Shown here: positions 1 to 64,000 of the stretch, piece by piece
Position numbering within the stretch: the first letter of the stretch is position 1
Layout of the letters: each line of letters starts with the position of its first letter
Source: a virus
Direction: 5' to 3' (one strand)
DNA length: 64,000 nucleotides
IMG/VR virus record: IMGVR_UViG_3300032294_001228
Span: 54,685-118,684 of that record
The notes under the pieces: generated by a model
What the model was told of the DNA's origin: nothing
The model's input: only the letters and a program-made list of their open reading frames with translations
The model's database searches: none
Translations under genes and position numbers: made by a program

Positions 1-2277
1 TTAAACTCGCAATCTGGTTGGATCACTGGGTTTTTACCTACTCAGGTCGCTTACCAACTTTCATATGATTTTGAAGTAATTGTTTATAAGCGTGATTATC
101 CTACCTATCAAACAAGTCAGTTATTTTCTATCACAGTTTTAGGCGACCTGTATAATACAATTGAGTGGGTAACACCTAGTTTTCTTGGTGAGATACAAAA
201 TGGCTCAGTCAGTGATCTAAGTGTTTTAGCTATTAATCCCCAAGGTAGGCAAATTTATTATTACTACACCCCTGGCTCCTATCTAAATCAGGTTCAGGGA
301 TTAAGACTAGAACCAGACGGACTACTTAGTGGTCGAGCAAGTTTCCAGTTGTTTAAACTAGATGGGGGCACAACAATATTTGACGGTGACTTTTTTACAG
401 GTGAACCTACTACTACGTTCGATCATACATTTGAATTTTCAATTACCGCCCAGACATTTGATCAAACTACTAGTTCAAATAGAATTTTCAGAGTATTAGT
501 ACGTGAAAGAAATTCAAGACCATATGAAAACTTATATCTAAAAGCCATTTTAAATAAGTATCAACGATTAGAATTCAGAGATGTTATTCAAAATCAAAGT
601 GTGTTTCCATCCGATTTAATCTACAGATCAACTGATCCTTGGTTTGGCGTGGCCAGAGATTTAAGAATGTTATTTTTACCAGGATTAAATCCTAGTACGT
701 TAGGCGAATATGCTGCCGCCATTGAAACAAATCATTTTAGAAAAAGACTATTGTTTAGTGAAGTTAAAACAGCAGTAGCACGTCGTGATGGCGTATACGA
801 TGTAATAGAAACAGCGACTGGGGATGTAATAGGTACTTATAACATTTACAACACGGTTTTCATTCCTACTGATTTTAGTAGAGGATACACAGTGGCCAAC
901 GTTATCCCTAGCGATACATCTATAGGTGATCAAACTATTAAATATGAAGTGGTTTATGCAGAAATAAAAGACGAAAACACCAACAGTTTAGGTCAAGGTC
1001 CAGCCGATGTAATAGATCTAAACGGAGTCATACGAAATCCATATCTGGTAGGAGGTAATTCTTATGTAATTGCAACTCCCAATGCATTTACTAATATGGA
1101 CAATGCTGTGGTTAATAACATTGGTTATCAGGATAAAGGTGTATTACCTGATTGGATGACTAGTATCCAACCAAATGGCACACAACTAGGATTTGTACGT
1201 GCAGCTGTGTTGGCTTATGTTCAGCCTGGAGCAGGAAAGACTGTAGCTTGGAGATTTAATGAATTAGGATATAACCTAAACGAGATTAATTTTACGGTTG
1301 ATCGTTATTATCTTGACAATGTTTACACTAGTAATTTCGACATCTCTGCAAATACATTCATCAGCAGTAGAGAAACCACATTTGATAGATATCCTGCCTT
1401 ACCAACTTCCTTTAATAATATTGCCAGTGTTGACTATGCTGTTGATATTCCGTTCCAAGAAATCAATGAGCGTACTGTTGGGCAAATAGGTCTCAATGGC
1501 GGATTAGATGGTATTACTTCCTTCCGTAACGGTGAACGGTTAATTTTCTTTAGTCAAGAATTCCAGACTGCTGTCGATATCAGTGACAACTATAATCAAG
1601 GTTGGACCTATAGTATAGATCCTTGGGACGATCCTGGAACATGGGACTTTGATTTTGCATGGGATCCAGCAACTTATGTACCTGGCTATAGAGAATGGTT
1701 GGCTAGTAGACAATTTATCGACAGCAACGAGTTATTTTCAGTACCTAATCAACGTATAGCTATATGGCAAATTAATATAGATGGAAATAATTATGTTAGA
1801 TTGACATTGGCCAATGTGACTACTACAGTTTCTTCAATATCTGCTAATACCACTGGTTTTGGTAGTAATGTAAGATTGTCTAGCACAGAAAATTTATTTG
1901 TAGGCATGCCAGCCAGAGCCAATGGTCTAGCAAATACCACAGTTATCACCGACATAGTAGGCGCAAACGTTGTACTGTATCCGGCACCATCTGGAGGTAT
2001 TAGTAGTACAATAACATTTATACCAACACCAAATTACAATGATGTTGTATACGTAAGAAACGGAACTTCGCACGGTGGAGTTAACGTTTACTACAACCCA
2101 ATTATTCCTTCAGGAAATATTGTTCCTGGTTGGAGCGAAATTCCGCAAGAAATCAAAACAGTTGGTACTACGTTTGATGGTGACGGAACTAAATTCTACG
2201 ACTATAGAGACAACTATGTAATACCTCAACAAGGTGAAAAACAGGTTGTGTTTCCTCGTCAGAATGTTTTTATATAA
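1..2277 (+). CDS. Large virion structural protein (baseplate/tail-associated), 5'-truncated by the window
   Basis: Frame is open from base 1 to TAA 2277, longer than the ORF track start at 349. T/N/G/D-rich with TTFD motifs and LPDWMTSIQ, typical of large-myovirus baseplate proteins. Confidence 0.6.
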   Translation, partial: LNSQSGWITGFLPTQVAYQLSYDFEVIVYKRDYPTYQTSQLFSITVLGDLYNTIEWVTPSFLGEIQNGSVSDLSVLAINPQGRQIYYYYTPGSYLNQVQGLRLEPDGLLSGRASFQLFKLDGGTTIFDGDFFTGEPTTTFDHTFEFSITAQTFDQTTSSNRIFRVLVRERNSRPYENLYLKAILNKYQRLEFRDVIQNQSVFPSDLIYRSTDPWFGVARDLRMLFLPGLNPSTLGEYAAAIETNHFRKRLLFSEVKTAVARRDGVYDVIETATGDVIGTYNIYNTVFIPTDFSRGYTVANVIPSDTSIGDQTIKYEVVYAEIKDENTNSLGQGPADVIDLNGVIRNPYLVGGNSYVIATPNAFTNMDNAVVNNIGYQDKGVLPDWMTSIQPNGTQLGFVRAAVLAYVQPGAGKTVAWRFNELGYNLNEINFTVDRYYLDNVYTSNFDISANTFISSRETTFDRYPALPTSFNNIASVDYAVDIPFQEINERTVGQIGLNGGLDGITSFRNGERLIFFSQEFQTAVDISDNYNQGWTYSIDPWDDPGTWDFDFAWDPATYVPGYREWLASRQFIDSNELFSVPNQRIAIWQINIDGNNYVRLTLANVTTTVSSISANTTGFGSNVRLSSTENLFVGMPARANGLANTTVITDIVGANVVLYPAPSGGISSTITFIPTPNYNDVVYVRNGTSHGGVNVYYNPIIPSGNIVPGWSEIPQEIKTVGTTFDGDGTKFYDYRDNYVIPQQGEKQVVFPRQNVFI

Positions 2278-2286
2278 AATTTTAGT

Positions 2287-2294
2287 TATAAATA
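2287..2294 (+). promoter_or_regulatory. T4-type late promoter
   Basis: Exact TATAAATA upstream of the 2338 gene; a second ATAAATA follows near 2308. Confidence 0.7.
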
Positions 2295-2337
2295 CACTTG
2301 TACTAGATAAATAACTACATATTTGAGAGACTTATAA

Positions 2338-3234
2338 ATGAGTAATATTAACCCACAAAACATTGATGGAAGTTTTCCTATAGCAGGCCAAGATAATAAC
2401 AGCCAGGGTTTTAGAGATAACTTTACCAACACAATTAATAATTTTACCTTTGCTGCCGCTGAGTTAACTGATCTTCAGACTTATGCGGTGTTAAAAGGAC
2501 CATTAGGTTCTGTTGGGCAAACTGGTACTCCTATCAATGACATGAATTATGCTTTTATTACAGCACCACAGTTAGTAGAAGCAGTTGAAACTATTAACCA
2601 AATTGGTAATGTTTCAGTAGGCGGTAGCCAGACCATAGATTGGACAGACGGGCATTTCCAAACACTCAGCGTTACAGGATCTGCCACACTAAGTTTTGCT
2701 AGTACTTGGCCACCAACTAATCATTGGACTAAATTAAGATTACGTATACTTTCATACGGTAGTACTGCACTTACTTTTCCAGCAACAGTTACAGAAAATA
2801 TCGCAAGTATTAATGGATTTGTCAGCGGCACAACTGTTAATTTAAGCGCAGGTATACATGAATACGAATTAACTACCTACAACAACGGTAGTATCGTGGC
2901 TATTCATGATTTGATGTCTAATCTAGGTCCGGTTTTACAACAATTAAGACCAACAGCTAACGTAGCTATTACAGCTAATATCGGAACAGATCGATTATTG
3001 ATTACTCCGACACCAAGTGGTGGTATTACTAGTTTCTTCCTTGATGTAACATTACCAAATGTTCAAACAAATGGCGCAACGATTTCTATTTCATCAAACG
3101 TAGCCGTTGGAACATTTAGAGCGTTGCCAAGTTACACCAGCAGTGTTTCACCTAGTGCTAATACAACTATTGCCGCTGGATCATCAGTTAGTTACGTTTA
3201 CGTATCAGCTGACAACAGATGGTATAGAGTATAA
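2338..3234 (+). CDS. Putative virion structural (baseplate/fibre) protein
   Basis: N-terminal 'FPIAGQDNNSQGFRDNF' motif; T/S/N-rich beta-type composition; late promoter upstream. Confidence 0.55.
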   Translation: MSNINPQNIDGSFPIAGQDNNSQGFRDNFTNTINNFTFAAAELTDLQTYAVLKGPLGSVGQTGTPINDMNYAFITAPQLVEAVETINQIGNVSVGGSQTIDWTDGHFQTLSVTGSATLSFASTWPPTNHWTKLRLRILSYGSTALTFPATVTENIASINGFVSGTTVNLSAGIHEYELTTYNNGSIVAIHDLMSNLGPVLQQLRPTANVAITANIGTDRLLITPTPSGGITSFFLDVTLPNVQTNGATISISSNVAVGTFRALPSYTSSVSPSANTTIAAGSSVSYVYVSADNRWYRV

Positions 3235-3259
3235 TTAGGTTAATCTTTAACCAAAATCA

Positions 3260-3288
3260 TTGACTCCTTATATAAACTAGCGTATAGT
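3260..3288 (+). promoter_or_regulatory. sigma70-type promoter
   Basis: TTGACT-17 nt-TATAGT. Confidence 0.65.
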
Positions 3289-3312
3289 TAGTTATATAAG
3301 GAGTTTTCTTTT
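3263..3312 (+). terminator. Hairpin/terminator overlapping the promoter and mazG RBS
   Basis: Perfect 13-bp inverted repeat ACTCCTTATATAA (3263-3275) / TTATATAAGGAGT (3292-3304), followed by TTTCTTTT. Confidence 0.6.
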
Positions 3313-3747
3313 ATGCAAATCGATTTAAACAAATATCAAGAATTTGTCAAGATAGTAACCAGCGAGCCTAGTAACGATCTAACTACATTCATGAACCGGT
3401 GTGATGAACTGGATGCCAATTATGATGGTAGTACACAAACACATGGCCCGGATATCAACGTACCATTACTATTAACAGCCTGTTTAGGCTTAGCTGCCGA
3501 ATCGGGCGAATTTTGCGAAATTCCAAAGAAAATGTTTTTCCAAAGTAAACCACTTAACGAAGAAAACGTGTTTCACATGAAACGTGAGTTAGGTGATATC
3601 ATGTGGTATTGGGTTAATGCTTGTCGTGCGCTAAATCTAGATCCTAATGATGTTATCGCTGAAAATGTCAACAAACTCAAAGCCAGATATCCGGGCGGTG
3701 AATTTGATGCTTATTATAGCGAAAATAGAAAAGCAGGAGACTTATAA
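3313..3747 (+). CDS. MazG-like NTP pyrophosphohydrolase
   Basis: GLAAESGEFCE...RELGDIMWY...NVNKLKARYP all-alpha NTP-PPase motifs. Confidence 0.85.
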   Translation: MQIDLNKYQEFVKIVTSEPSNDLTTFMNRCDELDANYDGSTQTHGPDINVPLLLTACLGLAAESGEFCEIPKKMFFQSKPLNEENVFHMKRELGDIMWYWVNACRALNLDPNDVIAENVNKLKARYPGGEFDAYYSENRKAGDL

Positions 3748-3998
3748 TGCACCCATTGGCTCCAGATCTTGTGGGATTAAGCGATGAAGAATTGCATAAA
3801 AAACGCAGTGAGCTACAGGGTCGATTGAATTATGCTTATCGTATTGGTAGTACAGATATGGTAAATCAGTTACAATTATTGTTACAAGATTATGCCATAG
3901 AAGTAGAGAGACGAAACCAAAAAATGCTAGATGATGCACAAAAGGCTGGTAGGATAAGTAAACCTGGTGATGATACAGCCAAGGATATTACTAGTTGA
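3747..3998 (+). CDS. Hypothetical protein
   Basis: 83-aa ORF translationally coupled to both neighbours. Confidence 0.7.
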   Translation: MHPLAPDLVGLSDEELHKKRSELQGRLNYAYRIGSTDMVNQLQLLLQDYAIEVERRNQKMLDDAQKAGRISKPGDDTAKDITS

Positions 3999-4507
3999 AA
4001 TACGATCAATACGGACAGGCCTATACAGATAGTAACGAATTGTGTAACTTACTGTATAAAAACCCTACGCTAGATATCAGCAGATTCCAAGTTGAAGACA
4101 GCCTAGAATATAATCGCAGTGTAGCAGAACTACATGCTGAATTGGACCTATTAGACAGTTATCACGAAATTACCCAAACAGTAGAAGAATTTGATAATAC
4201 ACTACAAAAAAACTGGCACATGCCCAAAGAATATAAGGATTTAGACATCGCTGCGTATGTATTAGGATTATGTCGAGAAGAACACGAATTACAACGTGTA
4301 GGTCAAGAATTATTGCTGTATCAGGAACGTGATCTATTTGATCTATTACGTTATTTGAAATATTTGGTAGATACATTACGTAAGAATAACGTAGTTTGGG
4401 GTGTGGGTCGTGGTAGTAGTGTAGCTAGTTATGTGCTGTTCTTATTGGGCGTACATAAGATCGACAGTCTATACTATAATTTAGACATCACCGAATTCTT
4501 GAAATAA
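3995..4507 (+). CDS. DNA polymerase III alpha (DnaE)-like fragment
   Basis: RVGQELLLY...YLVDTLRKNNVVWGVGRGSSVASYVLFLLGVHKID matches the DnaE 'GRGSAAGSLVAY.LGIT.ID' motif; only 170 aa. Confidence 0.75.
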   Translation: MKYDQYGQAYTDSNELCNLLYKNPTLDISRFQVEDSLEYNRSVAELHAELDLLDSYHEITQTVEEFDNTLQKNWHMPKEYKDLDIAAYVLGLCREEHELQRVGQELLLYQERDLFDLLRYLKYLVDTLRKNNVVWGVGRGSSVASYVLFLLGVHKIDSLYYNLDITEFLK

Positions 4508-4533
4508 ATACGCATATAATAGGAGAAACACAA

Positions 4534-4977
4534 ATGGCAGCACAACATAGATCAGCCCGCGGCATACCAGTAGATATGGATAGATTACGTTTAGCTAACG
4601 AAACTTCTATTGCTGTGGGAAATATGAAAGTAAACGCTCGAGGTGATCAACTAGGACCCGGTGGCAAGATTGTTAAAACACGTGCCCAAATACTAGCAGA
4701 AAAAAATAAATTGTATGGTTCTTTAGCAGACGACACTCCTGTGCTTGAAAGCATACCGGAAGAGCAGGCACTTCCAGATTTTACTATTCCCTCTAACAAT
4801 ATTGTGCAACAACCTGCACAGGATACACCTGTGGCAGAAACAGCTGGGTCACCTGTAAAACCCAGAGGAAGTTTTGCTGAAAGTTTGGCCAAGGAAACGG
4901 TAGTTGAACAAGAATTGTTAAATCCAAAAGAAGTTTTAAATACTCCTGCAAATCAACCAGGTATTAAAAGAATCTAA
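4534..4977 (+). CDS. Hypothetical late protein
   Basis: ATAAATA and AGGAG upstream; conserved-looking N-terminus (AVGNMKVNARGDQLGPGG). Confidence 0.7.
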   Translation: MAAQHRSARGIPVDMDRLRLANETSIAVGNMKVNARGDQLGPGGKIVKTRAQILAEKNKLYGSLADDTPVLESIPEEQALPDFTIPSNNIVQQPAQDTPVAETAGSPVKPRGSFAESLAKETVVEQELLNPKEVLNTPANQPGIKRI

Positions 4978-4986
4978 GAGGTCACT

Positions 4987-5343
4987 ATGTCATCAGCATA
5001 TGAAGCTAAACAAATTAAATCTATCAGACCATTACATGATCATGTGTTAATAACAGACATGAATTTTAAAGAGCGTGTGACATCAACTGGTATTATTATT
5101 CGAAGCACAGATGGTAAATTAGAAGGTATACATGCCCGTTGGGGCCGCGTTTATGCTGTGGGCAAGGATCAAAAAGATGTGCGTCCAGGGCAGTACATAT
5201 TAGTTAAACATGGTCGCTGGACTCGCGGTACGCTAATCGAAGATCAAGAAGGTGAGAAGACTATTCGCCGTATTGATGACGCTGATATTCTTCTAGTCAG
5301 CGACGAGCCCATGCAGGACGAAACTATCGGTCAAGGTCTATAA
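4987..5343 (+). CDS. groES: GroES-like co-chaperonin (gp31-like)
   Basis: IRPLHDHVLI...TSTGIII...GRVYAVG...VRPGQ...DADIL Cpn10 pattern. Confidence 0.8.
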   Translation: MSSAYEAKQIKSIRPLHDHVLITDMNFKERVTSTGIIIRSTDGKLEGIHARWGRVYAVGKDQKDVRPGQYILVKHGRWTRGTLIEDQEGEKTIRRIDDADILLVSDEPMQDETIGQGL

Positions 5344-5574
5344 TTGGAAGAAGAAGTAAAATACGTTCCCCACGAAGTAGTAAGCGCAATCAGAGAACTA
5401 GCACGAAATGCCAGCAGTCCATATTCTGATGGCTTTAGTGCCTGTGCTTATAAACACGATCTCTATATATTAAAATGTTTTATAGAAGACATGTATAAAA
5501 GCTGCCCAGATTTTCCTCAACAGGAACGAGAATGGGAACAGGCAAGACTAATGGAGATATTGAAAAGAAAATGA
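5344..5574 (+). CDS. Hypothetical protein
   Basis: 76-aa ORF filling the operon gap. Confidence 0.6.
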   Translation: MEEEVKYVPHEVVSAIRELARNASSPYSDGFSACAYKHDLYILKCFIEDMYKSCPDFPQQEREWEQARLMEILKRK

Positions 5575-5648
5575 AGATATTGGCCTTGATTGTTCTTATA
5601 ATCTTTGTTATAATAGTGTTATTAAATATTGGCAAGGATAGAAAATGA
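5571..5648 (+). CDS. 25-aa single-TM micropeptide (not in ORF track)
   Basis: MKILALIVLIIFVIIVLLNIGKDRK*; ATGA overlaps with both flanking genes. Confidence 0.45.
   Translation: MKILALIVLIIFVIIVLLNIGKDRK
5586..5614 (+). promoter_or_regulatory. sigma70-type promoter for the clamp loader
   Basis: TTGATT-17 nt-TATAAT with an extended -10 TG. Confidence 0.65.
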
Positions 5649-6568
5649 AACAACTTTGGGTAGAACAGTATCGTCCAAAAACCTTAGATGGGTATGTATT
5701 CCAAGATGATAGTATGCGTGAACAAGTGCAAAGCTGGATTCGTGCAGGCACTATTCCGCATTTACTATTACATGGTGGTCCTGGCACAGGTAAAACAACC
5801 TTAGCAAAGATGCTGATTAACGAATTAGGCGTTGACGAATACGACGTACTATTTGCTAACGGAAGTAAAGAAGCACGTAAGATTGAGTGGGTTGATAAGT
5901 TAATTAGTTTCTGTCAGACAATGCCATTTGGTCAATTTAAAATTGTGCTAATTGACGAAGCAGACTATATGAATGCTGTAAGTGTTCAACCAGCACTGCG
6001 TAATCTGATGGAAGAATACAGCGATACAGTTCGTTTTATCCTTACCTGTAACTATCCAAATAAAATCTTACCGCCAATACACAGTCGGTGTCAAAGTATT
6101 CATGTCAACAAAGCAGATCATACAGAGTTCACAGCACGTGTAGCAACTGTGTTGGTAGCAGAAGGTGTTGAGTTTGATCTAGATACACTAGACAACTATG
6201 TACGTGCTACCTATCCAGATCTGCGCAAGTGTTTAAATCTTACGCAACAAAACTCAACAGAAGGCAAGTTACGTAGTCCTAAAGAAGGTGACAAAGCAGT
6301 GGGTGATTGGAAACTTGACTGTGTAGCACTGTTCAAATCAGGTAAGATTCGTGAAGCACGTAAACTTCTATGTGAACAAGCTGAAGCAGAAGAAATGGAT
6401 GGTGTGTTTCGCTGGATGTATGATAACTTAGATCTTTGGAGTAAAACAACAGAAGGACAAGACGAAGCTGTTGTTATTATACGCAAAGGTCTAGTTAATC
6501 ACAGCATGGTTGCTGATGCTGAAATTAATCTAAGTGCTACACTAGTGGAGTTAAGTCAAATTGGCTAA
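5645..6568 (+). CDS. Clamp loader AAA+ subunit (gp44/RFC-like)
   Basis: LWVEQYRPKTL, Walker A GGPGTGKT, Walker B LIDEAD, SRC motif. Confidence 0.92.
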   Translation: MKQLWVEQYRPKTLDGYVFQDDSMREQVQSWIRAGTIPHLLLHGGPGTGKTTLAKMLINELGVDEYDVLFANGSKEARKIEWVDKLISFCQTMPFGQFKIVLIDEADYMNAVSVQPALRNLMEEYSDTVRFILTCNYPNKILPPIHSRCQSIHVNKADHTEFTARVATVLVAEGVEFDLDTLDNYVRATYPDLRKCLNLTQQNSTEGKLRSPKEGDKAVGDWKLDCVALFKSGKIREARKLLCEQAEAEEMDGVFRWMYDNLDLWSKTTEGQDEAVVIIRKGLVNHSMVADAEINLSATLVELSQIG

Positions 6569-6878
6569 ATTAGACATTTACTTATTAGCTACCTATGTAG
6601 CCCGACCTAAAAATCCTCGTCAGACTAGCCGTGCTGGATACATCACCAATCCAGATAATATACAATACGATGAAAATTTAGAAATCGTCCGAGGTTGGCG
6701 TGATCGATACATGAAATACAGTGTAGTATTAGATCTTACTAACGAAAAAGTTGTTAAGAATAGTTTTCATAATGGTAAGACTTTTGAAGAGTTATTCACA
6801 CACTATCACGAAGGTTTTGGTGAATATATCGAACAAACGGTTAATGATTTAAATGCGTCGCTCCAGCTTAAAGGATAG
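6561..6878 (+). CDS. Hypothetical protein
   Basis: 105-aa ORF overlapping both neighbours. Confidence 0.65.
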   Translation: MAKLDIYLLATYVARPKNPRQTSRAGYITNPDNIQYDENLEIVRGWRDRYMKYSVVLDLTNEKVVKNSFHNGKTFEELFTHYHEGFGEYIEQTVNDLNASLQLKG

Positions 6879-7173
6879 TGGCTCCCGCGGGTGGTTTATA
6901 GGTGACTTTGATGGTGCCGTGCATCGCACCAAAGACTTTGAAGTAACTTATCAGAAGAATCCGCGCGGTCAAACTGCCAGTCATATCCACAAACTAGCCT
7001 ATGAGATTACCTTGGTTATCAGTGGACGCCAGATCTGCAATGGTCAGATGTTTGCCGCAGGAGACATCTGCATCTTAGAACCCGGCGATATCAGCCAAAT
7101 TGAATATCTTGAAGAAACAGAAGTTGTTACTATTAAAACCCCTAGTGTTCCTTCAGATAAGCACTACCTTTAG
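6853..7173 (+). CDS. Cupin-domain protein
   Basis: HIHKLAYEITLVISG...AGDICILEPG cupin motifs. Confidence 0.75.
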   Translation: MRRSSLKDSGSRGWFIGDFDGAVHRTKDFEVTYQKNPRGQTASHIHKLAYEITLVISGRQICNGQMFAAGDICILEPGDISQIEYLEETEVVTIKTPSVPSDKHYL

Positions 7174-7908
7174 TTAAATTTCACCATAGATCGATAGGAT
7201 CTCCCTTACCGCTGGATGTCTTGCGATATCTCTCTGATTAAATTCAACACCGGCTACATACTTACTCTGTTGGTATGCTTCAACAAGACCTTTGAAGTCT
7301 AGTAAGCCATTGTCCTTATCACAACGGTCTGCCTGACGTGTATCACCTGTTACAACAATCTTAGAACCTTCACCGAGTCGCGTTAGGAGCATCTTTATCT
7401 GTCCAGGAGTGGCATTTTGCATTTCATCTGCAACGACCCAAGCCTCCTTAAATGTGCGACCTCTCATATATGCTAGTGGAGCTATCTCAATCACTTGTTC
7501 ATCTAGCATACGGGCTACATCTCTAGGACTGTAATACTCTTGGATCACATCAAAGAGTGGTCTAGTCCATGGTTCCATTTTTGCTGTTATATTGCCTGGT
7601 AGGAAGCCGTGCTTCTCATCGTCCACTCCTACCGCTGGACGTGTTAGGATAATTTTACTCACTGTGCCTTCTTTGAAAGCCTTAACACCTGCTTGCATGG
7701 CCAACATGGTTTTACCAGTACCAGCTGGTCCTGTAGCAAATACAATGTGTTTAGTGGAATCTGTTAGTAATTCGATATATGTTTCTTGGTTTAGGCTTTT
7801 TGGAATTAGTGTTACTGTCTTTCTCTGTTGAACGTATTGGTTAAAACTAAGTGTGTTGTTTACTTCTACTGCTGCTAAGTGTCTACTGCTAGTTCTACGT
7901 TTTGACAT
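7174..7908 (-). CDS. phoH: PhoH-like ATPase
   Basis: GPAGTGKT, LTRPAV, GFLPG, YMRGRTF, DEMQN, GDTRQAD. Confidence 0.95.
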   Translation of the reverse strand: MSKRRTSSRHLAAVEVNNTLSFNQYVQQRKTVTLIPKSLNQETYIELLTDSTKHIVFATGPAGTGKTMLAMQAGVKAFKEGTVSKIILTRPAVGVDDEKHGFLPGNITAKMEPWTRPLFDVIQEYYSPRDVARMLDEQVIEIAPLAYMRGRTFKEAWVVADEMQNATPGQIKMLLTRLGEGSKIVVTGDTRQADRCDKDNGLLDFKGLVEAYQQSKYVAGVEFNQRDIARHPAVREILSIYGEI

Positions 7909-7927
7909 AATGCTCCCTGTTGATGAG

Positions 7928-7960
7928 TTTGTAGATTAAAGGCATCTACAAAGATATTTA
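7928..7960 (-). promoter_or_regulatory. Late promoter plus 5'-UTR hairpin of phoH
   Basis: TAAATA on the minus strand (about 7955-7960), then a 9-bp stem TTTGTAGAT/ATCTACAAA (7928-7952) before the GGGAG RBS. Confidence 0.5.
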
Positions 7961-8017
7961 AGGAGAGGAATTTTATTTTTTTCTGACTAGTTTAATTTTT
8001 AATCTCGTGACTAAATA

Positions 8018-8536
8018 TTAAGCTGACCTGGACCATTCAGCGTAGATCCTATTATTATCCCAACAGCAGATCATTAGCTTAAATCCAAATAGTTCTGATA
8101 GTTTTACGTGTTCTTCAATAGACCACTGATAAAAATTTATATCCTTGCATTCGTCGTTGCCATGATCTGCGATTCCAGGATTACATCGCCAATAGATGCG
8201 TGCGGTAGGTTTAAGACAATTAATCACACAGGCGATCTGATTCATGATAGTTAGCTTGTCGCCAAAATTAATACTGCCTAGGCATAGTGCAACATCAAAA
8301 CGATCGACAGTATTAAATTTTTCTATACTAACTTTATAGTCGGCAGCATCATTAGCAGGATCTATACCTACAAGATTAACTATGCGAGATTTGAATTCGT
8401 TAAACCCGCAACCAACATCTAAGACTAGTTCATTAGACTGTATTTTGTCTACTAATGCCCAGCCAGAATACTGATATCGATCTATGTCTGATTTCCACAC
8501 TGTGGAAAAATATTTGTCAAGTTCTTCTTGTTTCAT
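8018..8536 (-). CDS. Class I SAM-dependent methyltransferase
   Basis: VLDVGCG motif I, VGID, FDVALCLGSI. Confidence 0.8.
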   Translation of the reverse strand: MKQEELDKYFSTVWKSDIDRYQYSGWALVDKIQSNELVLDVGCGFNEFKSRIVNLVGIDPANDAADYKVSIEKFNTVDRFDVALCLGSINFGDKLTIMNQIACVINCLKPTARIYWRCNPGIADHGNDECKDINFYQWSIEEHVKLSELFGFKLMICCWDNNRIYAEWSRSA

Positions 8537-8565
8537 AAGTAATTATATACGTAGTTAACTTATTT

Positions 8566-9150
8566 ATGAATTTACCTAATCACATATTTTTTACTGGAGC
8601 ACCAGGTAGTCGTTGGAGCGGCATAGCGCAGACTATCGAATCTATTCCTGGGTTTAATACCAGCGACCGTAATCCCAATCGTGAATACACACACAATAAC
8701 TACAGTGGGCATCTAGGTGCTTACTTTGGCGAAGGTATGGAATGTATATTAATTACCAATGGCGATTACATAGATAGACAGTGGGCAGAGCCTGGCGGTA
8801 CCAAGCTGATTAAAAGCCATGAGTGGGCCTTCCATTTAACCGGTATACGTAAGAAAAAACAGTGGCGAGATAGCTGGGTTATGATGGTATATCGACCTGA
8901 CATGGCTTGCTACAGCTGGTGGCATGAAGCAGGTGGATTTAACATTAAATACCCCAACTATAGTGCATATAAAAACAGCAACAATATGCTGACTGAAATT
9001 GTCAAACAAAATGAGGCAATTTTGGCTTACGGAAAGATAAATAACTGCAAGTGGGAGTATTTTACTTCTTCTTGGATATCCGAGAATTTCGGTGTAGAAA
9101 TAGATGTAGCTAAGGTCTGGCCAGATATATTAGTTACATTAATTAAATAA
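8566..9150 (+). CDS. P-loop/sulfotransferase-like protein
   Basis: IFFTGAPGSRWSGI resembles a PAPS 5'-PSB loop; LIKSH; MVYRP resembles the 3'-PB motif. Confidence 0.45.
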   Translation: MNLPNHIFFTGAPGSRWSGIAQTIESIPGFNTSDRNPNREYTHNNYSGHLGAYFGEGMECILITNGDYIDRQWAEPGGTKLIKSHEWAFHLTGIRKKKQWRDSWVMMVYRPDMACYSWWHEAGGFNIKYPNYSAYKNSNNMLTEIVKQNEAILAYGKINNCKWEYFTSSWISENFGVEIDVAKVWPDILVTLIK

Positions 9151-9175
9151 ATAACTTTATATAAAGGAAATTAAC

Positions 9176-9865
9176 ATGAACTCAAAACAATTTGTTGCTA
9201 AACTAGCACAAGATAATGAAGCACTATTTCAAGCAAGTGAAATGAACGTTGAAGCATATTTTAATAGTAATCCAACAACTGAACAACTAGTTGAACACTT
9301 CACAGGCCGTATGGTTAATGAACGTATGAACATGGTTGAAATCTCAGCTAAGATTGCTAGTGCACCAGCTTCAACAACTACAGAAGAACTAGCATTACTA
9401 AGCAAACAAGCATTAGATGAAGCTAATCACTTCCGTATGGTTAAAGAAGTTATTGAACACATCACAGGCAAAGAAGTTGACGTAGAAGCTGCTATTTCGG
9501 CAGAAGCTGCAAAACCAACTGCTAAAGGTGCTGCACTATTAGCCAAATACGAAGCAGAAAGCGATCCATTAGCTCTTGCAGCTTATCAGTTTATCGCTGA
9601 AGGTCGTGCAGAACGTGTATGGAACAAAATGGCTGAATGTATTCAAGACGAATTCATTTCAACAACATACGCTAAAATTGCTCGCGATGAAGGCTTCCAC
9701 AGCAACATCGGCCGTCGTAGTTTAGAGTTATTAGCTACTGATGCTGAAACACAAGCACGTGTAGAAGAAATTGCTCGCACAATGCGCATGGACTTGTTTG
9801 CTATTAGCTGCATGAACACAACTGCAACAGCAGAAGCTAAAAAATTAATGGGTGTTGCTTACTAA
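9176..9865 (+). CDS. Ferritin-like di-iron protein
   Basis: NERMN...DEANH...AEGRA...DEGFH (E, ExxH, E, ExxH); AAGGA RBS, late promoter and its own terminator. Confidence 0.75.
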   Translation: MNSKQFVAKLAQDNEALFQASEMNVEAYFNSNPTTEQLVEHFTGRMVNERMNMVEISAKIASAPASTTTEELALLSKQALDEANHFRMVKEVIEHITGKEVDVEAAISAEAAKPTAKGAALLAKYEAESDPLALAAYQFIAEGRAERVWNKMAECIQDEFISTTYAKIARDEGFHSNIGRRSLELLATDAETQARVEEIARTMRMDLFAISCMNTTATAEAKKLMGVAY

Positions 9866-9890
9866 GCATAATTAATTTTATAAGCACAGG

Positions 9891-9915
9891 AAAGGGAGCT
9901 TATGCTCCCTTTTTT
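9891..9915 (+). terminator. Rho-independent terminator
   Basis: AAAGGGAGC-TTAT-GCTCCCTTT plus TTT. Confidence 0.8.
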
Positions 9916-10153
9916 ATTGATGACAAAAGATTACACAAGATATGTAAAATGGTTTGCCGCTACGATGATTTTATGCGCTATGCCGTTGCACATCTTAGGC
10001 ATCACCCCGTACAATAGTATATTACAAATTGTAGGTGCACTTAGTTGGGTGTATGTTGGCGTCAAGTGGAATGAACGCTCACTTGTGCTTAATTTTCTTC
10101 CGCAGATTTTTATGATTATTGCCGGACTTATTTACTTTGCATATTTTAAATGA
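9902..10153 (+). CDS. Small membrane protein
   Basis: Three hydrophobic segments; the true start may be the second ATG (MTKDY). Confidence 0.65.
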   Translation: MLPFLLMTKDYTRYVKWFAATMILCAMPLHILGITPYNSILQIVGALSWVYVGVKWNERSLVLNFLPQIFMIIAGLIYFAYFK

Positions 10154-10689
10154 AAATAGCAATCAGTCAACGAGAAATAGTACACAATAATATCACATAC
10201 GATTGCCTTGAACAAGGGTGGTATAGGTCATTGTCTCAGCATGAAATACGACCAATCCCCAATGTTTCAAATATTGCCTTAGATTTTGACATGTTGATAT
10301 TGTCTGGTGGTAACACTAGTCCCAATCGCACTACAACAGAAACAATGTATTATAATATAGCATTGTTGAAAGGTGTGCCGATATTAGGTGTCTGTCATGG
10401 TGCATTTTTTATAAATGAATTTTATGGCGGTATTAATCAACCTATAGCAGGGCATCAAAACACTGCTCATAAAGTTGTACTAGATGGATACGAAGAATAT
10501 GTTAATAGCTTTCACACTAACAGCATCGGCCTAATAGGTAGAGATTTATTGCCTTTAGCAATCTGCCCACAAGATAATACTGTAGAAGCATTCAAACATG
10601 CCAGCCTGCCCATATGGGGCACTGTGTGGCATCCTGAACGTACTGGAGGATTTATACCAAAAGATTTACATAGGATATTAAATGCCTAA
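10150..10689 (+). CDS. Class I glutamine amidotransferase / peptidase C26-like
   Basis: LILSGG, ILGVCHG (catalytic Cys), VNSFH, WHPE (His-Glu). Confidence 0.88.
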   Translation: MKIAISQREIVHNNITYDCLEQGWYRSLSQHEIRPIPNVSNIALDFDMLILSGGNTSPNRTTTETMYYNIALLKGVPILGVCHGAFFINEFYGGINQPIAGHQNTAHKVVLDGYEEYVNSFHTNSIGLIGRDLLPLAICPQDNTVEAFKHASLPIWGTVWHPERTGGFIPKDLHRILNA

Positions 10690-11317
10690 GATGCTGATAC
10701 TTACAGGACCGCAAGGTGCTGGCAATCATCTGTGGAGTAAAATATTCAGCTTACATCCTGAAGTCTATGGGTGGAAAACTCTACTAGACAACTATTGGGA
10801 GGCACATCGTTTCTCAGAGCCATTTGCCCAACACTGGCGTGATCATGCGCTATTAGATGACTTTGATTGGTCGCAGAGTGACTATTACTTTACCAGTATC
10901 AGCTGTCCGTTAGGTATCATAGGCAGTGAAGTGAATCCTGTATGGAATCCAAATGTGGCAAAATTTGCTGAACGTGTCGCTAGTTTAGGTATTGAGATAG
11001 AAGTAGCTGTTATAGGTCGCGATCAAACGATACTGGCTAATCAACAGACTCGTATCCGTACTCAATCCACAGTAGATATGCTATTAACACAGTTACCTGA
11101 TATTATTGATCCAACGTTTTTAAGTTACGAATTATTATATCTATACAAACAAGACTATCTTAAAAGTTTAAAATTTAATATACCTGTGGCCTGGAATGAC
11201 CCTAGAGTTAATAGCATACTCGCTGATGATGCTAATGCCAAATACATTCACAGTGTGGAGTATAATCCTCTAGATGAGGGTAATAAACAAGGGATAACAT
11301 TCGCAAATAAACCATGA
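10682..11317 (+). CDS. P-loop/sulfotransferase-like protein, paralog A
   Basis: LILTGPQGAGNHLWSKIFS...IGRD...LSYE. Confidence 0.5.
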   Translation: MPKMLILTGPQGAGNHLWSKIFSLHPEVYGWKTLLDNYWEAHRFSEPFAQHWRDHALLDDFDWSQSDYYFTSISCPLGIIGSEVNPVWNPNVAKFAERVASLGIEIEVAVIGRDQTILANQQTRIRTQSTVDMLLTQLPDIIDPTFLSYELLYLYKQDYLKSLKFNIPVAWNDPRVNSILADDANAKYIHSVEYNPLDEGNKQGITFANKP

Positions 11318-11967
11318 AGAAACTACTGATCATAACGGGTCCTCAGGGCAGTGGAAATCACGTGTTCAGCCGCATATTCAGCATGCACGAATGTGTGGGT
11401 GGGTGGAAAGAACTAGTAGACAAGTATTGGGTACCTAGTGATCTAGAGCCCTTTGCCGAATATTGGGTCTACCCTGAACGTCTAACTACAGATGCCTTTG
11501 AAGGATACGAATATTGGTTGGCTAATGTAAGTGTGCCCTTTGTCTACGATGGTGTGCGTCAAACTCCTAAGATCCTAGAGTTTGCCCAAAGAGCCAAATC
11601 ATTAGGCATAGATGTTTCTATAGCTATAATTGTGCGTGATCAAAATATACAAGCAGCGCAACAGTTGCGAGTGCGAAAGGAAATAACCTTGCCTATAGCG
11701 CAGGAATACTACTACAATCACCTCTTAACCAGCAATTTTCCTGTATATTTCTTGGATAATGAGGCCTTATTTTTACACCGTGAGCACTATCTTAAATACG
11801 TCAGCAGACTATTAGATTTTCCCGTTTGTTGGTATGATCCTAGAGTATTTAAATTCATCGAAGAAGATCCCAATCGCAAGTATGTCAAACATGTAGAAGA
11901 ATATTGGTTAGACCAAGAAGTATGGCACGGTATACAGCCCAAGAGTGCTCGCGGTCTAGATAAATAA
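11314..11967 (+). CDS. P-loop/sulfotransferase-like protein, paralog B
   Basis: LIITGPQGSGNHVFSRIFS...IVRD; clearly homologous to 10682 (YW...EPFA.W, QQ.R.R, W.DPRV, D.N.KY). Confidence 0.5.
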   Translation: MKKLLIITGPQGSGNHVFSRIFSMHECVGGWKELVDKYWVPSDLEPFAEYWVYPERLTTDAFEGYEYWLANVSVPFVYDGVRQTPKILEFAQRAKSLGIDVSIAIIVRDQNIQAAQQLRVRKEITLPIAQEYYYNHLLTSNFPVYFLDNEALFLHREHYLKYVSRLLDFPVCWYDPRVFKFIEEDPNRKYVKHVEEYWLDQEVWHGIQPKSARGLDK

Positions 11968-11985
11968 TGTAAAGAGTAGGAAATT

Positions 11986-12528
11986 ATGAGTAAAGTAATC
12001 ACTGACGTAATTGAAAATACCAAAGAAATCTTTATGACTGACAGCAGTCTGGCTACTCTGCTAGATTTTGAACGTGTTTTAGATGAACTTGATCTATATG
12101 TGTTTGCACATTGGAAAGATGGCGAACTTGTTGAAGGTCCAGTTTATGAAAAATATTTTGTAACTTGTACATTCATGTGGCCTTACAAACTAATGCCAGA
12201 TCCACGTGGAGGTGAGCGCCTAATAGACTACGACTGCGAAGTATATTATGCTAAAGATACACTAGAATATCCTATTAAGGTCAAAACGCCAGATGATTTT
12301 GAGCCAGGCACTAAAATGCCTAAAATGGGCAAAAAACCCGTTTGGTTAGTGACAGTAGTTATGCCTAAGAAACTCATGCAAGAAATACAACAAGGCAGTC
12401 TAGATTTAGAAAGTGCTACTCTTGACATGGAAGACATTGAAAAAGCCTACGAGGAAGGAGAAGGTAACGAAGCTAGTTTTTCTCCAGAAGATGAGATGAA
12501 TCAAAACAATGCACAATTACAATTTTAA
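11986..12528 (+). CDS. Conserved hypothetical late protein
   Basis: 180 aa; ATAAATA upstream at about 11960. Confidence 0.7.
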   Translation: MSKVITDVIENTKEIFMTDSSLATLLDFERVLDELDLYVFAHWKDGELVEGPVYEKYFVTCTFMWPYKLMPDPRGGERLIDYDCEVYYAKDTLEYPIKVKTPDDFEPGTKMPKMGKKPVWLVTVVMPKKLMQEIQQGSLDLESATLDMEDIEKAYEEGEGNEASFSPEDEMNQNNAQLQF

Positions 12529-12529
12529 T

Positions 12530-13084
12530 ATGCTAAAAGAAAACTTAGAGCACGGTGATCTTAAACGATTGATTCACTCTGAACTGCACATTGACGAATA
12601 CAAAAGTAAAATGGGAGATGATGCAGATATTTGTGTGTTAAGTTTTAAAGTTTCAGGTAAAGAACCTAGTACTGATTTAGTTAACTTCATCGAAAAAGGT
12701 TACGATTATGTATTAGATGCGGACGTAAGTTCAGGAGAAAAGGAGGGCGGAGATTACTTAGTCTTTGTCGAACTAGATAGAACTCCAGAACTACCTAGTC
12801 AGATATTTCAAATAATTGAGGATATTTTAAATTTAACAAAGCAAGACCTAGCTGATTGGCGTTTCCGTTATCGCAAATCCCCAACAGATTATGATCTTAC
12901 TGAGGATAATTTGGAAAAAATTGTTCCGCTTACCCCAGACACATATAATAAGAAATATGAAAAAGAGCAACGAGACCAAAAAGAACTCGATGCTCTTAAA
13001 ACAGCCGCTGGTGTAGATGTAGATGCCACTGCACCTGTGAATGATTTTACGGAGAGCCTAAGAGTAGCGGCAGGACTAAAATAA
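12530..13084 (+). CDS. Hypothetical protein
   Basis: ORF 12509..13084; start likely at ATG 12530 (MLKENLE), just after the previous stop. Confidence 0.65.
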   Translation: MLKENLEHGDLKRLIHSELHIDEYKSKMGDDADICVLSFKVSGKEPSTDLVNFIEKGYDYVLDADVSSGEKEGGDYLVFVELDRTPELPSQIFQIIEDILNLTKQDLADWRFRYRKSPTDYDLTEDNLEKIVPLTPDTYNKKYEKEQRDQKELDALKTAAGVDVDATAPVNDFTESLRVAAGLK

Positions 13085-13103
13085 TTTTTGAAAGGAATCA
13101 ACT

Positions 13104-13946
13104 ATGCAAATCACAGCAGGACATATCAAAGCACTATTTCCCAAATACAAATATCCAGAAGATCTAGCTGAAGCCCTAACAGAATCTTTTGACAAGTATG
13201 ATATCAATACTGTCAATCGTGCGGCAGGTTTCCTAGCACAATGCGGACATGAAAGTGCTGGATTTACTATTTTACAAGAAAACTTAAACTATAGTGCCGA
13301 CGGTTTGAACAAGATATTTAAGAAATACTTTCCAACAGTAGCAGATGCTACACCTTATGCTCGCAATCCACAAAAGATCGCTAACAAGGTCTACGGTGGA
13401 CGTATGGGCAACGGTCCTGAGTCCAGTGGTGATGGCTACAAGTTCCGTGGTCGCGGTGCTATCCAGTTAACTGGTCGTGACAACTACACACAGTTTGCCA
13501 AAGCTGTAGGTCTTACATTAGATGAAGCTGTAGCAGACTTAGAAACACTTGACGGTGCTATCGAGTCAGCTTGCTGGTTCTGGAAGAAGAACGGCTTAAA
13601 TGCTATCTGTGACAAAGATGATCTTGTTCTAATGACTAAGCGTATCAACGGTGGCACTATCGGTCTTGAAGATCGTAAGAAACACTACGAACATGCTAAA
13701 CACGTATTAGGTGGCGATCATGTAGCCGAATCACATAGTGCGCCGGCCGCTACAGAATATGTAACAGTACGTTTAGGAAGTAACAACGACACAGTTAAAG
13801 CAGTGCAACGAGCATTAGGATTAACAGCAGATGGTGCATTTGGTCCTGGCACAGAACGTGCAGTCAAAGCCTGGCAAACTAAAAATGGGCTAGCCGCTGA
13901 CGGTATCGTTGGTCCTGCTACTATTAAAAAGATGCTAGGCGAATAA
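13104..13946 (+). CDS. Endolysin: GH19 catalytic domain plus C-terminal peptidoglycan-binding domain
   Basis: FLAQCGHES, ENLNYS, YKFRGRGAIQLTGRDNY, INGGTIGLEDR; C-terminal ADGAFGPGTERAVKAWQ...ADGIVGPAT. Confidence 0.92.
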   Translation: MQITAGHIKALFPKYKYPEDLAEALTESFDKYDINTVNRAAGFLAQCGHESAGFTILQENLNYSADGLNKIFKKYFPTVADATPYARNPQKIANKVYGGRMGNGPESSGDGYKFRGRGAIQLTGRDNYTQFAKAVGLTLDEAVADLETLDGAIESACWFWKKNGLNAICDKDDLVLMTKRINGGTIGLEDRKKHYEHAKHVLGGDHVAESHSAPAATEYVTVRLGSNNDTVKAVQRALGLTADGAFGPGTERAVKAWQTKNGLAADGIVGPATIKKMLGE

Positions 13947-13947
13947 C

Positions 13948-14394
13948 ATGTGGTTATTACACTTCTTACCTGACAGTTTCTTACATACTATCATTAATAT
14001 AGTTCTATTTGCAGGATTAGGACTTACAGTTATAGGGTTCTTTTTGATAGGATTCATTCCTGGAGCACGTAACTACAAAACATTGGTACAAATTTTAGGT
14101 GTTGTTCTGTTAGTAGCAGGCATCTACTGGAAAGGTGGTTACGGTGTTGAGATGGAATGGCGTGCCCGTGTAGCAGAAGTTGAAAAGAAAGTAGCTATCG
14201 CAGAAGCCAAAGCTAAACAAGCTAACACTAAGGTACAAGAAAAAATCGTAACTAAGATCGTTAAGATCAAAGAAAAAGCTGAAATAGCCAAAGAAGGCAT
14301 ACGTAGAAATAAAGAAAAAATCAATGCAGAATGCAAACTCAGCGACGAAGCGGTCGCCGCTTATAATCAAAGTATCATCAAGGAGAAGAAATAA
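13948..14394 (+). CDS. Putative i-spanin (Rz-like)
   Basis: N-terminal TM segments, then a coiled-coil periplasmic region with a C-terminal Cys; follows the endolysin. Confidence 0.65.
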   Translation: MWLLHFLPDSFLHTIINIVLFAGLGLTVIGFFLIGFIPGARNYKTLVQILGVVLLVAGIYWKGGYGVEMEWRARVAEVEKKVAIAEAKAKQANTKVQEKIVTKIVKIKEKAEIAKEGIRRNKEKINAECKLSDEAVAAYNQSIIKEKK

Positions 14395-14660
14395 TGCGTA
14401 ACTTACTCCTAGCCGGTTTATTGTTATTAACAGGTTGTGCTACATCGGTGCCGGTAACTATGAGTTTCCCACAGGCACCAGAAGCACTAGCTAAACCCTG
14501 CGATCTATTACTACCATTAGATCCCGCTAAACGTGAATTATCAGATCTATTAGAAAATACCACAGACAACTATGCCAAGGCCAAAGAATGTCATGCTAAG
14601 AGTAAGGCTTGGTTAGAATGGTACGAAACACAACGTAAAATATTTGAGGAAGTCAAATGA
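14394..14660 (+). CDS. Putative o-spanin lipoprotein (Rz1-like)
   Basis: Lipobox LLTGC; Pro-rich FPQAPEALAKPC; C...C pair. Confidence 0.7.
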   Translation: MRNLLLAGLLLLTGCATSVPVTMSFPQAPEALAKPCDLLLPLDPAKRELSDLLENTTDNYAKAKECHAKSKAWLEWYETQRKIFEEVK

Positions 14661-15076
14661 AAAAATTAGCTATTGCTTTAACACTAGTCTTACTAACAGG
14701 TTGTGCGACTATACAACAGAGCACACTTTATCGTGCTTGGAATATGCCTAAGTTTGACAACAATGAATATAGCCAGATCAACACAATCCGTACAGTGGCT
14801 AACTTAGGTGCGGCTAAGTGTGGCACACCCGAAGTAGTGCCTGTGGTAGATAGCCTATTCTACAAGTCAGTAGAATTTAAAAATTATTCATCTAGTATTC
14901 CACACAATGAAGAAGTGATAAAGATGAGTGGTGAACTAGCAGAAATCATCAAAGGACTAAACACGAGATATCATGAGAAGGAACCTGTAAGTCCTTCATA
15001 TTGTACTCTCAAATTCGGCACTATTGAGAAAAACGCAGTAACAATACAAAATGTTATAGGAGCAAAACCACGATGA
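14657..15076 (+). CDS. Second lipoprotein in the lysis cassette
   Basis: MKK-hydrophobic-LLTGC lipobox. Confidence 0.7.
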   Translation: MKKLAIALTLVLLTGCATIQQSTLYRAWNMPKFDNNEYSQINTIRTVANLGAAKCGTPEVVPVVDSLFYKSVEFKNYSSSIPHNEEVIKMSGELAEIIKGLNTRYHEKEPVSPSYCTLKFGTIEKNAVTIQNVIGAKPR

Positions 15077-15267
15077 GTACCGTATCACAAGCACAAGAAT
15101 TAGATGCACAATATAAAGCTGGTAATTTATCAGCTAGTGAATATAAAGAACTATTAGAAGATCTTAAACATACTGCTGCCGTAAATGAAGCCGCAGGTGA
15201 TTTGGCAAAATTAACACAGATACATGAAGTATTAGATGGATTAAAGTCTGCCGCTGGCTTAATTTAA
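15073..15267 (+). CDS. Hypothetical protein
   Basis: 64-aa helical ORF coupled by an ATGA overlap. Confidence 0.6.
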   Translation: MSTVSQAQELDAQYKAGNLSASEYKELLEDLKHTAAVNEAAGDLAKLTQIHEVLDGLKSAAGLI

Positions 15268-15314
15268 CCAAATGCAATAAATACTATTATAATAAAGCAC
15301 TAGGAGCATAGACA

Positions 15315-15605
15315 ATGACATCAGCAGCAGAACAAAAAACAGCAGATTGGATGACCACTAAGTGGCGCCCATTGATGGCTGTAACATACATGGCTACAAT
15401 TTGGTTTGACTTCATCGTAGGTCCAATCATTTTTAACATATTACAATATCTTAATCCAGGTCAAGCTGTATCAAGCTGGACTCCTTTAACACTCCAAGGC
15501 GGTGGTTTATATCATTTGAGTATGGGTGCTATCTTAGGTATAGCGGCATTTACACGTGGTAAAGAAAAGATCGCGGAGATTGAAGCGGGAAAACCTCAGG
15601 GGTAG
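15315..15605 (+). CDS. Putative holin (GTA 3TM-holin-like), short form
   Basis: KWRPLMAVTY...TM...LYHLSMGAILGIAAFTRGKEK; AGGAG RBS; late promoter; lysis context. Confidence 0.7.
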   Translation: MTSAAEQKTADWMTTKWRPLMAVTYMATIWFDFIVGPIIFNILQYLNPGQAVSSWTPLTLQGGGLYHLSMGAILGIAAFTRGKEKIAEIEAGKPQG

Positions 15606-15630
15606 GAACAGCCCCGGACGTAAGTGTTCC
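15587..15630 (+). promoter_or_regulatory. -1 programmed ribosomal frameshift signal (slippery heptamer plus H-type pseudoknot)
   Basis: In-frame G GGA AAA (15587-15593); 5-nt spacer; stem1 GGGGU 15599-15603 / GCCCC 15611-15615; stem2 GGAACA 15605-15610 / UGUUCC 15625-15630. Confidence 0.8.
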
Positions 15631-15826
15631 ACAACAACCTCAATGGTTAAGTCAACCTGCACCAGAGAATAATGTTCCTGAGGCAGCCCCAGAGGTAATT
15701 CAAGAGTTTGAAGCGACTGAAATCGCAGATACTCAAGAGCTTGTGGAAATGCCTACAGAACCAGAGATTGCAGAAACTCCTGAAGCAGTAGATCCAAATC
15801 GCCCAGCGAGACGTAAGAAAAAATAA
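15593..15826 (+). CDS. -1 frame C-terminal extension of the holin (77 aa; long form about 170 aa)
   Basis: Open -1 frame TSGVGTAPDVSVPQQPQWLSQPAPENNVPEAAPEVIQEFEATEIADTQELVEMPTEPEIAETPEAVDPNRPARRKKK*; phage-typical codons, no RBS-linked start at its 5' end. Confidence 0.75.
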   Translation, partial: TSGVGTAPDVSVPQQPQWLSQPAPENNVPEAAPEVIQEFEATEIADTQELVEMPTEPEIAETPEAVDPNRPARRKKK

Positions 15827-15839
15827 TCTAGTTTAGAAC

Positions 15840-15868
15840 TAGACATTAAATAAAAGGTAAGCTATAAT
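15840..15868 (+). promoter_or_regulatory. sigma70 promoter with nested late element
   Basis: TAGACA-17-TATAAT; TAAATA at 15847-15852. Confidence 0.6.
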
Positions 15869-15890
15869 AACATATAGTTTACCTTTTTTT
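15852..15890 (+). terminator. Terminator of the lysis cassette
   Basis: AAAAGGTAAGCTATA / TATAGTTTACCTTTT stem (one G-U) plus a T run. Confidence 0.7.
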
Positions 15891-15905
15891 ATCAATGGAG
15901 TTATA

Positions 15906-16619
15906 ATGGAATACGTCGAAGAGCAGGGCCCTTTATTAGAAAGTCTGGTTTATCTTAATCAAGCCAAAGTTATCGTAGAAGTTGGTGTAGCAGAAGCCAA
16001 GTCAACAGATTGGTTATGCCGTGGTGCCAAACTACGCAATGGATTCGTCTATGGATATGATCTATGGGACACACATGGTTTGATGAATCAATTTCAACAT
16101 TGGTCCAGCAAAGAAAAATGTGAAGCGTATCTACAATCAAAAGGTCACACAAATTTTGAATTAACCAAAATCAATTCAAGAACTCCAGAATTTGTAGAAC
16201 TAATTAAAACTAAACATCCTGTAATTGATTTGGCATTTATCGACGGATGCCATAGCTATGATGGTATTAAAAATGACTTTGATGCTATCTATCCACAACT
16301 AAGTGAGTGTGGTGTTATCGTATTCCATGATACATTACGTATCGATGGTTGCAGAGAATTCATGATTGATCTACGCACCAAGTTCTGGGATGGCACGTAT
16401 GATCTTATCACTTTTCCTTTTGGTAGCATGTTCTACAGCGATGGTAATGTAGTAGATCGCCGTACAGGGATCAGTGTATTGGCTAAACGTAGCTTTGCTA
16501 CATTAGACTTACCAATCGACGAACAGTGTAACTTAGATGAACACTACCAAGAAATCTACGTTAAAGAAGAAGAGTGGTACGAAGCAGAACTTAAACGTGC
16601 CGCTAAAATGAAAAAATAA
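15906..16619 (+). CDS. Class I SAM methyltransferase (Methyltransf_24-like)
   Basis: VIVEVGVAEAKS, IDLAFIDGCHSY, GVIVFHD. Confidence 0.85.
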   Translation: MEYVEEQGPLLESLVYLNQAKVIVEVGVAEAKSTDWLCRGAKLRNGFVYGYDLWDTHGLMNQFQHWSSKEKCEAYLQSKGHTNFELTKINSRTPEFVELIKTKHPVIDLAFIDGCHSYDGIKNDFDAIYPQLSECGVIVFHDTLRIDGCREFMIDLRTKFWDGTYDLITFPFGSMFYSDGNVVDRRTGISVLAKRSFATLDLPIDEQCNLDEHYQEIYVKEEEWYEAELKRAAKMKK

Positions 16620-16659
16620 AGAATAGACAAGATAAACATTTTCTTGTAATATAAACAAT

Positions 16660-17517
16660 ATGGCTGATGCATATGAAACGTTAGGTGTGCCCAGAGGGGC
16701 ATCTGAAGACGAGATCAAAAAAGCATATCGAAAACTAGCGGCAAAACATCACCCAGATCGTGGTGGTGATACTGCTAAGTTCCAAGAGATACAGACTGCT
16801 TACGATACTCTTTCAGATCCTCACAAACGTGCCGCACACGATAATCCAAGTCCGTTTAGTCAATTTGACAACGGCAATGGCACTCATTTTGAATTTCATT
16901 TTGGACATGACAATATCAATGACATATTCAGTCAGGTATTCCGTCAACATGGCCATCCATTTGGCGGACCAAACCCGTTCAATCAACGTCAGCCTAGACG
17001 CAACAAAGACCTAAGGGTACAATTACATATAAATCTTTCCGACACTTTAACGACACAGCGTAAAACCATAGCTGTGCAAACTACTAAAGGTGATCGCTAC
17101 AGTGTAGATGTTGAAATACCTCGAGGGATTAGTAACGGGACTACTATCAAGTATAGCGGTATGGGCGATAACATGTTTGATTCCTTGACAAGAGGAGATT
17201 TATATGTTATAATAGTTGTAAACAATGATACTTCGTTTGACATTCAAGGCGTAAATCTAATATACACAGCAACTATTGACAGTATTGATGCTATGTTAGG
17301 AACAGAAAAAATTATACGTGGTATTGACGGTAAAGAATATTTAGTGAAAATACCGCAGGGATGTCAACCAGATACAAGGTTTGGTTTAGGCGGACAGGGG
17401 CTATTTCAAATGAATGCCACTGTGAGAGGTGATATAATAGTTGTTGTTAACATTGTAACTCCTTCACTGTCCCAAGAACAATTAAACATACTTAGAACCA
17501 TTAGACCTATCAACTAA
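16660..17517 (+). CDS. dnaJ: DnaJ/CbpA-type co-chaperone (J domain plus C-terminal domain, no Zn finger)
   Basis: [19 protein letters not shown] (HPD motif), G/F-rich linker, RGDLYV. Confidence 0.92.
17185..17213 (+). promoter_or_regulatory. Perfect sigma70 promoter inside dnaJ
   Basis: TTGACA-17 nt-TATAAT with an extended -10 TG. Confidence 0.7.
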
Positions 17518-17539
17518 ATATTTTATATTGAGGTGTACT

Positions 17540-19846
17540 TTGTCAGAAAAAATGCGATCAAATCCTGAAATTGAAAAAATTATTAGTACTGCTTGTTTGT
17601 TAGCAAAAGAATACAGGCATCAATATGTTACCTTAGAACATCTATTGATTGCATTAATTGAATTTGAAAATTTCAATACTTTACTAATTGATTTTGGGGT
17701 TGATGTAGAAAACTTATTGCGTGATCTCTACGATTATGTAGGTAAACAAGATAATCTTGCGACTTTAGAAGATACAGATGTAACTCCACAGCGCACACAT
17801 GCACTAGAGCGTGTGTTCAATCGAGCATTTACACAAGTGTTGTTTAGTGCCCGCGAAGAAATGTTGCCTATTGATCTTTTTCTAAGCATAAGTCAAGAAC
17901 CTCAAAGCCATGCAGCATACTTCTTGCTGAAATGGGGTGTAGCACGTAAACAGCTAGTTGAATTTTTCACAGAAAGAAATGCCGACAAACTAGGCAAAAA
18001 CACTAAACGCGAATCAAACAAAAAAGACTTTGCTGAAAAAATTCTTGACGAGTTCTGCACAAATCTAAACAAACAGGTCACAGAAGGTAAAATTGATCCT
18101 TTAATTGGGCGCCACAGCGAAGTTGAAGAAATCACACAGGTTCTAGCCCGTCGTCATAAATCAAACGTACTGATGATTGGTGATCCAGGTGTAGGTAAAA
18201 CTGCTATCGCTGAAGGTTTAGCCTACAAAATTGTTAACGCCGACGTGCCAGAATATTTGAAACCATATACTGTATACAATCTTGAGATTGGTAACCTGCT
18301 AGCAGGCAGCAAGTATCGCGGTGAGTTTGAAGAAAAACTCAAAGATGTCCTAGCCGCATTGAATGCCAAAGGCAACACGATCTTGTTTATTGATGAAGCA
18401 CACCAAATGCAAGGTGCAGGTGCAGGCGGTAGCAGTAATGTAGACTTTGCTAACATGCTTAAACCAGCATTAGCCAAAGGTGGTATTAAAGTTATCGCTT
18501 CAACGACCTACGAAGAGTACACACAGTCATTTGAAAAAGATCGTGCTTTAATGCGCAGATTTTATAAACTAAACGTAGACGAGCCTACTCCGCAGATTGC
18601 TAAAGATATCTTGTATGGTCTGCGCAATCACTTTGAAAAATTCCACGGTGGTGCCATTGCTGACGAAGCAATTGAATCAGCAGTCGATCTAAGTGTGCGT
18701 TATCAAACAGACAAACGCTTACCCGACAAAGCTATTGACTTGATTGACATGAGTTGTGCCAAGGCTAAGATTGTAAATCAAGACTTTATAATTAGCCGTG
18801 AGGAAATTGTAGACACTATCAGTAAAGCTACTAAAATTCCACGTGAGAATCTGATGTCAGAAAAAGCCAAAAGCAGTCTTATTAATTTAGAAGAAACTAT
18901 TAAAGATCGACTATACGGTCAAGACACGGCTGTTGAACAAGTACTAGAAAAGATCTATGTAGCCAAGGCCGGAATGAAAGCACATAATAAACCTGTGGGT
19001 AATTTCTTGTTCTTAGGACCAACCGGTACAGGTAAAACAGAATTATGTAAACTTTTAAGTGAAGCATTGGGTATGAAACTTATTCGCTTTGACATGAGTG
19101 AATATCAAGAGAAACACTCAATGGCTAAACTTATTGGTGCGCCACCGGGCTATGTAGGTTACGAAGATGGCAACCTAGGTGGTGGCTTGCTGATCAGCGA
19201 AATCGAACGCAACCCACATGCTATTATCTTGCTAGATGAAATCGAAAAAGCGCACCCGGACATCAGTAACTTGTTGCTACAGATCATGGATGAAGGCACT
19301 ATCACAGGATCCAATGGTAAAAAAGCAGATGCACGTCATTGTATTCTAATCTTAACTTCAAACTTAGGTGCGGCAGACGGTGAAGCTAATGCTATCGGCT
19401 TTGGACGCAGTTTAACCAAAGAAGGCACAGATGATGAAGCCGCTAAGAAATTCTTTAAACCAGAGTTCCGCAATAGGCTTGATGCTGTAGTTAAATTTAG
19501 TAAACTTGATAAGATGGCTATGAAGAAAATCGTTGTTAAATTCTTAAATGAACTTAATACTTTGTTAGTAGAAAAAAATATCAAGATTAATGCAACCGAG
19601 GCGTTAATAGATCACCTAGCAGAAGTTGGTTTTGACCCTGCAATGGGTGCTCGTCCTCTACAACGTAAAATTAATGAACTAATTAAGGTACCGTTGAGTA
19701 AGAGAATTTTATTTGATCACATTGAAGATGGTAGTGTGATTACAGCAGACTGGACCGATGATACTGTTAAGTTTACAGTTGCGGCACCTGTATTAGACCT
19801 ACTCGAAAACAAAACTGTAGATGAAAACGGTATCATAGTAGTATAA
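17540..19846 (+). CDS. clpA: ClpA/ClpB-family AAA+ chaperone (ClpA-like)
   Basis: Clp N-domain (HQYVTLEHLL), GDPGVGKT, FIDEAH, GPTGTGKT, FDMSEY, LIGAPPGYVG, GARPL; no ClpB M-domain; GAGGTG before TTG 17540. Confidence 0.9.
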   Translation: MSEKMRSNPEIEKIISTACLLAKEYRHQYVTLEHLLIALIEFENFNTLLIDFGVDVENLLRDLYDYVGKQDNLATLEDTDVTPQRTHALERVFNRAFTQVLFSAREEMLPIDLFLSISQEPQSHAAYFLLKWGVARKQLVEFFTERNADKLGKNTKRESNKKDFAEKILDEFCTNLNKQVTEGKIDPLIGRHSEVEEITQVLARRHKSNVLMIGDPGVGKTAIAEGLAYKIVNADVPEYLKPYTVYNLEIGNLLAGSKYRGEFEEKLKDVLAALNAKGNTILFIDEAHQMQGAGAGGSSNVDFANMLKPALAKGGIKVIASTTYEEYTQSFEKDRALMRRFYKLNVDEPTPQIAKDILYGLRNHFEKFHGGAIADEAIESAVDLSVRYQTDKRLPDKAIDLIDMSCAKAKIVNQDFIISREEIVDTISKATKIPRENLMSEKAKSSLINLEETIKDRLYGQDTAVEQVLEKIYVAKAGMKAHNKPVGNFLFLGPTGTGKTELCKLLSEALGMKLIRFDMSEYQEKHSMAKLIGAPPGYVGYEDGNLGGGLLISEIERNPHAIILLDEIEKAHPDISNLLLQIMDEGTITGSNGKKADARHCILILTSNLGAADGEANAIGFGRSLTKEGTDDEAAKKFFKPEFRNRLDAVVKFSKLDKMAMKKIVVKFLNELNTLLVEKNIKINATEALIDHLAEVGFDPAMGARPLQRKINELIKVPLSKRILFDHIEDGSVITADWTDDTVKFTVAAPVLDLLENKTVDENGIIVV

Positions 19847-19909
19847 TAATTTTACAGCCTAATTTGTGTCCGATAAATAATATGAGTATATTATTAAGGA
19901 ATCACAATC

Positions 19910-20071
19910 GTGGCAAAATTACATGAAGAAGTAATAGTAATTAAGGTAAGTAAATTACTCAAGGACAATGAACAAGCTGCACCTATCTTAGCTGGCGAAG
20001 TTGCTAGTTTAGAAGCAGTAGTACAAGAACTAGCAGGTGCTAATACCCTAGTTGAAATTCAAGTAGCATAA
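19910..20071 (+). CDS. Small hypothetical protein (53 aa, not in ORF track)
   Basis: AAGGA RBS, GTG start; MAKLHEEVIVIKVSKLLKD...LVEIQVA*; ATAAATA upstream. Confidence 0.7.
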   Translation: MAKLHEEVIVIKVSKLLKDNEQAAPILAGEVASLEAVVQELAGANTLVEIQVA

Positions 20072-20096
20072 TTTTACATTTAAAGGTAGATTTTCA

Positions 20097-20939
20097 ATGA
20101 GCAAACAATCAAAACGTATCAAACCTAATTCACCCAGCATGATCAAAGCTGCACCTGGTGTACCTATGCAGATGCCAGCAGGTGGGCAATCTCAAGGTCA
20201 ACCATTTGACTTTACCAAAGTGCATATTCACTTTGGTATTCCTTGTTATGGTGGTCAGATTACAGAACCTTGTTTTACAAGTTTCTTACGTTTCATCTTA
20301 ATGGCATCACGTAGTGGGTTACAATGGTCATTAGACACTATGGTTAATGAGAGTTTAGTAACACGTGCCCGTAACAACCTAATGGCTAAGATGATGACTA
20401 ATCAGGCTGCTACACACTTCATGTTTATTGATGCTGACATTCGTTTCCAACCAGAAGCGATCTTCATGATGTTGGCTGCAGATAAAGATGTTATCGGTGG
20501 ATTATATCCTAAAAAAGCATTGCCAATTAGCTATGTAATTAATGTCAAACCTGGTACACAGATCATCAACGACATTTTCCCAGTAGATACCATGGGCACA
20601 GGCTTTATGATGTTTAAACGTCACGTATATGAGAAACTCTGCGCTGCTCATCCAGAGACCAAATACGTAGACGATGTTGGTCTAGGCAAACAATACGAGC
20701 CAACTATGTATTCAATCTTTGATACTGAAATCGACGAAAAAGGTCACTATCTAAGTGAAGACTGGACATTCTGTCGTCGTTGGGCAAAATTAGGTGGTGA
20801 GATCTATGCTCATGCTAAGGTATTATTGAACCATAGTGGTCATTATGAGTTTGCTGGTGATTTAAGTGTATTAACAGGTGGTAAACCAAGCATGCCTGAT
20901 ATCACTCCAGCTCAGATGGAAGCCAAAAAAGCACAATAA
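20097..20939 (+). CDS. GT-A fold glycosyltransferase-like protein
   Basis: GIPCYGG, ESLVTRARN, FMFIDADI (DxD), GTGFMM, LSEDWTFC. Confidence 0.75.
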   Translation: MSKQSKRIKPNSPSMIKAAPGVPMQMPAGGQSQGQPFDFTKVHIHFGIPCYGGQITEPCFTSFLRFILMASRSGLQWSLDTMVNESLVTRARNNLMAKMMTNQAATHFMFIDADIRFQPEAIFMMLAADKDVIGGLYPKKALPISYVINVKPGTQIINDIFPVDTMGTGFMMFKRHVYEKLCAAHPETKYVDDVGLGKQYEPTMYSIFDTEIDEKGHYLSEDWTFCRRWAKLGGEIYAHAKVLLNHSGHYEFAGDLSVLTGGKPSMPDITPAQMEAKKAQ

Positions 20940-20941
20940 TA

Positions 20942-21388
20942 ATGCAAGAAGAAAATCTTGAGTTTAAAATCAGCTTAACAGGAACTTTTTGGGATCGACG
21001 TCCACAGTTCTCTGTTTGGCTTGATGATCATGTGGTTATACAAAGTGAAATAGCTGGAGCCGCTGAACAGATAGTCAGTTTTGAGCGTAGGATCAGCAAA
21101 GGTGCACATGAACTTAAGATCCGTTTAGAAAACAAAACCAACGGTGATACTGTCGTAGAAAATGGCCAAGTAGTCAAAGACATGCTATTGAATATAGATG
21201 ATATTACTATAGATGATATCAGTCTAGGCAACTTACTTTGGTCCGCTGAATATGTGTTAGATCGTCCACAATTATATAAAGGCCAGGAAATAGACCATCT
21301 AGATGGCTGTGTTAATCTTGGGTGGAATGGTACATATATGCTTAAATTTACTAGTCCATTTTATATCTGGTTACTTGAGAAACTCTAA
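20942..21388 (+). CDS. Hypothetical protein
   Basis: 148 aa; C-terminal LGWNG...FTSPFYIWL. Confidence 0.7.
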   Translation: MQEENLEFKISLTGTFWDRRPQFSVWLDDHVVIQSEIAGAAEQIVSFERRISKGAHELKIRLENKTNGDTVVENGQVVKDMLLNIDDITIDDISLGNLLWSAEYVLDRPQLYKGQEIDHLDGCVNLGWNGTYMLKFTSPFYIWLLEKL

Positions 21389-21418
21389 GATAAATATAGT
21401 AACATCTACGGATTTACT

Positions 21419-22138
21419 ATGTTTCTAATTGAAGTTCTTAAAGATAAACCTCGCAAACCAGTAGCATTCTGCTATGGTCGCGTCAATCCTCCTACTATAG
21501 GTCATGCGAGACTATTTAATACTACTGCACGTGCTAGTATGGGTGGTGACTATTGGATATTCTTAAGCCATACACAAGATCCCAAGAAAAATCCCCTAGA
21601 TTACAATACCAAAGTAGATTTCGTCAAGGCCATGTTTCCACAGCATGCTGATCATGTTAGCACTGGTGGATTAAAGACTATCATGCAGATCTTAGAATTC
21701 CTATATCATCAAAATTATACAGATATAACTTACGTATGTGGTAATGATAGATTACCAACATTTACTAAACTATTAAACGATTATAATGGACTAGAAGGTA
21801 AACCCACTTATTTTAAATTTGACAGTATCAATGTGGTCAGTAGTGGCCCAAGAGACCCAGATGATGATGGTATCGCTGGTGTTAGTGCTAGTGCTGCCCG
21901 TAAAGCTGCTGTTGAAAAAGATTTTGAAAAATTTAAAGAAATTACTGGAGCAGGTCGTTACGCTAAACAACTATATCGCGCAGTACGCAAGGGTATGAAT
22001 ATATTTAATGAAGATACCAGCGGCTATATACCCAAGAATAAGAAAGAAGCCAAGGACCCACGTTGGTCAAATGCGCTTACTGTAGATGTACATCCAGATA
22101 CTCCCAACAAAAACATGAAGGCACTTGGTTTGATATAA
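21419..22138 (+). CDS. Cytidyltransferase-like (HIGH-family) nucleotidyltransferase
   Basis: YGRVNPPTIGH, KNPL, CGNDR, RDPD...VSAS. Confidence 0.8.
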   Translation: MFLIEVLKDKPRKPVAFCYGRVNPPTIGHARLFNTTARASMGGDYWIFLSHTQDPKKNPLDYNTKVDFVKAMFPQHADHVSTGGLKTIMQILEFLYHQNYTDITYVCGNDRLPTFTKLLNDYNGLEGKPTYFKFDSINVVSSGPRDPDDDGIAGVSASAARKAAVEKDFEKFKEITGAGRYAKQLYRAVRKGMNIFNEDTSGYIPKNKKEAKDPRWSNALTVDVHPDTPNKNMKALGLI

Positions 22139-22147
22139 GTTTATAAA

Positions 22148-22489
22148 ATGATTGTCAAACTCTCAGTTGAAGTCCATTGCCAAAAGCTACTCGATGATGG
22201 ACCTCATCTTAAATACAAAAATCAAAAACCTAGTAGATATCGAATTTATATTGACGATGATCTTATGACCGAACGCAACTGGATATGGGATCAAAATACT
22301 TTTATATGCGAAAATCTACTAGTAGACCTCCCAACAAATTCGTCACACAATATACGAGTAGATGTTCTTAATTATAGTGATATTGTAGGATATCGAATAC
22401 AGTTAGGGCTTGGTAATCTTATCGTTGATGGTATTCAACAAGATTTTTCCAATGATCACAGAGCTCAATTATCTTTTACAATAGCATAA
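22148..22489 (+). CDS. Hypothetical protein
   Basis: 113 aa; YRIYIDDDLMTERNWIW. Confidence 0.65.
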   Translation: MIVKLSVEVHCQKLLDDGPHLKYKNQKPSRYRIYIDDDLMTERNWIWDQNTFICENLLVDLPTNSSHNIRVDVLNYSDIVGYRIQLGLGNLIVDGIQQDFSNDHRAQLSFTIA

Positions 22490-22497
22490 ATATACAT

Positions 22498-22665
22498 ATG
22501 AAAATATACGAAATACTAGAAGATAAGAAACTTAAAGAAGATGCCAGCAGCGGGGGTACAAGTTCAGGCGCTGTGGCTACTAGCATGGGTGGTGGTGCTG
22601 GATTTGGTACTAGTATTTTTATGCGCAGAAACCCTACACCAAAAAAGAACAAGGGTAAAAAGTAA
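22498..22665 (+). CDS. Small putative head-internal peptide (55 aa, not in ORF track)
   Basis: MKIYEILEDKKLKEDASSGGTSSGAVATSMGGGAGFG...KKNKGKK*; TAAATA 5 nt before the ATG; TAATG coupling to dps. Confidence 0.65.
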   Translation: MKIYEILEDKKLKEDASSGGTSSGAVATSMGGGAGFGTSIFMRRNPTPKKNKGKK

Positions 22666-23102
22666 TGGACAAGTTTGCTAACCAATTAAAAATCGCATTT
22701 GCTAGCCAATATGCATTTGCTATCAAGGCACAAAACTTCCACTGGAACGTAGAAGGCAGTGATTTCTATCAACTGCACAACATGTTCGAAGATATCTATA
22801 ACGAAGTATATGGAACCATTGATGCATTTGCTGAAAACATCCGCAAGATCAAATCATATACACCGGCTAGCTTATATCGCTTTTCAGCACTGTCAGCGGT
22901 AGATGATGAAACCGCTGTACTAGACCCACAAGCCATGGTACAAGAATTATTGCGTGATGCAGAAAAAATGCAGGAGATCATGAAAGTGTTATTCCAAGAA
23001 TCGGAAGCTCGCCGTGAGCACGGACTTAGCGATTTTCTAGCAGGACGTCAAGATGCATTCGCTAAACACGCTTGGTTCTTGAGATCAACAGCAAAGGTAT
23101 AA
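22665..23102 (+). CDS. dps: Dps ferritin-like DNA protection protein
   Basis: NFHWNVEGSDFYQLHNMFEDIY...DAFAENIR...KHAWFL. Confidence 0.92.
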   Translation: MDKFANQLKIAFASQYAFAIKAQNFHWNVEGSDFYQLHNMFEDIYNEVYGTIDAFAENIRKIKSYTPASLYRFSALSAVDDETAVLDPQAMVQELLRDAEKMQEIMKVLFQESEARREHGLSDFLAGRQDAFAKHAWFLRSTAKV

Positions 23103-23103
23103 C

Positions 23104-24585
23104 ATGGATATTAAAAATTTATTAGAAAAGATTGATCAGTTCGCCGGTCAAGCAGTTGGTCAAAAGCCTGGTGATCAATGGCGTGGAAGTGATAAAGCAC
23201 CTCCAGGTAAAAAACTAGTAGGCGACAGTATCCTAAAAGATTTGTCAAAAGGCAAAACACCTAAGTCCAAAGCAGAAGAACTAGCAGAAGAATACCAAGC
23301 ATTCCTAGAAGCAGAATTCAAAGACACAGTAGATAAACGTCCAGCACGTAAAAATGCTCGTCCAAGTCGTGGTCATGCACCACAACCAGGTTATAAAACT
23401 GTCAAAGCAGACGAAAGCTACATGAGCGACAAAGATATTGAATTACAAGATTATCGTTCAATGACTAATCAAGAATTCCAAACTGCATATGGTATTAGCA
23501 AGATGGAATGGATCAATCAAAACAAAGCAATAGTCATACAAAATCCTGATCTTAAACGAGCTTTAGGATTAGAAGAAGGTTGGGAAAGCGGCCCTGAAGA
23601 ATACAAAGAACCCTATGATGATGCAGATGATGCATATGACCGTATGCGTCAAGAAAAGATTGACACAGAAGCGGAAAAGGAATGGGCTAAGTTACCTAAA
23701 GTTTCAACATATAAACTAATTGGTCGTGGTCCTAACATGGAACCAAACTATGAGTTTGGTGATGAGTTTGACTCAATGGAACAGGCACTAGAATACCGTG
23801 CTAAGATCATGAAGGATCCCGATACACCACATCCAGAACACATTGGCATTAGAACTATTACTAGAGTTGTAGACAAACAACAAACTAATGAAGCAGTTTA
23901 TACAGCACCAAGAAATCAAGAAGATTATGATGCTAAGATGACTGCATTACAAGATTTACAAATGGATCCGAATACAGCTAATGATCCAGAGTTACAAAAG
24001 AAAATCATCATCTATATGGATAATCTACAAAAGATAGCGCATCAAAAAGGTTGGGCGACTCAATCTGCAGCAGAAAGCCGTGGTCATAAAATTATTGCTA
24101 ATAAACTAAAAGATATTGAACTCAGTAAAAAACCTCCAGTAGAGGTAGATCAAAAACAGCGCAAAGCCCAGGCCCGTGCAGAGTATGCAAAATATGTGGC
24201 CAAAATGCGTAAAATTAACCCTGATTATGTGCCATTATACAAAATGGACGAAGCTGGTGCTAATAACCCTCCTCAACAAAATATTTCTGATAAAACAACT
24301 GCTACGCCTCAACAGCAACAACAGATCAAAAATGTAGCACAAGGCACACAGGCACTCAAAGCCGCAGTTGGAGCCAGTGCATCAACTGATGTATTAGCCA
24401 AAGCGATTGATTCTGCTAGCAAAGGTACTGCTATAGACGCTACCAGTGCCAAGGCTTTAGAACCAATGATGGATGTGATCAAACAAGCAGCACAAGATCC
24501 TAATCTAGCTAACCAATTTAAGTCGTTAGCTAGCCAAGCTAAAACTAGTGCTGCAAAACAGCAAACTCAACAGCAAAAATCCTAA
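23104..24585 (+). CDS. Large modular, low-complexity protein (putative head-internal polyprotein)
   Basis: Segments delimited by LEA/ADES/LEEG/TNEA/AAES/MDEA; charged and Q-rich. Confidence 0.55.
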   Translation: MDIKNLLEKIDQFAGQAVGQKPGDQWRGSDKAPPGKKLVGDSILKDLSKGKTPKSKAEELAEEYQAFLEAEFKDTVDKRPARKNARPSRGHAPQPGYKTVKADESYMSDKDIELQDYRSMTNQEFQTAYGISKMEWINQNKAIVIQNPDLKRALGLEEGWESGPEEYKEPYDDADDAYDRMRQEKIDTEAEKEWAKLPKVSTYKLIGRGPNMEPNYEFGDEFDSMEQALEYRAKIMKDPDTPHPEHIGIRTITRVVDKQQTNEAVYTAPRNQEDYDAKMTALQDLQMDPNTANDPELQKKIIIYMDNLQKIAHQKGWATQSAAESRGHKIIANKLKDIELSKKPPVEVDQKQRKAQARAEYAKYVAKMRKINPDYVPLYKMDEAGANNPPQQNISDKTTATPQQQQQIKNVAQGTQALKAAVGASASTDVLAKAIDSASKGTAIDATSAKALEPMMDVIKQAAQDPNLANQFKSLASQAKTSAAKQQTQQQKS

Positions 24586-24596
24586 TAAACTGTAGA

Positions 24597-25040
24597 TTAA
24601 TCGTCGGATTCTTCATAATTTGCTATAGTATTACCTGTGGTCTGCAGATCTTTGTCTAGACGTTTAATGTAGGTTTTGGCACTAGCTAACTTATTAAACA
24701 TACGAGTTGATCTCTTGCCATCTAGATAAACACTAAATTTTTTACCATCAGTCTTGACTTCTGCATTTACAGCCTTTAGATACCCTATTTTAGCAGTATA
24801 TACTGGTGGTAGGTCTATCAATGTATCAAAACCAAGCAAAATACTACCGCCTTTTTGACCAACTTTTACTAGATTTTGTGTAAATTCTCCGCTGGTATTT
24901 GCTGTACGCATAATCAGTGCCGCAGTGCGCACATCCATAGTTTGAATGAATCCTTCCTCATCCACCCAAAAATCTACACCTTCTTCGCGACCTTGATATG
25001 GATCTGTAATTACTTCTAATAGATTCTCTAGTTGTGTCAT
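24597..25040 (-). CDS. Hypothetical protein (isolated minus-strand early gene)
   Basis: 147-aa ORF with its own perfect sigma70 promoter. Confidence 0.75.
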   Translation of the reverse strand: MTQLENLLEVITDPYQGREEGVDFWVDEEGFIQTMDVRTAALIMRTANTSGEFTQNLVKVGQKGGSILLGFDTLIDLPPVYTAKIGYLKAVNAEVKTDGKKFSVYLDGKRSTRMFNKLASAKTYIKRLDKDLQTTGNTIANYEESDD

Positions 25041-25077
25041 GATTTAACCAATACCCTGAGTTGTTGATAATATAGGA

Positions 25078-25106
25078 ATTATAACATCTTTGTTTAACTT
25101 TGTCAA
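25078..25106 (-). promoter_or_regulatory. Perfect sigma70 promoter
   Basis: Minus strand TTGACA (25106-25101)-17 nt-TATAAT (25083-25078) with a TG extension. Confidence 0.8.
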
Positions 25107-25144
25107 GACTTTTATTGTTGATAAATACTCTATAGAGGAATCAT

Positions 25145-25495
25145 ATGCGAATTACTGATTTATTTGAATACAATGCATGGCATGGTACTGATGATCAATG
25201 GTACAGCCAAAGCTCAGATCCTTGGTATAACGGTAACGATCAATGGCACGGTAAAGATAGCGGTAACATGATGGAAGAAGATTTTGCAGTGGCCAACATC
25301 GTAGCCACAGAAGGCACAGCAGAATTCAGCGATATTGTTACAGCCAGAGAGTTAATTGGGTCAGCAGCACGTGATCCGCAGAACGAAAAGCACAAATATT
25401 TTGAATTCCTCAAACATTTAAGAACTAAACACGGTGCAGAATATAGTACTCGTGTACATCAAAAAGCCGCAGAGCTAGCAAGACAAAAGGCATAA
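25145..25495 (+). CDS. Hypothetical protein with a capsid-targeting-like N-terminus
   Basis: MRITDLFE; short DQW/DPW repeats; late promoter and GAGGA RBS. Confidence 0.65.
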   Translation: MRITDLFEYNAWHGTDDQWYSQSSDPWYNGNDQWHGKDSGNMMEEDFAVANIVATEGTAEFSDIVTARELIGSAARDPQNEKHKYFEFLKHLRTKHGAEYSTRVHQKAAELARQKA

Positions 25496-25498
25496 CCA

Positions 25499-27808
25499 AT
25501 GGCAGATACTACCTATACCTTAATATTAGAACAATCCGGAATTAAAGCATTTACTATGCCAGATGGATTTTTCCCAGATGTTGAAATATACTGCTGGGGA
25601 GCAGGTGGCGGTACTGGATGGGGAGGTGCCTCGGGAGGTGGTGGTGGCTATGCCAAAACCACAGCTAACATAAATCCTGGAGATGAAGTTACTTTACAAA
25701 TAGGTCAACCCGGAAGCAATGCTCCAGCAGCAACAGGTGTAGGTGGCGCGGGCGGACTAGATACTACGTATCGAAATTTCCGAGGTGGTAATGGAGGTGC
25801 GAGAGGTACATGGTGCGGACAAAATGGTGGTCCTTATCCTAGCGGTGGAGGTGGAGGTGCTAGTTTTGTTGCTATCGACGGATCATTTGTCTGCGTAGCC
25901 GCAGGTGGAGGCGGAGGTAGTGGATATGGTCACAATAATGTAAAATATCCAGGTTTACCGGGCGGCAGTTGGGATGGATTAGCGCCAGATTTTAGAGGTC
26001 AAGATGCTGCATATGGCGGTGGAGGTGGTGGCGGATATCCGCGAGGTGGTGCCGCAGGTACAGTTAGCGGACATACTGTAACACGTGGTAGTGGTGGTCA
26101 AAACTACGGAGATACAACTATTGCAGGCAGCGGAAGTTTAGGTGCTGGTAAAAATATAAGTTTATATCCGGGAGATAAAATCGGAGATGCTGGCTATCCT
26201 GGTTATATTGCGTTAAGATTGCGCAAGAAATTTAATGCATTTATTAAAGATGCCGATGGTTCAGGCGATTGGGTTAACTTAGAATCTGCTTATTTTAAAT
26301 TACCAACACAATCAATTAGTGTATCACAAACATCAGAAAGTCAAACATTAACTTATAATTCAGTAGGAACTAACACATTTACAGTACCTGCAGGAGTAAC
26401 ATCAATCCAGGTGGCTGTTATCGGAGGTGGTGGAGGTGGTGGATTCCCATCATCTGGACAAAGCGGATTCTCTCAAGGTGGAGGTGGTGGCGGAGGTGGT
26501 TCTGGTGGATTATCCTCAGGAATAATATCGGTTACCCCTGGAGAAACATTAACCGTTACTGTTGGAGCTGGCGGTGCTGCTGGACCTGGGATAAGTGGCA
26601 CTCTAGGCAATCCTGGTGGCACCGGTGGAACTTCATCAGTTAACAGATCATCTACTACATTACTCAGTGCCTCAGGTGGTGCGGGTGGAAGAGGTGGTCA
26701 AGGTAATCCTAATACTGGTGGCGCAGGTGGTGCGGGTGGAACTGGAACTACATCAAATGGTAATTCGGGATCTGCAGGCACAGCAGCCGGAGGTGGTGGA
26801 TTATCGTCAGGTGGAACCGGTGCTAGTTCAAGTTCGGGTGGTGCGGGAGGATCTGCAGGATTATTTCCAACCGCTGGAGGAACAGGGGGAACAGGTGCTG
26901 GTGGAGGTGGTGGATCAAGTTCTGGATTTAATCCTAATGATGTCGAAACATCAGCCGGCGCTGGCGGCGCTGGTAGAGTTACGATTTCTTATACTCCTGC
27001 TCCTTTTAATGTTACCATAGTGACGGGTGGGTGGAAACAAATTCAGCAGGCATTTATCAAAGTAAACAATTTTTGGAAGCCTATCCTAACTGATACAACT
27101 ATTGACTTATATAATTACCCAGCCAAACGTATCAAAGCCAATATTGTAATTAGCTCAGATACCAGCGATTATAATCTGTTTAATAATGTACCAGTGTCTT
27201 ACTTTGAAGGACTAATGGATATTGATGTTTGGGTGTTGCCGGGTGTTGAAATAACTGGTAATGCATCAGGCACAGCCTTTACTGTTTCAGGGTTTACGGA
27301 AGGTGATCGTATTACCTTACGCAATTATGGTTATCTAGCAGGTCGTGGAGGCCAAGGTGGTAACGGTGGTTATCGTTATACTGTTAATAAAAGCACATCT
27401 ACCGCCCCACCGTCAGCAGGCAGTAACGGTGGCACCGGATTATTACTTAACTACCCAATTACCTTAATAAATAATGGTAATATTGCGGGTGGCGGTGGCG
27501 GTGGTGGAGGTGGCTCAGTAACTACATTTAGTTCTGGTAAAAGTACTTCGTTTAATAACGGTGGTACAGGTGGTGGTGGCGCTGGATTTGGTGTAGGATT
27601 TAATAATGGTACACTTACATCAGGTGGTGCAGGACAATCTGCTGCAGGCGGTGGTGATGGTGGAGCTGGTGGTGCTAGAGGTCAGAACGGTGGAAATGGT
27701 GGTGGTGGCGGTGGCGGTGCAGGTGGAAGGGCAGGTCCTGCAATACAAGGCTCATTAAATTTAGTACCAGGTTCAATTCTAGGATCGTATTTTGGGGGTC
27801 TAGGTTAA
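25499..27808 (+). CDS. Glycine-rich tail fibre / receptor-binding adhesin
   Basis: Two 'FTvP.G...GGGG' Gly-rich domains; C-terminal AGRGGQGG...LINNGNIAGGGGGGG...GGGGAGFG resembles the T-even gp38 polyglycine adhesin. Confidence 0.7.
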   Translation: MADTTYTLILEQSGIKAFTMPDGFFPDVEIYCWGAGGGTGWGGASGGGGGYAKTTANINPGDEVTLQIGQPGSNAPAATGVGGAGGLDTTYRNFRGGNGGARGTWCGQNGGPYPSGGGGGASFVAIDGSFVCVAAGGGGGSGYGHNNVKYPGLPGGSWDGLAPDFRGQDAAYGGGGGGGYPRGGAAGTVSGHTVTRGSGGQNYGDTTIAGSGSLGAGKNISLYPGDKIGDAGYPGYIALRLRKKFNAFIKDADGSGDWVNLESAYFKLPTQSISVSQTSESQTLTYNSVGTNTFTVPAGVTSIQVAVIGGGGGGGFPSSGQSGFSQGGGGGGGGSGGLSSGIISVTPGETLTVTVGAGGAAGPGISGTLGNPGGTGGTSSVNRSSTTLLSASGGAGGRGGQGNPNTGGAGGAGGTGTTSNGNSGSAGTAAGGGGLSSGGTGASSSSGGAGGSAGLFPTAGGTGGTGAGGGGGSSSGFNPNDVETSAGAGGAGRVTISYTPAPFNVTIVTGGWKQIQQAFIKVNNFWKPILTDTTIDLYNYPAKRIKANIVISSDTSDYNLFNNVPVSYFEGLMDIDVWVLPGVEITGNASGTAFTVSGFTEGDRITLRNYGYLAGRGGQGGNGGYRYTVNKSTSTAPPSAGSNGGTGLLLNYPITLINNGNIAGGGGGGGGGSVTTFSSGKSTSFNNGGTGGGGAGFGVGFNNGTLTSGGAGQSAAGGGDGGAGGARGQNGGNGGGGGGGAGGRAGPAIQGSLNLVPGSILGSYFGGLG

Positions 27809-27830
27809 AAATTATTAATAAGGATATTCA

Positions 27831-28181
27831 ATGAGTAAAATTTCAATTAAAATAACAGAAGTAGATCAGAGATCAAGATCGATCGTTGTAAAATTTGCCA
27901 GTGAACAGAGTTTAAAACCATTAGATGATTATGATGGATTAGCATTTAATATTGCTAATTTTAATTCTGTAACACCTGAAGAATTTATAGCAAGTATAAA
28001 ACCTCAATTAAGTAAAATGGTAGCAGTTAGAGATCAAGCAGAAAGAATAGTAGAATCATTGGATCTGAGTGGTTGGATAAATTATACGACTACTGTTGAC
28101 AGTATTGAAATATTCGAAGTTGATCCAGCAGTTTCTCAACAAATCTTGATAGGTTTGGCTAATCCGGAAGTAGTCTTATGA
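27831..28181 (+). CDS. Hypothetical protein (fibre-associated)
   Basis: 116 aa; AAGGA RBS. Confidence 0.65.
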   Translation: MSKISIKITEVDQRSRSIVVKFASEQSLKPLDDYDGLAFNIANFNSVTPEEFIASIKPQLSKMVAVRDQAERIVESLDLSGWINYTTTVDSIEIFEVDPAVSQQILIGLANPEVVL

Positions 28182-28690
28182 TCTTAAATAATAGTGTGAA
28201 CGCAGGCAATTTTATCTACTGTATGGCCTATTTTGGTCCACACGAAACCAACACCTATCTCAATGATGGTGATGGACATTATCATCAATTCATTTATATC
28301 GTAGAAGGTCGCGGCAGTGGTACTATAACAGCTACACCCGACGGTGAAGTTATACGATATGAAGATGGAGATAGTCAAGGTCAATTAATTGATCTAAGTC
28401 CGGCTAAAGGATACTATCATACAACTAAAACACAAGACGTTAGCCTAACAACTATAATGTTTAATCCAATACCTGCATCTAGGATATTGGATGTAGAAAT
28501 AGTCAAAGGTCCTATAATCAAAACAGCCGCCGCTACAGATAAAAGAGTTACTGTGGTCTGCATTACTGGTCCAATTACTGCCAATGATAAAACTCTGGTA
28601 AGCCTACAACATGCCAAAATATTTCCAGGTAAAACTGCTGAACTAAACCTACCAGAAAACACAGTCTGCGCCCTAGTGTCTGATAAGTAA
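28178..28690 (+). CDS. Cupin-like hypothetical protein
   Basis: HYHQFIYIVEGRG beta-barrel-like motif. Confidence 0.5.
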   Translation: MILNNSVNAGNFIYCMAYFGPHETNTYLNDGDGHYHQFIYIVEGRGSGTITATPDGEVIRYEDGDSQGQLIDLSPAKGYYHTTKTQDVSLTTIMFNPIPASRILDVEIVKGPIIKTAAATDKRVTVVCITGPITANDKTLVSLQHAKIFPGKTAELNLPENTVCALVSDK

Positions 28691-28720
28691 TTATATACAT
28701 ACTTTATTCAGGGCGATCCA

Positions 28721-29959
28721 ATGGAACAATACGTAGTTACAGGTATAGGCATCTACAATAGCCTTGGCAAATCAGCTGAAGAAAGTTGGCGTAACCTACT
28801 AGCAGGTCAGTCAGCAGTTGGTCAAATCTCGTGGCCTGCGGATGATCCTACATCATATCCAGCAACATACTCTAGCGTAGCTAAAACACGTATTGCTGCC
28901 CCAGCTACAAAACTCACAGAAGATGACCTACACCCAGAACATTTTGACTATGGTTGGCGACATTGGGATCCTAATACTCGTGCTTGCTTGATGAGTGTTG
29001 ATGAAGCAGTGCGTGACAGTGGACTAGCATCGAAACGTGCCGGTGTTATCATTACTACTTTTGGTAGTGGAACAAGCCTAAGATTAGATTTGTTTAATGC
29101 TATAGACAAGGGTCGCACCAAATATCCTCCACGTAAAGTATTAAATATCGGGCTAGATTTTCCTGCCGCACAGGTAGCGGCTATCTATGGATTCAGTGGT
29201 ACAAATACTGCTATGGACAGTGCCTGCACTACAGGTATAACATCAATCGATTATGCTATCACCAGTCTCAAAGCAGACCCTAACCTAGATGCAATGATAG
29301 TAGGTGGTGCAGATCATCTATGCGAACCTATTAATATATTTTGGTTCCAAAGCCTCGGCGCATTATGTCCTAGTGACAATCCCCAAGACAATCGTCCATT
29401 TGATGTTAACCGCAGTGGTTTCGTCATGGGAGAAGGTGCAGCTACTATGGTTATTGAGCCGCTAAGTAAAGCCCAAGCCCGTGGTGCTAAAATCTACGGT
29501 GCTATCCTCAGCACAAACTTATACACATTGTTTGACAGCGACACCAGTCCAGATCCCACAGGTATTGGCGCACGTACCTGTGTGCAAGGTGCACTTGATA
29601 AAGCAGGCATCACAGCCAATGATGTAGACTTTGTTAACGCTCATGCTACCAGTACACCTGTCGGTGATGAAATAGAATTTAATGCCATGGCCAGCTTAAC
29701 ACCAGGTCGCACCATGGTTAGTAATAAAGGACAAATTGGACATAGTATGAGCACTGCTGGTATAGTTGAAACTATCTATACCCTACAAGGCATGCGTGAT
29801 AGTCAAGTTCCAGGTAATGCAAACCTAATAGATCCACTAGGTCACGGTATGACTCTACCCACAGAATCAGTAGAATTAGATGTTAAATACGCTATAAAGA
29901 ATAGTTTTGGATTTGGAGGAAGAAATGCCAGCATGGTTCTCGCTAGAATGGATAGCTAG
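28721..29959 (+). CDS. fabF: Beta-ketoacyl-ACP synthase II (FabF-like ketosynthase)
   Basis: VVTGIG, DSACTTG (Cys), RPFD..RSGFVMGEGA, NAHATST (His), KGQIGH (His), KNSFGFGGRNAS. Confidence 0.93.
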   Translation: MEQYVVTGIGIYNSLGKSAEESWRNLLAGQSAVGQISWPADDPTSYPATYSSVAKTRIAAPATKLTEDDLHPEHFDYGWRHWDPNTRACLMSVDEAVRDSGLASKRAGVIITTFGSGTSLRLDLFNAIDKGRTKYPPRKVLNIGLDFPAAQVAAIYGFSGTNTAMDSACTTGITSIDYAITSLKADPNLDAMIVGGADHLCEPINIFWFQSLGALCPSDNPQDNRPFDVNRSGFVMGEGAATMVIEPLSKAQARGAKIYGAILSTNLYTLFDSDTSPDPTGIGARTCVQGALDKAGITANDVDFVNAHATSTPVGDEIEFNAMASLTPGRTMVSNKGQIGHSMSTAGIVETIYTLQGMRDSQVPGNANLIDPLGHGMTLPTESVELDVKYAIKNSFGFGGRNASMVLARMDS

Positions 29960-30731
29960 ACAACTAAGACCTAGTCGTTGGTTTGCTAGCCTGATGCAGA
30001 TCACTGTATTCGTTGCTATTGCCTATGCCGTAAGTCTAGATGCCGCATGGTATTGGTGGGCAGGCACTGTATTCTTTTATCTAATCGTTTACTCGATGAT
30101 TGGTAATAACATCGCCCTACACAGATATTTTACACACGGGCACTTCTCAGTCAGCCGTCCTGTTGAATGGTTATTCTTATGGACCGGCAGTATGATTGGG
30201 CTTGGTGAGCCTTTAAGTTATGCTATGACTCATGCTGTACATCACAAATACAGTGATCAACCTGGTATCGACCCTCATGGTCCTACCAACGGCAAACGTT
30301 CAATCTTTATTTGGTTCCAACGTGAAGTAGATCCTGCTAAGACTCCTATCGTTAGTAAACATATCGTGGGATTAAGTCGTAAGTGGGGGTGGTTACATCG
30401 TTTTTATGTTCCATTTGTAGTAGTTAACGCCGCTATACTTTATCTGATAGATCCTTATGTATTCTTGTTCCTATGGTTGATACCAGCTGGTATCGCCTGT
30501 TGGGGCATTGGCTGGGCAGTATGGCGTCAACATTGGCACAGAACTCCGAACAATAGTCCATTGCATCGATGGGATTGGGTCTATGAAGGCCTACACTTAA
30601 ATCATCATGATTGGCCTATGGCTCCTAATACTGCTGTGCGTCCTGGGGAAATAGATTGGACTCATGAATTCAGCAAGATATTCAGACCTAAATTCAATTG
30701 GCAAGGACAACCTACAGATGTCAAAGAATAA
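29925..30731 (+). CDS. Membrane fatty acid desaturase (delta-9-like), paralog A
   Basis: His boxes HRYFTH, HAVHH, HLNHH; DPH; GGAGGA RBS before ATG 29925. Confidence 0.88.
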   Translation: MPAWFSLEWIARQLRPSRWFASLMQITVFVAIAYAVSLDAAWYWWAGTVFFYLIVYSMIGNNIALHRYFTHGHFSVSRPVEWLFLWTGSMIGLGEPLSYAMTHAVHHKYSDQPGIDPHGPTNGKRSIFIWFQREVDPAKTPIVSKHIVGLSRKWGWLHRFYVPFVVVNAAILYLIDPYVFLFLWLIPAGIACWGIGWAVWRQHWHRTPNNSPLHRWDWVYEGLHLNHHDWPMAPNTAVRPGEIDWTHEFSKIFRPKFNWQGQPTDVKE

Positions 30732-31455
30732 GTGGATCCTACAACCTAACTACGTATGGATGACACTCATGCAGGTCATGCTACCTGTGTACGTTTATCT
30801 TGCGTGGGGTGCTGAACTGCACTGGTGGTTACTGGCTTTTGTATTCTATTTCCTATATCTCTGTATCGGCAACAATATTGGCATGCATCGCTACTATAGC
30901 CACAGATACTTTGAGATGAGTAAACCTGTAGAATACTTTGTAGCTTGGTGTGCGTTTATGGCCTGCTTGGGTAGTCCACTGAGCTATGTAAACATACACA
31001 ATGTCCATCACAAACACAATGACACTGGATTAGATCCACATGGTCGCCAACGTGGATGGAAGTCAGTGCTGTTTTGGTATCACAAACATCTATGGCCCTG
31101 TGATATGATATTCACACGTAATCTACTAAAACTAACAGCACGTTATAAACTGTTACATGATTACTATTGGTTATGGGTATTTGGCTGTGCTGGTTTGATG
31201 TATGTCCTAGGTGGATGGAATGTCCTATTATTCTGTTGGTTATTGCCTGCTAGTTTAACATTATGGGCCGTGGCATTTGTTCTATTATTACAACACGACA
31301 ATGCGGGTCCTAGCAACACACGAGCATACATGTGGTTTGGCTTTGGGGAAACATGGCACAAAAATCATCATGACGATCCTAGTTTAGTCGATCATAGTCT
31401 AGGCCAAGGTGTAGACTGGACCTACAAAATAACAAGGATCTTGGCAAAAAAATGA
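30718..31455 (+). CDS. Membrane fatty acid desaturase (delta-9-like), paralog B
   Basis: His boxes HRYYSH, HNVHH, GETWHKNHH; AAGGA before ATG 30718. Confidence 0.88.
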   Translation: MSKNKWILQPNYVWMTLMQVMLPVYVYLAWGAELHWWLLAFVFYFLYLCIGNNIGMHRYYSHRYFEMSKPVEYFVAWCAFMACLGSPLSYVNIHNVHHKHNDTGLDPHGRQRGWKSVLFWYHKHLWPCDMIFTRNLLKLTARYKLLHDYYWLWVFGCAGLMYVLGGWNVLLFCWLLPASLTLWAVAFVLLLQHDNAGPSNTRAYMWFGFGETWHKNHHDDPSLVDHSLGQGVDWTYKITRILAKK

Positions 31456-32099
31456 TTATAGGTATTACCGGAGATAGTATTGGTATTGGTAAGGCATTAA
31501 AAGACAAGTTCATTGAACAAGGACATATAGTTAAAGGATTTAGTCGTTCCAATGGATATGATGTGTCAGATGCAAAAATTCAAAACAAAATCATCGAACA
31601 AATAGTAGATTGTGACATTTTTATTAATAATGCTTATGCAGGACATGCACAAGCCGCAATGTTGACAAAATTAATAACTTTATGGAAAGATACAGACAAA
31701 TTAATAGTCAACATGAACAGCAAGGTTGCTCTTGCTCCACCAGTGCATCACCCAAAAATACAAAAGCAATCGAAACAGATTCAAGATTTTTTTGCTGACT
31801 ATTACATAAACAAAACAACACAGAATCAAATTATTGCCAACACATTGTTTATGGCATCACCAAAAATATTAAATGTGTTTTGTGGATTTGTTGATACTAA
31901 ATCTGCGGAATTTTTTAAATCACCTAATAAATTAACAGCCATTGATGTGGCTGAACTACTTTTAGATCTCATCAAGTATAAAGATAGAATATATATTCAA
32001 CAGATTACATTTGACGCGGTGGGTATTGATTATAATACTGTAGATTATGATTTTGATGCTATAATAACGTGGGGTTTACGTAACAAGTCAAATATATGA
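31452..32099 (+). CDS. Short-chain dehydrogenase/reductase
   Basis: ITGDSIGIG, FINNA, YYINK (YxxxK), GFVDT. Confidence 0.8.
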   Translation: MIIGITGDSIGIGKALKDKFIEQGHIVKGFSRSNGYDVSDAKIQNKIIEQIVDCDIFINNAYAGHAQAAMLTKLITLWKDTDKLIVNMNSKVALAPPVHHPKIQKQSKQIQDFFADYYINKTTQNQIIANTLFMASPKILNVFCGFVDTKSAEFFKSPNKLTAIDVAELLLDLIKYKDRIYIQQITFDAVGIDYNTVDYDFDAIITWGLRNKSNI

Positions 32100-32716
32100 A
32101 CAGTTTTATCCAAGTCAAAGAAACCCAACTAGATTTAGAACGCCTTAAACGTGATGCTCGCAGGATCAATAACAAAGTCTGTCGGCAACTAGGCCATCTA
32201 GAAGTTCCCGGCGATACAGCATATCAATCAACCCTCAAAGCTCAATTAGATGCAGCTCCTATGAGTAGCCGGTTACACGACTACTATAACGTGTTCTCAT
32301 TTCCCTACGATGGTATCAATGAATTATACAGGGAAGTATGTGCGTTCTTCAAAGAAATCTGTGAATATGATCAACCCTACTATATACACGCTTGGTTAAA
32401 TTACCTACAAAAAGATGATAGTGTGCCCTGGCATAACCATTGGGGTGCTCTAAGCGGACTTACACAGACCTATGTTTGTAGTGCTTATATTAACGCAGAA
32501 CCCAGCAATACCATATATAAATTTCCAGATGGGCACGTTTACGAAATAGAGAATCGCAACAATACTATAACCTTATATGAAGACATAGGTGACACACATA
32601 TGGTAGAACCCTGGACTGGTGATGAACCCAGGATCACTATCAGCATGGATATGGTGCCTATGAAATACATACAAGGAACGCCATTTTTACTCAATACTTG
32701 GATGCCTGTAGTATAA
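32096..32716 (+). CDS. Putative 2OG-Fe(II) oxygenase
   Basis: AWLN...WHNH...THMVEP...RITISMD double-stranded beta-helix pattern. Confidence 0.65.
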   Translation: MNSFIQVKETQLDLERLKRDARRINNKVCRQLGHLEVPGDTAYQSTLKAQLDAAPMSSRLHDYYNVFSFPYDGINELYREVCAFFKEICEYDQPYYIHAWLNYLQKDDSVPWHNHWGALSGLTQTYVCSAYINAEPSNTIYKFPDGHVYEIENRNNTITLYEDIGDTHMVEPWTGDEPRITISMDMVPMKYIQGTPFLLNTWMPVV

Positions 32717-32746
32717 ATAATACTAGTATATAATTAAGGACTTAGA

Positions 32747-33460
32747 ATGAAACGACTAGTATTAGCATTAAGCCTATTTTTAAGCGCAACGGCTTGGGCA
32801 GGCATCAATCAAACGTGTGGGCAATTCACAGCCGCAGGGGTACCACAATACTCACCCAAAACAGGTGATCAAGAGATCTGCCATAAGAATTATGCTGTTA
32901 TCCATAGTTGTGCTGTAAAAGCACCTATCGCAGTATTCGAGCACTTGACACCAGCGGCCATGTCAGGAACAGCAACACGCAAAGACGACTTCCGTCCGGA
33001 TCCACAGGTAACATTTGCTTGTTCAGCTAGTTTAGCGGACTATGCTTCTGTAGGTAAGACACACGATCGTGGACACATGAGTCCAGCCAAAAATAACACT
33101 ATCAATCCAGAAATTATGAGTGAAAGTTTCTTTTTGAGCAATATGGTTCCACAGGTTGCTAACAACAATCGCGGTATCTGGAAACAGTTAGAAATGCAAG
33201 AACGCCAATGGGCAACGGCTCCGGGCACAGATTTCTACATCATCTCAGGTGGTATCTATGATGCAGGACACGCTAAAACTGGTAACGGTCTAGGTATTCC
33301 TACACGCCTATATAAGATCATCATCGAGAAAAATAGCAAGAAAGTTATGGCATACTTAATGCCCAATCAAGCACTACCAGTGGCAGATTTGCCTAAATAT
33401 CAAACTACTGTGGCAGAAGTTGAAAAAGCTACAGGATTTAAATTTCAATTACCTAAATAA
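32747..33460 (+). CDS. Secreted DNA/RNA non-specific endonuclease (NucA/Serratia type)
   Basis: Signal peptide (ATAWA), DRGHMSP, FFLSNMVPQ, NRGIWKQLE, IPTRLYK; TATAAATA at about 32712. Confidence 0.9.
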   Translation: MKRLVLALSLFLSATAWAGINQTCGQFTAAGVPQYSPKTGDQEICHKNYAVIHSCAVKAPIAVFEHLTPAAMSGTATRKDDFRPDPQVTFACSASLADYASVGKTHDRGHMSPAKNNTINPEIMSESFFLSNMVPQVANNNRGIWKQLEMQERQWATAPGTDFYIISGGIYDAGHAKTGNGLGIPTRLYKIIIEKNSKKVMAYLMPNQALPVADLPKYQTTVAEVEKATGFKFQLPK

Positions 33461-33461
33461 T

Positions 33462-33833
33462 ATGACAAATACTAACGAATTTTGGGGTTATCATCTAATA
33501 CTTGACTGTCGTGCTTGCCACGTGCCTAGCATACAGAGCAGAGACAACGTATATAATTGGATTAAACATCTGGTTAAAGCGATAGACATGGAGCCAATCG
33601 GTGAACCCCGCATCGAATATACCGCCGCAGAATTTCCTGATAAAGCAGGCTTCACAGCTATACAGGTTATCGTAACATCCAGCATCGTAGCACATTTTAT
33701 AGACTCAACAGGTGATGTTTATATCGATGTGTTTAGCTGTAAAGAGTTCGATAATGCCACTGTAATAGCCAGTATCAAAGATGCATTTATGCCTCAACGC
33801 ATACGCACTAACTATTTGACCCGCCAAGCATAA
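33462..33833 (+). CDS. speD: S-adenosylmethionine decarboxylase (prokaryotic class)
   Basis: GYHLILD, GFTAIQVIVTSSIVAHF, YIDVFSCKEF; start at ATG 33462. Confidence 0.75.
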   Translation: MTNTNEFWGYHLILDCRACHVPSIQSRDNVYNWIKHLVKAIDMEPIGEPRIEYTAAEFPDKAGFTAIQVIVTSSIVAHFIDSTGDVYIDVFSCKEFDNATVIASIKDAFMPQRIRTNYLTRQA

Positions 33834-33868
33834 AAAGCGTATAATAGTATTTGCGATAAATACTAGAT

Positions 33869-34402
33869 ATGCGATCAAACGAACTAATCAGAGCTACAGA
33901 GAACACTAAAATCTACCTAGACATGGATGGTGTTCTTGCAGACTTTTTTGCAGAATATGCCAAATTAGCAGGTGTAAAAAACTACAGAGATATTCCACCA
34001 GCCAGTGCGGACCCTACACTTAATAAGATGGTAGGCACAGATTTTTTCAGCAGATTACCAAAATTCCCCACAGCAGACAGCCTAGTAAAACTAGTATTAA
34101 AATACGTGAAATCATATGGTATATGCTCTAGTCCTTTGCGTGGTGATTTTAAAAATAGCGAACAACATAAACGTATCTGGATTAAAAATCATCTACATCC
34201 GCAACCCGCAGAAATCATCATTACCAGTCAAAAAGAACAACACGCTGTTAATGCAGATGGTAGCCCTAATATATTGATAGATGATCGCGGTGTAAATATC
34301 GTGGCTTGGCGTGCCCGAGGCGGTATTGGTATCAAGTATCAGGCCGATGAAGACAGTTTAGATGTAGTGGCACGAGGATTAGCACATGCTTTCGGACGTT
34401 AA
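33869..34402 (+). CDS. HAD-family 5'(3')-deoxyribonucleotidase-like protein
   Basis: IYLDMDGVLADF, SSP, K, ILIDDR. Confidence 0.85.
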   Translation: MRSNELIRATENTKIYLDMDGVLADFFAEYAKLAGVKNYRDIPPASADPTLNKMVGTDFFSRLPKFPTADSLVKLVLKYVKSYGICSSPLRGDFKNSEQHKRIWIKNHLHPQPAEIIITSQKEQHAVNADGSPNILIDDRGVNIVAWRARGGIGIKYQADEDSLDVVARGLAHAFGR

Positions 34403-35138
34403 TTTATTTGAAGGTGGTAACGTTTTCAAGGATGCTAAAGGACAACCTTTAACTTCTCGTATCTCTCGTGAAAATGTAGTTGCTACTGTGCAATGGTTAG
34501 AACAATTAACTGGACTTAACCTACAAGATAATATGCTAGGGTCAACAGGTCGTGCTGAGACCTCAGGTGATTTGGATCTAGGGGTTGACAGTACCAAAGT
34601 TTCAAAAGATGTATTAATCAAGCAATTATTAAAACGTGGTATTAAAGCCGACGACATTAAAAAATCAGGTGATGCTGTACATGTTAAAACTCCTATCCTA
34701 GGTGATGCTAATAACGGTTTCGTACAGACAGATTTCATGTTCAGCGATAATCCCACACTACAAAGTTTTAGTCTAATGGGTGGTGCAGAAGGTAGCCAGT
34801 TTAAAGGATTACATCGTGCCATACTAATGGCTAGTATTGCCAAAGCACAGAACATGAAATGGTCACCAAAGTTTGGATTAGTTGATCGCGGCACAGATGA
34901 AGTCATCACAGCAGATCCAAAAGAGATCGCAGTGAAATTACTAGGTCAGGGTAATACCCCAAAGGATCTAACATCAGTGGAAACTATCATCAAAGCCATC
35001 AAGGATCGACCAGACTTTGAGCAATTAGTAGCAGATGCCAAAGAAAATTTCGGCCGTGACAATCTAGTATTACCAGAAAGCAGGCCTTTGCCAGGTACGG
35101 GTGCTTGGTTCCGTGCTTGGAAGAATAGGAGCATATAA
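34386..35138 (+). CDS. Pol-beta-superfamily nucleotidyltransferase-like protein
   Basis: LGSTG...SGDLDLGVD...VQTDFM (GS, DxD, third D). Confidence 0.6.
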   Translation: MLSDVNLFEGGNVFKDAKGQPLTSRISRENVVATVQWLEQLTGLNLQDNMLGSTGRAETSGDLDLGVDSTKVSKDVLIKQLLKRGIKADDIKKSGDAVHVKTPILGDANNGFVQTDFMFSDNPTLQSFSLMGGAEGSQFKGLHRAILMASIAKAQNMKWSPKFGLVDRGTDEVITADPKEIAVKLLGQGNTPKDLTSVETIIKAIKDRPDFEQLVADAKENFGRDNLVLPESRPLPGTGAWFRAWKNRSI

Positions 35139-35683
35139 TGAGAGCTAAAGATTTCATAAACAAAATTGTAGAAGCAAATTTACCACAGGCTAGGGTACCT
35201 CAGAGTAAACAACCTAAACTTAAATTATCTCCGTTAATAAAAGGATTAGTTTATCATTGGTTTTTAATATATGATGGTGCACATAATTCTACTGAGCCAG
35301 AAATAGTTGCCGATCGTGCAGGATATCTACAAGATTTAAATAAAATAACTAAAGTATTAACACAGCAAGGATTTACTATACAATGGGTTGATAATCTACC
35401 AGATCTAGGAGATGGTGGAGGCGGTGAGGGAGTTTATCTCACACACGTTGCTAGTAAGCAAAGCATGGCCATTGATCAATATGATATAGAACAAGATTTT
35501 GAGAAATTTGCAGGTCCAGCGGCTAAAGCTATCTTTGGTACTCTAGAAGAAGCGACTAAAGACGCCTGCTACCATAAAGTTAAAAGCCGCTATAAAGTTT
35601 GGCCCAGTGCTTACGCAAGTGGTGCATTAGTAAGATGTCGAAAAGTAGGTGCTAAGAATTGGGGTAATAAGAGCAAAAAATGA
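35138..35683 (+). CDS. Modular hypothetical protein with a basic C-terminal module
   Basis: MRAKDF; C-terminal LEE|ATKDACYHKVKSRYKVWPSAYASGALVRCRK. Confidence 0.65.
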   Translation: MRAKDFINKIVEANLPQARVPQSKQPKLKLSPLIKGLVYHWFLIYDGAHNSTEPEIVADRAGYLQDLNKITKVLTQQGFTIQWVDNLPDLGDGGGGEGVYLTHVASKQSMAIDQYDIEQDFEKFAGPAAKAIFGTLEEATKDACYHKVKSRYKVWPSAYASGALVRCRKVGAKNWGNKSKK

Positions 35684-36411
35684 AATCGATTGAATTTATC
35701 ATTGAACGCTGTTGGAAAGGCTACAAGCAGGTGGGTGGCAAGAAAAAAGGTGGCCGCATGGTTCCTAACTGCGTGCCTGTAGAAGAGTCACGTCGCGACC
35801 CTACAGAATTGTTCAAACCCGAAGACAGCGAGTTAGATGATCTGCATCACAAATACATAGCCACTTGGACTATGTTAGATCATCACATATTGGAAAAGAC
35901 CTATGCGTTCGCAGACGATGATACTGCTGAACAGTTCATTGACATGGTAAACGAATTTAGTGAAGTCATGGATCACAATGCGGTAATCACGCAGGACAAT
36001 GCAGAAGTCAAACTACAGATCACTACCAATGATGTCAAAGGCCTAACCATACTAGATTTTGAATTTGCCTTGCGTGCAGATGATGCGGCTGACACACTAG
36101 ATGGTCAATCTCAAGGTCATCCAACAAACGCTGTGAACGAAAATCTACGTGACTGGTTTGGTAAAGGCAAGCAAGGTGGTGCAGGTGGTGGAGGTTGGGA
36201 CAGATATAATACCAAAGGTGAACGCATAGGCAAGTGTGGAGATCGTAAGCCAGGTGAAGGTAAACCTAAATGCCTAAGCAAGAGCAAAGCCGCGGCACTC
36301 CGAGCTAAAGGTGGTAAGAAAGCTATCGCAGCTGCCGTAAGACGTAAACGTAGTAAAGATACAAATCCTGAACGCAAAGGTCCAGCCATAAACGTGAGCA
36401 ATAAGATATGA
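35680..36411 (+). CDS. Modular protein: CWKGY module, pterin-4a-carbinolamine dehydratase-like domain, basic module
   Basis: W...LEKTYAF...FI..V...SE.MDHNA...V.L.ITTNDVKGLT.LDFEFA PCD fold, flanked by VEES and VNEN. Confidence 0.65.
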   Translation: MKSIEFIIERCWKGYKQVGGKKKGGRMVPNCVPVEESRRDPTELFKPEDSELDDLHHKYIATWTMLDHHILEKTYAFADDDTAEQFIDMVNEFSEVMDHNAVITQDNAEVKLQITTNDVKGLTILDFEFALRADDAADTLDGQSQGHPTNAVNENLRDWFGKGKQGGAGGGGWDRYNTKGERIGKCGDRKPGEGKPKCLSKSKAAALRAKGGKKAIAAAVRRKRSKDTNPERKGPAINVSNKI

Positions 36412-37823
36412 GAGCTAGAGACCTAACTAAAGGCAACATAGCCTATCACGATGAGCTGAATCCCCAAGTATGGAATGGTCGCGACTTACGAGTCGATGTC
36501 CGCTATAAACTATTAGAGATAGCCAAACGTTTCATTGAATATCTAGAAGTTCCCAACTTTAAATTAGAAGATGTGATCTTACGTGGTAGCTTAGTAAATT
36601 ATAACTATACTGCCTATAGTGACTTTGACTTACACATCGTCACAGACTTTAGTACACTAGACTGCGACATCACAGAAGCATTCTACATGGCTAAGAAACG
36701 TATATGGAACGATGAGCATGATATCACTATCAAAGGTCATGAAGTAGAATTATATGTAGAAAACAAGGATGCTAAGAATGTATCAGAAGGTACCTACAGC
36801 GTGTTAGATGCTCGATGGTTACGGACTCCAAAATATCAACAGCCAGATATTGACGATCGTGCTGTTAACGCTAAAGCTCGCGATCTAATGACCCAGATAA
36901 ATCGTGCTATTAAGTCTGGCAGTGTAGAAGATATCACACGCTTACAAGACAAGATCAAAACCCTGCGTCAAGGTGGATTAAATCGTGCTGGTGAGTTCTC
37001 AACAGAGAATCTAGCGTTTAAGATCATACGTAACAAAGGTTATCTAGATCGCTTGTACAAAAACAAAAACTCTAAATTTGATCAAGAACTAAGTTTAGAT
37101 GAAGATATAAAAACAAATACACTCATGGCGGCATTGATAGCAGCATTGAGCGGTACGCCAGCACAGGCAGACTATTACTGTAATCCAGAAACCACACAGG
37201 CACATCCTAATCAATCACAAAATGCTATAACAATAATGAGAGGAATCAACAACGTTAAAAATCTAGAACGTGCTGGTATGCATATAGAAGCTGTTGGTGA
37301 AGCGGCCAAACTATTTAAAAATATCAGCAAGATGCCTAACAAAGATTGTGTTGCACCTATAGTAAAAGATCAACTACCACCACTACAAGATTCTGTAAAT
37401 GAACGCAAGAAATCTAAAAAGAAACGATCAAAGCGTAGATATCCTGCGGGTGGATATTATGGATACTATTGGGGCGGACATAATGATAGCTCAGACAGTG
37501 CTGGTGATGCTGGAGGTGGTGGAGATGGCGGCGGCGAAAGCATGTACGAAAGCCAAGCGAGATTAGATCCTGAAGTAGAAGAATTCCTAGATGGATTAAC
37601 TCCAGATGATGTCGGCTATGATCTAGTAGGTGATTACATTGTCCACTATGAAGGATTTACTGATCAATGCCAAGACTCTGAAGAATATCAAAATGATCCA
37701 GAAGCAGTATTCAATGATGTATGGGGTGATTTTAAGCGTCGCATGGGTGACAAAGATCCCGTTAATTATGGCATAGTTGGCGAGCATGACTATCCTATTG
37801 TCTATAGTGTGTTTAGAAAATGA
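36408..37823 (+). CDS. Pol-beta-superfamily nucleotidyltransferase plus C-terminal modules
   Basis: LRGSLVNYNYTAYSDFDLH...VELYVE...GEFSTENLAFK. Confidence 0.7.
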   Translation: MRARDLTKGNIAYHDELNPQVWNGRDLRVDVRYKLLEIAKRFIEYLEVPNFKLEDVILRGSLVNYNYTAYSDFDLHIVTDFSTLDCDITEAFYMAKKRIWNDEHDITIKGHEVELYVENKDAKNVSEGTYSVLDARWLRTPKYQQPDIDDRAVNAKARDLMTQINRAIKSGSVEDITRLQDKIKTLRQGGLNRAGEFSTENLAFKIIRNKGYLDRLYKNKNSKFDQELSLDEDIKTNTLMAALIAALSGTPAQADYYCNPETTQAHPNQSQNAITIMRGINNVKNLERAGMHIEAVGEAAKLFKNISKMPNKDCVAPIVKDQLPPLQDSVNERKKSKKKRSKRRYPAGGYYGYYWGGHNDSSDSAGDAGGGGDGGGESMYESQARLDPEVEEFLDGLTPDDVGYDLVGDYIVHYEGFTDQCQDSEEYQNDPEAVFNDVWGDFKRRMGDKDPVNYGIVGEHDYPIVYSVFRK

Positions 37824-39121
37824 GAGCACGTCAGTTTATATTAGAATACAATCAACAGGCCACAGCACAACGCTTTGGTGATAAACTCTTACAGGCTGCT
37901 GTAAAAGATCCTAGTCCAGAGATTTATAACATCTATTCTTTATTAAACGATCGCAAAGAGTTCAAAGATTTTAACTTAGATCCAAATACTAAAACCAATA
38001 TCCTAATCTCAATCATGCAGGCCATTGAAGGTGCAGATCCAACTAAGAACAAAGAATACACAGTGTTCCTGGCTAAGATGTATGCCCAGGGTGGATGGGG
38101 TGCTCGTATCGAAGACTTAGAAAGTAAAGTCAAACCAGCATTAGAAAAATTCCACTTATTAAAACTTAAGAAGAAAATACCAGCACCACGTAACGATATC
38201 ATGCGTTACAGTGACCTAGCAGACTTTGTAGCGGTAATAGATGAATATCCAGATCCAGAAGAAAAGAAACAAGTAGACAAAGGCACTGCCAAAACAGTAT
38301 TTGAAAATGATGCTGTGCGCATAGTCGTTCCAGAAGATCAAAATGCCGCTTGCTATTATGGTCAAGGCACACGTTGGTGTACAGCCGCTAAGACCAGCAC
38401 CAATTACTTTAATCATTACAGCAAAGAAGGCAACTTATATATACTTCTACCTAAACAACCCAAGCACGATGGTGAGAAATATCAACTGCACTTCCCTAGT
38501 GAACAGTTCATGGATGAAAATGACTATGGTGTTGAAAATATAGTCAACTTATTAGAACACCGCTTTGGCAATTTAGTGCCATGGTTCCAAGAACACGAGC
38601 CAGCTATACGTGAGTGGGTTATGTTTGCCCGTGATGAAGATTTAAAAGAGCCCTTGATGCAGATTGGCGAAATCGTCATGGAACATGTTTGGGAAATGAT
38701 CAATGATTGGGAAATAAACGATGACTACTGGTATGAGCATCTACGCAAAGAAGGCTATGTATATCCAGAAGGACATGAAGAAGAAGGCATGATTGACTGG
38801 GACAAGGCTGCAGAGGATGACGTCGATTATCTCAACTGGAACTATGATGCCAATGATTGGTTTCTCGCAGCCAAAGAAGCTGTTGAACTAAGTCCAACTC
38901 AGGCACGTCGTGGTGCAGAAGAGGGCTACGAAGAAGAAGGTGAAATAATCACCATGGGTGAACTGGAATTAATACCGGCCTACAATGTTCGCCAGGCATT
39001 CCTCCGCAGCCGTGATGGTGATGGTGGATTAGAAGAGTGGATACACAAACGTATCGTCATGCAGAAAGATGGTGACAAGTGGGTGGCTAAATTTTATACT
39101 CCACCTAAGAAAACGACATAA
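37820..39121 (+). CDS. Hypothetical protein (YGxGTRWCTA domain plus acidic C-terminus)
   Basis: MRARQFILE; ADPTKNKEY; ACYYGQGTRWCTA; KYQLHF..EQFMDE. Confidence 0.7.
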   Translation: MRARQFILEYNQQATAQRFGDKLLQAAVKDPSPEIYNIYSLLNDRKEFKDFNLDPNTKTNILISIMQAIEGADPTKNKEYTVFLAKMYAQGGWGARIEDLESKVKPALEKFHLLKLKKKIPAPRNDIMRYSDLADFVAVIDEYPDPEEKKQVDKGTAKTVFENDAVRIVVPEDQNAACYYGQGTRWCTAAKTSTNYFNHYSKEGNLYILLPKQPKHDGEKYQLHFPSEQFMDENDYGVENIVNLLEHRFGNLVPWFQEHEPAIREWVMFARDEDLKEPLMQIGEIVMEHVWEMINDWEINDDYWYEHLRKEGYVYPEGHEEEGMIDWDKAAEDDVDYLNWNYDANDWFLAAKEAVELSPTQARRGAEEGYEEEGEIITMGELELIPAYNVRQAFLRSRDGDGGLEEWIHKRIVMQKDGDKWVAKFYTPPKKTT

Positions 39122-39191
39122 CCCAGGACCGTTTGGTGTTATGAGGCGGCTGCTGCCTTGGAGGGATGCCTAGAGTGAGCAAAGAAAAATT

Positions 39192-39767
39192 ATGCTAACA
39201 TTAGAACTATTTGAAGACAGTCCAGATACCCCCGCAGGTAGCCGTACCAAAGATCTCAACCTTGGTAAGCTATGGTTGCTGACAGAATTAAAGCGTTTGG
39301 GCATGGATGAATTTGACACTGTGTATGTCTTGGGCAGTTGGTATGGTAGCATGGGTCCTTACTTGTTAGACAAACATATACGATTCCGTACAGCATATTT
39401 GATAGACGTCGCAGCAAAAAACACTGAATGGGTCCAGCAGATGGTTAAGAAATTAGGCATCAATGATCGCATCATTCCAGTGACTCAGGACTGCAATACC
39501 ACGGACTACAAAGGTCGTCGTATATTAGTGATCAATACCAGCTGTAATGATGTAGCTAATCAAGGATGGTTTGATCATATCCCAGCTGGCACAGTAGTAG
39601 CACTAGAAGGCCGTGATAATCAGCCCGATAATCCCACTAATACTACACAGTATCTCGACAAGTTTCATGCAGAATATCCATTAGAAGAGACCTATGTGCT
39701 AGATCAGATCCAGCTCAAGGGCTATGACGACAGTTACAATAGATTCCTCAAGATAGGTACAAAATAA
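39192..39767 (+). CDS. SAM-methyltransferase-like protein
   Basis: VYVLGSWYG...YLIDV...INTSC Rossmann-like pattern. Confidence 0.5.
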   Translation: MLTLELFEDSPDTPAGSRTKDLNLGKLWLLTELKRLGMDEFDTVYVLGSWYGSMGPYLLDKHIRFRTAYLIDVAAKNTEWVQQMVKKLGINDRIIPVTQDCNTTDYKGRRILVINTSCNDVANQGWFDHIPAGTVVALEGRDNQPDNPTNTTQYLDKFHAEYPLEETYVLDQIQLKGYDDSYNRFLKIGTK

Positions 39768-39776
39768 ATACATAAT

Positions 39777-42059
39777 ATGCGTTATGATCAGTTCAAAATT
39801 AACCTACTAGAAGCTATCTTAGATGAAGCGGAAATGTCGCCTAAAGCGTTCCAAGAGTTCCTAAATAGTCCTTTAGTTACGGGTATGAAGATGGGTTTTG
39901 AACTAGAAGCAGTGATACATAATGTGCGTGAATACGGCGATGACAGTGAAAATGACTACAGCTATGATGAACGTGTCTATGATATAGAAAATATCTTAGA
40001 GTTCTTCCGTGGTGGCGAAGATCCCAATGGTGATAACACTATCAATAAATTACGTAATGACTTATATGATGATTTCATGGAGTGGCAGGATGCTGAGTTT
40101 GATGACTACATGAGAACTGACGAAGCACAAACTAATTTAAAAGAACTTACTCGTGAAATACTTGATGATCGAGACTACGATGAACGTCAGATAAAACTAG
40201 CATTTACTCAAGCTGAAGAAGGTAAACCTAACGATGCCTACGTAGACGCCGAAATATCAGCGATGGAAAAAATGCGTGACGAATGGCAGGACGGTGATGG
40301 TGGTAGCTTTGAGAAATACTGCGATGTTATGGACATGAACTACATGAGTGATGTGCAGAACAAATACGAACACTATCTATATTGGCCTTATACCACCTAC
40401 AGTGACGAAGAATACTTGAACACAGAATATGTAGCAGATCAATTAAAATATGAAACAGGCATTGATGCCTATGCTAGTGACAGCTATCACGGTACTAGCC
40501 GTGCTCGTGCCCAAGAAAAAGGACAGTGGATTATCGAACCTGATTCCAGCATCTCAGCAGATGGAAGTGACGAAGGTGGCTTAGAGTTCGTCAGTCCAGC
40601 ATTAGATATCCCTGAAGCGATTAAACAGATGCAACAGGTCCTAGAGTTTATCCGTGAGTATGGGTATACTAATACATCAACTGGCCTACACATCAACATC
40701 TCAGTGCCAGACTACAATGTAGACAAATTAGACTATGTTAAACTAGCGATATTCCTTGGTGATAAGCACGTGCTAGAACAGTTTGATCGCCTGAGCAATC
40801 ACTATTGCGACGGTGCTTATAAGAAGATTGGTAATAAAGTACAACAGATGAAAGGTGATGAGCTCAAAGCTGTGATGAACAAGATGAAAGAAGGCCTAAC
40901 ATTGGCCGCAAGTAAGATCATACACACAGGCTATACTAGCAAATATACATCAATCAACACCAAAGAAGGCTATATCGAATTCCGCGGTCCGGGTGGTGAT
41001 TATCTAGATAAAGATCCACAAGAACTAGCCAATACAGCCTTGCGCATGGCTCTAGCCCTACGTATCGCTACAGATCCAGAGATGTATAAGAAAGAATATC
41101 AAAAACGCTTATACAAAGTCTTAACTGACTCTGGTGAGAAAGATGACCTAGTCAAGTTCAAAGACTACGTGGCCCGTTTCCAAACTGCTGATAAAGAAAC
41201 AAGAGGCTACATCATACAGACTATACAAGCAGAACGTGAAGCACGCAAGGCTAAGAAGAAAAAGCCAGAAGGTGAGTCACGTCCATACTGGATGGTACGC
41301 CGTCGTGGTGACACCAGTGGTGGCGGTATGGCAGTGTTTGCTGACACAGCGTTTGATGCTGTTAAAGAAGTTGCTAAGTCCTGGAATATGGATCCTATCT
41401 ACTTGGTAGCAACACCGATGGCAGATGAAAAGCCCGATGATAGCTCACAAGGCGGTGGAATAGCCACAGGTGGAGTTACAGTTGACGGCAATGCTACAGG
41501 TAATTATCAACTGGTAAACAGCAATCGCAGCGTAGATCGAAGATTAACTAATGTCGATAGAGATACAGCAGAGCGCACTGCACGTCATATGGAACAAGAA
41601 CTTGGGTTAGAAAGTGGTAGTATACACGTGATGAGAATAAACCGTGACAATCAAGCAACTACTGGTGCGGCTGGACATAATTGGCGCATCTATGATGTAA
41701 ACAATCCTGATCTATTCACTGTGGTGGCTGCGGATAGCCGCACCAATGCTGCGGATCGTTGGTCTTACGTGAATCCAGAACGTCCAGCTGACATGGTAGA
41801 TGCTGTTCCTGATGAAGGTGCTATGAAGTATGAATTTACCATAGCACAACAGGCATTTAATCCTGATTCGACAGGCGATGCAGATAGATTCATCTATCCA
41901 GCAGAGCTATATCGTCAGAGAACAGGACGTGAAATGCCCGTTCGCAGAGTATGGGCTACTAACAAAGAACAAGCTATCAGCAAAGCTCGCACATTCTTCC
42001 CAAGAGATTTTGACACTATCCCAGAAGAATGGATAAAGATCAACGTAGTAGGTATATAA
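39777..42059 (+). CDS. Putative amidoligase (COOH-NH2 ligase) with C-terminal repeats
   Basis: MGFELE, EPDSSI, GLEFVSP, TGLHINIS, KYTSIN, YIEFRGPG. Confidence 0.8.
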   Translation: MRYDQFKINLLEAILDEAEMSPKAFQEFLNSPLVTGMKMGFELEAVIHNVREYGDDSENDYSYDERVYDIENILEFFRGGEDPNGDNTINKLRNDLYDDFMEWQDAEFDDYMRTDEAQTNLKELTREILDDRDYDERQIKLAFTQAEEGKPNDAYVDAEISAMEKMRDEWQDGDGGSFEKYCDVMDMNYMSDVQNKYEHYLYWPYTTYSDEEYLNTEYVADQLKYETGIDAYASDSYHGTSRARAQEKGQWIIEPDSSISADGSDEGGLEFVSPALDIPEAIKQMQQVLEFIREYGYTNTSTGLHINISVPDYNVDKLDYVKLAIFLGDKHVLEQFDRLSNHYCDGAYKKIGNKVQQMKGDELKAVMNKMKEGLTLAASKIIHTGYTSKYTSINTKEGYIEFRGPGGDYLDKDPQELANTALRMALALRIATDPEMYKKEYQKRLYKVLTDSGEKDDLVKFKDYVARFQTADKETRGYIIQTIQAEREARKAKKKKPEGESRPYWMVRRRGDTSGGGMAVFADTAFDAVKEVAKSWNMDPIYLVATPMADEKPDDSSQGGGIATGGVTVDGNATGNYQLVNSNRSVDRRLTNVDRDTAERTARHMEQELGLESGSIHVMRINRDNQATTGAAGHNWRIYDVNNPDLFTVVAADSRTNAADRWSYVNPERPADMVDAVPDEGAMKYEFTIAQQAFNPDSTGDADRFIYPAELYRQRTGREMPVRRVWATNKEQAISKARTFFPRDFDTIPEEWIKINVVGI

Positions 42060-42068
42060 ATACATAAT

Positions 42069-43076
42069 ATGCTAGCACTTGAATTATTTGAAGAATTGCA
42101 AGGACCGCCAGAGCCAACCTTAATTGATGCTCTGCGTGATTTCTTGCCTATAGCAGTCAAGCATCTGAAACTAAAACATCTTCCTAAAATCAAGCTCTTA
42201 CGTGATTTAGGCACCGAACATGTGCCATCATTTGGTAAATTCAGCAATGAAGATCGCATAGTCCATGTGGATATCGAAAATCGCCATCCAAATGATGTCT
42301 TACGCACTCTAGCACATGAACTCACACACTACGCACAGGGCGAACAGAATCGTTTAGACGCTGACAGCTGGCGGACAGGTAGCACCATAGAAGATGAAGC
42401 TAACGCCGAAGCTGGCGTTATCATGCGTAAATTTAACAAAAATTTTCCGCAGTATATGGCGCTCAAACCTATAGTGTTTGAAGCAGCCGACTACGAAAGA
42501 GACATGCAGTCAGATCCAAGTGACCCAATTCCGTTTCCTCCGGGCACTACTCTAGTAAATGTTAGTGATGTATATGATTGGTATAAACTGGGTATGGCAG
42601 TTCCTGCATTAGACAAAGCTGATCCTAGAATCTTTAATAAAGGTGTACCACATACAGTATTCGCATTTGGTACTGAAGAAGAAGAACACAGACTAGCGCC
42701 GTTACTTAAACGCCTAGGATTTACTCTACACGATATCGATAAACCAGAAGATTACGAAAAAGCCATACGAGCCAGTGATGTTGTTGAACACTTAGAACAG
42801 TATGTCGCTGAAAAGTGGACTAATAAATACAAAAAGAGTATCAACTGTAGTAATCCAAAAGGTTTTAGCCAAAAGGCCCACTGTGCTGGACGTAAGAAAA
42901 AAGCCAATGAAAACTTTGCTGATGGTAAAAAGCCTGGCCGCAAAGGATTAGCTAAACGTAGTGGAGTAGATTGCAAACAGTCAGTAACAAAATTAAGAAG
43001 CATCGCTAAGAATTCAAGCGGTGAACGTCAACGCATGGCGCATTGGTGTGCTAATATGAAATCAGGGAGAAAATAA
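42069..43076 (+). CDS. Zincin-like metallopeptidase domain plus small basic modules
   Basis: LRTLAHELTH (HExxH)...EDEAN; then FEA, VAE|KWTNKYKKSINC, ANE|NFADGKKPGRKG modules. Confidence 0.65.
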   Translation: MLALELFEELQGPPEPTLIDALRDFLPIAVKHLKLKHLPKIKLLRDLGTEHVPSFGKFSNEDRIVHVDIENRHPNDVLRTLAHELTHYAQGEQNRLDADSWRTGSTIEDEANAEAGVIMRKFNKNFPQYMALKPIVFEAADYERDMQSDPSDPIPFPPGTTLVNVSDVYDWYKLGMAVPALDKADPRIFNKGVPHTVFAFGTEEEEHRLAPLLKRLGFTLHDIDKPEDYEKAIRASDVVEHLEQYVAEKWTNKYKKSINCSNPKGFSQKAHCAGRKKKANENFADGKKPGRKGLAKRSGVDCKQSVTKLRSIAKNSSGERQRMAHWCANMKSGRK

Positions 43077-43189
43077 TGCCTTTAATGACTCTAAAATTTG
43101 TAATAAACGGTAAAGAATATACAGTGCAGGCTAATAGCCTAGTCGAAGGTGCTAAAATGGCTGAAGCATTAGCTGCAGCAGATTTATAA
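43076..43189 (+). CDS. Small hypothetical protein (37 aa, not in ORF track)
   Basis: GGGAG RBS, TAATG coupling; MPLMTLKFVINGKEYTVQANSLVEGAKMAEALAAADL*. Confidence 0.5.
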   Translation: MPLMTLKFVINGKEYTVQANSLVEGAKMAEALAAADL

Positions 43190-43207
43190 AATTAATCAGG
43201 AATTATT

Positions 43208-43780
43208 ATGAAACCAACAGAATTTTTAAATTTAACTAAAACCATTAAGTCTATAAGTGAGGATATTGATCCAGCAGACGTAGGTGAATACGACCGCGAA
43301 GGCGAAATGGCCATTGACCAGTTAGAAACTGCTGCAGAAGCGGCTAACGAATTGCGCAGTATTTTAGATGCTGATGAGAACTTGCCTGAGTGGGTACAGA
43401 AAAAAATTACTCTAGCATTAGATTATTTAGACACCAGCCGCGATTATATGAAGTCACAAGATAACGACAGTGACGAAGAAACCTACGAAGGTGATGAGTT
43501 CTATGAAGCCTATGGTATCATGTGCGAAAACCTAGAAGAAGCAGAATACCGCGGACGCAAAGTTCCGTTAGGTAAACCAATGCAGGGGGATGTAAAAAAG
43601 TTCAAAGTATACGTTAAAGATCCTAAAACAGGCAACGTTAAAAAAGTAAACTTTGGCGATCCTAACATGCGCATTAAGAAATCAAATCCAGCACGCAGAA
43701 AATCATTCCGTGCTCGCCATAACTGCGATAATCCAGGACCGCGCACTAAAGCACGTTACTGGTCATGCCGTAAGTGGTAA
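43208..43780 (+). CDS. Modular protein with a basic C-terminal domain
   Basis: MKPTEFL; LPEWVQKKI module; LEE|AEYRGRKVPLGKP...KKFKVYVKDPKTGNVKKVNFG...ARHNC...ARYWSC. Confidence 0.7.
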   Translation: MKPTEFLNLTKTIKSISEDIDPADVGEYDREGEMAIDQLETAAEAANELRSILDADENLPEWVQKKITLALDYLDTSRDYMKSQDNDSDEETYEGDEFYEAYGIMCENLEEAEYRGRKVPLGKPMQGDVKKFKVYVKDPKTGNVKKVNFGDPNMRIKKSNPARRKSFRARHNCDNPGPRTKARYWSCRKW

Positions 43781-43781
43781 T

Positions 43782-44210
43782 ATGAGAGAACTAATCACTC
43801 TAATAGAAGCAGTAAGTCGTGGTTGTCCAGTAGCAACTGCGGATATCCATGTCAATTTAAAAAACAGACAGCATGCCATTGATGAATATCATTATGGTCC
43901 TGCTAATCCAGATAAGCCAGAAGACTATTGGAAAAAATCTGCTAAAATATTTAACGTTAAAGAAGCCACTGCCAAGACCATGTTATGTGGTAACTGTGCG
44001 GCGTTTGATGTATCTGACAGTATGCGCGATTGTATCGCCAAGGGCATACAAGGCGACGAGAAAAACATAGATGCCAATGCCACTATTAATCTAAGCGACC
44101 TAGGCTATTGTAACTTCCTACACTTTAAATGTGCTGGTGAACGTAGTTGTTCTGCTTGGGTCACAGGTGGTCCTATTACAGAAAAAGACAAAGGTAAAAA
44201 AGCGGATTAA
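43782..44210 (+). CDS. Cys-rich hypothetical protein
   Basis: Start ATG 43782 (MRELITLIE); CPVAT, CGNC, GYC...FKC...RSCSAW. Confidence 0.7.
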   Translation: MRELITLIEAVSRGCPVATADIHVNLKNRQHAIDEYHYGPANPDKPEDYWKKSAKIFNVKEATAKTMLCGNCAAFDVSDSMRDCIAKGIQGDEKNIDANATINLSDLGYCNFLHFKCAGERSCSAWVTGGPITEKDKGKKAD

Positions 44211-44211
44211 T

Positions 44212-44745
44212 ATGAGAGCTTGTGAATTTTTAACTGAAAGTGAAGAAAAATTAGAGTTGGCCAAATTACCTTACTCTAGGACTGCTCTTGCCCCAGTTAT
44301 GAGTAAAAATACCATAGATAATCATTATGGTAAATTAGCCAAAGGATATGTTGATCGTTATAACAAGGGCGAAGGAGATGCCACATTCAATGCCGCTGGT
44401 GCTTACTTACATAATCTGTTCTTTCCACAGCTACGTGCGCCAAGATCAAGTAACAAACCAACAGGGCTAGTTAAAACTCTAATAGAACGCAAGTTTAAAA
44501 CTTTTGATAAATTTAAAGAAGAAATTGAAGAAAAGGCCATGAAGTTACAGGGTAGTCATTGGATTTATCTTAGTAAGACAGGTACTATTAAAACTATTCC
44601 CAATCATCAAAAACGTCATGACATTGCCTTGCTAATAGACTGGTGGGAACATGCGTGGGCATTAGACTACGGTACTGATAAGAAGAAATACCTGTCTAAT
44701 ATCTGGCGTATTATTAACTGGGATATTGTTAATCAACGTCTATGA
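44212..44745 (+). CDS. sod: Fe/Mn superoxide dismutase
   Basis: LPY..ALAP.MS..T...HYGK, YLHNLFF, QGS.W, DWWEHAW; all four metal ligands present; start ATG 44212. Confidence 0.85.
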   Translation: MRACEFLTESEEKLELAKLPYSRTALAPVMSKNTIDNHYGKLAKGYVDRYNKGEGDATFNAAGAYLHNLFFPQLRAPRSSNKPTGLVKTLIERKFKTFDKFKEEIEEKAMKLQGSHWIYLSKTGTIKTIPNHQKRHDIALLIDWWEHAWALDYGTDKKKYLSNIWRIINWDIVNQRL

Positions 44746-45161
44746 ACAACTGGGAAGTCTATGTTAAAGAAAGTTATGAGCTCATCAAGCGAGCAGAAAA
44801 TGAGCTTACAATTAATTTAGCACACGAACTAGAAGCATACGTAGTGCACCTATTTGCTCATTATTTAGATAAACCTCGAGTCAATACAGTTCCAATAGGT
44901 GTTAAATTATTAAGTGCCGCAACTCTCCCAACCCAAGCTAAAAAAGAATTACTCAAATCAGTAGGTGACGAATGCTTGTTAATCAACAGTATGGAATGGG
45001 GTAAACACCGTTGGCCCACTGAAGTCTATTATAGTGATATGGGACAGATGGCCTATCTGAGCCGTGCTTATGCAGAACGTCCTCCGGAAGACTTATATGA
45101 TGATTTAGCTTATCAATTCCAAACCGCAACCAAAATACTACGCAAGTGTAGAATAAATTAA
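44742..45161 (+). CDS. Hypothetical protein
   Basis: 139 aa; LKSVGDECL...YYSDMGQMAY. Confidence 0.7.
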   Translation: MNNWEVYVKESYELIKRAENELTINLAHELEAYVVHLFAHYLDKPRVNTVPIGVKLLSAATLPTQAKKELLKSVGDECLLINSMEWGKHRWPTEVYYSDMGQMAYLSRAYAERPPEDLYDDLAYQFQTATKILRKCRIN

Positions 45162-45170
45162 CCAAACCTC

Positions 45171-45199
45171 TAGACACGGTTAAATACTTCAAGTATAAT
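45171..45199 (+). promoter_or_regulatory. sigma70 promoter with nested late element
   Basis: TAGACA-17-TATAAT; TAAATA at 45181-45186. Confidence 0.65.
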
Positions 45200-45225
45200 A
45201 TAATTTTAAATCAAGGAAAATTGAC

Positions 45226-45483
45226 ATGTCAAAAATGTTTTCAGGCGAACAAAAAGCCAAACTAACACAGTTAATCAACGAAGGTATCGCTGTTCTACAA
45301 GAAGTAGAAGATCTATCAGCGGGCCTAAACGATACGGTTAAAGCTGTCGCAGAAGAACTAGAAATCAAACCGGCGATCTTAAAGAAAGCTATCAAGATCG
45401 CACAAAAATCAAAATTAACTGAAACCAATGCTGATCACGAAACTCTAACAGACATCTTAGAAACAGTTGGTCGCACTGTTTGA
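45226..45483 (+). CDS. Small dsDNA-binding protein (T4 DsbA-like)
   Basis: 85-aa helical; LNDTVKAVAEELEIKPAILKKAIKIA. Confidence 0.55.
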   Translation: MSKMFSGEQKAKLTQLINEGIAVLQEVEDLSAGLNDTVKAVAEELEIKPAILKKAIKIAQKSKLTETNADHETLTDILETVGRTV

Positions 45484-46112
45484 TGAAAAAGTTTTCTGCG
45501 GTAGTTTATACTGCTGGGAGGACTGGTTCCCATTTAATAATTAATAATTTATGTAGACATTATCATGTCACTCGTCAACTAGATTCGGACAGATCTATCG
45601 TTGACGGTATAGTACATACTCACAATCCGTTATATATACCACCAACTGAAAATTTTATTGCTATCATAAGTCGGCGACATAATCAATTTGAATCAATTTT
45701 AAGTATGGAATTAACCAAACTAACCAATGAGTTTGTGGCATATACAAATAAAGAAATAACGCCATTCGCTATAAACCTAGCAAAATTTAAAAATTGTTAT
45801 CTTTTTCAAAAAGCATTTTATCAGGCGATTGATAGAACTAGGTATACTAAAGTAGTTGATATAGATTATGAAGATTTGATTTCTAACCCAACGTGTTTAG
45901 TATCTGATTTTAATGTTAAAATTGATTTATCATTAACTAAAAAATCTCCATACAATTATTATAATTTAGTTACAAATATCAAAGAGTTAAAAGAAACATT
46001 TCAAGAATTAGAACAAAAATCAATTACTCCAGAAGAAATTGAAAATTTTAAAAAAACAATAGAATCAGATTTAATGGATATACGGATAAATCATAAAGGA
46101 AATCGACTATGA
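45480..46112 (+). CDS. Sulfotransferase-like protein (AT-rich)
   Basis: YTAGRTGSHLI (5'-PSB), SRR....SILS, IDYEDL. Confidence 0.6.
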   Translation: MMKKFSAVVYTAGRTGSHLIINNLCRHYHVTRQLDSDRSIVDGIVHTHNPLYIPPTENFIAIISRRHNQFESILSMELTKLTNEFVAYTNKEITPFAINLAKFKNCYLFQKAFYQAIDRTRYTKVVDIDYEDLISNPTCLVSDFNVKIDLSLTKKSPYNYYNLVTNIKELKETFQELEQKSITPEEIENFKKTIESDLMDIRINHKGNRL

Positions 46113-46396
46113 TCGATTGGCATAGAACAATAAAATTTATCAGAGATGATTGGCACAGTCATCCCGTAAGATTATGTTTGGAAGTTTTTAATTGGTTTTT
46201 AAATATAATTGTTGTAGTTACGTTTGCGGCAACTGTACCTGATGTACCATTTTTAATAGTTTACCCATTGTTCTTTTGCTGTCTAGCAATTAGTATGTAT
46301 TCAGCATTAAGCAGAGGAAGTTTTGGTTTGTTCATGACCAGCTTGACAATTTTTCTAGTAGATCTTGTGGGATATGCTAGATTGCTATATAATTAA
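46109..46396 (+). CDS. Small membrane protein
   Basis: Three hydrophobic segments. Confidence 0.65.
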   Translation: MIDWHRTIKFIRDDWHSHPVRLCLEVFNWFLNIIVVVTFAATVPDVPFLIVYPLFFCCLAISMYSALSRGSFGLFMTSLTIFLVDLVGYARLLYN

Positions 46397-46406
46397 ATAT
46401 AAAGAC

Positions 46407-46458
46407 GCCCACGTTGGGCATGTAGAGTGTGTGTGAGCTAGAAGTCGCACAAAAAGGA
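46407..46458 (+). promoter_or_regulatory. Structured 5'-UTR of the DNA polymerase gene (candidate translational operator)
   Basis: Hairpins GCCCA-CGT-TGGGC (46407-46419) and TGTGTGA-8 nt-TCGCACA (46430-46451) immediately before AAGGA. Confidence 0.5.
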
Positions 46459-46463
46459 AAAAG

Positions 46464-49121
46464 ATGAGTTACGTAGACGCATTGTTCGATAGAACAAAAG
46501 ATCGCATTTACATCGTTGAGCGTGTAAATGGACAAAGAGAGTATAAAGAGTTTCCAGCTAATTATACTTTTTATTATGATGACCCTCGTGGTAAATTCCG
46601 CACTATCTATGATACCCCAGTGTCACGTTTCAGCACACGCATAGGTAAAGAGTTCCACAAAGAACTTAAAATCAATAGTGGTAAAAAAATATGGGAAAGT
46701 GATATCAATCCCGTATTCCGCTGTCTAGAAGAAAATTATCTAGGACAGAAATCCCCTAAACTACAGACAGCATTCTTCGACATTGAAGTAGACTTTGACC
46801 CTGTACGGGGATTTAGTAAACCAGAGGATCCATTTAATCCAATTACCGCAGTGTCGGTATATCTAGATTGGCTAGACAAACTAGTGACCATGGTTATCCC
46901 ACCCAAGAGCATGAGCTGGGAAACAGCAGAAGAAATAGTTAAAAACTATGATAACTGTTTCCTAATGGAACGTGAAGAGGACCTGCTGAAAACGTTCCTG
47001 GACTTGATTGATGATGCCGATATACTGTCAGGTTGGAACTCGGAAGGCTTCGATATCCCATATATGGTACAGCGCACCAATCGTGTCTTGAGCAAAGATG
47101 ACACACGCAGATTTTGCTTATGGGGACAATTCCCTAAGCAACGTGAGTTTGAACGCTTTGGTGCGGCTAATTTGACATTTGACCTTATTGGTCGTGTGCA
47201 TATGGACTATATGCAACTGTATCGCAAATACACTTATGAAGAACGCCACAGTTATAGTTTGGATGCTATTAGTGAATACGAACTAGGTGAAAGTAAAACA
47301 CAGTATGAAGGCACATTAGATCAATTATATAACAAAGACTTTGCTAAGTTTATTGAGTATAATAGACAGGATACAGCCTTATTACATAAACTAGATGCAA
47401 AACTACGTTTCTTAGATCTAGCTAACGAATTGGCGCATGACAACACTGTGCTATTACAGACAACTATGGGCGCAGTAGCAGTTACAGAACAGGCTATCAT
47501 CAACGAAGCACATCAACTAGGTATGGTTGTACCAAATCGCAACCGTGATGAACAGTTTGACACACAGGCCGCAGGTGCTTATGTGGCAACGCCTAAAGCA
47601 GGTATGCATGACTATATCGGTGCTATTGACATTAACTCACTGTACCCGTCAGCTATTCGCGCACTTAACATGGGTCCAGAAACTATCGTAGGACAACTGC
47701 GTCCTACAATGACTGAACACTATATCAAAGAGAAACAAACAGCGGGCAGTAGTTTTGCTGACGCATGGGAAGGTTTGTTTGGCAGTTTAGAATATACCGC
47801 AGTTATGAATGGTGAAGTTGGCACAGAGATCACTATCGATTGGGCAAATGGTACCAGTGATGTATTAAGTGCCGCAGACGTTTGGCGATTAATATTTGAC
47901 AGCAATAAACCTTGGATATTATCAGCCAATGGTACTATCTTTAACAATGAACGCAAGGGTGTTATACCTGGTTTACTAGAACGTTGGTATGCTGAACGTA
48001 AAGAGATGCAGGCTAAAAAGAAAGAGGCGACTACAGATGAAGACACAGCATTCTGGGACAAGCGTCAGCTAGTTAAGAAGATTAACTTGAACAGTTTGTA
48101 TGGTGCTATTCTTAATCCTGGTTGTCGTTTCTTTGACAAACGCATTGGTCAATCAACTACATTAACTGGTAGAACTATTGCTAAACATATGGATGCTTAT
48201 ATCAATGAATGTATCACAGGCAAGTATGACCACGTAGGTGAAGCAATTATCTATGGTGATACAGACTCCTGTTACTTCTCAGCTTACCCAATGGTTCGTG
48301 CAGATGTTGAAGCAGGTAAGATGGAATGGAACAAAGACATTGCTGTGGGATTGTATGACAGTATCGCAGATCAAGTTAATGAAAGTTTTCCAGCATTCTG
48401 TGAACGTGCATTCCATACTCCACGTCGACAAGGTGAACTGATCAAAGGCGGTCGTGAACTGGTAGCACTTAAAGGCCTGTTTATCAAGAAGAAACGTTAT
48501 GCTGTATTGATTTACGACATGGAAGGTAACAGACTAGACACACACGGTAAACCAGGCAAAGTAAAAGCCATGGGCTTAGACTTAAAACGATCAGATACTC
48601 CAAAAGTCATCCAAGACTTCTTAAGTGATATCTTGTTAGACGTGCTTACAGGTACAGGTCGTGAAGCAATCATTGACAAAGTGCGTGAGTTTAAACTAGT
48701 GTTCACAGAACGTCCGGCCTGGGAAAAAGGTACACCTAAGCGTGTAAACAACTTGACCAAGTATACCAAAGAAGAGGAACGCCTAGGCAAAGCCAACATG
48801 CCAGGACATGTGCGTGCGGCTATGAATTGGAATAACTTAAAACGTATGATGGGTGATAACTATAGTATGCAGATCGTCGACGGTATGAAAACTATCGTAT
48901 GTAAACTCAAAGATAATCCATTGGGTTATAGTTCAGTAGGCTATCCCACAGATGAAACACATATACCTGCCTGGTTTAAAGAATTACCATTTGATGATGC
49001 CAGCATGGAAACCGGTATCGTAGATCAAAAGGTAGAAAATCTATTAGGTGTGTTGAAATGGCAAATCGCTGAGAATACACAGATCGCAACTACGTTTGAT
49101 AACTTGTTTAGTTTTGAATGA
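46464..49121 (+). CDS. Family B DNA polymerase (gp43-like)
   Basis: Exo FDIE, GWNSEGFD, YNRQD; Pol DINSLYPS, KINLNSLYG, YGDTDS, KKRY; no intein or intron seen. Confidence 0.97.
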   Translation: MSYVDALFDRTKDRIYIVERVNGQREYKEFPANYTFYYDDPRGKFRTIYDTPVSRFSTRIGKEFHKELKINSGKKIWESDINPVFRCLEENYLGQKSPKLQTAFFDIEVDFDPVRGFSKPEDPFNPITAVSVYLDWLDKLVTMVIPPKSMSWETAEEIVKNYDNCFLMEREEDLLKTFLDLIDDADILSGWNSEGFDIPYMVQRTNRVLSKDDTRRFCLWGQFPKQREFERFGAANLTFDLIGRVHMDYMQLYRKYTYEERHSYSLDAISEYELGESKTQYEGTLDQLYNKDFAKFIEYNRQDTALLHKLDAKLRFLDLANELAHDNTVLLQTTMGAVAVTEQAIINEAHQLGMVVPNRNRDEQFDTQAAGAYVATPKAGMHDYIGAIDINSLYPSAIRALNMGPETIVGQLRPTMTEHYIKEKQTAGSSFADAWEGLFGSLEYTAVMNGEVGTEITIDWANGTSDVLSAADVWRLIFDSNKPWILSANGTIFNNERKGVIPGLLERWYAERKEMQAKKKEATTDEDTAFWDKRQLVKKINLNSLYGAILNPGCRFFDKRIGQSTTLTGRTIAKHMDAYINECITGKYDHVGEAIIYGDTDSCYFSAYPMVRADVEAGKMEWNKDIAVGLYDSIADQVNESFPAFCERAFHTPRRQGELIKGGRELVALKGLFIKKKRYAVLIYDMEGNRLDTHGKPGKVKAMGLDLKRSDTPKVIQDFLSDILLDVLTGTGREAIIDKVREFKLVFTERPAWEKGTPKRVNNLTKYTKEEERLGKANMPGHVRAAMNWNNLKRMMGDNYSMQIVDGMKTIVCKLKDNPLGYSSVGYPTDETHIPAWFKELPFDDASMETGIVDQKVENLLGVLKWQIAENTQIATTFDNLFSFE

Positions 49122-50053
49122 TGCACAATCTTAGCGACTCAATCAGTCTGAGAGATCAGCTTAATAAAGCTCTAGAGATAATATTAGATCTAGAGGTAAT
49201 ATTAGATACAACTCAAGCTGATCATCGATTAGAAATATTAAAACAACTCTCAGACAACACAGTGTTTATGTCTGAGAGGATAGCTGAATTTATCTCCGAG
49301 TATCAAGAATATATTAATCAATATCAATCTATTATCAGCATGTATAAACAATTAGTAGCTGATACAAATTTAGCTATTGAAGAAATAGGACAAAATATTG
49401 TCAACACTACACCACTATTATCAGATGAAGAATTAAGTAAATTGATGTCGAGCGAATGTGATGATCAATCAGTGCCAGTTGATGCTATTAATAGAATATA
49501 TCATTATACTAATGCGATATATCCTGGACTAGTAATTGCACCAACTTCATTTGAATATATTAATCTTATGGTTGCTTCGGACCCTTTGTATTTGTTAGGA
49601 ACTATTAGTAAATTGCAATCAGTTATAGAAAAATTCCCTGAACAATACCAAAATAGATTAAGACTTTATAGTGACGTTGAAAGTTTGCCAAAAAATCAAT
49701 TTTCTTTAATTTTTGTTACTTATCTTTTCCGTTGTTTACCATATGTGCAGGTAATAGAGTATCTTAGAACAATGTTAAAATTACTACGTCCGGGTGGGTG
49801 CATTATGTTTACCTACTATAATTGCGATATCCACAGAGTAGCTCAATTGTTTGAAAAGGGTTACGTACCATACTCTAGTCAAACTAGATTGTATCGGGAC
49901 TGCCAACAGTTAGGATATGAAATATTAGAATTTAACAATGAATCAGTTGATCTCGCTGCTGAAAAATACGTATCTTGGGTCCAATTACAAAAGCCAGGAG
50001 AACTTACTTCAGTTAAACGGGCGCAGGCATTAGGTAATATTCTTAGAAAATAA
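49118..50053 (+). CDS. Coiled-coil plus methyltransferase-like protein (AT-rich)
   Basis: C-terminal LPKNQFSLIF...LLRPGGCIMFTY; canonical motif I is not evident. Confidence 0.5.
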   Translation: MMHNLSDSISLRDQLNKALEIILDLEVILDTTQADHRLEILKQLSDNTVFMSERIAEFISEYQEYINQYQSIISMYKQLVADTNLAIEEIGQNIVNTTPLLSDEELSKLMSSECDDQSVPVDAINRIYHYTNAIYPGLVIAPTSFEYINLMVASDPLYLLGTISKLQSVIEKFPEQYQNRLRLYSDVESLPKNQFSLIFVTYLFRCLPYVQVIEYLRTMLKLLRPGGCIMFTYYNCDIHRVAQLFEKGYVPYSSQTRLYRDCQQLGYEILEFNNESVDLAAEKYVSWVQLQKPGELTSVKRAQALGNILRK

Positions 50054-50066
50054 TTTATCAAAACAC

Positions 50067-50095
50067 TTGCATGATCTAAATACATCACGTATACT
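50067..50095 (+). promoter_or_regulatory. sigma70 promoter with nested late element
   Basis: TTGCAT-17-TATACT; TAAATA at 50077-50082. Confidence 0.6.
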
Positions 50096-50118
50096 AACTT
50101 ATCATTAAGGAGAAACAC

Positions 50119-50850
50119 ATGAGAGACCATCTATTAGACATCGTTCGTAACACTTATGGCCTAGGTAACATTGACTTAGTTAAAATTGTGGGCACAGCAG
50201 AAGAAACATCAATCGAAGCATTAGCTGAAGATCGTTCAGTTATTGTTCAGGGCAAGTTAAACAGTTCAGTAAAAGAGTTTGTTGGTACTTTTGGTATGCC
50301 TAACTTAGGTAAACTAAACACAATCTTAGGTATTCCAGAATATAAAGAAAACGCTAAGATTACATTAAACACACAAGACCGTAACGGCGAAACAGTTCCA
50401 ACAGGCCTACATTTTGAAAATGCCGCAGGCGACTTTAAGAATGATTATCGATTCATGAGCCAAGAGATTATTTTGGACAAACTTAAATCAGTTAAGATGC
50501 GAGCAGTTAACTGGGCTGTGGAGTTTGAACCTACAGTTGCCGCAATCCAAAGACTTAAATTCCAAGCTAGTGCTAACGGTGAAGAAACTGTATTTACTGC
50601 TAAGAAAGAAGGCAATGATTTGAAATTCTTCTTTGGTGATCACAGTACACACGCTGGTAACTTTGTATTCCAAGCAGGTTCAGGTGGCAACTTAACTAAA
50701 GCATTAAGTTTCCCAGTAGCGGCGGTAATCAGCATCTTAAACTTAGCAGGTGACAAGAAATTTAGTCTAAGCGATGATGGTGTGGCACAGATCACTGTAA
50801 ACACAGGTATTGCAACTTACAACTACCTATTACCAGCACAGAGTAAATAA
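50119..50850 (+). CDS. Putative sliding clamp (gp45-like)
   Basis: 243-aa alpha/beta protein near the Pol B gene, strongly biased codons, clamp-like C-terminus (YNYLLPA); clamp loader present in the window. Confidence 0.65.
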   Translation: MRDHLLDIVRNTYGLGNIDLVKIVGTAEETSIEALAEDRSVIVQGKLNSSVKEFVGTFGMPNLGKLNTILGIPEYKENAKITLNTQDRNGETVPTGLHFENAAGDFKNDYRFMSQEIILDKLKSVKMRAVNWAVEFEPTVAAIQRLKFQASANGEETVFTAKKEGNDLKFFFGDHSTHAGNFVFQAGSGGNLTKALSFPVAAVISILNLAGDKKFSLSDDGVAQITVNTGIATYNYLLPAQSK

Positions 50851-51422
50851 TGAATCGGTGGGCACACCTAGGACATACTTTAGGTGAGTGTTGGATTGAT
50901 CGTGATAAAGATATCACTTACGTGCATATACCTAAAAATGCCAGCAGTTTTATCAAAGGTTGCTTATTAGCAAGTTTAAAATTCACGCACAGTAACGTGC
51001 CTATTAGGACTAATAGATACTTAGTTGCAGTGCGTGACCCCATTGAACGTTGGGTTAGTGGAATGGCTGAGTATGAGTTCAATAGCAAACAACCAGATAT
51101 AGATTACCAACAAATAACATTCGATGATCATACAGAGACACAGGATTATTTTTTACAAGATATCGTAATTAAAAATACTGATTTTATTATGGTTAACGAC
51201 AATCTAAGAACAAACTTAAAACGTTGGTTTGATGAATTTGGGTATCGTATTGATGTTGATAATATGACGCAATATAACGCTAGTCTAAATACAAGCAAAC
51301 AATATTTAAAACTTAAATATCAGACAATCGTTGACAGCGACCCTAACTTTGTGTTAAACTTAAAGAAACACTACGCCAATGACTACAAATTAATTAATTC
51401 GGTAAAATATTATGGAACGTGA
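50850..51422 (+). CDS. Sulfotransferase family 2-like protein
   Basis: YVHIPKNASSFI, VRDPIERWVSG, H...Q, Y..DY.L. Confidence 0.8.
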   Translation: MNRWAHLGHTLGECWIDRDKDITYVHIPKNASSFIKGCLLASLKFTHSNVPIRTNRYLVAVRDPIERWVSGMAEYEFNSKQPDIDYQQITFDDHTETQDYFLQDIVIKNTDFIMVNDNLRTNLKRWFDEFGYRIDVDNMTQYNASLNTSKQYLKLKYQTIVDSDPNFVLNLKKHYANDYKLINSVKYYGT

Positions 51423-52953
51423 TAACTTAACCAGCAAGCAACTAGACTATGCTGTATTCTTACCAGCATTAAGTGGCTTCTATGCTACCTATGTAGGTAA
51501 ACAACGTCATGATCCAAACTATGTAGATCCAGTACGTATCCCAGCAGACTTTGAGAATGGTATAGAAGGTCTTAATTGGCTAAATCCTGATGCGGCATAC
51601 TTTCCATATCATTGGGCACTGTATTCTGCAGGTCATGCGGAATTAGATGTAAACAAACACAGTCCTAAAGAAGATATGGTCAGAAATAGAGATCGTAGCC
51701 GCAGTTTTATCTTAGGTGATAGTGGTGGTTTCCAAATTGGTAAGGGTGTATGGGAAGGTGATTGGAAAGATCCCAACTGCCCCAAAGCACAGAAGAAACG
51801 TGAACTGGTATTGTCTTGGATGGATGCTTATATGGATCGTGGCATGATCTTAGATATTCCGGCGTGGGTTGCTCGTAGTCCAGCGGGTCGTAAGGCCACC
51901 GGTATCAACACATACATCGAAGCAGTGCAAGGTACTTACATCAATAACGATTACTTCATGAAGAATCGCACAGGTGCATGTAAGTTCTTAAATGTTCTAC
52001 AGGGTGAGAATCATGCTGACGCAGATGATTGGTATGATCGCATGAAGAAATACTGTGATCCAAAACAATACAGTCAACCATTTGAAGGTTGGGCCATGGG
52101 TGGTCAGAACATGTGTGATGTACACTTGGTTTTACGCAGATTAGTCGAATTACGCTTTGATGGGTTACTTGAAAAAGGTTTACATGATTGGATGCACTTC
52201 TTGGGTACAAGTAAACTTGAGTGGGCATGTTTATTAACAGACATACAGAGAGCAGTTAGAAAGTATCATAATGAAAACTTTACAATATCGTTTGACTGCG
52301 CTAGTCCATTCTTGGCTAGTGCTAATGGGCAGATCTATATCCAAACAGAAATCACCGACAGAGAAAAATGGGTCTACAGAATGGTACCTAGTGTCGATGA
52401 TAAAAAATATGCTACAGACACCCGCAGGTTTAGCGACGCAGTTCTTCAAGACAAGTTATTTGCTAATTTTACAGATAGTCCAATTAGTCAACGTTGCACT
52501 ATTAAAGATGTCTGCATTTATAAACCTGGTGATCTAAACAAGATCGGTAAAGAAGGTAAGACCAGCTGGGACAGTTTCAGTTATGCTATACAGATGGGGC
52601 ATAACGTTTGGAGCCATATCTCAGCAGTGCAAGAAGCCAATCGTCAATATGACCAAGGTGTTACTCCTCGTATGCTAGTGCAAGAAACATTTGATCGTGT
52701 TTACTTTAAAGATGTAGTAGAAGCTATCTTTGCTACCAGCAACAAAGGTGAAGCATTGGCTATCATCGAAGATTTCAGCAAGTTCTGGATGAGTATCATT
52801 GGTACACGTGGTGCTACAGGTAAGAAAACAGTTAATGCGTCAACTATGTTTAGTAGCTTATTCGAAAGTGAAGAACCTGAAGAACATCATGTAGATGACA
52901 GTGGATTAGATAAAACTAATTTAGATAATTTAGAAAACGAGTTAGGAGAATAA
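51412..52953 (+). CDS. dpdA: tRNA-guanine transglycosylase-like DNA base-exchange enzyme (DpdA)
   Basis: ILGDSGGFQ, MILDIP, NVLQG, GWAMGG, HFLG, SFDCASP, HN; clusters with folE, queE and a queD-like gene. Confidence 0.8.
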   Translation: MERDNLTSKQLDYAVFLPALSGFYATYVGKQRHDPNYVDPVRIPADFENGIEGLNWLNPDAAYFPYHWALYSAGHAELDVNKHSPKEDMVRNRDRSRSFILGDSGGFQIGKGVWEGDWKDPNCPKAQKKRELVLSWMDAYMDRGMILDIPAWVARSPAGRKATGINTYIEAVQGTYINNDYFMKNRTGACKFLNVLQGENHADADDWYDRMKKYCDPKQYSQPFEGWAMGGQNMCDVHLVLRRLVELRFDGLLEKGLHDWMHFLGTSKLEWACLLTDIQRAVRKYHNENFTISFDCASPFLASANGQIYIQTEITDREKWVYRMVPSVDDKKYATDTRRFSDAVLQDKLFANFTDSPISQRCTIKDVCIYKPGDLNKIGKEGKTSWDSFSYAIQMGHNVWSHISAVQEANRQYDQGVTPRMLVQETFDRVYFKDVVEAIFATSNKGEALAIIEDFSKFWMSIIGTRGATGKKTVNASTMFSSLFESEEPEEHHVDDSGLDKTNLDNLENELGE

Positions 52954-52954
52954 T

Positions 52955-53194
52955 ATGACCATGGGTAAACAAATATTCTACCATAATTTAAAAAATGGTG
53001 GCATTCCAGAATTGACGAGTTATTTAGAAATCCTAAAAGAGCAACATAAAGAATTAGAAAAAAAGATAGCCAATGGGTATACCCATTATCTAGATGACGA
53101 GCATCTCGGCAAAATCAAACATGAGAAGTTAAACATCAAAAGACGGATAGTTGAAATCGAAGAAAAGCTAAAGGCACATGAAAATGAAGCGTGA
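52955..53194 (+). CDS. Small coiled-coil protein (YdcH/DUF465-like)
   Basis: LKEQHKELEKKI...KHEKLNIKRRI. Confidence 0.55.
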   Translation: MTMGKQIFYHNLKNGGIPELTSYLEILKEQHKELEKKIANGYTHYLDDEHLGKIKHEKLNIKRRIVEIEEKLKAHENEA

Positions 53195-53711
53195 TTATGC
53201 AGATGGCGTAAAAGAAAACATAACATTCTTTACAGGTATAGAGATTGAACAGACTCCGGCCTACGGCATGAAGACATTGTTTGTTGTGGGCATACAATGC
53301 AGTGAAGAGATCATCGCACTAGCCAAGGAAAAAGATTGTAAACACATTTACTTTGGTGCTAATCAAAGTTTCCCTGCACTAGCTACAGACGATGCGGATT
53401 CGTGGCGTCCATGGGAACGTATGATCGATCAATGTTTAGATGCAGATCTTTGGTGCACTTTAGATTTTGATGTAAGTGCAGTTCAAGGTGTGCTTGAATG
53501 CATGTTTATCGGGCATCGACGTTTTATTCCACAAGTTTCGGTTAAATTACCATACTTGACACAGCTTGGATATAATGCTACAATTAAGCTAGACGACTTA
53601 GACTTTGAACACAGTAATCCAGGTGTTTGGTGCCATCGTCTACGTGATTTAACAACAACTGATACTTTTACTGATTGGGATCAGTATAGTAAGGATGAAA
53701 TAATCAAATGA
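53178..53711 (+). CDS. Conserved hypothetical protein in the deazaguanine cluster
   Basis: EIEQTPAYGMKTLFVVG, HIYFGANQSF, NPGVWCH. Confidence 0.7.
   Translation: MKMKRDYADGVKENITFFTGIEIEQTPAYGMKTLFVVGIQCSEEIIALAKEKDCKHIYFGANQSFPALATDDADSWRPWERMIDQCLDADLWCTLDFDVSAVQGVLECMFIGHRRFIPQVSVKLPYLTQLGYNATIKLDDLDFEHSNPGVWCHRLRDLTTTDTFTDWDQYSKDEIIK
53556..53584 (+). promoter_or_regulatory. Internal sigma70 promoter
   Basis: TTGACA-17-TACAAT with a TG extension, inside the 53178 ORF. Confidence 0.55.
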
Positions 53712-54136
53712 TATTAGAAGAACGTGAACGTATAGAACGGATCAAAAAATCTGCACAGAAAAAAGTATGGGTCACTTTCCAACGCGAAGGTATTCATTGT
53801 TTTCCAGCGGCGGCTAATGATCCTAAACTGGCAGATGTAGCATTTTTAGCTAGCCCACATCGTCATATATTTCATTTCCGTGTGGCAATAGATGTATTCC
53901 ATGATGATCGTGAACTAGAGTTTATACAATTTAAACGCTGGTTGGAAGCATTATATGTAAATACAGTATTACAACTAGATTATAAAAGTTGTGAAATGAT
54001 TTCAGATGATCTGTATCTACAAATTGCTCAAAAGTATCCCAATCGTGATGTTTGGATAGAAGTATCTGAAGATGGCGAAAACGGGAGTTATGCTGAGTAC
54101 AACCTTACTCGTCCTTACCAAACGGTAACTGTTTAA
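53708..54136 (+). CDS. queD: QueD/PTPS-like T-fold protein
   Basis: GIHCF...HRHIFH (Zn ligands), SCEMI, VSEDGENG; gene context. Confidence 0.65.
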   Translation: MILEERERIERIKKSAQKKVWVTFQREGIHCFPAAANDPKLADVAFLASPHRHIFHFRVAIDVFHDDRELEFIQFKRWLEALYVNTVLQLDYKSCEMISDDLYLQIAQKYPNRDVWIEVSEDGENGSYAEYNLTRPYQTVTV

Positions 54137-54137
54137 A

Positions 54138-54854
54138 ATGAAAATATTAGTAAGTGGATGTTCTTTTACTTCAGGTTTGAAATTTGAACTAGAAAAAAAT
54201 GACCCAAAAATATGGCCAAATTTGCTGTCGACTGCGTTAAATGCAGAAGTAGTTAATGTTGGTGTTTCTGGATACGACAACTCAGGTATTTTTTTAAATG
54301 CCGTTAGTGAGTTTACTGCTACTAACTATGATTTAATTTTAATACAGATAACTGCATTAAACAGAGTAGTAGTGTCACCTACGTTTGAAGGTTCGTATGT
54401 AATTACTCGATATAACAGTTCTTCCATTTTCTATAATATGGACGACGAAGAATATCAAAAATTTTACAAATCATTTACAAAGTTAAATAATGATTTTGAA
54501 CATTGGAAAAGACTAATACTTATTATTAAATCTCTGCAAAATTTTATCAATCAAGGATATAATATTAAAATTATAAATGGATTGATGGAATGGGATCAGT
54601 CATTTTTTACCACAGACGATTCTAATTTTGCTAAAAATATTTTAGATTTTCACATGTTGCCCGATAAGTTAATTCAAAAAGGATTAGATATTATTAATCT
54701 TGATAAAAAACTAATAAATTTAAATCATTGGATAAATCCATTTGATTCAATGAGAAAAATGCAAATAGATACCGTATTAAAATCTGATCAGCACCCAGGT
54801 CCTAAGACTCATAAACTAGTGGCTGATTTAATATTATCAAAATTAAATTTTTAA
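54138..54854 (+). CDS. SGNH-hydrolase-like protein (AT-rich)
   Basis: VSGCSFT (GxS), VNVGVSG..N, DQHPG (DxH). Confidence 0.65.
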   Translation: MKILVSGCSFTSGLKFELEKNDPKIWPNLLSTALNAEVVNVGVSGYDNSGIFLNAVSEFTATNYDLILIQITALNRVVVSPTFEGSYVITRYNSSSIFYNMDDEEYQKFYKSFTKLNNDFEHWKRLILIIKSLQNFINQGYNIKIINGLMEWDQSFFTTDDSNFAKNILDFHMLPDKLIQKGLDIINLDKKLINLNHWINPFDSMRKMQIDTVLKSDQHPGPKTHKLVADLILSKLNF

Positions 54855-54871
54855 CCCCAAGGAGACATAAT

Positions 54872-54952
54872 ATGCAATTAAATAAATTAGCAAAAGTAAA
54901 TGATAGTTTTACCGTAATCGCAGTATACAACACATCAACACTTGCTGACTAA
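54872..54952 (+). CDS. 26-aa ORF with a strong RBS (micro-gene or truncated remnant)
   Basis: AAGGAGA, then MQLNKLAKVNDSFTVIAVYNTSTLAD*. Confidence 0.35.
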   Translation: MQLNKLAKVNDSFTVIAVYNTSTLAD

Positions 54953-54962
54953 GGAGAAAAAG

Positions 54963-55202
54963 ATGGCAGCACAACCAGTCTGGCTTAAAAAGTATCTACG
55001 CATGAGCCCAGAAGTAAGACAAATTTTCAATGACCTAGACGCATGGTGTAACTACTGTCGTTTCCGCATGATCAAGTTTGATCCAGCGGATCTTTATCGT
55101 AGCATAGAATACAAAGAATGGCAAGAGCGTCGCAAGAAACGCCAACAATGGCAGGCTCGCAACGGTGTTGTTCGCAACTACAATAATAACAGAGGTCAAT
55201 AA
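54963..55202 (+). CDS. Hypothetical protein
   Basis: AAGGAG before ATG 54963; TAATG coupling to the glycosyltransferase. Confidence 0.7.
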   Translation: MAAQPVWLKKYLRMSPEVRQIFNDLDAWCNYCRFRMIKFDPADLYRSIEYKEWQERRKKRQQWQARNGVVRNYNNNRGQ

Positions 55203-56278
55203 TGGCTGTATTTCTAGTTGATCTAGAAGCAGTTGAAACCAGGTACACGGGTCAATGGAAGACTCATGTACCCAATCTCTTACGAAAGGCGGGACATGAT
55301 GTATACGTTATACAAGGCCCTACCGATATTCCTCCAGCTACTACCCCCGGTGCTTTTCTCAACTTTGGTGGCACAAATGTTTACAAGGCTAATCAAGTTG
55401 AACAGATTGGGCGCCTGTTTACGGATGGTAAGATTTCTACTGGAGATCATTTCATTTTTACTGATGCTTGGCATCCTGGTATCATTAATCTTAAATACAT
55501 GTCCGAACTGTTGGGTATCAAAATAACAATCCACGCACTTTGGCATGCTGGTAGTTATGATCCGCAGGACTTCTTAGGACGACTGATTGGTGATGCGCCT
55601 TGGGTCAGACATGCTGAAAAAGCATTCTTTGAAGCTATTGACTATAACTACTTTGCCACAGACTTCCATGTCGACATGTTTACTTTTAACTTGTATAAAG
55701 CAAGAAAAAGTACATTTGGTAATAAAATAGTACGCAGTGGATGGCCGATGGAATATATGGCAGAAACACTTAAACCTTATGCTAGTGTACCTAAACGTAA
55801 TTTAATCTTATTCCCACATCGAATTGCACCTGAGAAACAGGTTAATATATTCCGTAATCTAGCTGTAGAATTACCTGAATACGAGTTCGTAGTATGTCAA
55901 GATCAAGAACTAACCAAAGAAGAATATCACACTTTACTTGGCGAAAGTAAAATTGTATTCTCAGCCAACCTACAAGAAACCTTAGGTATTAGTTGTTATG
56001 AAGGTATGCTGGTAGGTGCTATTCCAATGGTACCAGATCGACTAAGTTATAAAGAAATGTATGGTAGTTTGTTTAAATATCCCAGTGAATGGACAGAGTC
56101 ATGGGATAGTTATCACGATCATAAAGAAGATCTTAAAGCTCGTATCCGTGAACATATGGAAAATTTTGATGCTCGCCACGACTTTGTACGCAGTAACGCA
56201 GAACATCTTACACAAGAATTCTTTTCAGCAACTAAAATCTTAGAAACTATCAGTGGCAAATCCCTTCGAGAAGATTAA
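55202..56278 (+). CDS. GT-B (GT4-like) glycosyltransferase
   Basis: HAGSYD, FPHRIAPEKQ, QETLGISCYEG (Ex7E), PDRLSYKEM. Confidence 0.8.
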   Translation: MAVFLVDLEAVETRYTGQWKTHVPNLLRKAGHDVYVIQGPTDIPPATTPGAFLNFGGTNVYKANQVEQIGRLFTDGKISTGDHFIFTDAWHPGIINLKYMSELLGIKITIHALWHAGSYDPQDFLGRLIGDAPWVRHAEKAFFEAIDYNYFATDFHVDMFTFNLYKARKSTFGNKIVRSGWPMEYMAETLKPYASVPKRNLILFPHRIAPEKQVNIFRNLAVELPEYEFVVCQDQELTKEEYHTLLGESKIVFSANLQETLGISCYEGMLVGAIPMVPDRLSYKEMYGSLFKYPSEWTESWDSYHDHKEDLKARIREHMENFDARHDFVRSNAEHLTQEFFSATKILETISGKSLRED

Positions 56279-56837
56279 CGAATTTGAACAGGCTCTAGCC
56301 AAGTTTACAGGTGCACCTTATGCTGTCATGACAGACTGTTGCACTCATGCTATTGAGTTATGTTTGAGATATGATGCTATTACACGTGTGGTATTTCCAG
56401 CACATACCTATCTCAGTATACCAATGACCATGCACAAGCTAGATATTGAATACAGTTATAGCGACAAAACATGGATAGGTGAATATCAGTTCATAGGCAC
56501 ACGTATCTGGGACAGTGCTAGACTGCTTAAAGAAGGTATGTACCGTAAAAATCAGCTACAATGTTTGAGCTTTGGCTATACCAAACCACTTGAAATTGGG
56601 CGTGGGGGTGCTATACTTACTGATGATGTGGAAATTTATGACATCTTAAGTCAGCAACGTTACGATGGCCGTGATTTGAATATAAGTCCCTGGCAAAATC
56701 AAAAGACTTTTCGTGTAGGCTATCACTATAAACCCACAGTTGAAGAAGCTGTTAAAGGGTTGGAATTATTATCAGATGTTGATCAAACGCCTAAATATCA
56801 TCAATATCCGGACCTACGTGAAATTATTATCAAATAA
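56253..56837 (+). CDS. DegT/DnrJ-family PLP aminotransferase (short)
   Basis: FEQALAKFTGAPYAV...CTHAIELCL, WDSA, LSFGYTKPL (PLP Lys), GGAILTDD. Confidence 0.75.
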   Translation: MANPFEKINEFEQALAKFTGAPYAVMTDCCTHAIELCLRYDAITRVVFPAHTYLSIPMTMHKLDIEYSYSDKTWIGEYQFIGTRIWDSARLLKEGMYRKNQLQCLSFGYTKPLEIGRGGAILTDDVEIYDILSQQRYDGRDLNISPWQNQKTFRVGYHYKPTVEEAVKGLELLSDVDQTPKYHQYPDLREIIIK

Positions 56838-56839
56838 TC

Positions 56840-56868
56840 TTGACCTAGACCTAAATAACCTATATACT
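56840..56868 (+). promoter_or_regulatory. sigma70 promoter with nested late element (folE)
   Basis: TTGACC-17-TATACT; TAAATA at 56852-56857. Confidence 0.65.
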
Positions 56869-56910
56869 ATAACAATATGGCAATCCTCTGCCTTAACATC
56901 GGAGACTTAA

Positions 56911-57603
56911 ATGAGCAATAAAATCAGTGATATTATCCTTGAACGTATCAGTAATGATGGTACGAGATATTGGGCAGGTGATAATATATCAAAATATATC
57001 AAAGACGAAGAACGAGCACAGTTAGTAGATGAACTGACTGAGAAATTTGAAGGTGTGCTTGACAGTCTATTAATTGATCGACACACAGATCCAAACAGTC
57101 AAGGCACTGCACGTCGACTAGCAAAAATGTATCTATATGAGATCATGGCAGGACGTTATGATCCAGCACCAGATGCCACAGCTTTTCCAAATGATAGTGA
57201 GGATCGTTATGAAGGTATGCTGGTGGTTCGCAGTGAGCTTCGTAGTATGTGTAGTCATCATCATCAACCTGTAGCTGGCGTTGCTTATATTGGTATTATC
57301 GCCGCACAGAAACTTATTGGCCTTAGCAAGTATACTCGTATTGCTCAATGGTGTAGTCGTCGTGGCACACTGCAAGAAGAACTAGCTAACGACATCGCCC
57401 GAGAAATAATGAAAGCCACAGGCAGTGAAAATGTAGCAGTCTACATACAGGCCACACATGGTTGCTGTGAGAATCGTGGTATCATGGCACATAGCAGTCT
57501 AACACAGACTACTGTGCTTAAAGGTGCGTTCAAAGAAGATGGTAATACTAAGAAAGAATTCTTTGACAACATCAAACTACAACAGGAGTTTGCCCCAAGA
57601 TGA
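56911..57603 (+). CDS. folE: GTP cyclohydrolase I
   Basis: SMCSHHHQP, IGLSKYTRI, LQEEL, HGCCENRG. Confidence 0.95.
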   Translation: MSNKISDIILERISNDGTRYWAGDNISKYIKDEERAQLVDELTEKFEGVLDSLLIDRHTDPNSQGTARRLAKMYLYEIMAGRYDPAPDATAFPNDSEDRYEGMLVVRSELRSMCSHHHQPVAGVAYIGIIAAQKLIGLSKYTRIAQWCSRRGTLQEELANDIAREIMKATGSENVAVYIQATHGCCENRGIMAHSSLTQTTVLKGAFKEDGNTKKEFFDNIKLQQEFAPR

Positions 57604-57932
57604 TCGATTTAAAAGCCTTAAGTTTACGATATTTTTATCTATTTTCAAGTAAAAATTTAGATGAGATTAGTAAGATGTTCGCACCAGATTGCCAACTACG
57701 CGATTGGGAAAATGCAGCAGTAGGCAAAGATGATGTGGTAGCTGTCTATGAAAAGATTTTCAACAGCGTTGAAAGTATCGCAGTCACTCCAGGTGCAATA
57801 TATGAAGATGGAGATAACATCATAGCTGAACTATTGATTACTATCAACGGTACAGAACAAATATTTGTAACAGACGTCATTACCTACAACGAAGATGGTA
57901 AGATCATCAGCGTTAGAGCATACAAAGGATAA
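57600..57932 (+). CDS. SnoaL/NTF2-like protein
   Basis: YF..FSSKNLD...FAPD..LRDW....GK; DVITY..DGKI..VRAYKG. Confidence 0.75.
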   Translation: MIDLKALSLRYFYLFSSKNLDEISKMFAPDCQLRDWENAAVGKDDVVAVYEKIFNSVESIAVTPGAIYEDGDNIIAELLITINGTEQIFVTDVITYNEDGKIISVRAYKG

Positions 57933-57935
57933 ACA

Positions 57936-58238
57936 ATGCGTTGGATTAAACGTAAAATTTGCGGTTGGTTGGGTGTAGAACGCTACGATGATTGGGGTGA
58001 TGATGTGATGCCTATTAGAGATAGCGTAAGGATAAAAAGTGATGCCCCTAGTTTCTTTGATCGTAATCCAGAAAGCAATTTCCGTATCTATAATGCCACA
58101 GGTGGTATGATTCTCGAAGTCGGCCGCTGGGATAAGTCGCGTAGTGAATGGATCACAAACATGCATATTATAAATGATGATGAAGAGAACAAGACCGATG
58201 CTATTGCTAAGATTATGACCATGGAGTTAATGAGATGA
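57936..58238 (+). CDS. Hypothetical protein
   Basis: 100 aa; FRIYNATGGMILE. Confidence 0.7.
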   Translation: MRWIKRKICGWLGVERYDDWGDDVMPIRDSVRIKSDAPSFFDRNPESNFRIYNATGGMILEVGRWDKSRSEWITNMHIINDDEENKTDAIAKIMTMELMR

Positions 58239-58780
58239 AAAAATTATATGTTAGTGACGTAGATATTAGAGAATACGTAAATCGTATCAGTTTTCAAATG
58301 TATAAAGATAACTGGCGTCCGGATTATATCGTGGGATTGACACGCGGCGGATTAGTTCCTGCTGTGTACATGAGTCACACATTAGATATCCCCATGCATA
58401 CATTAAAAGTAGCCTTACGTGATAACGCAGATACCGAAAGTAACTGCTGGATGGCTGAAGATGCTTTTGGCTACGTCAGTGCTAGTACTGTTCCTAGACC
58501 AGAGGGTGAACCCACTACGGATCCAGCTCTACGTAAAAACATTTTGATCTTAGATGACATCAACGATACAGGTGCTACATTAGATTGGATCATACAAGAT
58601 TGGCAAGGTAGCAATTTACCTAACGATCCAGCTTGGACAGACATATGGGGAAACAACGTTCGTTTTGCTGTACTATTTGATAATCTCAGCAGTAAGTTTA
58701 GTCGTTGCGTTGACTACTATGCTATGACTATAAACAAAGCAGAAGAAGATGTTTGGATTGTTTATCCATGGGAACATTAA
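58235..58780 (+). CDS. Type I phosphoribosyltransferase (Gpt-like)
   Basis: VGLTRGGLVPA, ILILDDINDTGAT (PRPP motif), WIVYPWE. Confidence 0.9.
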   Translation: MKKLYVSDVDIREYVNRISFQMYKDNWRPDYIVGLTRGGLVPAVYMSHTLDIPMHTLKVALRDNADTESNCWMAEDAFGYVSASTVPRPEGEPTTDPALRKNILILDDINDTGATLDWIIQDWQGSNLPNDPAWTDIWGNNVRFAVLFDNLSSKFSRCVDYYAMTINKAEEDVWIVYPWEH

Positions 58781-58809
58781 TTGACTTTATTCATAAACTC
58801 TAGTATAAT
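58781..58809 (+). promoter_or_regulatory. sigma70 promoter (leaderless queE)
   Basis: TTGACT-17-TATAAT, then 6 nt to the ATG. Confidence 0.75.
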
Positions 58810-58815
58810 CACATT

Positions 58816-59670
58816 ATGAGCAAATTAAAAATATCCGAAATATTTTATTCAGCACAAGGCGAAGGACGCTTTGTGGGTGTGCCTAGTGTGTTCTTAAGAA
58901 CCTTTGGCTGTAACTTTACCTGTGGTGGTTTTGGTATGAGTAATCGAACACAGATGAGCACAGAGCGTGAGTTCATTGATCCCACACAGTATAGAATTTA
59001 TGAAGAACTACCTTTAGTTACCACAGGCTGTGACAGTTATGCAAGCTGGGATCCTAGATTTAAAAATTTTAGTCCCTTGTTAGAGATTAATGCTGTAGTC
59101 AACCGTATGCTAGATCTAGTACCTGGCAATAGTTGGATCATGCCCAACGGCAATGATACTCATCTGGTTGTCACGGGTGGTGAGCCATTGCTAGGTTGGC
59201 AACGTGCTTATCCGGAATTGTTAAGTCATAAGGATATGTATAATCTAAAGAACTTAACATTTGAAACAAATGGCACCCAGGAACTACATGAAGACTTTAT
59301 CAAGTATTTGAAGCTTTGGAAACGAGGTGGCAGAGAGATCACATTCTCAGTCAGTGCTAAATTAAGTGCGAGTGGTGAGAAGTGGGAAGATGCCGTTAAA
59401 CCTGAAATCGTTAAATCATATGAAAAGGTTGGAACTAGCTATCTTAAATTCGTAGTTGAAAATCCAGAAGACTTTGATGAAGTGGATCGAGCAGTAGCAG
59501 AATATCGTCGAGCTAAATTCAAAGGTGTTGTTTATATCATGCCCGTGGGTGGTGTAGTCAAAGTCTATGATGGAAATAAATTTAACGTAGCAGATGAAGC
59601 TATGCGTCGTGGTTATTATTACAGTCCAAGATTACATGTTGATCTTTGGGGGAATTCATGGGGCAAGTAA
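58816..59670 (+). CDS. queE: 7-carboxy-7-deazaguanine synthase (radical SAM)
   Basis: EIFYSAQGEG..VG.PSVFLR..GCNFTC...GCD, VVTGGEP, ETNG, SPRLHVDLWG. Confidence 0.9.
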   Translation: MSKLKISEIFYSAQGEGRFVGVPSVFLRTFGCNFTCGGFGMSNRTQMSTEREFIDPTQYRIYEELPLVTTGCDSYASWDPRFKNFSPLLEINAVVNRMLDLVPGNSWIMPNGNDTHLVVTGGEPLLGWQRAYPELLSHKDMYNLKNLTFETNGTQELHEDFIKYLKLWKRGGREITFSVSAKLSASGEKWEDAVKPEIVKSYEKVGTSYLKFVVENPEDFDEVDRAVAEYRRAKFKGVVYIMPVGGVVKVYDGNKFNVADEAMRRGYYYSPRLHVDLWGNSWGK

Positions 59671-59870
59671 AAGAAACACACAAAAGAACTATTGCTAGGA
59701 TGGTCAGTTATCGCATTACTGCCTGGCTTTTTACTATATTCTGGACATGGTTATGGACTGGAGATATTGTTAAGTCAACCGGCTTTGCTACAATATTACA
59801 TCTATTATTAAGTATCGACTACTATATACATGAACGTATATGGTTAAAAATTAAATGGGGAACTGAATGA
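59658..59870 (+). CDS. Small membrane protein (DUF2061-like)
   Basis: ETHKRTIARMVSYRI...YYIHERIW. Confidence 0.7.
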   Translation: MGQVKETHKRTIARMVSYRITAWLFTIFWTWLWTGDIVKSTGFATILHLLLSIDYYIHERIWLKIKWGTE

Positions 59871-60967
59871 GTTATTTGTTTACTAGTGAAAGTGTTAGCG
59901 AAGGACATCCAGATAAGGTAGCAGACGCTATATCAGATGCGGTATTAGATTTAATGATGCGCGAGCAGAATCCTGCTTATCGCTGTGCTTGCGAAACCTT
60001 AGTTACCACTAATCAAGTCGTCCTAGCTGGTGAATACAAAGGTATTTACAATCATTTAGAAGTTGAAAATGCAGTGCGTCGTGTTATCCGTGATATCGGT
60101 TACGAACAAGATGGATTCCATTGGAAAACTGCTAACATCATTAATTTAATGCATGGACAGTCAGCTGACATCGCTCTAGGCACAGACACTTTCGGTGCAG
60201 GTGACCAAGGACTGATGTTTGGCTATGCTATCAACGAAACACCGGATCTAATGCCTAGTGCTATCTATTACAGCCACAAAATCGTAAAAGAACTCACCTT
60301 ACGACGCAAGAATGGTGCCACATGGTTAGGTCCTGATGCCAAGTCACAGGTTACTATGGAATACAATGATGATGGTAGTGTTGCACGTATCGATAAGATC
60401 GTCTGTTCTACACAGCATTCAGCCGACATGGATATTAGCGAAGTGCGAGTAGCTGTTGAAACGTATATTAGAGAAGTATTACCCAAGGAGTTGATTGATG
60501 CTAACACTAAGTTTCTTATTAATCCTACTGGTCGTTTTGTTATTGGTGGTCCCGATGGTGATACTGGGCTTACTGGTCGTAAAATTATTGTTGATACTTA
60601 TGGCGGTTATAGCCCTCATGGTGGTGGTGCTTTTAGCGGTAAAGATCCTACTAAAGTTGATCGCAGTGCTGCTTATATGGCTAGGTATCTAGCTAAGAAT
60701 ATCGTGGCAAGCGGTCGTGCAACCAAAGCCACAGTTCAACTAAGTTATGCTATTGGCGTTAAAGAACCAACTAGTCTGTTTATCAAAACAGATCGAGGTG
60801 TTGATCTAGATTCAACCGATTGGATACAACAAAATGTTGATCTTACCCCACAGGGTATCATAAATAGATTTGAGTTGTTCCGTCCTATCTACAGTCAAAC
60901 AACTAACTATGGACATTTTGGTAAATCCAACTTACCATGGGAAACCATAGATTTATTCAAGGACTAA
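59867..60967 (+). CDS. metK: S-adenosylmethionine synthetase
   Basis: FTSESVSEGHPDK, GAGDQG, GGGAFSGKDPTKVDRS, YGHFG. Confidence 0.97.
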   Translation: MSYLFTSESVSEGHPDKVADAISDAVLDLMMREQNPAYRCACETLVTTNQVVLAGEYKGIYNHLEVENAVRRVIRDIGYEQDGFHWKTANIINLMHGQSADIALGTDTFGAGDQGLMFGYAINETPDLMPSAIYYSHKIVKELTLRRKNGATWLGPDAKSQVTMEYNDDGSVARIDKIVCSTQHSADMDISEVRVAVETYIREVLPKELIDANTKFLINPTGRFVIGGPDGDTGLTGRKIIVDTYGGYSPHGGGAFSGKDPTKVDRSAAYMARYLAKNIVASGRATKATVQLSYAIGVKEPTSLFIKTDRGVDLDSTDWIQQNVDLTPQGIINRFELFRPIYSQTTNYGHFGKSNLPWETIDLFKD

Positions 60968-60968
60968 C

Positions 60969-61343
60969 ATGATAAAGAAATTAATCAAAGATTTATTCGG
61001 AACTAAACCTGAACCTGCTACTTTAAAAGAGCAAAAAACTAAAAAGACTCCTAAAGAATTAGCTACTGAACGTGGTGAGCCTTGGGTGGAAGTACTTGGT
61101 ATGGAAATCGATAAGGATAATCCCGGACAAGGTGCGTTTGAATTGGATTGGAATGACAAATTCGTAGCCAATCTCGTACGTGCTGGCTATCAAGGCAAAA
61201 CAGATCAAGACATAGTAGACAATTGGTTCCGTACAGTTTGCCAAAATATCGTAATGGAAAATTATGAACAAGCTATGGCAGATCCCGCTAATCGACAAAA
61301 TAACCGTCGTGATCTTGGTAACGGTAGAACGGAAGTCAGTTGA
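60969..61343 (+). CDS. Conserved hypothetical protein
   Basis: ATERGEPWV...GAFELDWN. Confidence 0.7.
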   Translation: MIKKLIKDLFGTKPEPATLKEQKTKKTPKELATERGEPWVEVLGMEIDKDNPGQGAFELDWNDKFVANLVRAGYQGKTDQDIVDNWFRTVCQNIVMENYEQAMADPANRQNNRRDLGNGRTEVS

Positions 61344-61368
61344 CTTTAACCAAATTTAGTAGTATAAT
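61340..61368 (+). promoter_or_regulatory. sigma70 promoter (leaderless RNase H gene)
   Basis: TTGACT-17-TATAAT, then 6 nt to the ATG. Confidence 0.75.
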
Positions 61369-61374
61369 GTTTAC

Positions 61375-62376
61375 ATGAGATATTTACTTGTAGACACAGC
61401 AAACACATTCTTCAGAGCCCGACATTCAGCGCATCGCCAAAGTGACACTTGGGATAAGTTGGGTTTCGCTATCCACGTAACCCTAGCTTCAGTAAACAAA
61501 TCATGGCGTGATCAAAAAGCTGATCATGTTATCTTTTGTCTCGAAGGACGCAGTTGGCGCAAGGACTTCTACGAACCCTATAAGAAAAATCGCAGTGTTG
61601 CCCGTACCGCACTTACTGAAAGCGAAGCAGAAGAAGATCGTTTATTCTGGGAGACATTTGATGCGCTCAAAACTTTCATCGCTGATAAGACAAACTGCAC
61701 AGTGCTCCAACATCCTGAGCTTGAAGCAGATGATCTTATCGCTGGATTCATCCAAGCTCATCCCGACGATCATCACACTATTGTTAGTAGCGACACTGAT
61801 TTCTATCAGCTACTTGCTGATAATGTTAATCAATATAACGGGATAAGCGACGAGCTTCATACACTAAAAGGTATCTTTGATAAGAAAGGCAAACCTGTAA
61901 TAGATAAGAAAACCAAAGAACCTAAAAAGATTCCTGATCCCAAGTTTATACTTTTTGAAAAGTGTATGCGTGGTGATCCTACAGACAATATATTTTCCGC
62001 ATTTCCAGGCGTGCGCACCAAAGGTAGTAAGAACAAAGTAGGTCTTGAAGAAGCCTACAGCGACAAAGATAAGAAAGGTTATAATTGGAACAACATGATG
62101 CTACAGCGTTGGGTTGACCATAATGGTCTAGAACATCGTGTGTTAGATGACTACGAACGCAATCGCATCCTAGTTGATTTAACAGCACAACCAGATGATA
62201 TAAAAATTAAGATGGCAGAAACTATTGCGGCCTCTCAGGTGCCAAAAAATCAACCCATGGTCGGTGCCCAGTTCTTGAAGTTCTGTGGCAAATACGATCT
62301 AGTTAAACTTAGTGACAATGCTAGCGCGATCAGTGAATGGTTGATGGCTGGCTATCCGCAGAAAAAAACAGGCTAA
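61375..62376 (+). CDS. T4 RNase H-like 5'-3' exonuclease (FEN family)
   Basis: LLVD, SWRKDFYEPYKKNR, EADDLIA, SSDTDFYQL, GDPTDNI. Confidence 0.9.
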   Translation: MRYLLVDTANTFFRARHSAHRQSDTWDKLGFAIHVTLASVNKSWRDQKADHVIFCLEGRSWRKDFYEPYKKNRSVARTALTESEAEEDRLFWETFDALKTFIADKTNCTVLQHPELEADDLIAGFIQAHPDDHHTIVSSDTDFYQLLADNVNQYNGISDELHTLKGIFDKKGKPVIDKKTKEPKKIPDPKFILFEKCMRGDPTDNIFSAFPGVRTKGSKNKVGLEEAYSDKDKKGYNWNNMMLQRWVDHNGLEHRVLDDYERNRILVDLTAQPDDIKIKMAETIAASQVPKNQPMVGAQFLKFCGKYDLVKLSDNASAISEWLMAGYPQKKTG

Positions 62377-62382
62377 ATTTAA

Positions 62383-63516
62383 ATGTCACAGGTTATAACT
62401 AAATCAACTACTGCTTTTCCTATGTCGCTATCGACAGAAAATAATAAAATTAATTTACCAATTATCATATTCAATATCACTAACGTTTGTAATTTTAATT
62501 GTTCAGGATGTTATACCTTTAGTAATTTTAATTTTACAGGACATCAAAAATGGAGCGATTATGCCGAAATATATTCAGATTGGTCTACAAAAATAGATGC
62601 TCCTATATGGGAAATACTGGGTGGTGAACCTACACTTAATCCTGATTTTTTAAATTGGGTCAAAGGTGTTTCTACTCTATGGCCAAATGCCTCAGGTAGA
62701 ATAGCAACCAATGGGTCTAATACTAAAATGTTTAATCAAGAGTTTTATGATATTTTATGTAAAATTAAATCAGGTGCTACGATCAGAATAGAATTACACA
62801 ATGCATCATATCGCGAATCTACCCTGCACATGATAAAAAAATGGTTAAAAGGTCCGCTAGAAATTACTACATGTATTGATAATGATTTTGGATTTACTTC
62901 ACAATTAAATTATGCTATGCCAATTTGGATAGATAGTTATAAAAAAATAAAAGCAGATTCGTGGCCAGAATGTAATAGCGTAGAAGATTGGGAATCACTA
63001 CCTCAGAATATTAAAGATGAGTGCATCAATGATTTCAACCTAGACCCACCAAAAAAATATCTCGAGTCGGAATCCGGTATATTAGTTGTAGATAAAAATA
63101 ATATTACAGTTTTTATTGTAAACGGAGATAATTTTACCGAATGTCCATTGATCCCATCAGCTGATAAAACTACATTTAGATTACACAATAGTGACCCACT
63201 AGTCGCCCATGAATTGTGTAGTAGCAAAGGATGTCATTCGTTAATCAGGGGCAAATATTATAAGTGCCACCAAGTTGGGCATTTTGCAGAATTCGATCAA
63301 CAATTTAATATTATTTTTGATGATGAGAAAGATAGAGAATTACTATATAACTATAAACCAATAACTGTAGATCATTCCAACGAAGAAATGTTATTGGCTT
63401 TTGAAAATTTTAAAAATCCTCTAGAACAATGTAAATTTTGTTCAGAATCGTCTAAGGTAATTAAATTACAAGCAGAACCTAAAAAAATTGTTTTTAAAAA
63501 GAAGAAACATCAATGA
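62383..63516 (+). CDS. Radical SAM protein (AT-rich)
   Basis: CNFNCSGC (CxxxCxxC), LGGEPTLNP, ATNG, C-terminal YKC...CKFC. Confidence 0.85.
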   Translation: MSQVITKSTTAFPMSLSTENNKINLPIIIFNITNVCNFNCSGCYTFSNFNFTGHQKWSDYAEIYSDWSTKIDAPIWEILGGEPTLNPDFLNWVKGVSTLWPNASGRIATNGSNTKMFNQEFYDILCKIKSGATIRIELHNASYRESTLHMIKKWLKGPLEITTCIDNDFGFTSQLNYAMPIWIDSYKKIKADSWPECNSVEDWESLPQNIKDECINDFNLDPPKKYLESESGILVVDKNNITVFIVNGDNFTECPLIPSADKTTFRLHNSDPLVAHELCSSKGCHSLIRGKYYKCHQVGHFAEFDQQFNIIFDDEKDRELLYNYKPITVDHSNEEMLLAFENFKNPLEQCKFCSESSKVIKLQAEPKKIVFKKKKHQ

Positions 63517-64000
63517 TAGCAGACGGAAAGTTCCTAGCATTAGACTTAGAGCTCAATCAACCATCAGGTAAGATCATACAGGTTGGAGTCGCCATAGGCG
63601 ACAAGAATACACGCTTCGAAGACTATGTTGTCCGTAAATGGTATATAGATCCGCAAGAACCCATCAGCGAGTTTATCAATGATCTGACAGGTATAACCGA
63701 TAGTGATATACGTGCAGAAGCATACAGTCACGAAACAGTGGCCCGTGAGCTAGGTGAGCTGATCAAGGAACATAAGGTCTTTGTCAACCCGGTGACCTGG
63801 GGCGGTGGTGATAGTGTGGAATTACTAGCAGAATTCTGCAAAAACCATGCAGATTTTCCGCATTTTGGCCGTCGTTGGATAGATGTTAAGACCTGGTACA
63901 CATACTTGATGCTGACACGTGCAAAACAACCTAGCGGTGGATTAGCGTCAGCCATGGGCTACTTTAAACTGCATTTCAAAGGTAAGGCACATCGTGCAGA
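63513..64000 (+). CDS. DEDDh 3'-5' exonuclease, 3'-truncated by the window
   Basis: MIADGKFLALDLELNQ...IIQVG...LTGIT...TWGGGD...IDVK...HRA; open to the window end. Confidence 0.8.
   Translation, partial: MIADGKFLALDLELNQPSGKIIQVGVAIGDKNTRFEDYVVRKWYIDPQEPISEFINDLTGITDSDIRAEAYSHETVARELGELIKEHKVFVNPVTWGGGDSVELLAEFCKNHADFPHFGRRWIDVKTWYTYLMLTRAKQPSGGLASAMGYFKLHFKGKAHRA

Follow-up and report, generated by a model that had tools for sequence, protein, structure and literature searches.

A holin-family gene in the lysis cassette of an uncultured giant phage with a likely programmed -1 ribosomal frameshift

The window, by which is meant the whole 64,000-nt stretch of viral DNA analysed here, comes from an uncultured giant freshwater phage and carries a candidate holin gene within a lysis gene cluster (Table 1). 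The endolysin has a glycoside-hydrolase/chitinase-like domain followed by a C-terminal peptidoglycan-binding-like part, and two probable spanin genes lie next to it. The second of the two lipoproteins shows only a weak match to the Cor-like PHROG 1119 (E 0.0014), which is confined to the signal peptide. The gene of the small acidic protein that precedes the holin gene is present upstream in 42 distinct slip-site loci (defined below) that have sufficient flank. Complex prediction of this protein with the tail described below gave no support, which is not evidence either way.

Late promoters of the T4 type have a known consensus, with which the ATAAATA motif was compared. Of 44 distinct upstream regions from slip-site loci, 41 have a late-promoter-like motif 34-46 nt before the start codon. 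None of 200 shuffles folds as well as the terminator-like hairpin; a consensus terminator scan did not flag this element, though folding shows the hairpin. A similar sequence also lies 3' of the gene in two related loci, L006 and L024. With an endolysin, spanins and a late-promoter-like motif, the holin-family gene meets the criterion of a late lysis cassette.

Table 1. Features of the lysis cassette and of the putative frameshift region (window coordinates)
Feature	Position	Strand	Basis or remark
Endolysin	13104..13946	+	PHROG 181 endolysin, E 6e-81; first gene of the lysis cassette
Probable i-spanin	13948..14394	+	PHROG 312 Rz-like spanin, E 2.5e-4; syntenic in relatives
Probable o-spanin lipoprotein, LLLLTGC lipobox	14394..14660	+	PHROG 456 Rz-like spanin, E 4e-7
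Second lipoprotein, LVLLTGC lipobox, no assigned function	14657..15076	+	Kept in the cassette of relatives
64-aa soluble acidic conserved protein	15073..15267	+	Directly 5' of the holin gene; SHOCT-like match, weak, E 0.028
ATAAATA motif	15277..15283	+	Late-promoter-like; 1 base short of T4-type late-promoter consensus
AGGAG ribosome-binding site	15302..15306	+	8 nt before ATG
0-frame ORF, short form, 96 aa	15315..15605	+	PF11351 (GTA_holin_3TM) family; profile matches, structure model
Slippery heptamer G_GGA_AAA	15587..15593	+	In 0-frame phase; 15587 is the third base of GCG
-1-frame extension, 77-aa Pro/Glu-rich tail	15593..15826	+	TAA 15824-15826
Spacer, 5 nt	15594..15598	+	Between heptamer and pseudoknot
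H-type pseudoknot, compact	15599..15630	+	S1, L1, S2, L3
0-frame stop TAG	15603..15605	+	Inside the pseudoknot
Terminator-like hairpin with U-run	15847..15891	+	Closes the transcription unit; folding -21.9 kcal/mol, z -6.3

The 96-aa open reading frame ends ...IEAGKPQG, with three codons (CCT CAG GGG) between the heptamer and the TAG. In the pseudoknot, stem 1 pairs 15599-15603 (GGGGT) with 15611-15615 (GCCCC) through four G-C pairs and one U.G; loop 1 is a single A at 15604; stem 2 pairs 15605-15610 (GGAACA) with 15625-15630 (TGTTCC); and loop 3 (15616-15624) has 9 nt. The G+C content of the 34-nt pseudoknot is 62%, compared with 39% for the window, and 1.1% of all 34-nt windows reach 62%. 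The -1-frame tail reads TSGVGTAPDV...RPARRKKK from 15593 and terminates just 5' of the terminator hairpin; it displays a conserved G..P.W near its start and D-P-N-R-P-x-R-R-K-K at its end. The fused product, or long form, is 170 aa. An earlier note, made from the sequence alone, had claimed the heptamer, the 5-nt spacer, the pseudoknot anatomy, a 77-codon open -1 frame and a conspicuous GC-richness, and all of these held on re-reading of the sequence.

Taken alone, this sequence has a folding energy within the range of chance (z -0.25, -1.7 and -1.1), and nested folding cannot score pseudoknots. With a custom pseudoknot finder, one of 200 shuffles was as good as the window pseudoknot. A search of Rfam gave nothing near any gathering score. 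That the signal is more than chance thus rests on comparative evidence and not on single-sequence folding.

At the protein level, the AlphaFold2 model of the 96-aa product (mean pLDDT 91.1) has helices at residues 4-46 and 58-90, and hydrophobic segments are found at about 19-47 and 63-80. The match to PF11351 scores 24.6 bits (E 3.8e-5), which is 0.2 below the curated gathering cut-off of 24.8. It spans model positions 57-117 of 123, representing the last two of three helices; with two helices, the window protein does not meet the three-transmembrane-helix criterion of PF11351. A match to the holin family PHROG 3427 has E 1.9e-5. Over the family as a whole, PF11351 is found at E <= 0.001 in 46 of 58 representatives, the best at 3.6e-9. 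A PDB profile search with the protein found no relative. Met1 is accompanied by a conserved Met13, before which no Shine-Dalgarno-like sequence was seen. N-terminal extensions are present in some relatives.

Of 61 IMG/VR loci, 33 have an endolysin homologue within 3 kb in the fetched flank, and in distant loci it directly adjoins the gene; the linkage persists down to 30-33% endolysin identity. The PF11351 member TeaA of phage ICP1 has been shown experimentally to have holin activity, and within PF11351 hole formation, collapse of the PMF and triggering by energy poisons have been shown for TeaA only (bioRxiv 10.1101/790493). The label 'holin' is used here because of the borderline Pfam match together with the family-level matches and the conserved endolysin/spanin linkage. 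The protein is accordingly described as a two-helix member of the PF11351 holin family beside an endolysin and spanins, with a holin role that is inferred and an activity that is untested. The earlier note had called it a holin gene and a holin-like ORF, a label that carries the same qualification.

An alternative is that the frameshift is real and the protein is not the holin but some other membrane protein of the cassette, such as an antiholin, a factor in superinfection or lysis inhibition, or a virion-associated protein. The Pfam match just under the cut-off, with two of three model helices, is in its favour, as are homologues in other phages. That of PA5oct is annotated as a structural protein (ESI-MS/MS), and those of Phosso and Atu_ph07 are near ligase and tail-fibre genes with no lysis gene annotated alongside. 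Against it are the PF11351 and PHROG 3427 matches, the endolysin linkage at low endolysin identity and the tested activity of TeaA. In addition, there is no other small multi-transmembrane candidate among open reading frames of at least 30 aa at 13500-17500, the rest of the contig not being covered. This alternative is considered unlikely.

Among GenBank phages, blastn with positions 15000-16000 gave zero matches, and tblastn gave distant jumbo-phage homologues only (27-36% identity), none with the frameshift. Related loci, 141 in number, were found in IMG/VR and in JGI/ENA metagenome contigs. A complete slip-site locus is defined as one in which the heptamer is in phase and the -1 extension runs for 40 codons or more, and 55 of the 141 qualify. 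Four further loci have the heptamer: in three the contig stops too soon, and in L084 the -1 frame is closed by a TAA five codons into the tail. The proteins of all 59 heptamer loci share 77% identity or more with the window protein. The gene is short-only in 41 loci and is a one-frame long gene in 17.

With the window included, 60 junctions yield 45 distinct sequences. G_GGA_AAR is in phase in all 45 (39 GGGAAAA, 6 GGGAAAG), and the preceding codon is always NCG, though it encodes A, S, P or T (GCG 28, TCG 14, CCG 2, ACG 1). The spacer is 4-5 nt in relatives. The 0-frame stop follows the heptamer immediately in 36 junctions, after one codon in two and after three codons in seven. No conserved upstream Shine-Dalgarno-like element was seen among the junctions by inspection.

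The pseudoknot shows compensatory changes. In 42 distinct junctions, three pairs of stem 2 have changed on both sides and are still paired. By alignment column, pair 25-50 is GC in 41 and unpaired in 1; pair 26-49 is GC in 32 and AU in 10; pair 27-48 is AU in 37 and GU in 5; pair 28-47 is AU in 30 and GC in 12; and pair 29-46 is CG in 30, AU in 8, GC in 1 and unpaired in 3. The covariation score was reached by none of 500 shuffles, and paired cells amount to 79-82% compared with 29-60% in slid controls. The stem 1 core is invariant and hence uninformative for covariation. Loop 3 has two unvarying adenines, A42 and A43, the former in spite of occupying the third position of a codon in the tail frame.

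The -1 frame displays no stop codon in 3,687 tail codons of the 45 distinct sequences, whereas the other two frames have 276 and 228 in 3,642. Upstream of the heptamer it is open for only 1-11 codons. ATG, GTG or TTG first occurs in this frame 17-80 codons after the heptamer, and in 4 of the 45 not at all; with no start codon nearby, the tail could not be made separately. Minimum changes by codon position are 118/104/145 in the tail and 53/28/143 in the head, which shows a fast-evolving tail with weak bias. The locus therefore meets the sequence criteria for a -1 frameshift signal: an in-phase heptamer, a covarying downstream structure, and an open coding -1 frame without its own initiation.

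Comparison thus shows a slip site, a covarying pseudoknot, a maintained -1 open reading frame and a tail homologous to tails that relatives encode in frame. It is likely, in the absence of RNA or protein data and with the efficiency unmeasured, that a programmed -1 ribosomal frameshift with a pseudoknot yields 96-aa and 170-aa forms. The earlier note had claimed two such forms, and homologous loci support this. The alignment of homologues that it proposed as a check finds the heptamer, spacer, stem 2 covariation and open -1 frame all kept. Of the outcomes that it said would refute the claim, an assembly indel and homologues without the site, neither was seen: no indel is listed across the site, and homologues carry it.

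An assembly or sequencing indel would make the gene a single 170-aa open reading frame. The window derives from a metagenome contig, some close relatives do have one-frame long genes, and under a 31-letter rule only X1, the probable source run, bridges the site. The runs holding this DNA are all DNA metagenomes kept as contigs, with no RNA run listed. The stretch is covered in full by X1 alone; at the site, X2 and X4 have overlapping contigs, none of which reaches 31 letters on both sides. Against an indel, the frame break is always at an in-phase G_GGA_AAR in the 45 distinct junctions, which come from many samples and two collections. The contigs of X1, X2, X4 and X5 list no inserted or deleted letters between 15329 and 15871, and the junction of one-frame relatives differs in sequence and not by one base. 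An indel is therefore virtually ruled out. One X2 contig joins 15568 to 15840, with what lies between given as not known, and is probably from a relative with a different tail.

A second possibility is gene decay, in which a frameshift mutation cut short a gene that was long in the ancestor, the tail is a remnant and only the 96-aa protein is made. One-frame long relatives, the fast evolution of the tail and the nonsense codon in L084 are in accord with decay. The absence of stops in 45 distinct tails, the conserved tail motifs, the retention of the heptamer at synonymous positions and the compensatory changes in stem 2 all argue against it, as does the presence of the slip-site state in both major subclades of a weakly resolved head tree. 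This 255-nt tree is too poorly resolved for gains and losses to be counted, and its starred branches force only at least three changes of the slip-site label. Decay seems a most improbable explanation.

The tail might also be a separate protein made by reinitiation, or the frame might be changed by transcriptional slippage at the RNA level. In favour of these, the -1 open reading frame begins right beside the 0-frame stop, and the heptamer has a short A run. However, with no start codon closer than 17 codons after the heptamer, a separate tail product would lack the conserved G..P.W. The A run is just 3-4 bases (AAAG in 6 of 45), and A runs known for polymerase slippage are longer than this. 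Neither process accounts for a covarying pseudoknot 4-5 nt downstream, and both are very unlikely.

L006, L024, L080, L085 and L088 encode homologous tails in one frame, and G..P.W and D-P-x-R-P-x-R-R are common to both types of gene. In close one-frame relatives the pseudoknot is kept 3-6 nt after an in-phase G_GGU_UUU or U_UUU, and a -1 stop directly follows the motif. One-frame relatives with unrelated tails have no pseudoknot (score 0 in 5 of 6). The arrangement in the close relatives suggests, as a possibility by inference only, a reverse frameshift in which the long form is the default and a slip gives the short form, as in dnaX. IMG/VR was searched with the tails of one-frame relatives for more cases of reverse polarity, and returned the queries themselves or nothing.

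Does the pseudoknot serve another purpose, such as ribosome pausing for membrane insertion or mRNA stability or processing, with slipping incidental and rare? Its retention in one-frame relatives, where it is not tied only to G_GGA_AAR, and the lack of any measurement of frameshift efficiency allow this. But in these relatives it again lies behind a slip motif with a -1 stop directly after it, an arrangement consistent with a frameshift of reverse polarity, and it is missing in most of those with unrelated tails. The heptamer is also conserved at synonymous sites. There is thus very little likelihood that the structure is present for another purpose alone.

Under the favoured reading, programmed frameshifting, most ribosomes would follow the 0 frame to the TAG and produce a two-helix membrane hairpin with a short charged C-terminus. 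A fraction would pause on the heptamer because the pseudoknot begins 5 nt downstream, with tRNA-Gly on GGA and tRNA-Lys on AAA. The paused ribosomes would slip back one base (GGA to GGG, AAA to AAA) and translate 77 more codons. The long form would have the same membrane hairpin and a cytoplasmic tail, disordered, acidic and rich in proline, with the D-P-N-R-P-x-R-R-K-K motif at its end, and the short:long ratio would be set by the mRNA signal. An N-in/C-in topology is inferred from positive residues flanking both helices. Perhaps the ratio tunes lysis timing, or the tail motif lets a partner act on a subset of the holin; both are inferences. The 'holin/antiholin lysis clock at fixed ratio' suggested by the earlier note likewise remains inference only.

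In E. coli, given a stimulator, G_GGA_AAG ranks in the top three -1 motifs for efficiency, and G_GGA_AAA has been called inefficient (PMC4066793). A point against frameshifting is that 39 of the 45 junctions use G_GGA_AAA; the host and its tRNA-Lys are not known. The usual spacer is 5-8 nt (PMC4066793), and the 4-5 nt found here are at the short end. The occurrence of short-only and one-frame long loci shows that the family can do without two forms and that each form can be the only encoded product of a gene.

A bolder reading is that the holin clade has a reversible recoding switch, with one pseudoknot and two polarities. In the first polarity the short form would be the default and the long form would arise by a slip at G_GGA_AAR followed by the 0-frame stop. 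In the second, that of close relatives, the long form would be the default and the short form would arise by a slip at G_GGU_UUU or U_UUU followed by an immediate -1 stop. Selection would then act on having the two forms in a fixed proportion, which would serve as a lysis timer hard-wired in translation, and D-P-N-R-P-x-R-R-K-K would be a handle for control of the tailed holin subset by a regulator or the membrane. On balance, this reading is possible but less likely than not.

A frameshift inside a holin gene was not found in the open-access literature searched; subscription journals and supplements were outside the search, and an earlier report is not excluded. One paper mentions only predicted frameshifts in genes 'near predicted holins' (PMC9671017), and in another the word 'holin' is absent (PMC10885494). 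Within that open-access literature, no precedent was found for two forms of a lysis protein made by frameshifting. Lysis timing largely sets phage fitness, and holin isoforms and antiholins are known from dual start codons or from separate genes. If the present interpretation is correct, a frameshift-set ratio of tail-less to tailed holin would be a third way to tune the lysis clock, and conserved phage frameshifting would no longer be confined to tail chaperones and capsid proteins. The signal is directly testable, since it is compact (~45 nt) and natural variants are many, including both polarities, several versions of stem 2 and one-frame forms. For annotation, gene callers give the 96-aa open reading frame only and leave ~230 nt unannotated in dozens of giant-phage genomes.

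With respect to known systems, the window protein shares a membrane-core sequence family and endolysin linkage with ICP1 TeaA and with the holin of RcGTA, itself a member of PF11351 (GTA_holin_3TM). PF11351 holins have three hydrophobic helices, compared with two here. The TeaA partner, ArrA, is encoded by a separate gene, and no frameshift is described for TeaA in the relevant sections of that work (bioRxiv 10.1101/790493). Lambda S105/S107 and phage 21 S68/S71 are dual-start pairs that differ by 2-3 N-terminal residues. In these also, one lysis gene yields two membrane proteins at a set ratio that differ at a cytoplasmic end. In the window gene, the difference would be a 77-residue C-terminal tail added by recoding, and antagonism of the two forms has not been shown. 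Other known cases link frameshifting to the expression of lysis functions, and neither gives two C-terminal holin isoforms.

IS3-family orfA/orfAB sites likewise are bacterial-type -1 sites with a heptamer or tetramer and a downstream pseudoknot, and G_GGA_AAG/A, U_UUU and R_RRU_UUY have all been measured as shift-prone with a pseudoknot (PMC4066793). IS3 sites are in transposase genes with a different product logic, and the window pseudoknot, with stems of 5 and 6 bp and loops of 1 and 9 nt, is smaller than theirs. A -1 frameshift is reported to make the lambda G/GT tail-assembly chaperones, with counterparts in tailed phages (Xu, Hendrix & Duda 2004). Lambda G/GT uses the same heptamer class (G_GGA_AAG/A) at the extreme 3' end of a short open reading frame. 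There, too, reading in the 0 frame gives the short product, a shift to -1 adds a C-terminal extension, and the mRNA fixes the ratio. G/GT is a tail chaperone, whereas the window gene encodes a membrane lysis protein of another family and module. The window site is followed by a covarying H-type pseudoknot, and the lambda site is not known to have a comparably strong structure. Membership of the window protein among tail chaperones was considered and rejected, since it matches holin families and neighbours lysis genes; only the mechanism is G/GT-like.

In E. coli dnaX, one gene gives long and short forms with a common N-terminal part, as proposed here. The 0 frame of dnaX encodes the long form (tau), and a -1 slip leads to a prompt stop (gamma). 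The stimulators of dnaX are an upstream Shine-Dalgarno sequence and a hairpin, whereas that of the window is a pseudoknot with no conserved upstream element. The polarity of the window gene is opposite to that of dnaX, and the dnaX polarity would be matched by the one-frame relatives L006, L008 and L013, and possibly by L024 and L080/85/88.

Comparison of related loci shows a −1 frameshift signal in the holin-like gene, with two predicted products. The elements that the earlier note had read from the sequence alone, namely the heptamer, its phase, the three codons between it and the TAG, the 5-nt spacer and the two-stem pseudoknot, all held on inspection. The phase is G_GGA_AAA because nucleotide 15587 is the third base of a GCG codon. 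The pseudoknot is GC-rich, as claimed (62% G+C vs 39% for the window); among 34-nt windows it ranks in the top 1.1%. The claimed 77-codon open −1 frame and extended form of about 170 aa also held, the fused head and tail product being computed as 170 aa. A listing of open reading frames around the gene reveals none of ≥30 aa with its own start in that −1 frame.

Features of the holin-like locus and its neighbours (window positions)
Feature	Position	Strand	Remarks
Second lipoprotein	14657-15076		lipobox LVLLTGC; besides o-spanin in lysis cassette; conserved in relatives
64-aa acidic, helical protein	15073-15267		directly 5′ of holin gene; weak SHOCT-like match
0-frame ORF	15315-15605	+	96 aa, C-terminal end ...IEAGKPQG, then TAG
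Slippery heptamer GGGAAAA	15587-15593	+	0-frame phase G_GGA_AAA
Pseudoknot stem 1 (S1)	15599-15603 with 15611-15615	+	after 5-nt spacer; sequence inspection
Pseudoknot stem 2 (S2)	15605-15610 with 15625-15630	+	1-nt loop between stems, 9-nt loop
−1-frame tail	15593 to TAA 15824-15826	+	77 residues, end RPARRKKK
Strong hairpin with U-run	15847-15891		3′ of tail; folding
Methyltransf_24 gene	15906-16619		between holin and DnaJ-like genes; domain match
DnaJ-like protein	16660-17517		just 3′ of holin gene; J domain and C-terminal domains by sequence

Related loci number 141 (61 from IMG/VR and 80 metagenome contigs, some contigs being present in both collections). An in-phase heptamer with a −1 extension of ≥40 codons is found in 55, and the heptamer without the full extension in four; the contig stops early in three of these and the −1 frame is closed in the fourth, L084. 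The others are one-frame long (17), intermediate (14), short (41) or truncated (10). Among 60 junctions, the window counted, 45 are distinct, and all 45 carry G_GGA_AAR (39 with A, six with G). The heptamer is preceded by the codon GCG (28), TCG (14), CCG (2) or ACG (1), the third base always being G despite the varying amino acid. The 0-frame stop is directly 3′ of the heptamer in 36/45, with one codon between them in two and three codons in seven, the window among the last. The −1 frame opens merely 1–11 codons 5′ of the heptamer, and its first possible start codon is 17–80 codons 3′ of it and is absent in 4/45. No stop is found in 3,687 −1-frame codons of the 45 distinct tails, vs 276/3,642 and 228/3,642 in the other two frames. 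The search of homologues for the heptamer and open −1 frame, proposed in the earlier note, is thus passed.

At L084:1773-1800 the heptamer is intact, S1 is weakened and a TAA closes the −1 frame after five codons; the remaining tail is still open, including its D-P-N-R-P-A-R-R-K-K-K end. Either this relative has recently lost the long form, or its sequence contains an error. In P0007, a 150-aa cluster representative with a head 81% identical, the tail DNA is read in the third frame (...GERENNGVRNSPRSKCSS...). Either the gene was called on a contig whose slip site carries an indel, or the variant is genuine.

A 1-nt assembly indel would make the gene a single open reading frame and refute the frameshift. 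Contigs from four runs, belonging to four studies, are free of insertions and deletions over 15329-15871, but under the bridging rule of the read comparison the site is bridged by the probable source run only. The decisive argument against an assembly artefact is that the same frame break recurs in 45 distinct sequences. In an independent freshwater run (X2), one contig joins 15568 to 15840, the letters between not being known; it probably stems from a relative whose tail is missing or replaced.

Covariation of the pseudoknot was assessed in an ungapped alignment (A2) of 42 distinct 60-nt junctions. Compensatory changes are found at three S2 pairs: 26-49 (GC 32, AU 10), 28-47 (AU 30, GC 12) and 29-46 (CG 30, AU 8, GC 1, unpaired 3). 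Pair 27-48 has one-sided changes (AU 37, GU 5). Paired cells amount to 79–82% vs 29–60% with partners slid, and none of 500 shuffles reaches the covariation score. The amino acids encoded by the S2 arms change too, e.g. GT...SVP vs ED...SSS. The three core S1 G-C pairs are invariant and therefore uninformative; the closing pair varies (U.G, U-A, C-G). The stem covariation that the earlier note proposed to look for was seen in S2. In loop 3, A42 and A43 are invariant, though column 42 falls at the third position of a codon. The same fold is recovered by a custom pseudoknot finder, with 1–4 of 200 shuffles as good. Single-sequence folding energies are unremarkable, and Rfam gives no match.

That the tail is a real protein is supported by alignment of −1 tails with the in-frame tails of close relatives (L006, L024, L080, L085, L088) and by invariant motifs, without direct protein detection. 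Positions G3, P16, W18, D67, R70, P71, R73 and R74 are invariant among 30 tails. The first three belong to a G..P.W motif close to the junction and the others to a D-P-x-R-P-x-R-R end, with a hypervariable Pro/Glu/Ala/Val-rich linker between the two. The tail evolves fast, with minimum changes by codon position of 118/104/145 vs 53/28/143 for the head. Of the 77 residues of the window tail, 15 are D+E, 6 K+R and 12 P; neither Pfam nor PHROG matches it. More distant one-frame homologues, P0010 and P0011, also end in R-P-L-R-R, and two others, P0018 and P0020, have a second type of end, F-G-K...D-P-I-L. The R-P-x-R-R-K-K end gives way to F-G-K...P...D-P-I-L or P-E-L in other family branches (these two, L048, L051 and L008). 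Long disordered tails that carry a short conserved motif at the C-terminus thus seem a family trait.

The holin role of the 96-aa protein is inferred, and its activity is untested. It matches PHROG 3427 'holin' (E 1.9e-5) and belongs to a large family (923 representatives at E ≤ 0.001); of 58 members sampled, 46 match PF11351 GTA_holin_3TM. Holin activity of one PF11351 member, ICP1 TeaA, was found by experiment (bioRxiv 10.1101/790493). There are two hydrophobic segments, and an AlphaFold2 model predicts a helical hairpin (helices 4-46 and 58-90, pLDDT 91.1). Against the assignment, the window protein scores below the PF11351 cut-off (24.6 vs 24.8 bits) and leaves one of the three model helices unmatched, and a homologue in Pseudomonas phage PA5oct is annotated as a structural protein. 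The latter (L003:2501-2827) is distant (27% identity, 108 aa) and without a tail; its annotation, 'structural protein, ESI-MS/MS', is not what one expects of a holin.

The window belongs to an IMG/VR contig of 118,684 bp with a CheckV completeness of 33%. Runs with window DNA are freshwater or lake metagenomes and related contigs reach 200–300 kb; this makes the window a piece of the genome of an uncultured giant phage. The cassette 5′ of the holin-like gene has an endolysin, a probable i-spanin, a probable o-spanin, the second lipoprotein and the 64-aa soluble protein. An endolysin homologue lies inside the fetched flank at 33/61 IMG/VR loci, directly adjoining in distant ones. The holin-like gene has the ribosome-binding site AGGAG and, 5′ of it, an ATAAATA motif, shared by 41/44 distinct upstream regions of relatives and similar to the T4-type late promoter. 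A Cor-like match of the second lipoprotein is weak and restricted to the signal peptide. The 64-aa protein is kept in 42 distinct slip-site loci, those with enough flank, and is undetected in L008 and L013, whose tails have a different end motif; perhaps it is a small cytoplasmic regulator. The DnaJ-like gene is kept in most relatives. The Methyltransf_24 gene is present in some relatives only (e.g. L005-L007, L014, L019, L023-L027), and thus looks like a variable insertion.

An N-in/C-in topology with a cytoplasmic tail is inferred. The short:long ratio may have a timing or regulatory role, also an inference and untested. Since 41 loci have short genes only and others one-frame long genes, the gene can encode either form alone, and thus neither is obviously a pure inhibitor. 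The 'holin/antiholin lysis clock' of the earlier note remains inference. No report of a frameshift within a holin gene was found in the open-access literature searched, subscription journals and supplements being outside its scope.

The pseudoknot persists in seven distinct one-frame relatives (0–3 of 200 shuffles as good), where S2 covaries too (GGUGCUU/AAGCAUC in L008, AAGCGCC in L013). At 3–6 nt 5′ of the pseudoknot these relatives have an in-phase slip motif with a −1-frame stop directly after: G_GGU_UUU with UAA in L006, L008 and L013, U_UUU with UAG in L024, L080, L085 and L088. R_RRU_UUY heptamers have been noted as shift-prone, and U_UUU with a pseudoknot ranks third among shift-prone tetramers in E. 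coli (PMC4066793). In six one-frame relatives with unrelated tails, the pseudoknot is absent from five and weak in L030. In the pseudoknot-bearing relatives, unshifted reading may yield the long form and the slip the short one, a reading that could as readily prove wrong as right with so small a sample (three plus four distinct sequences). Such a polarity would be that of dnaX.
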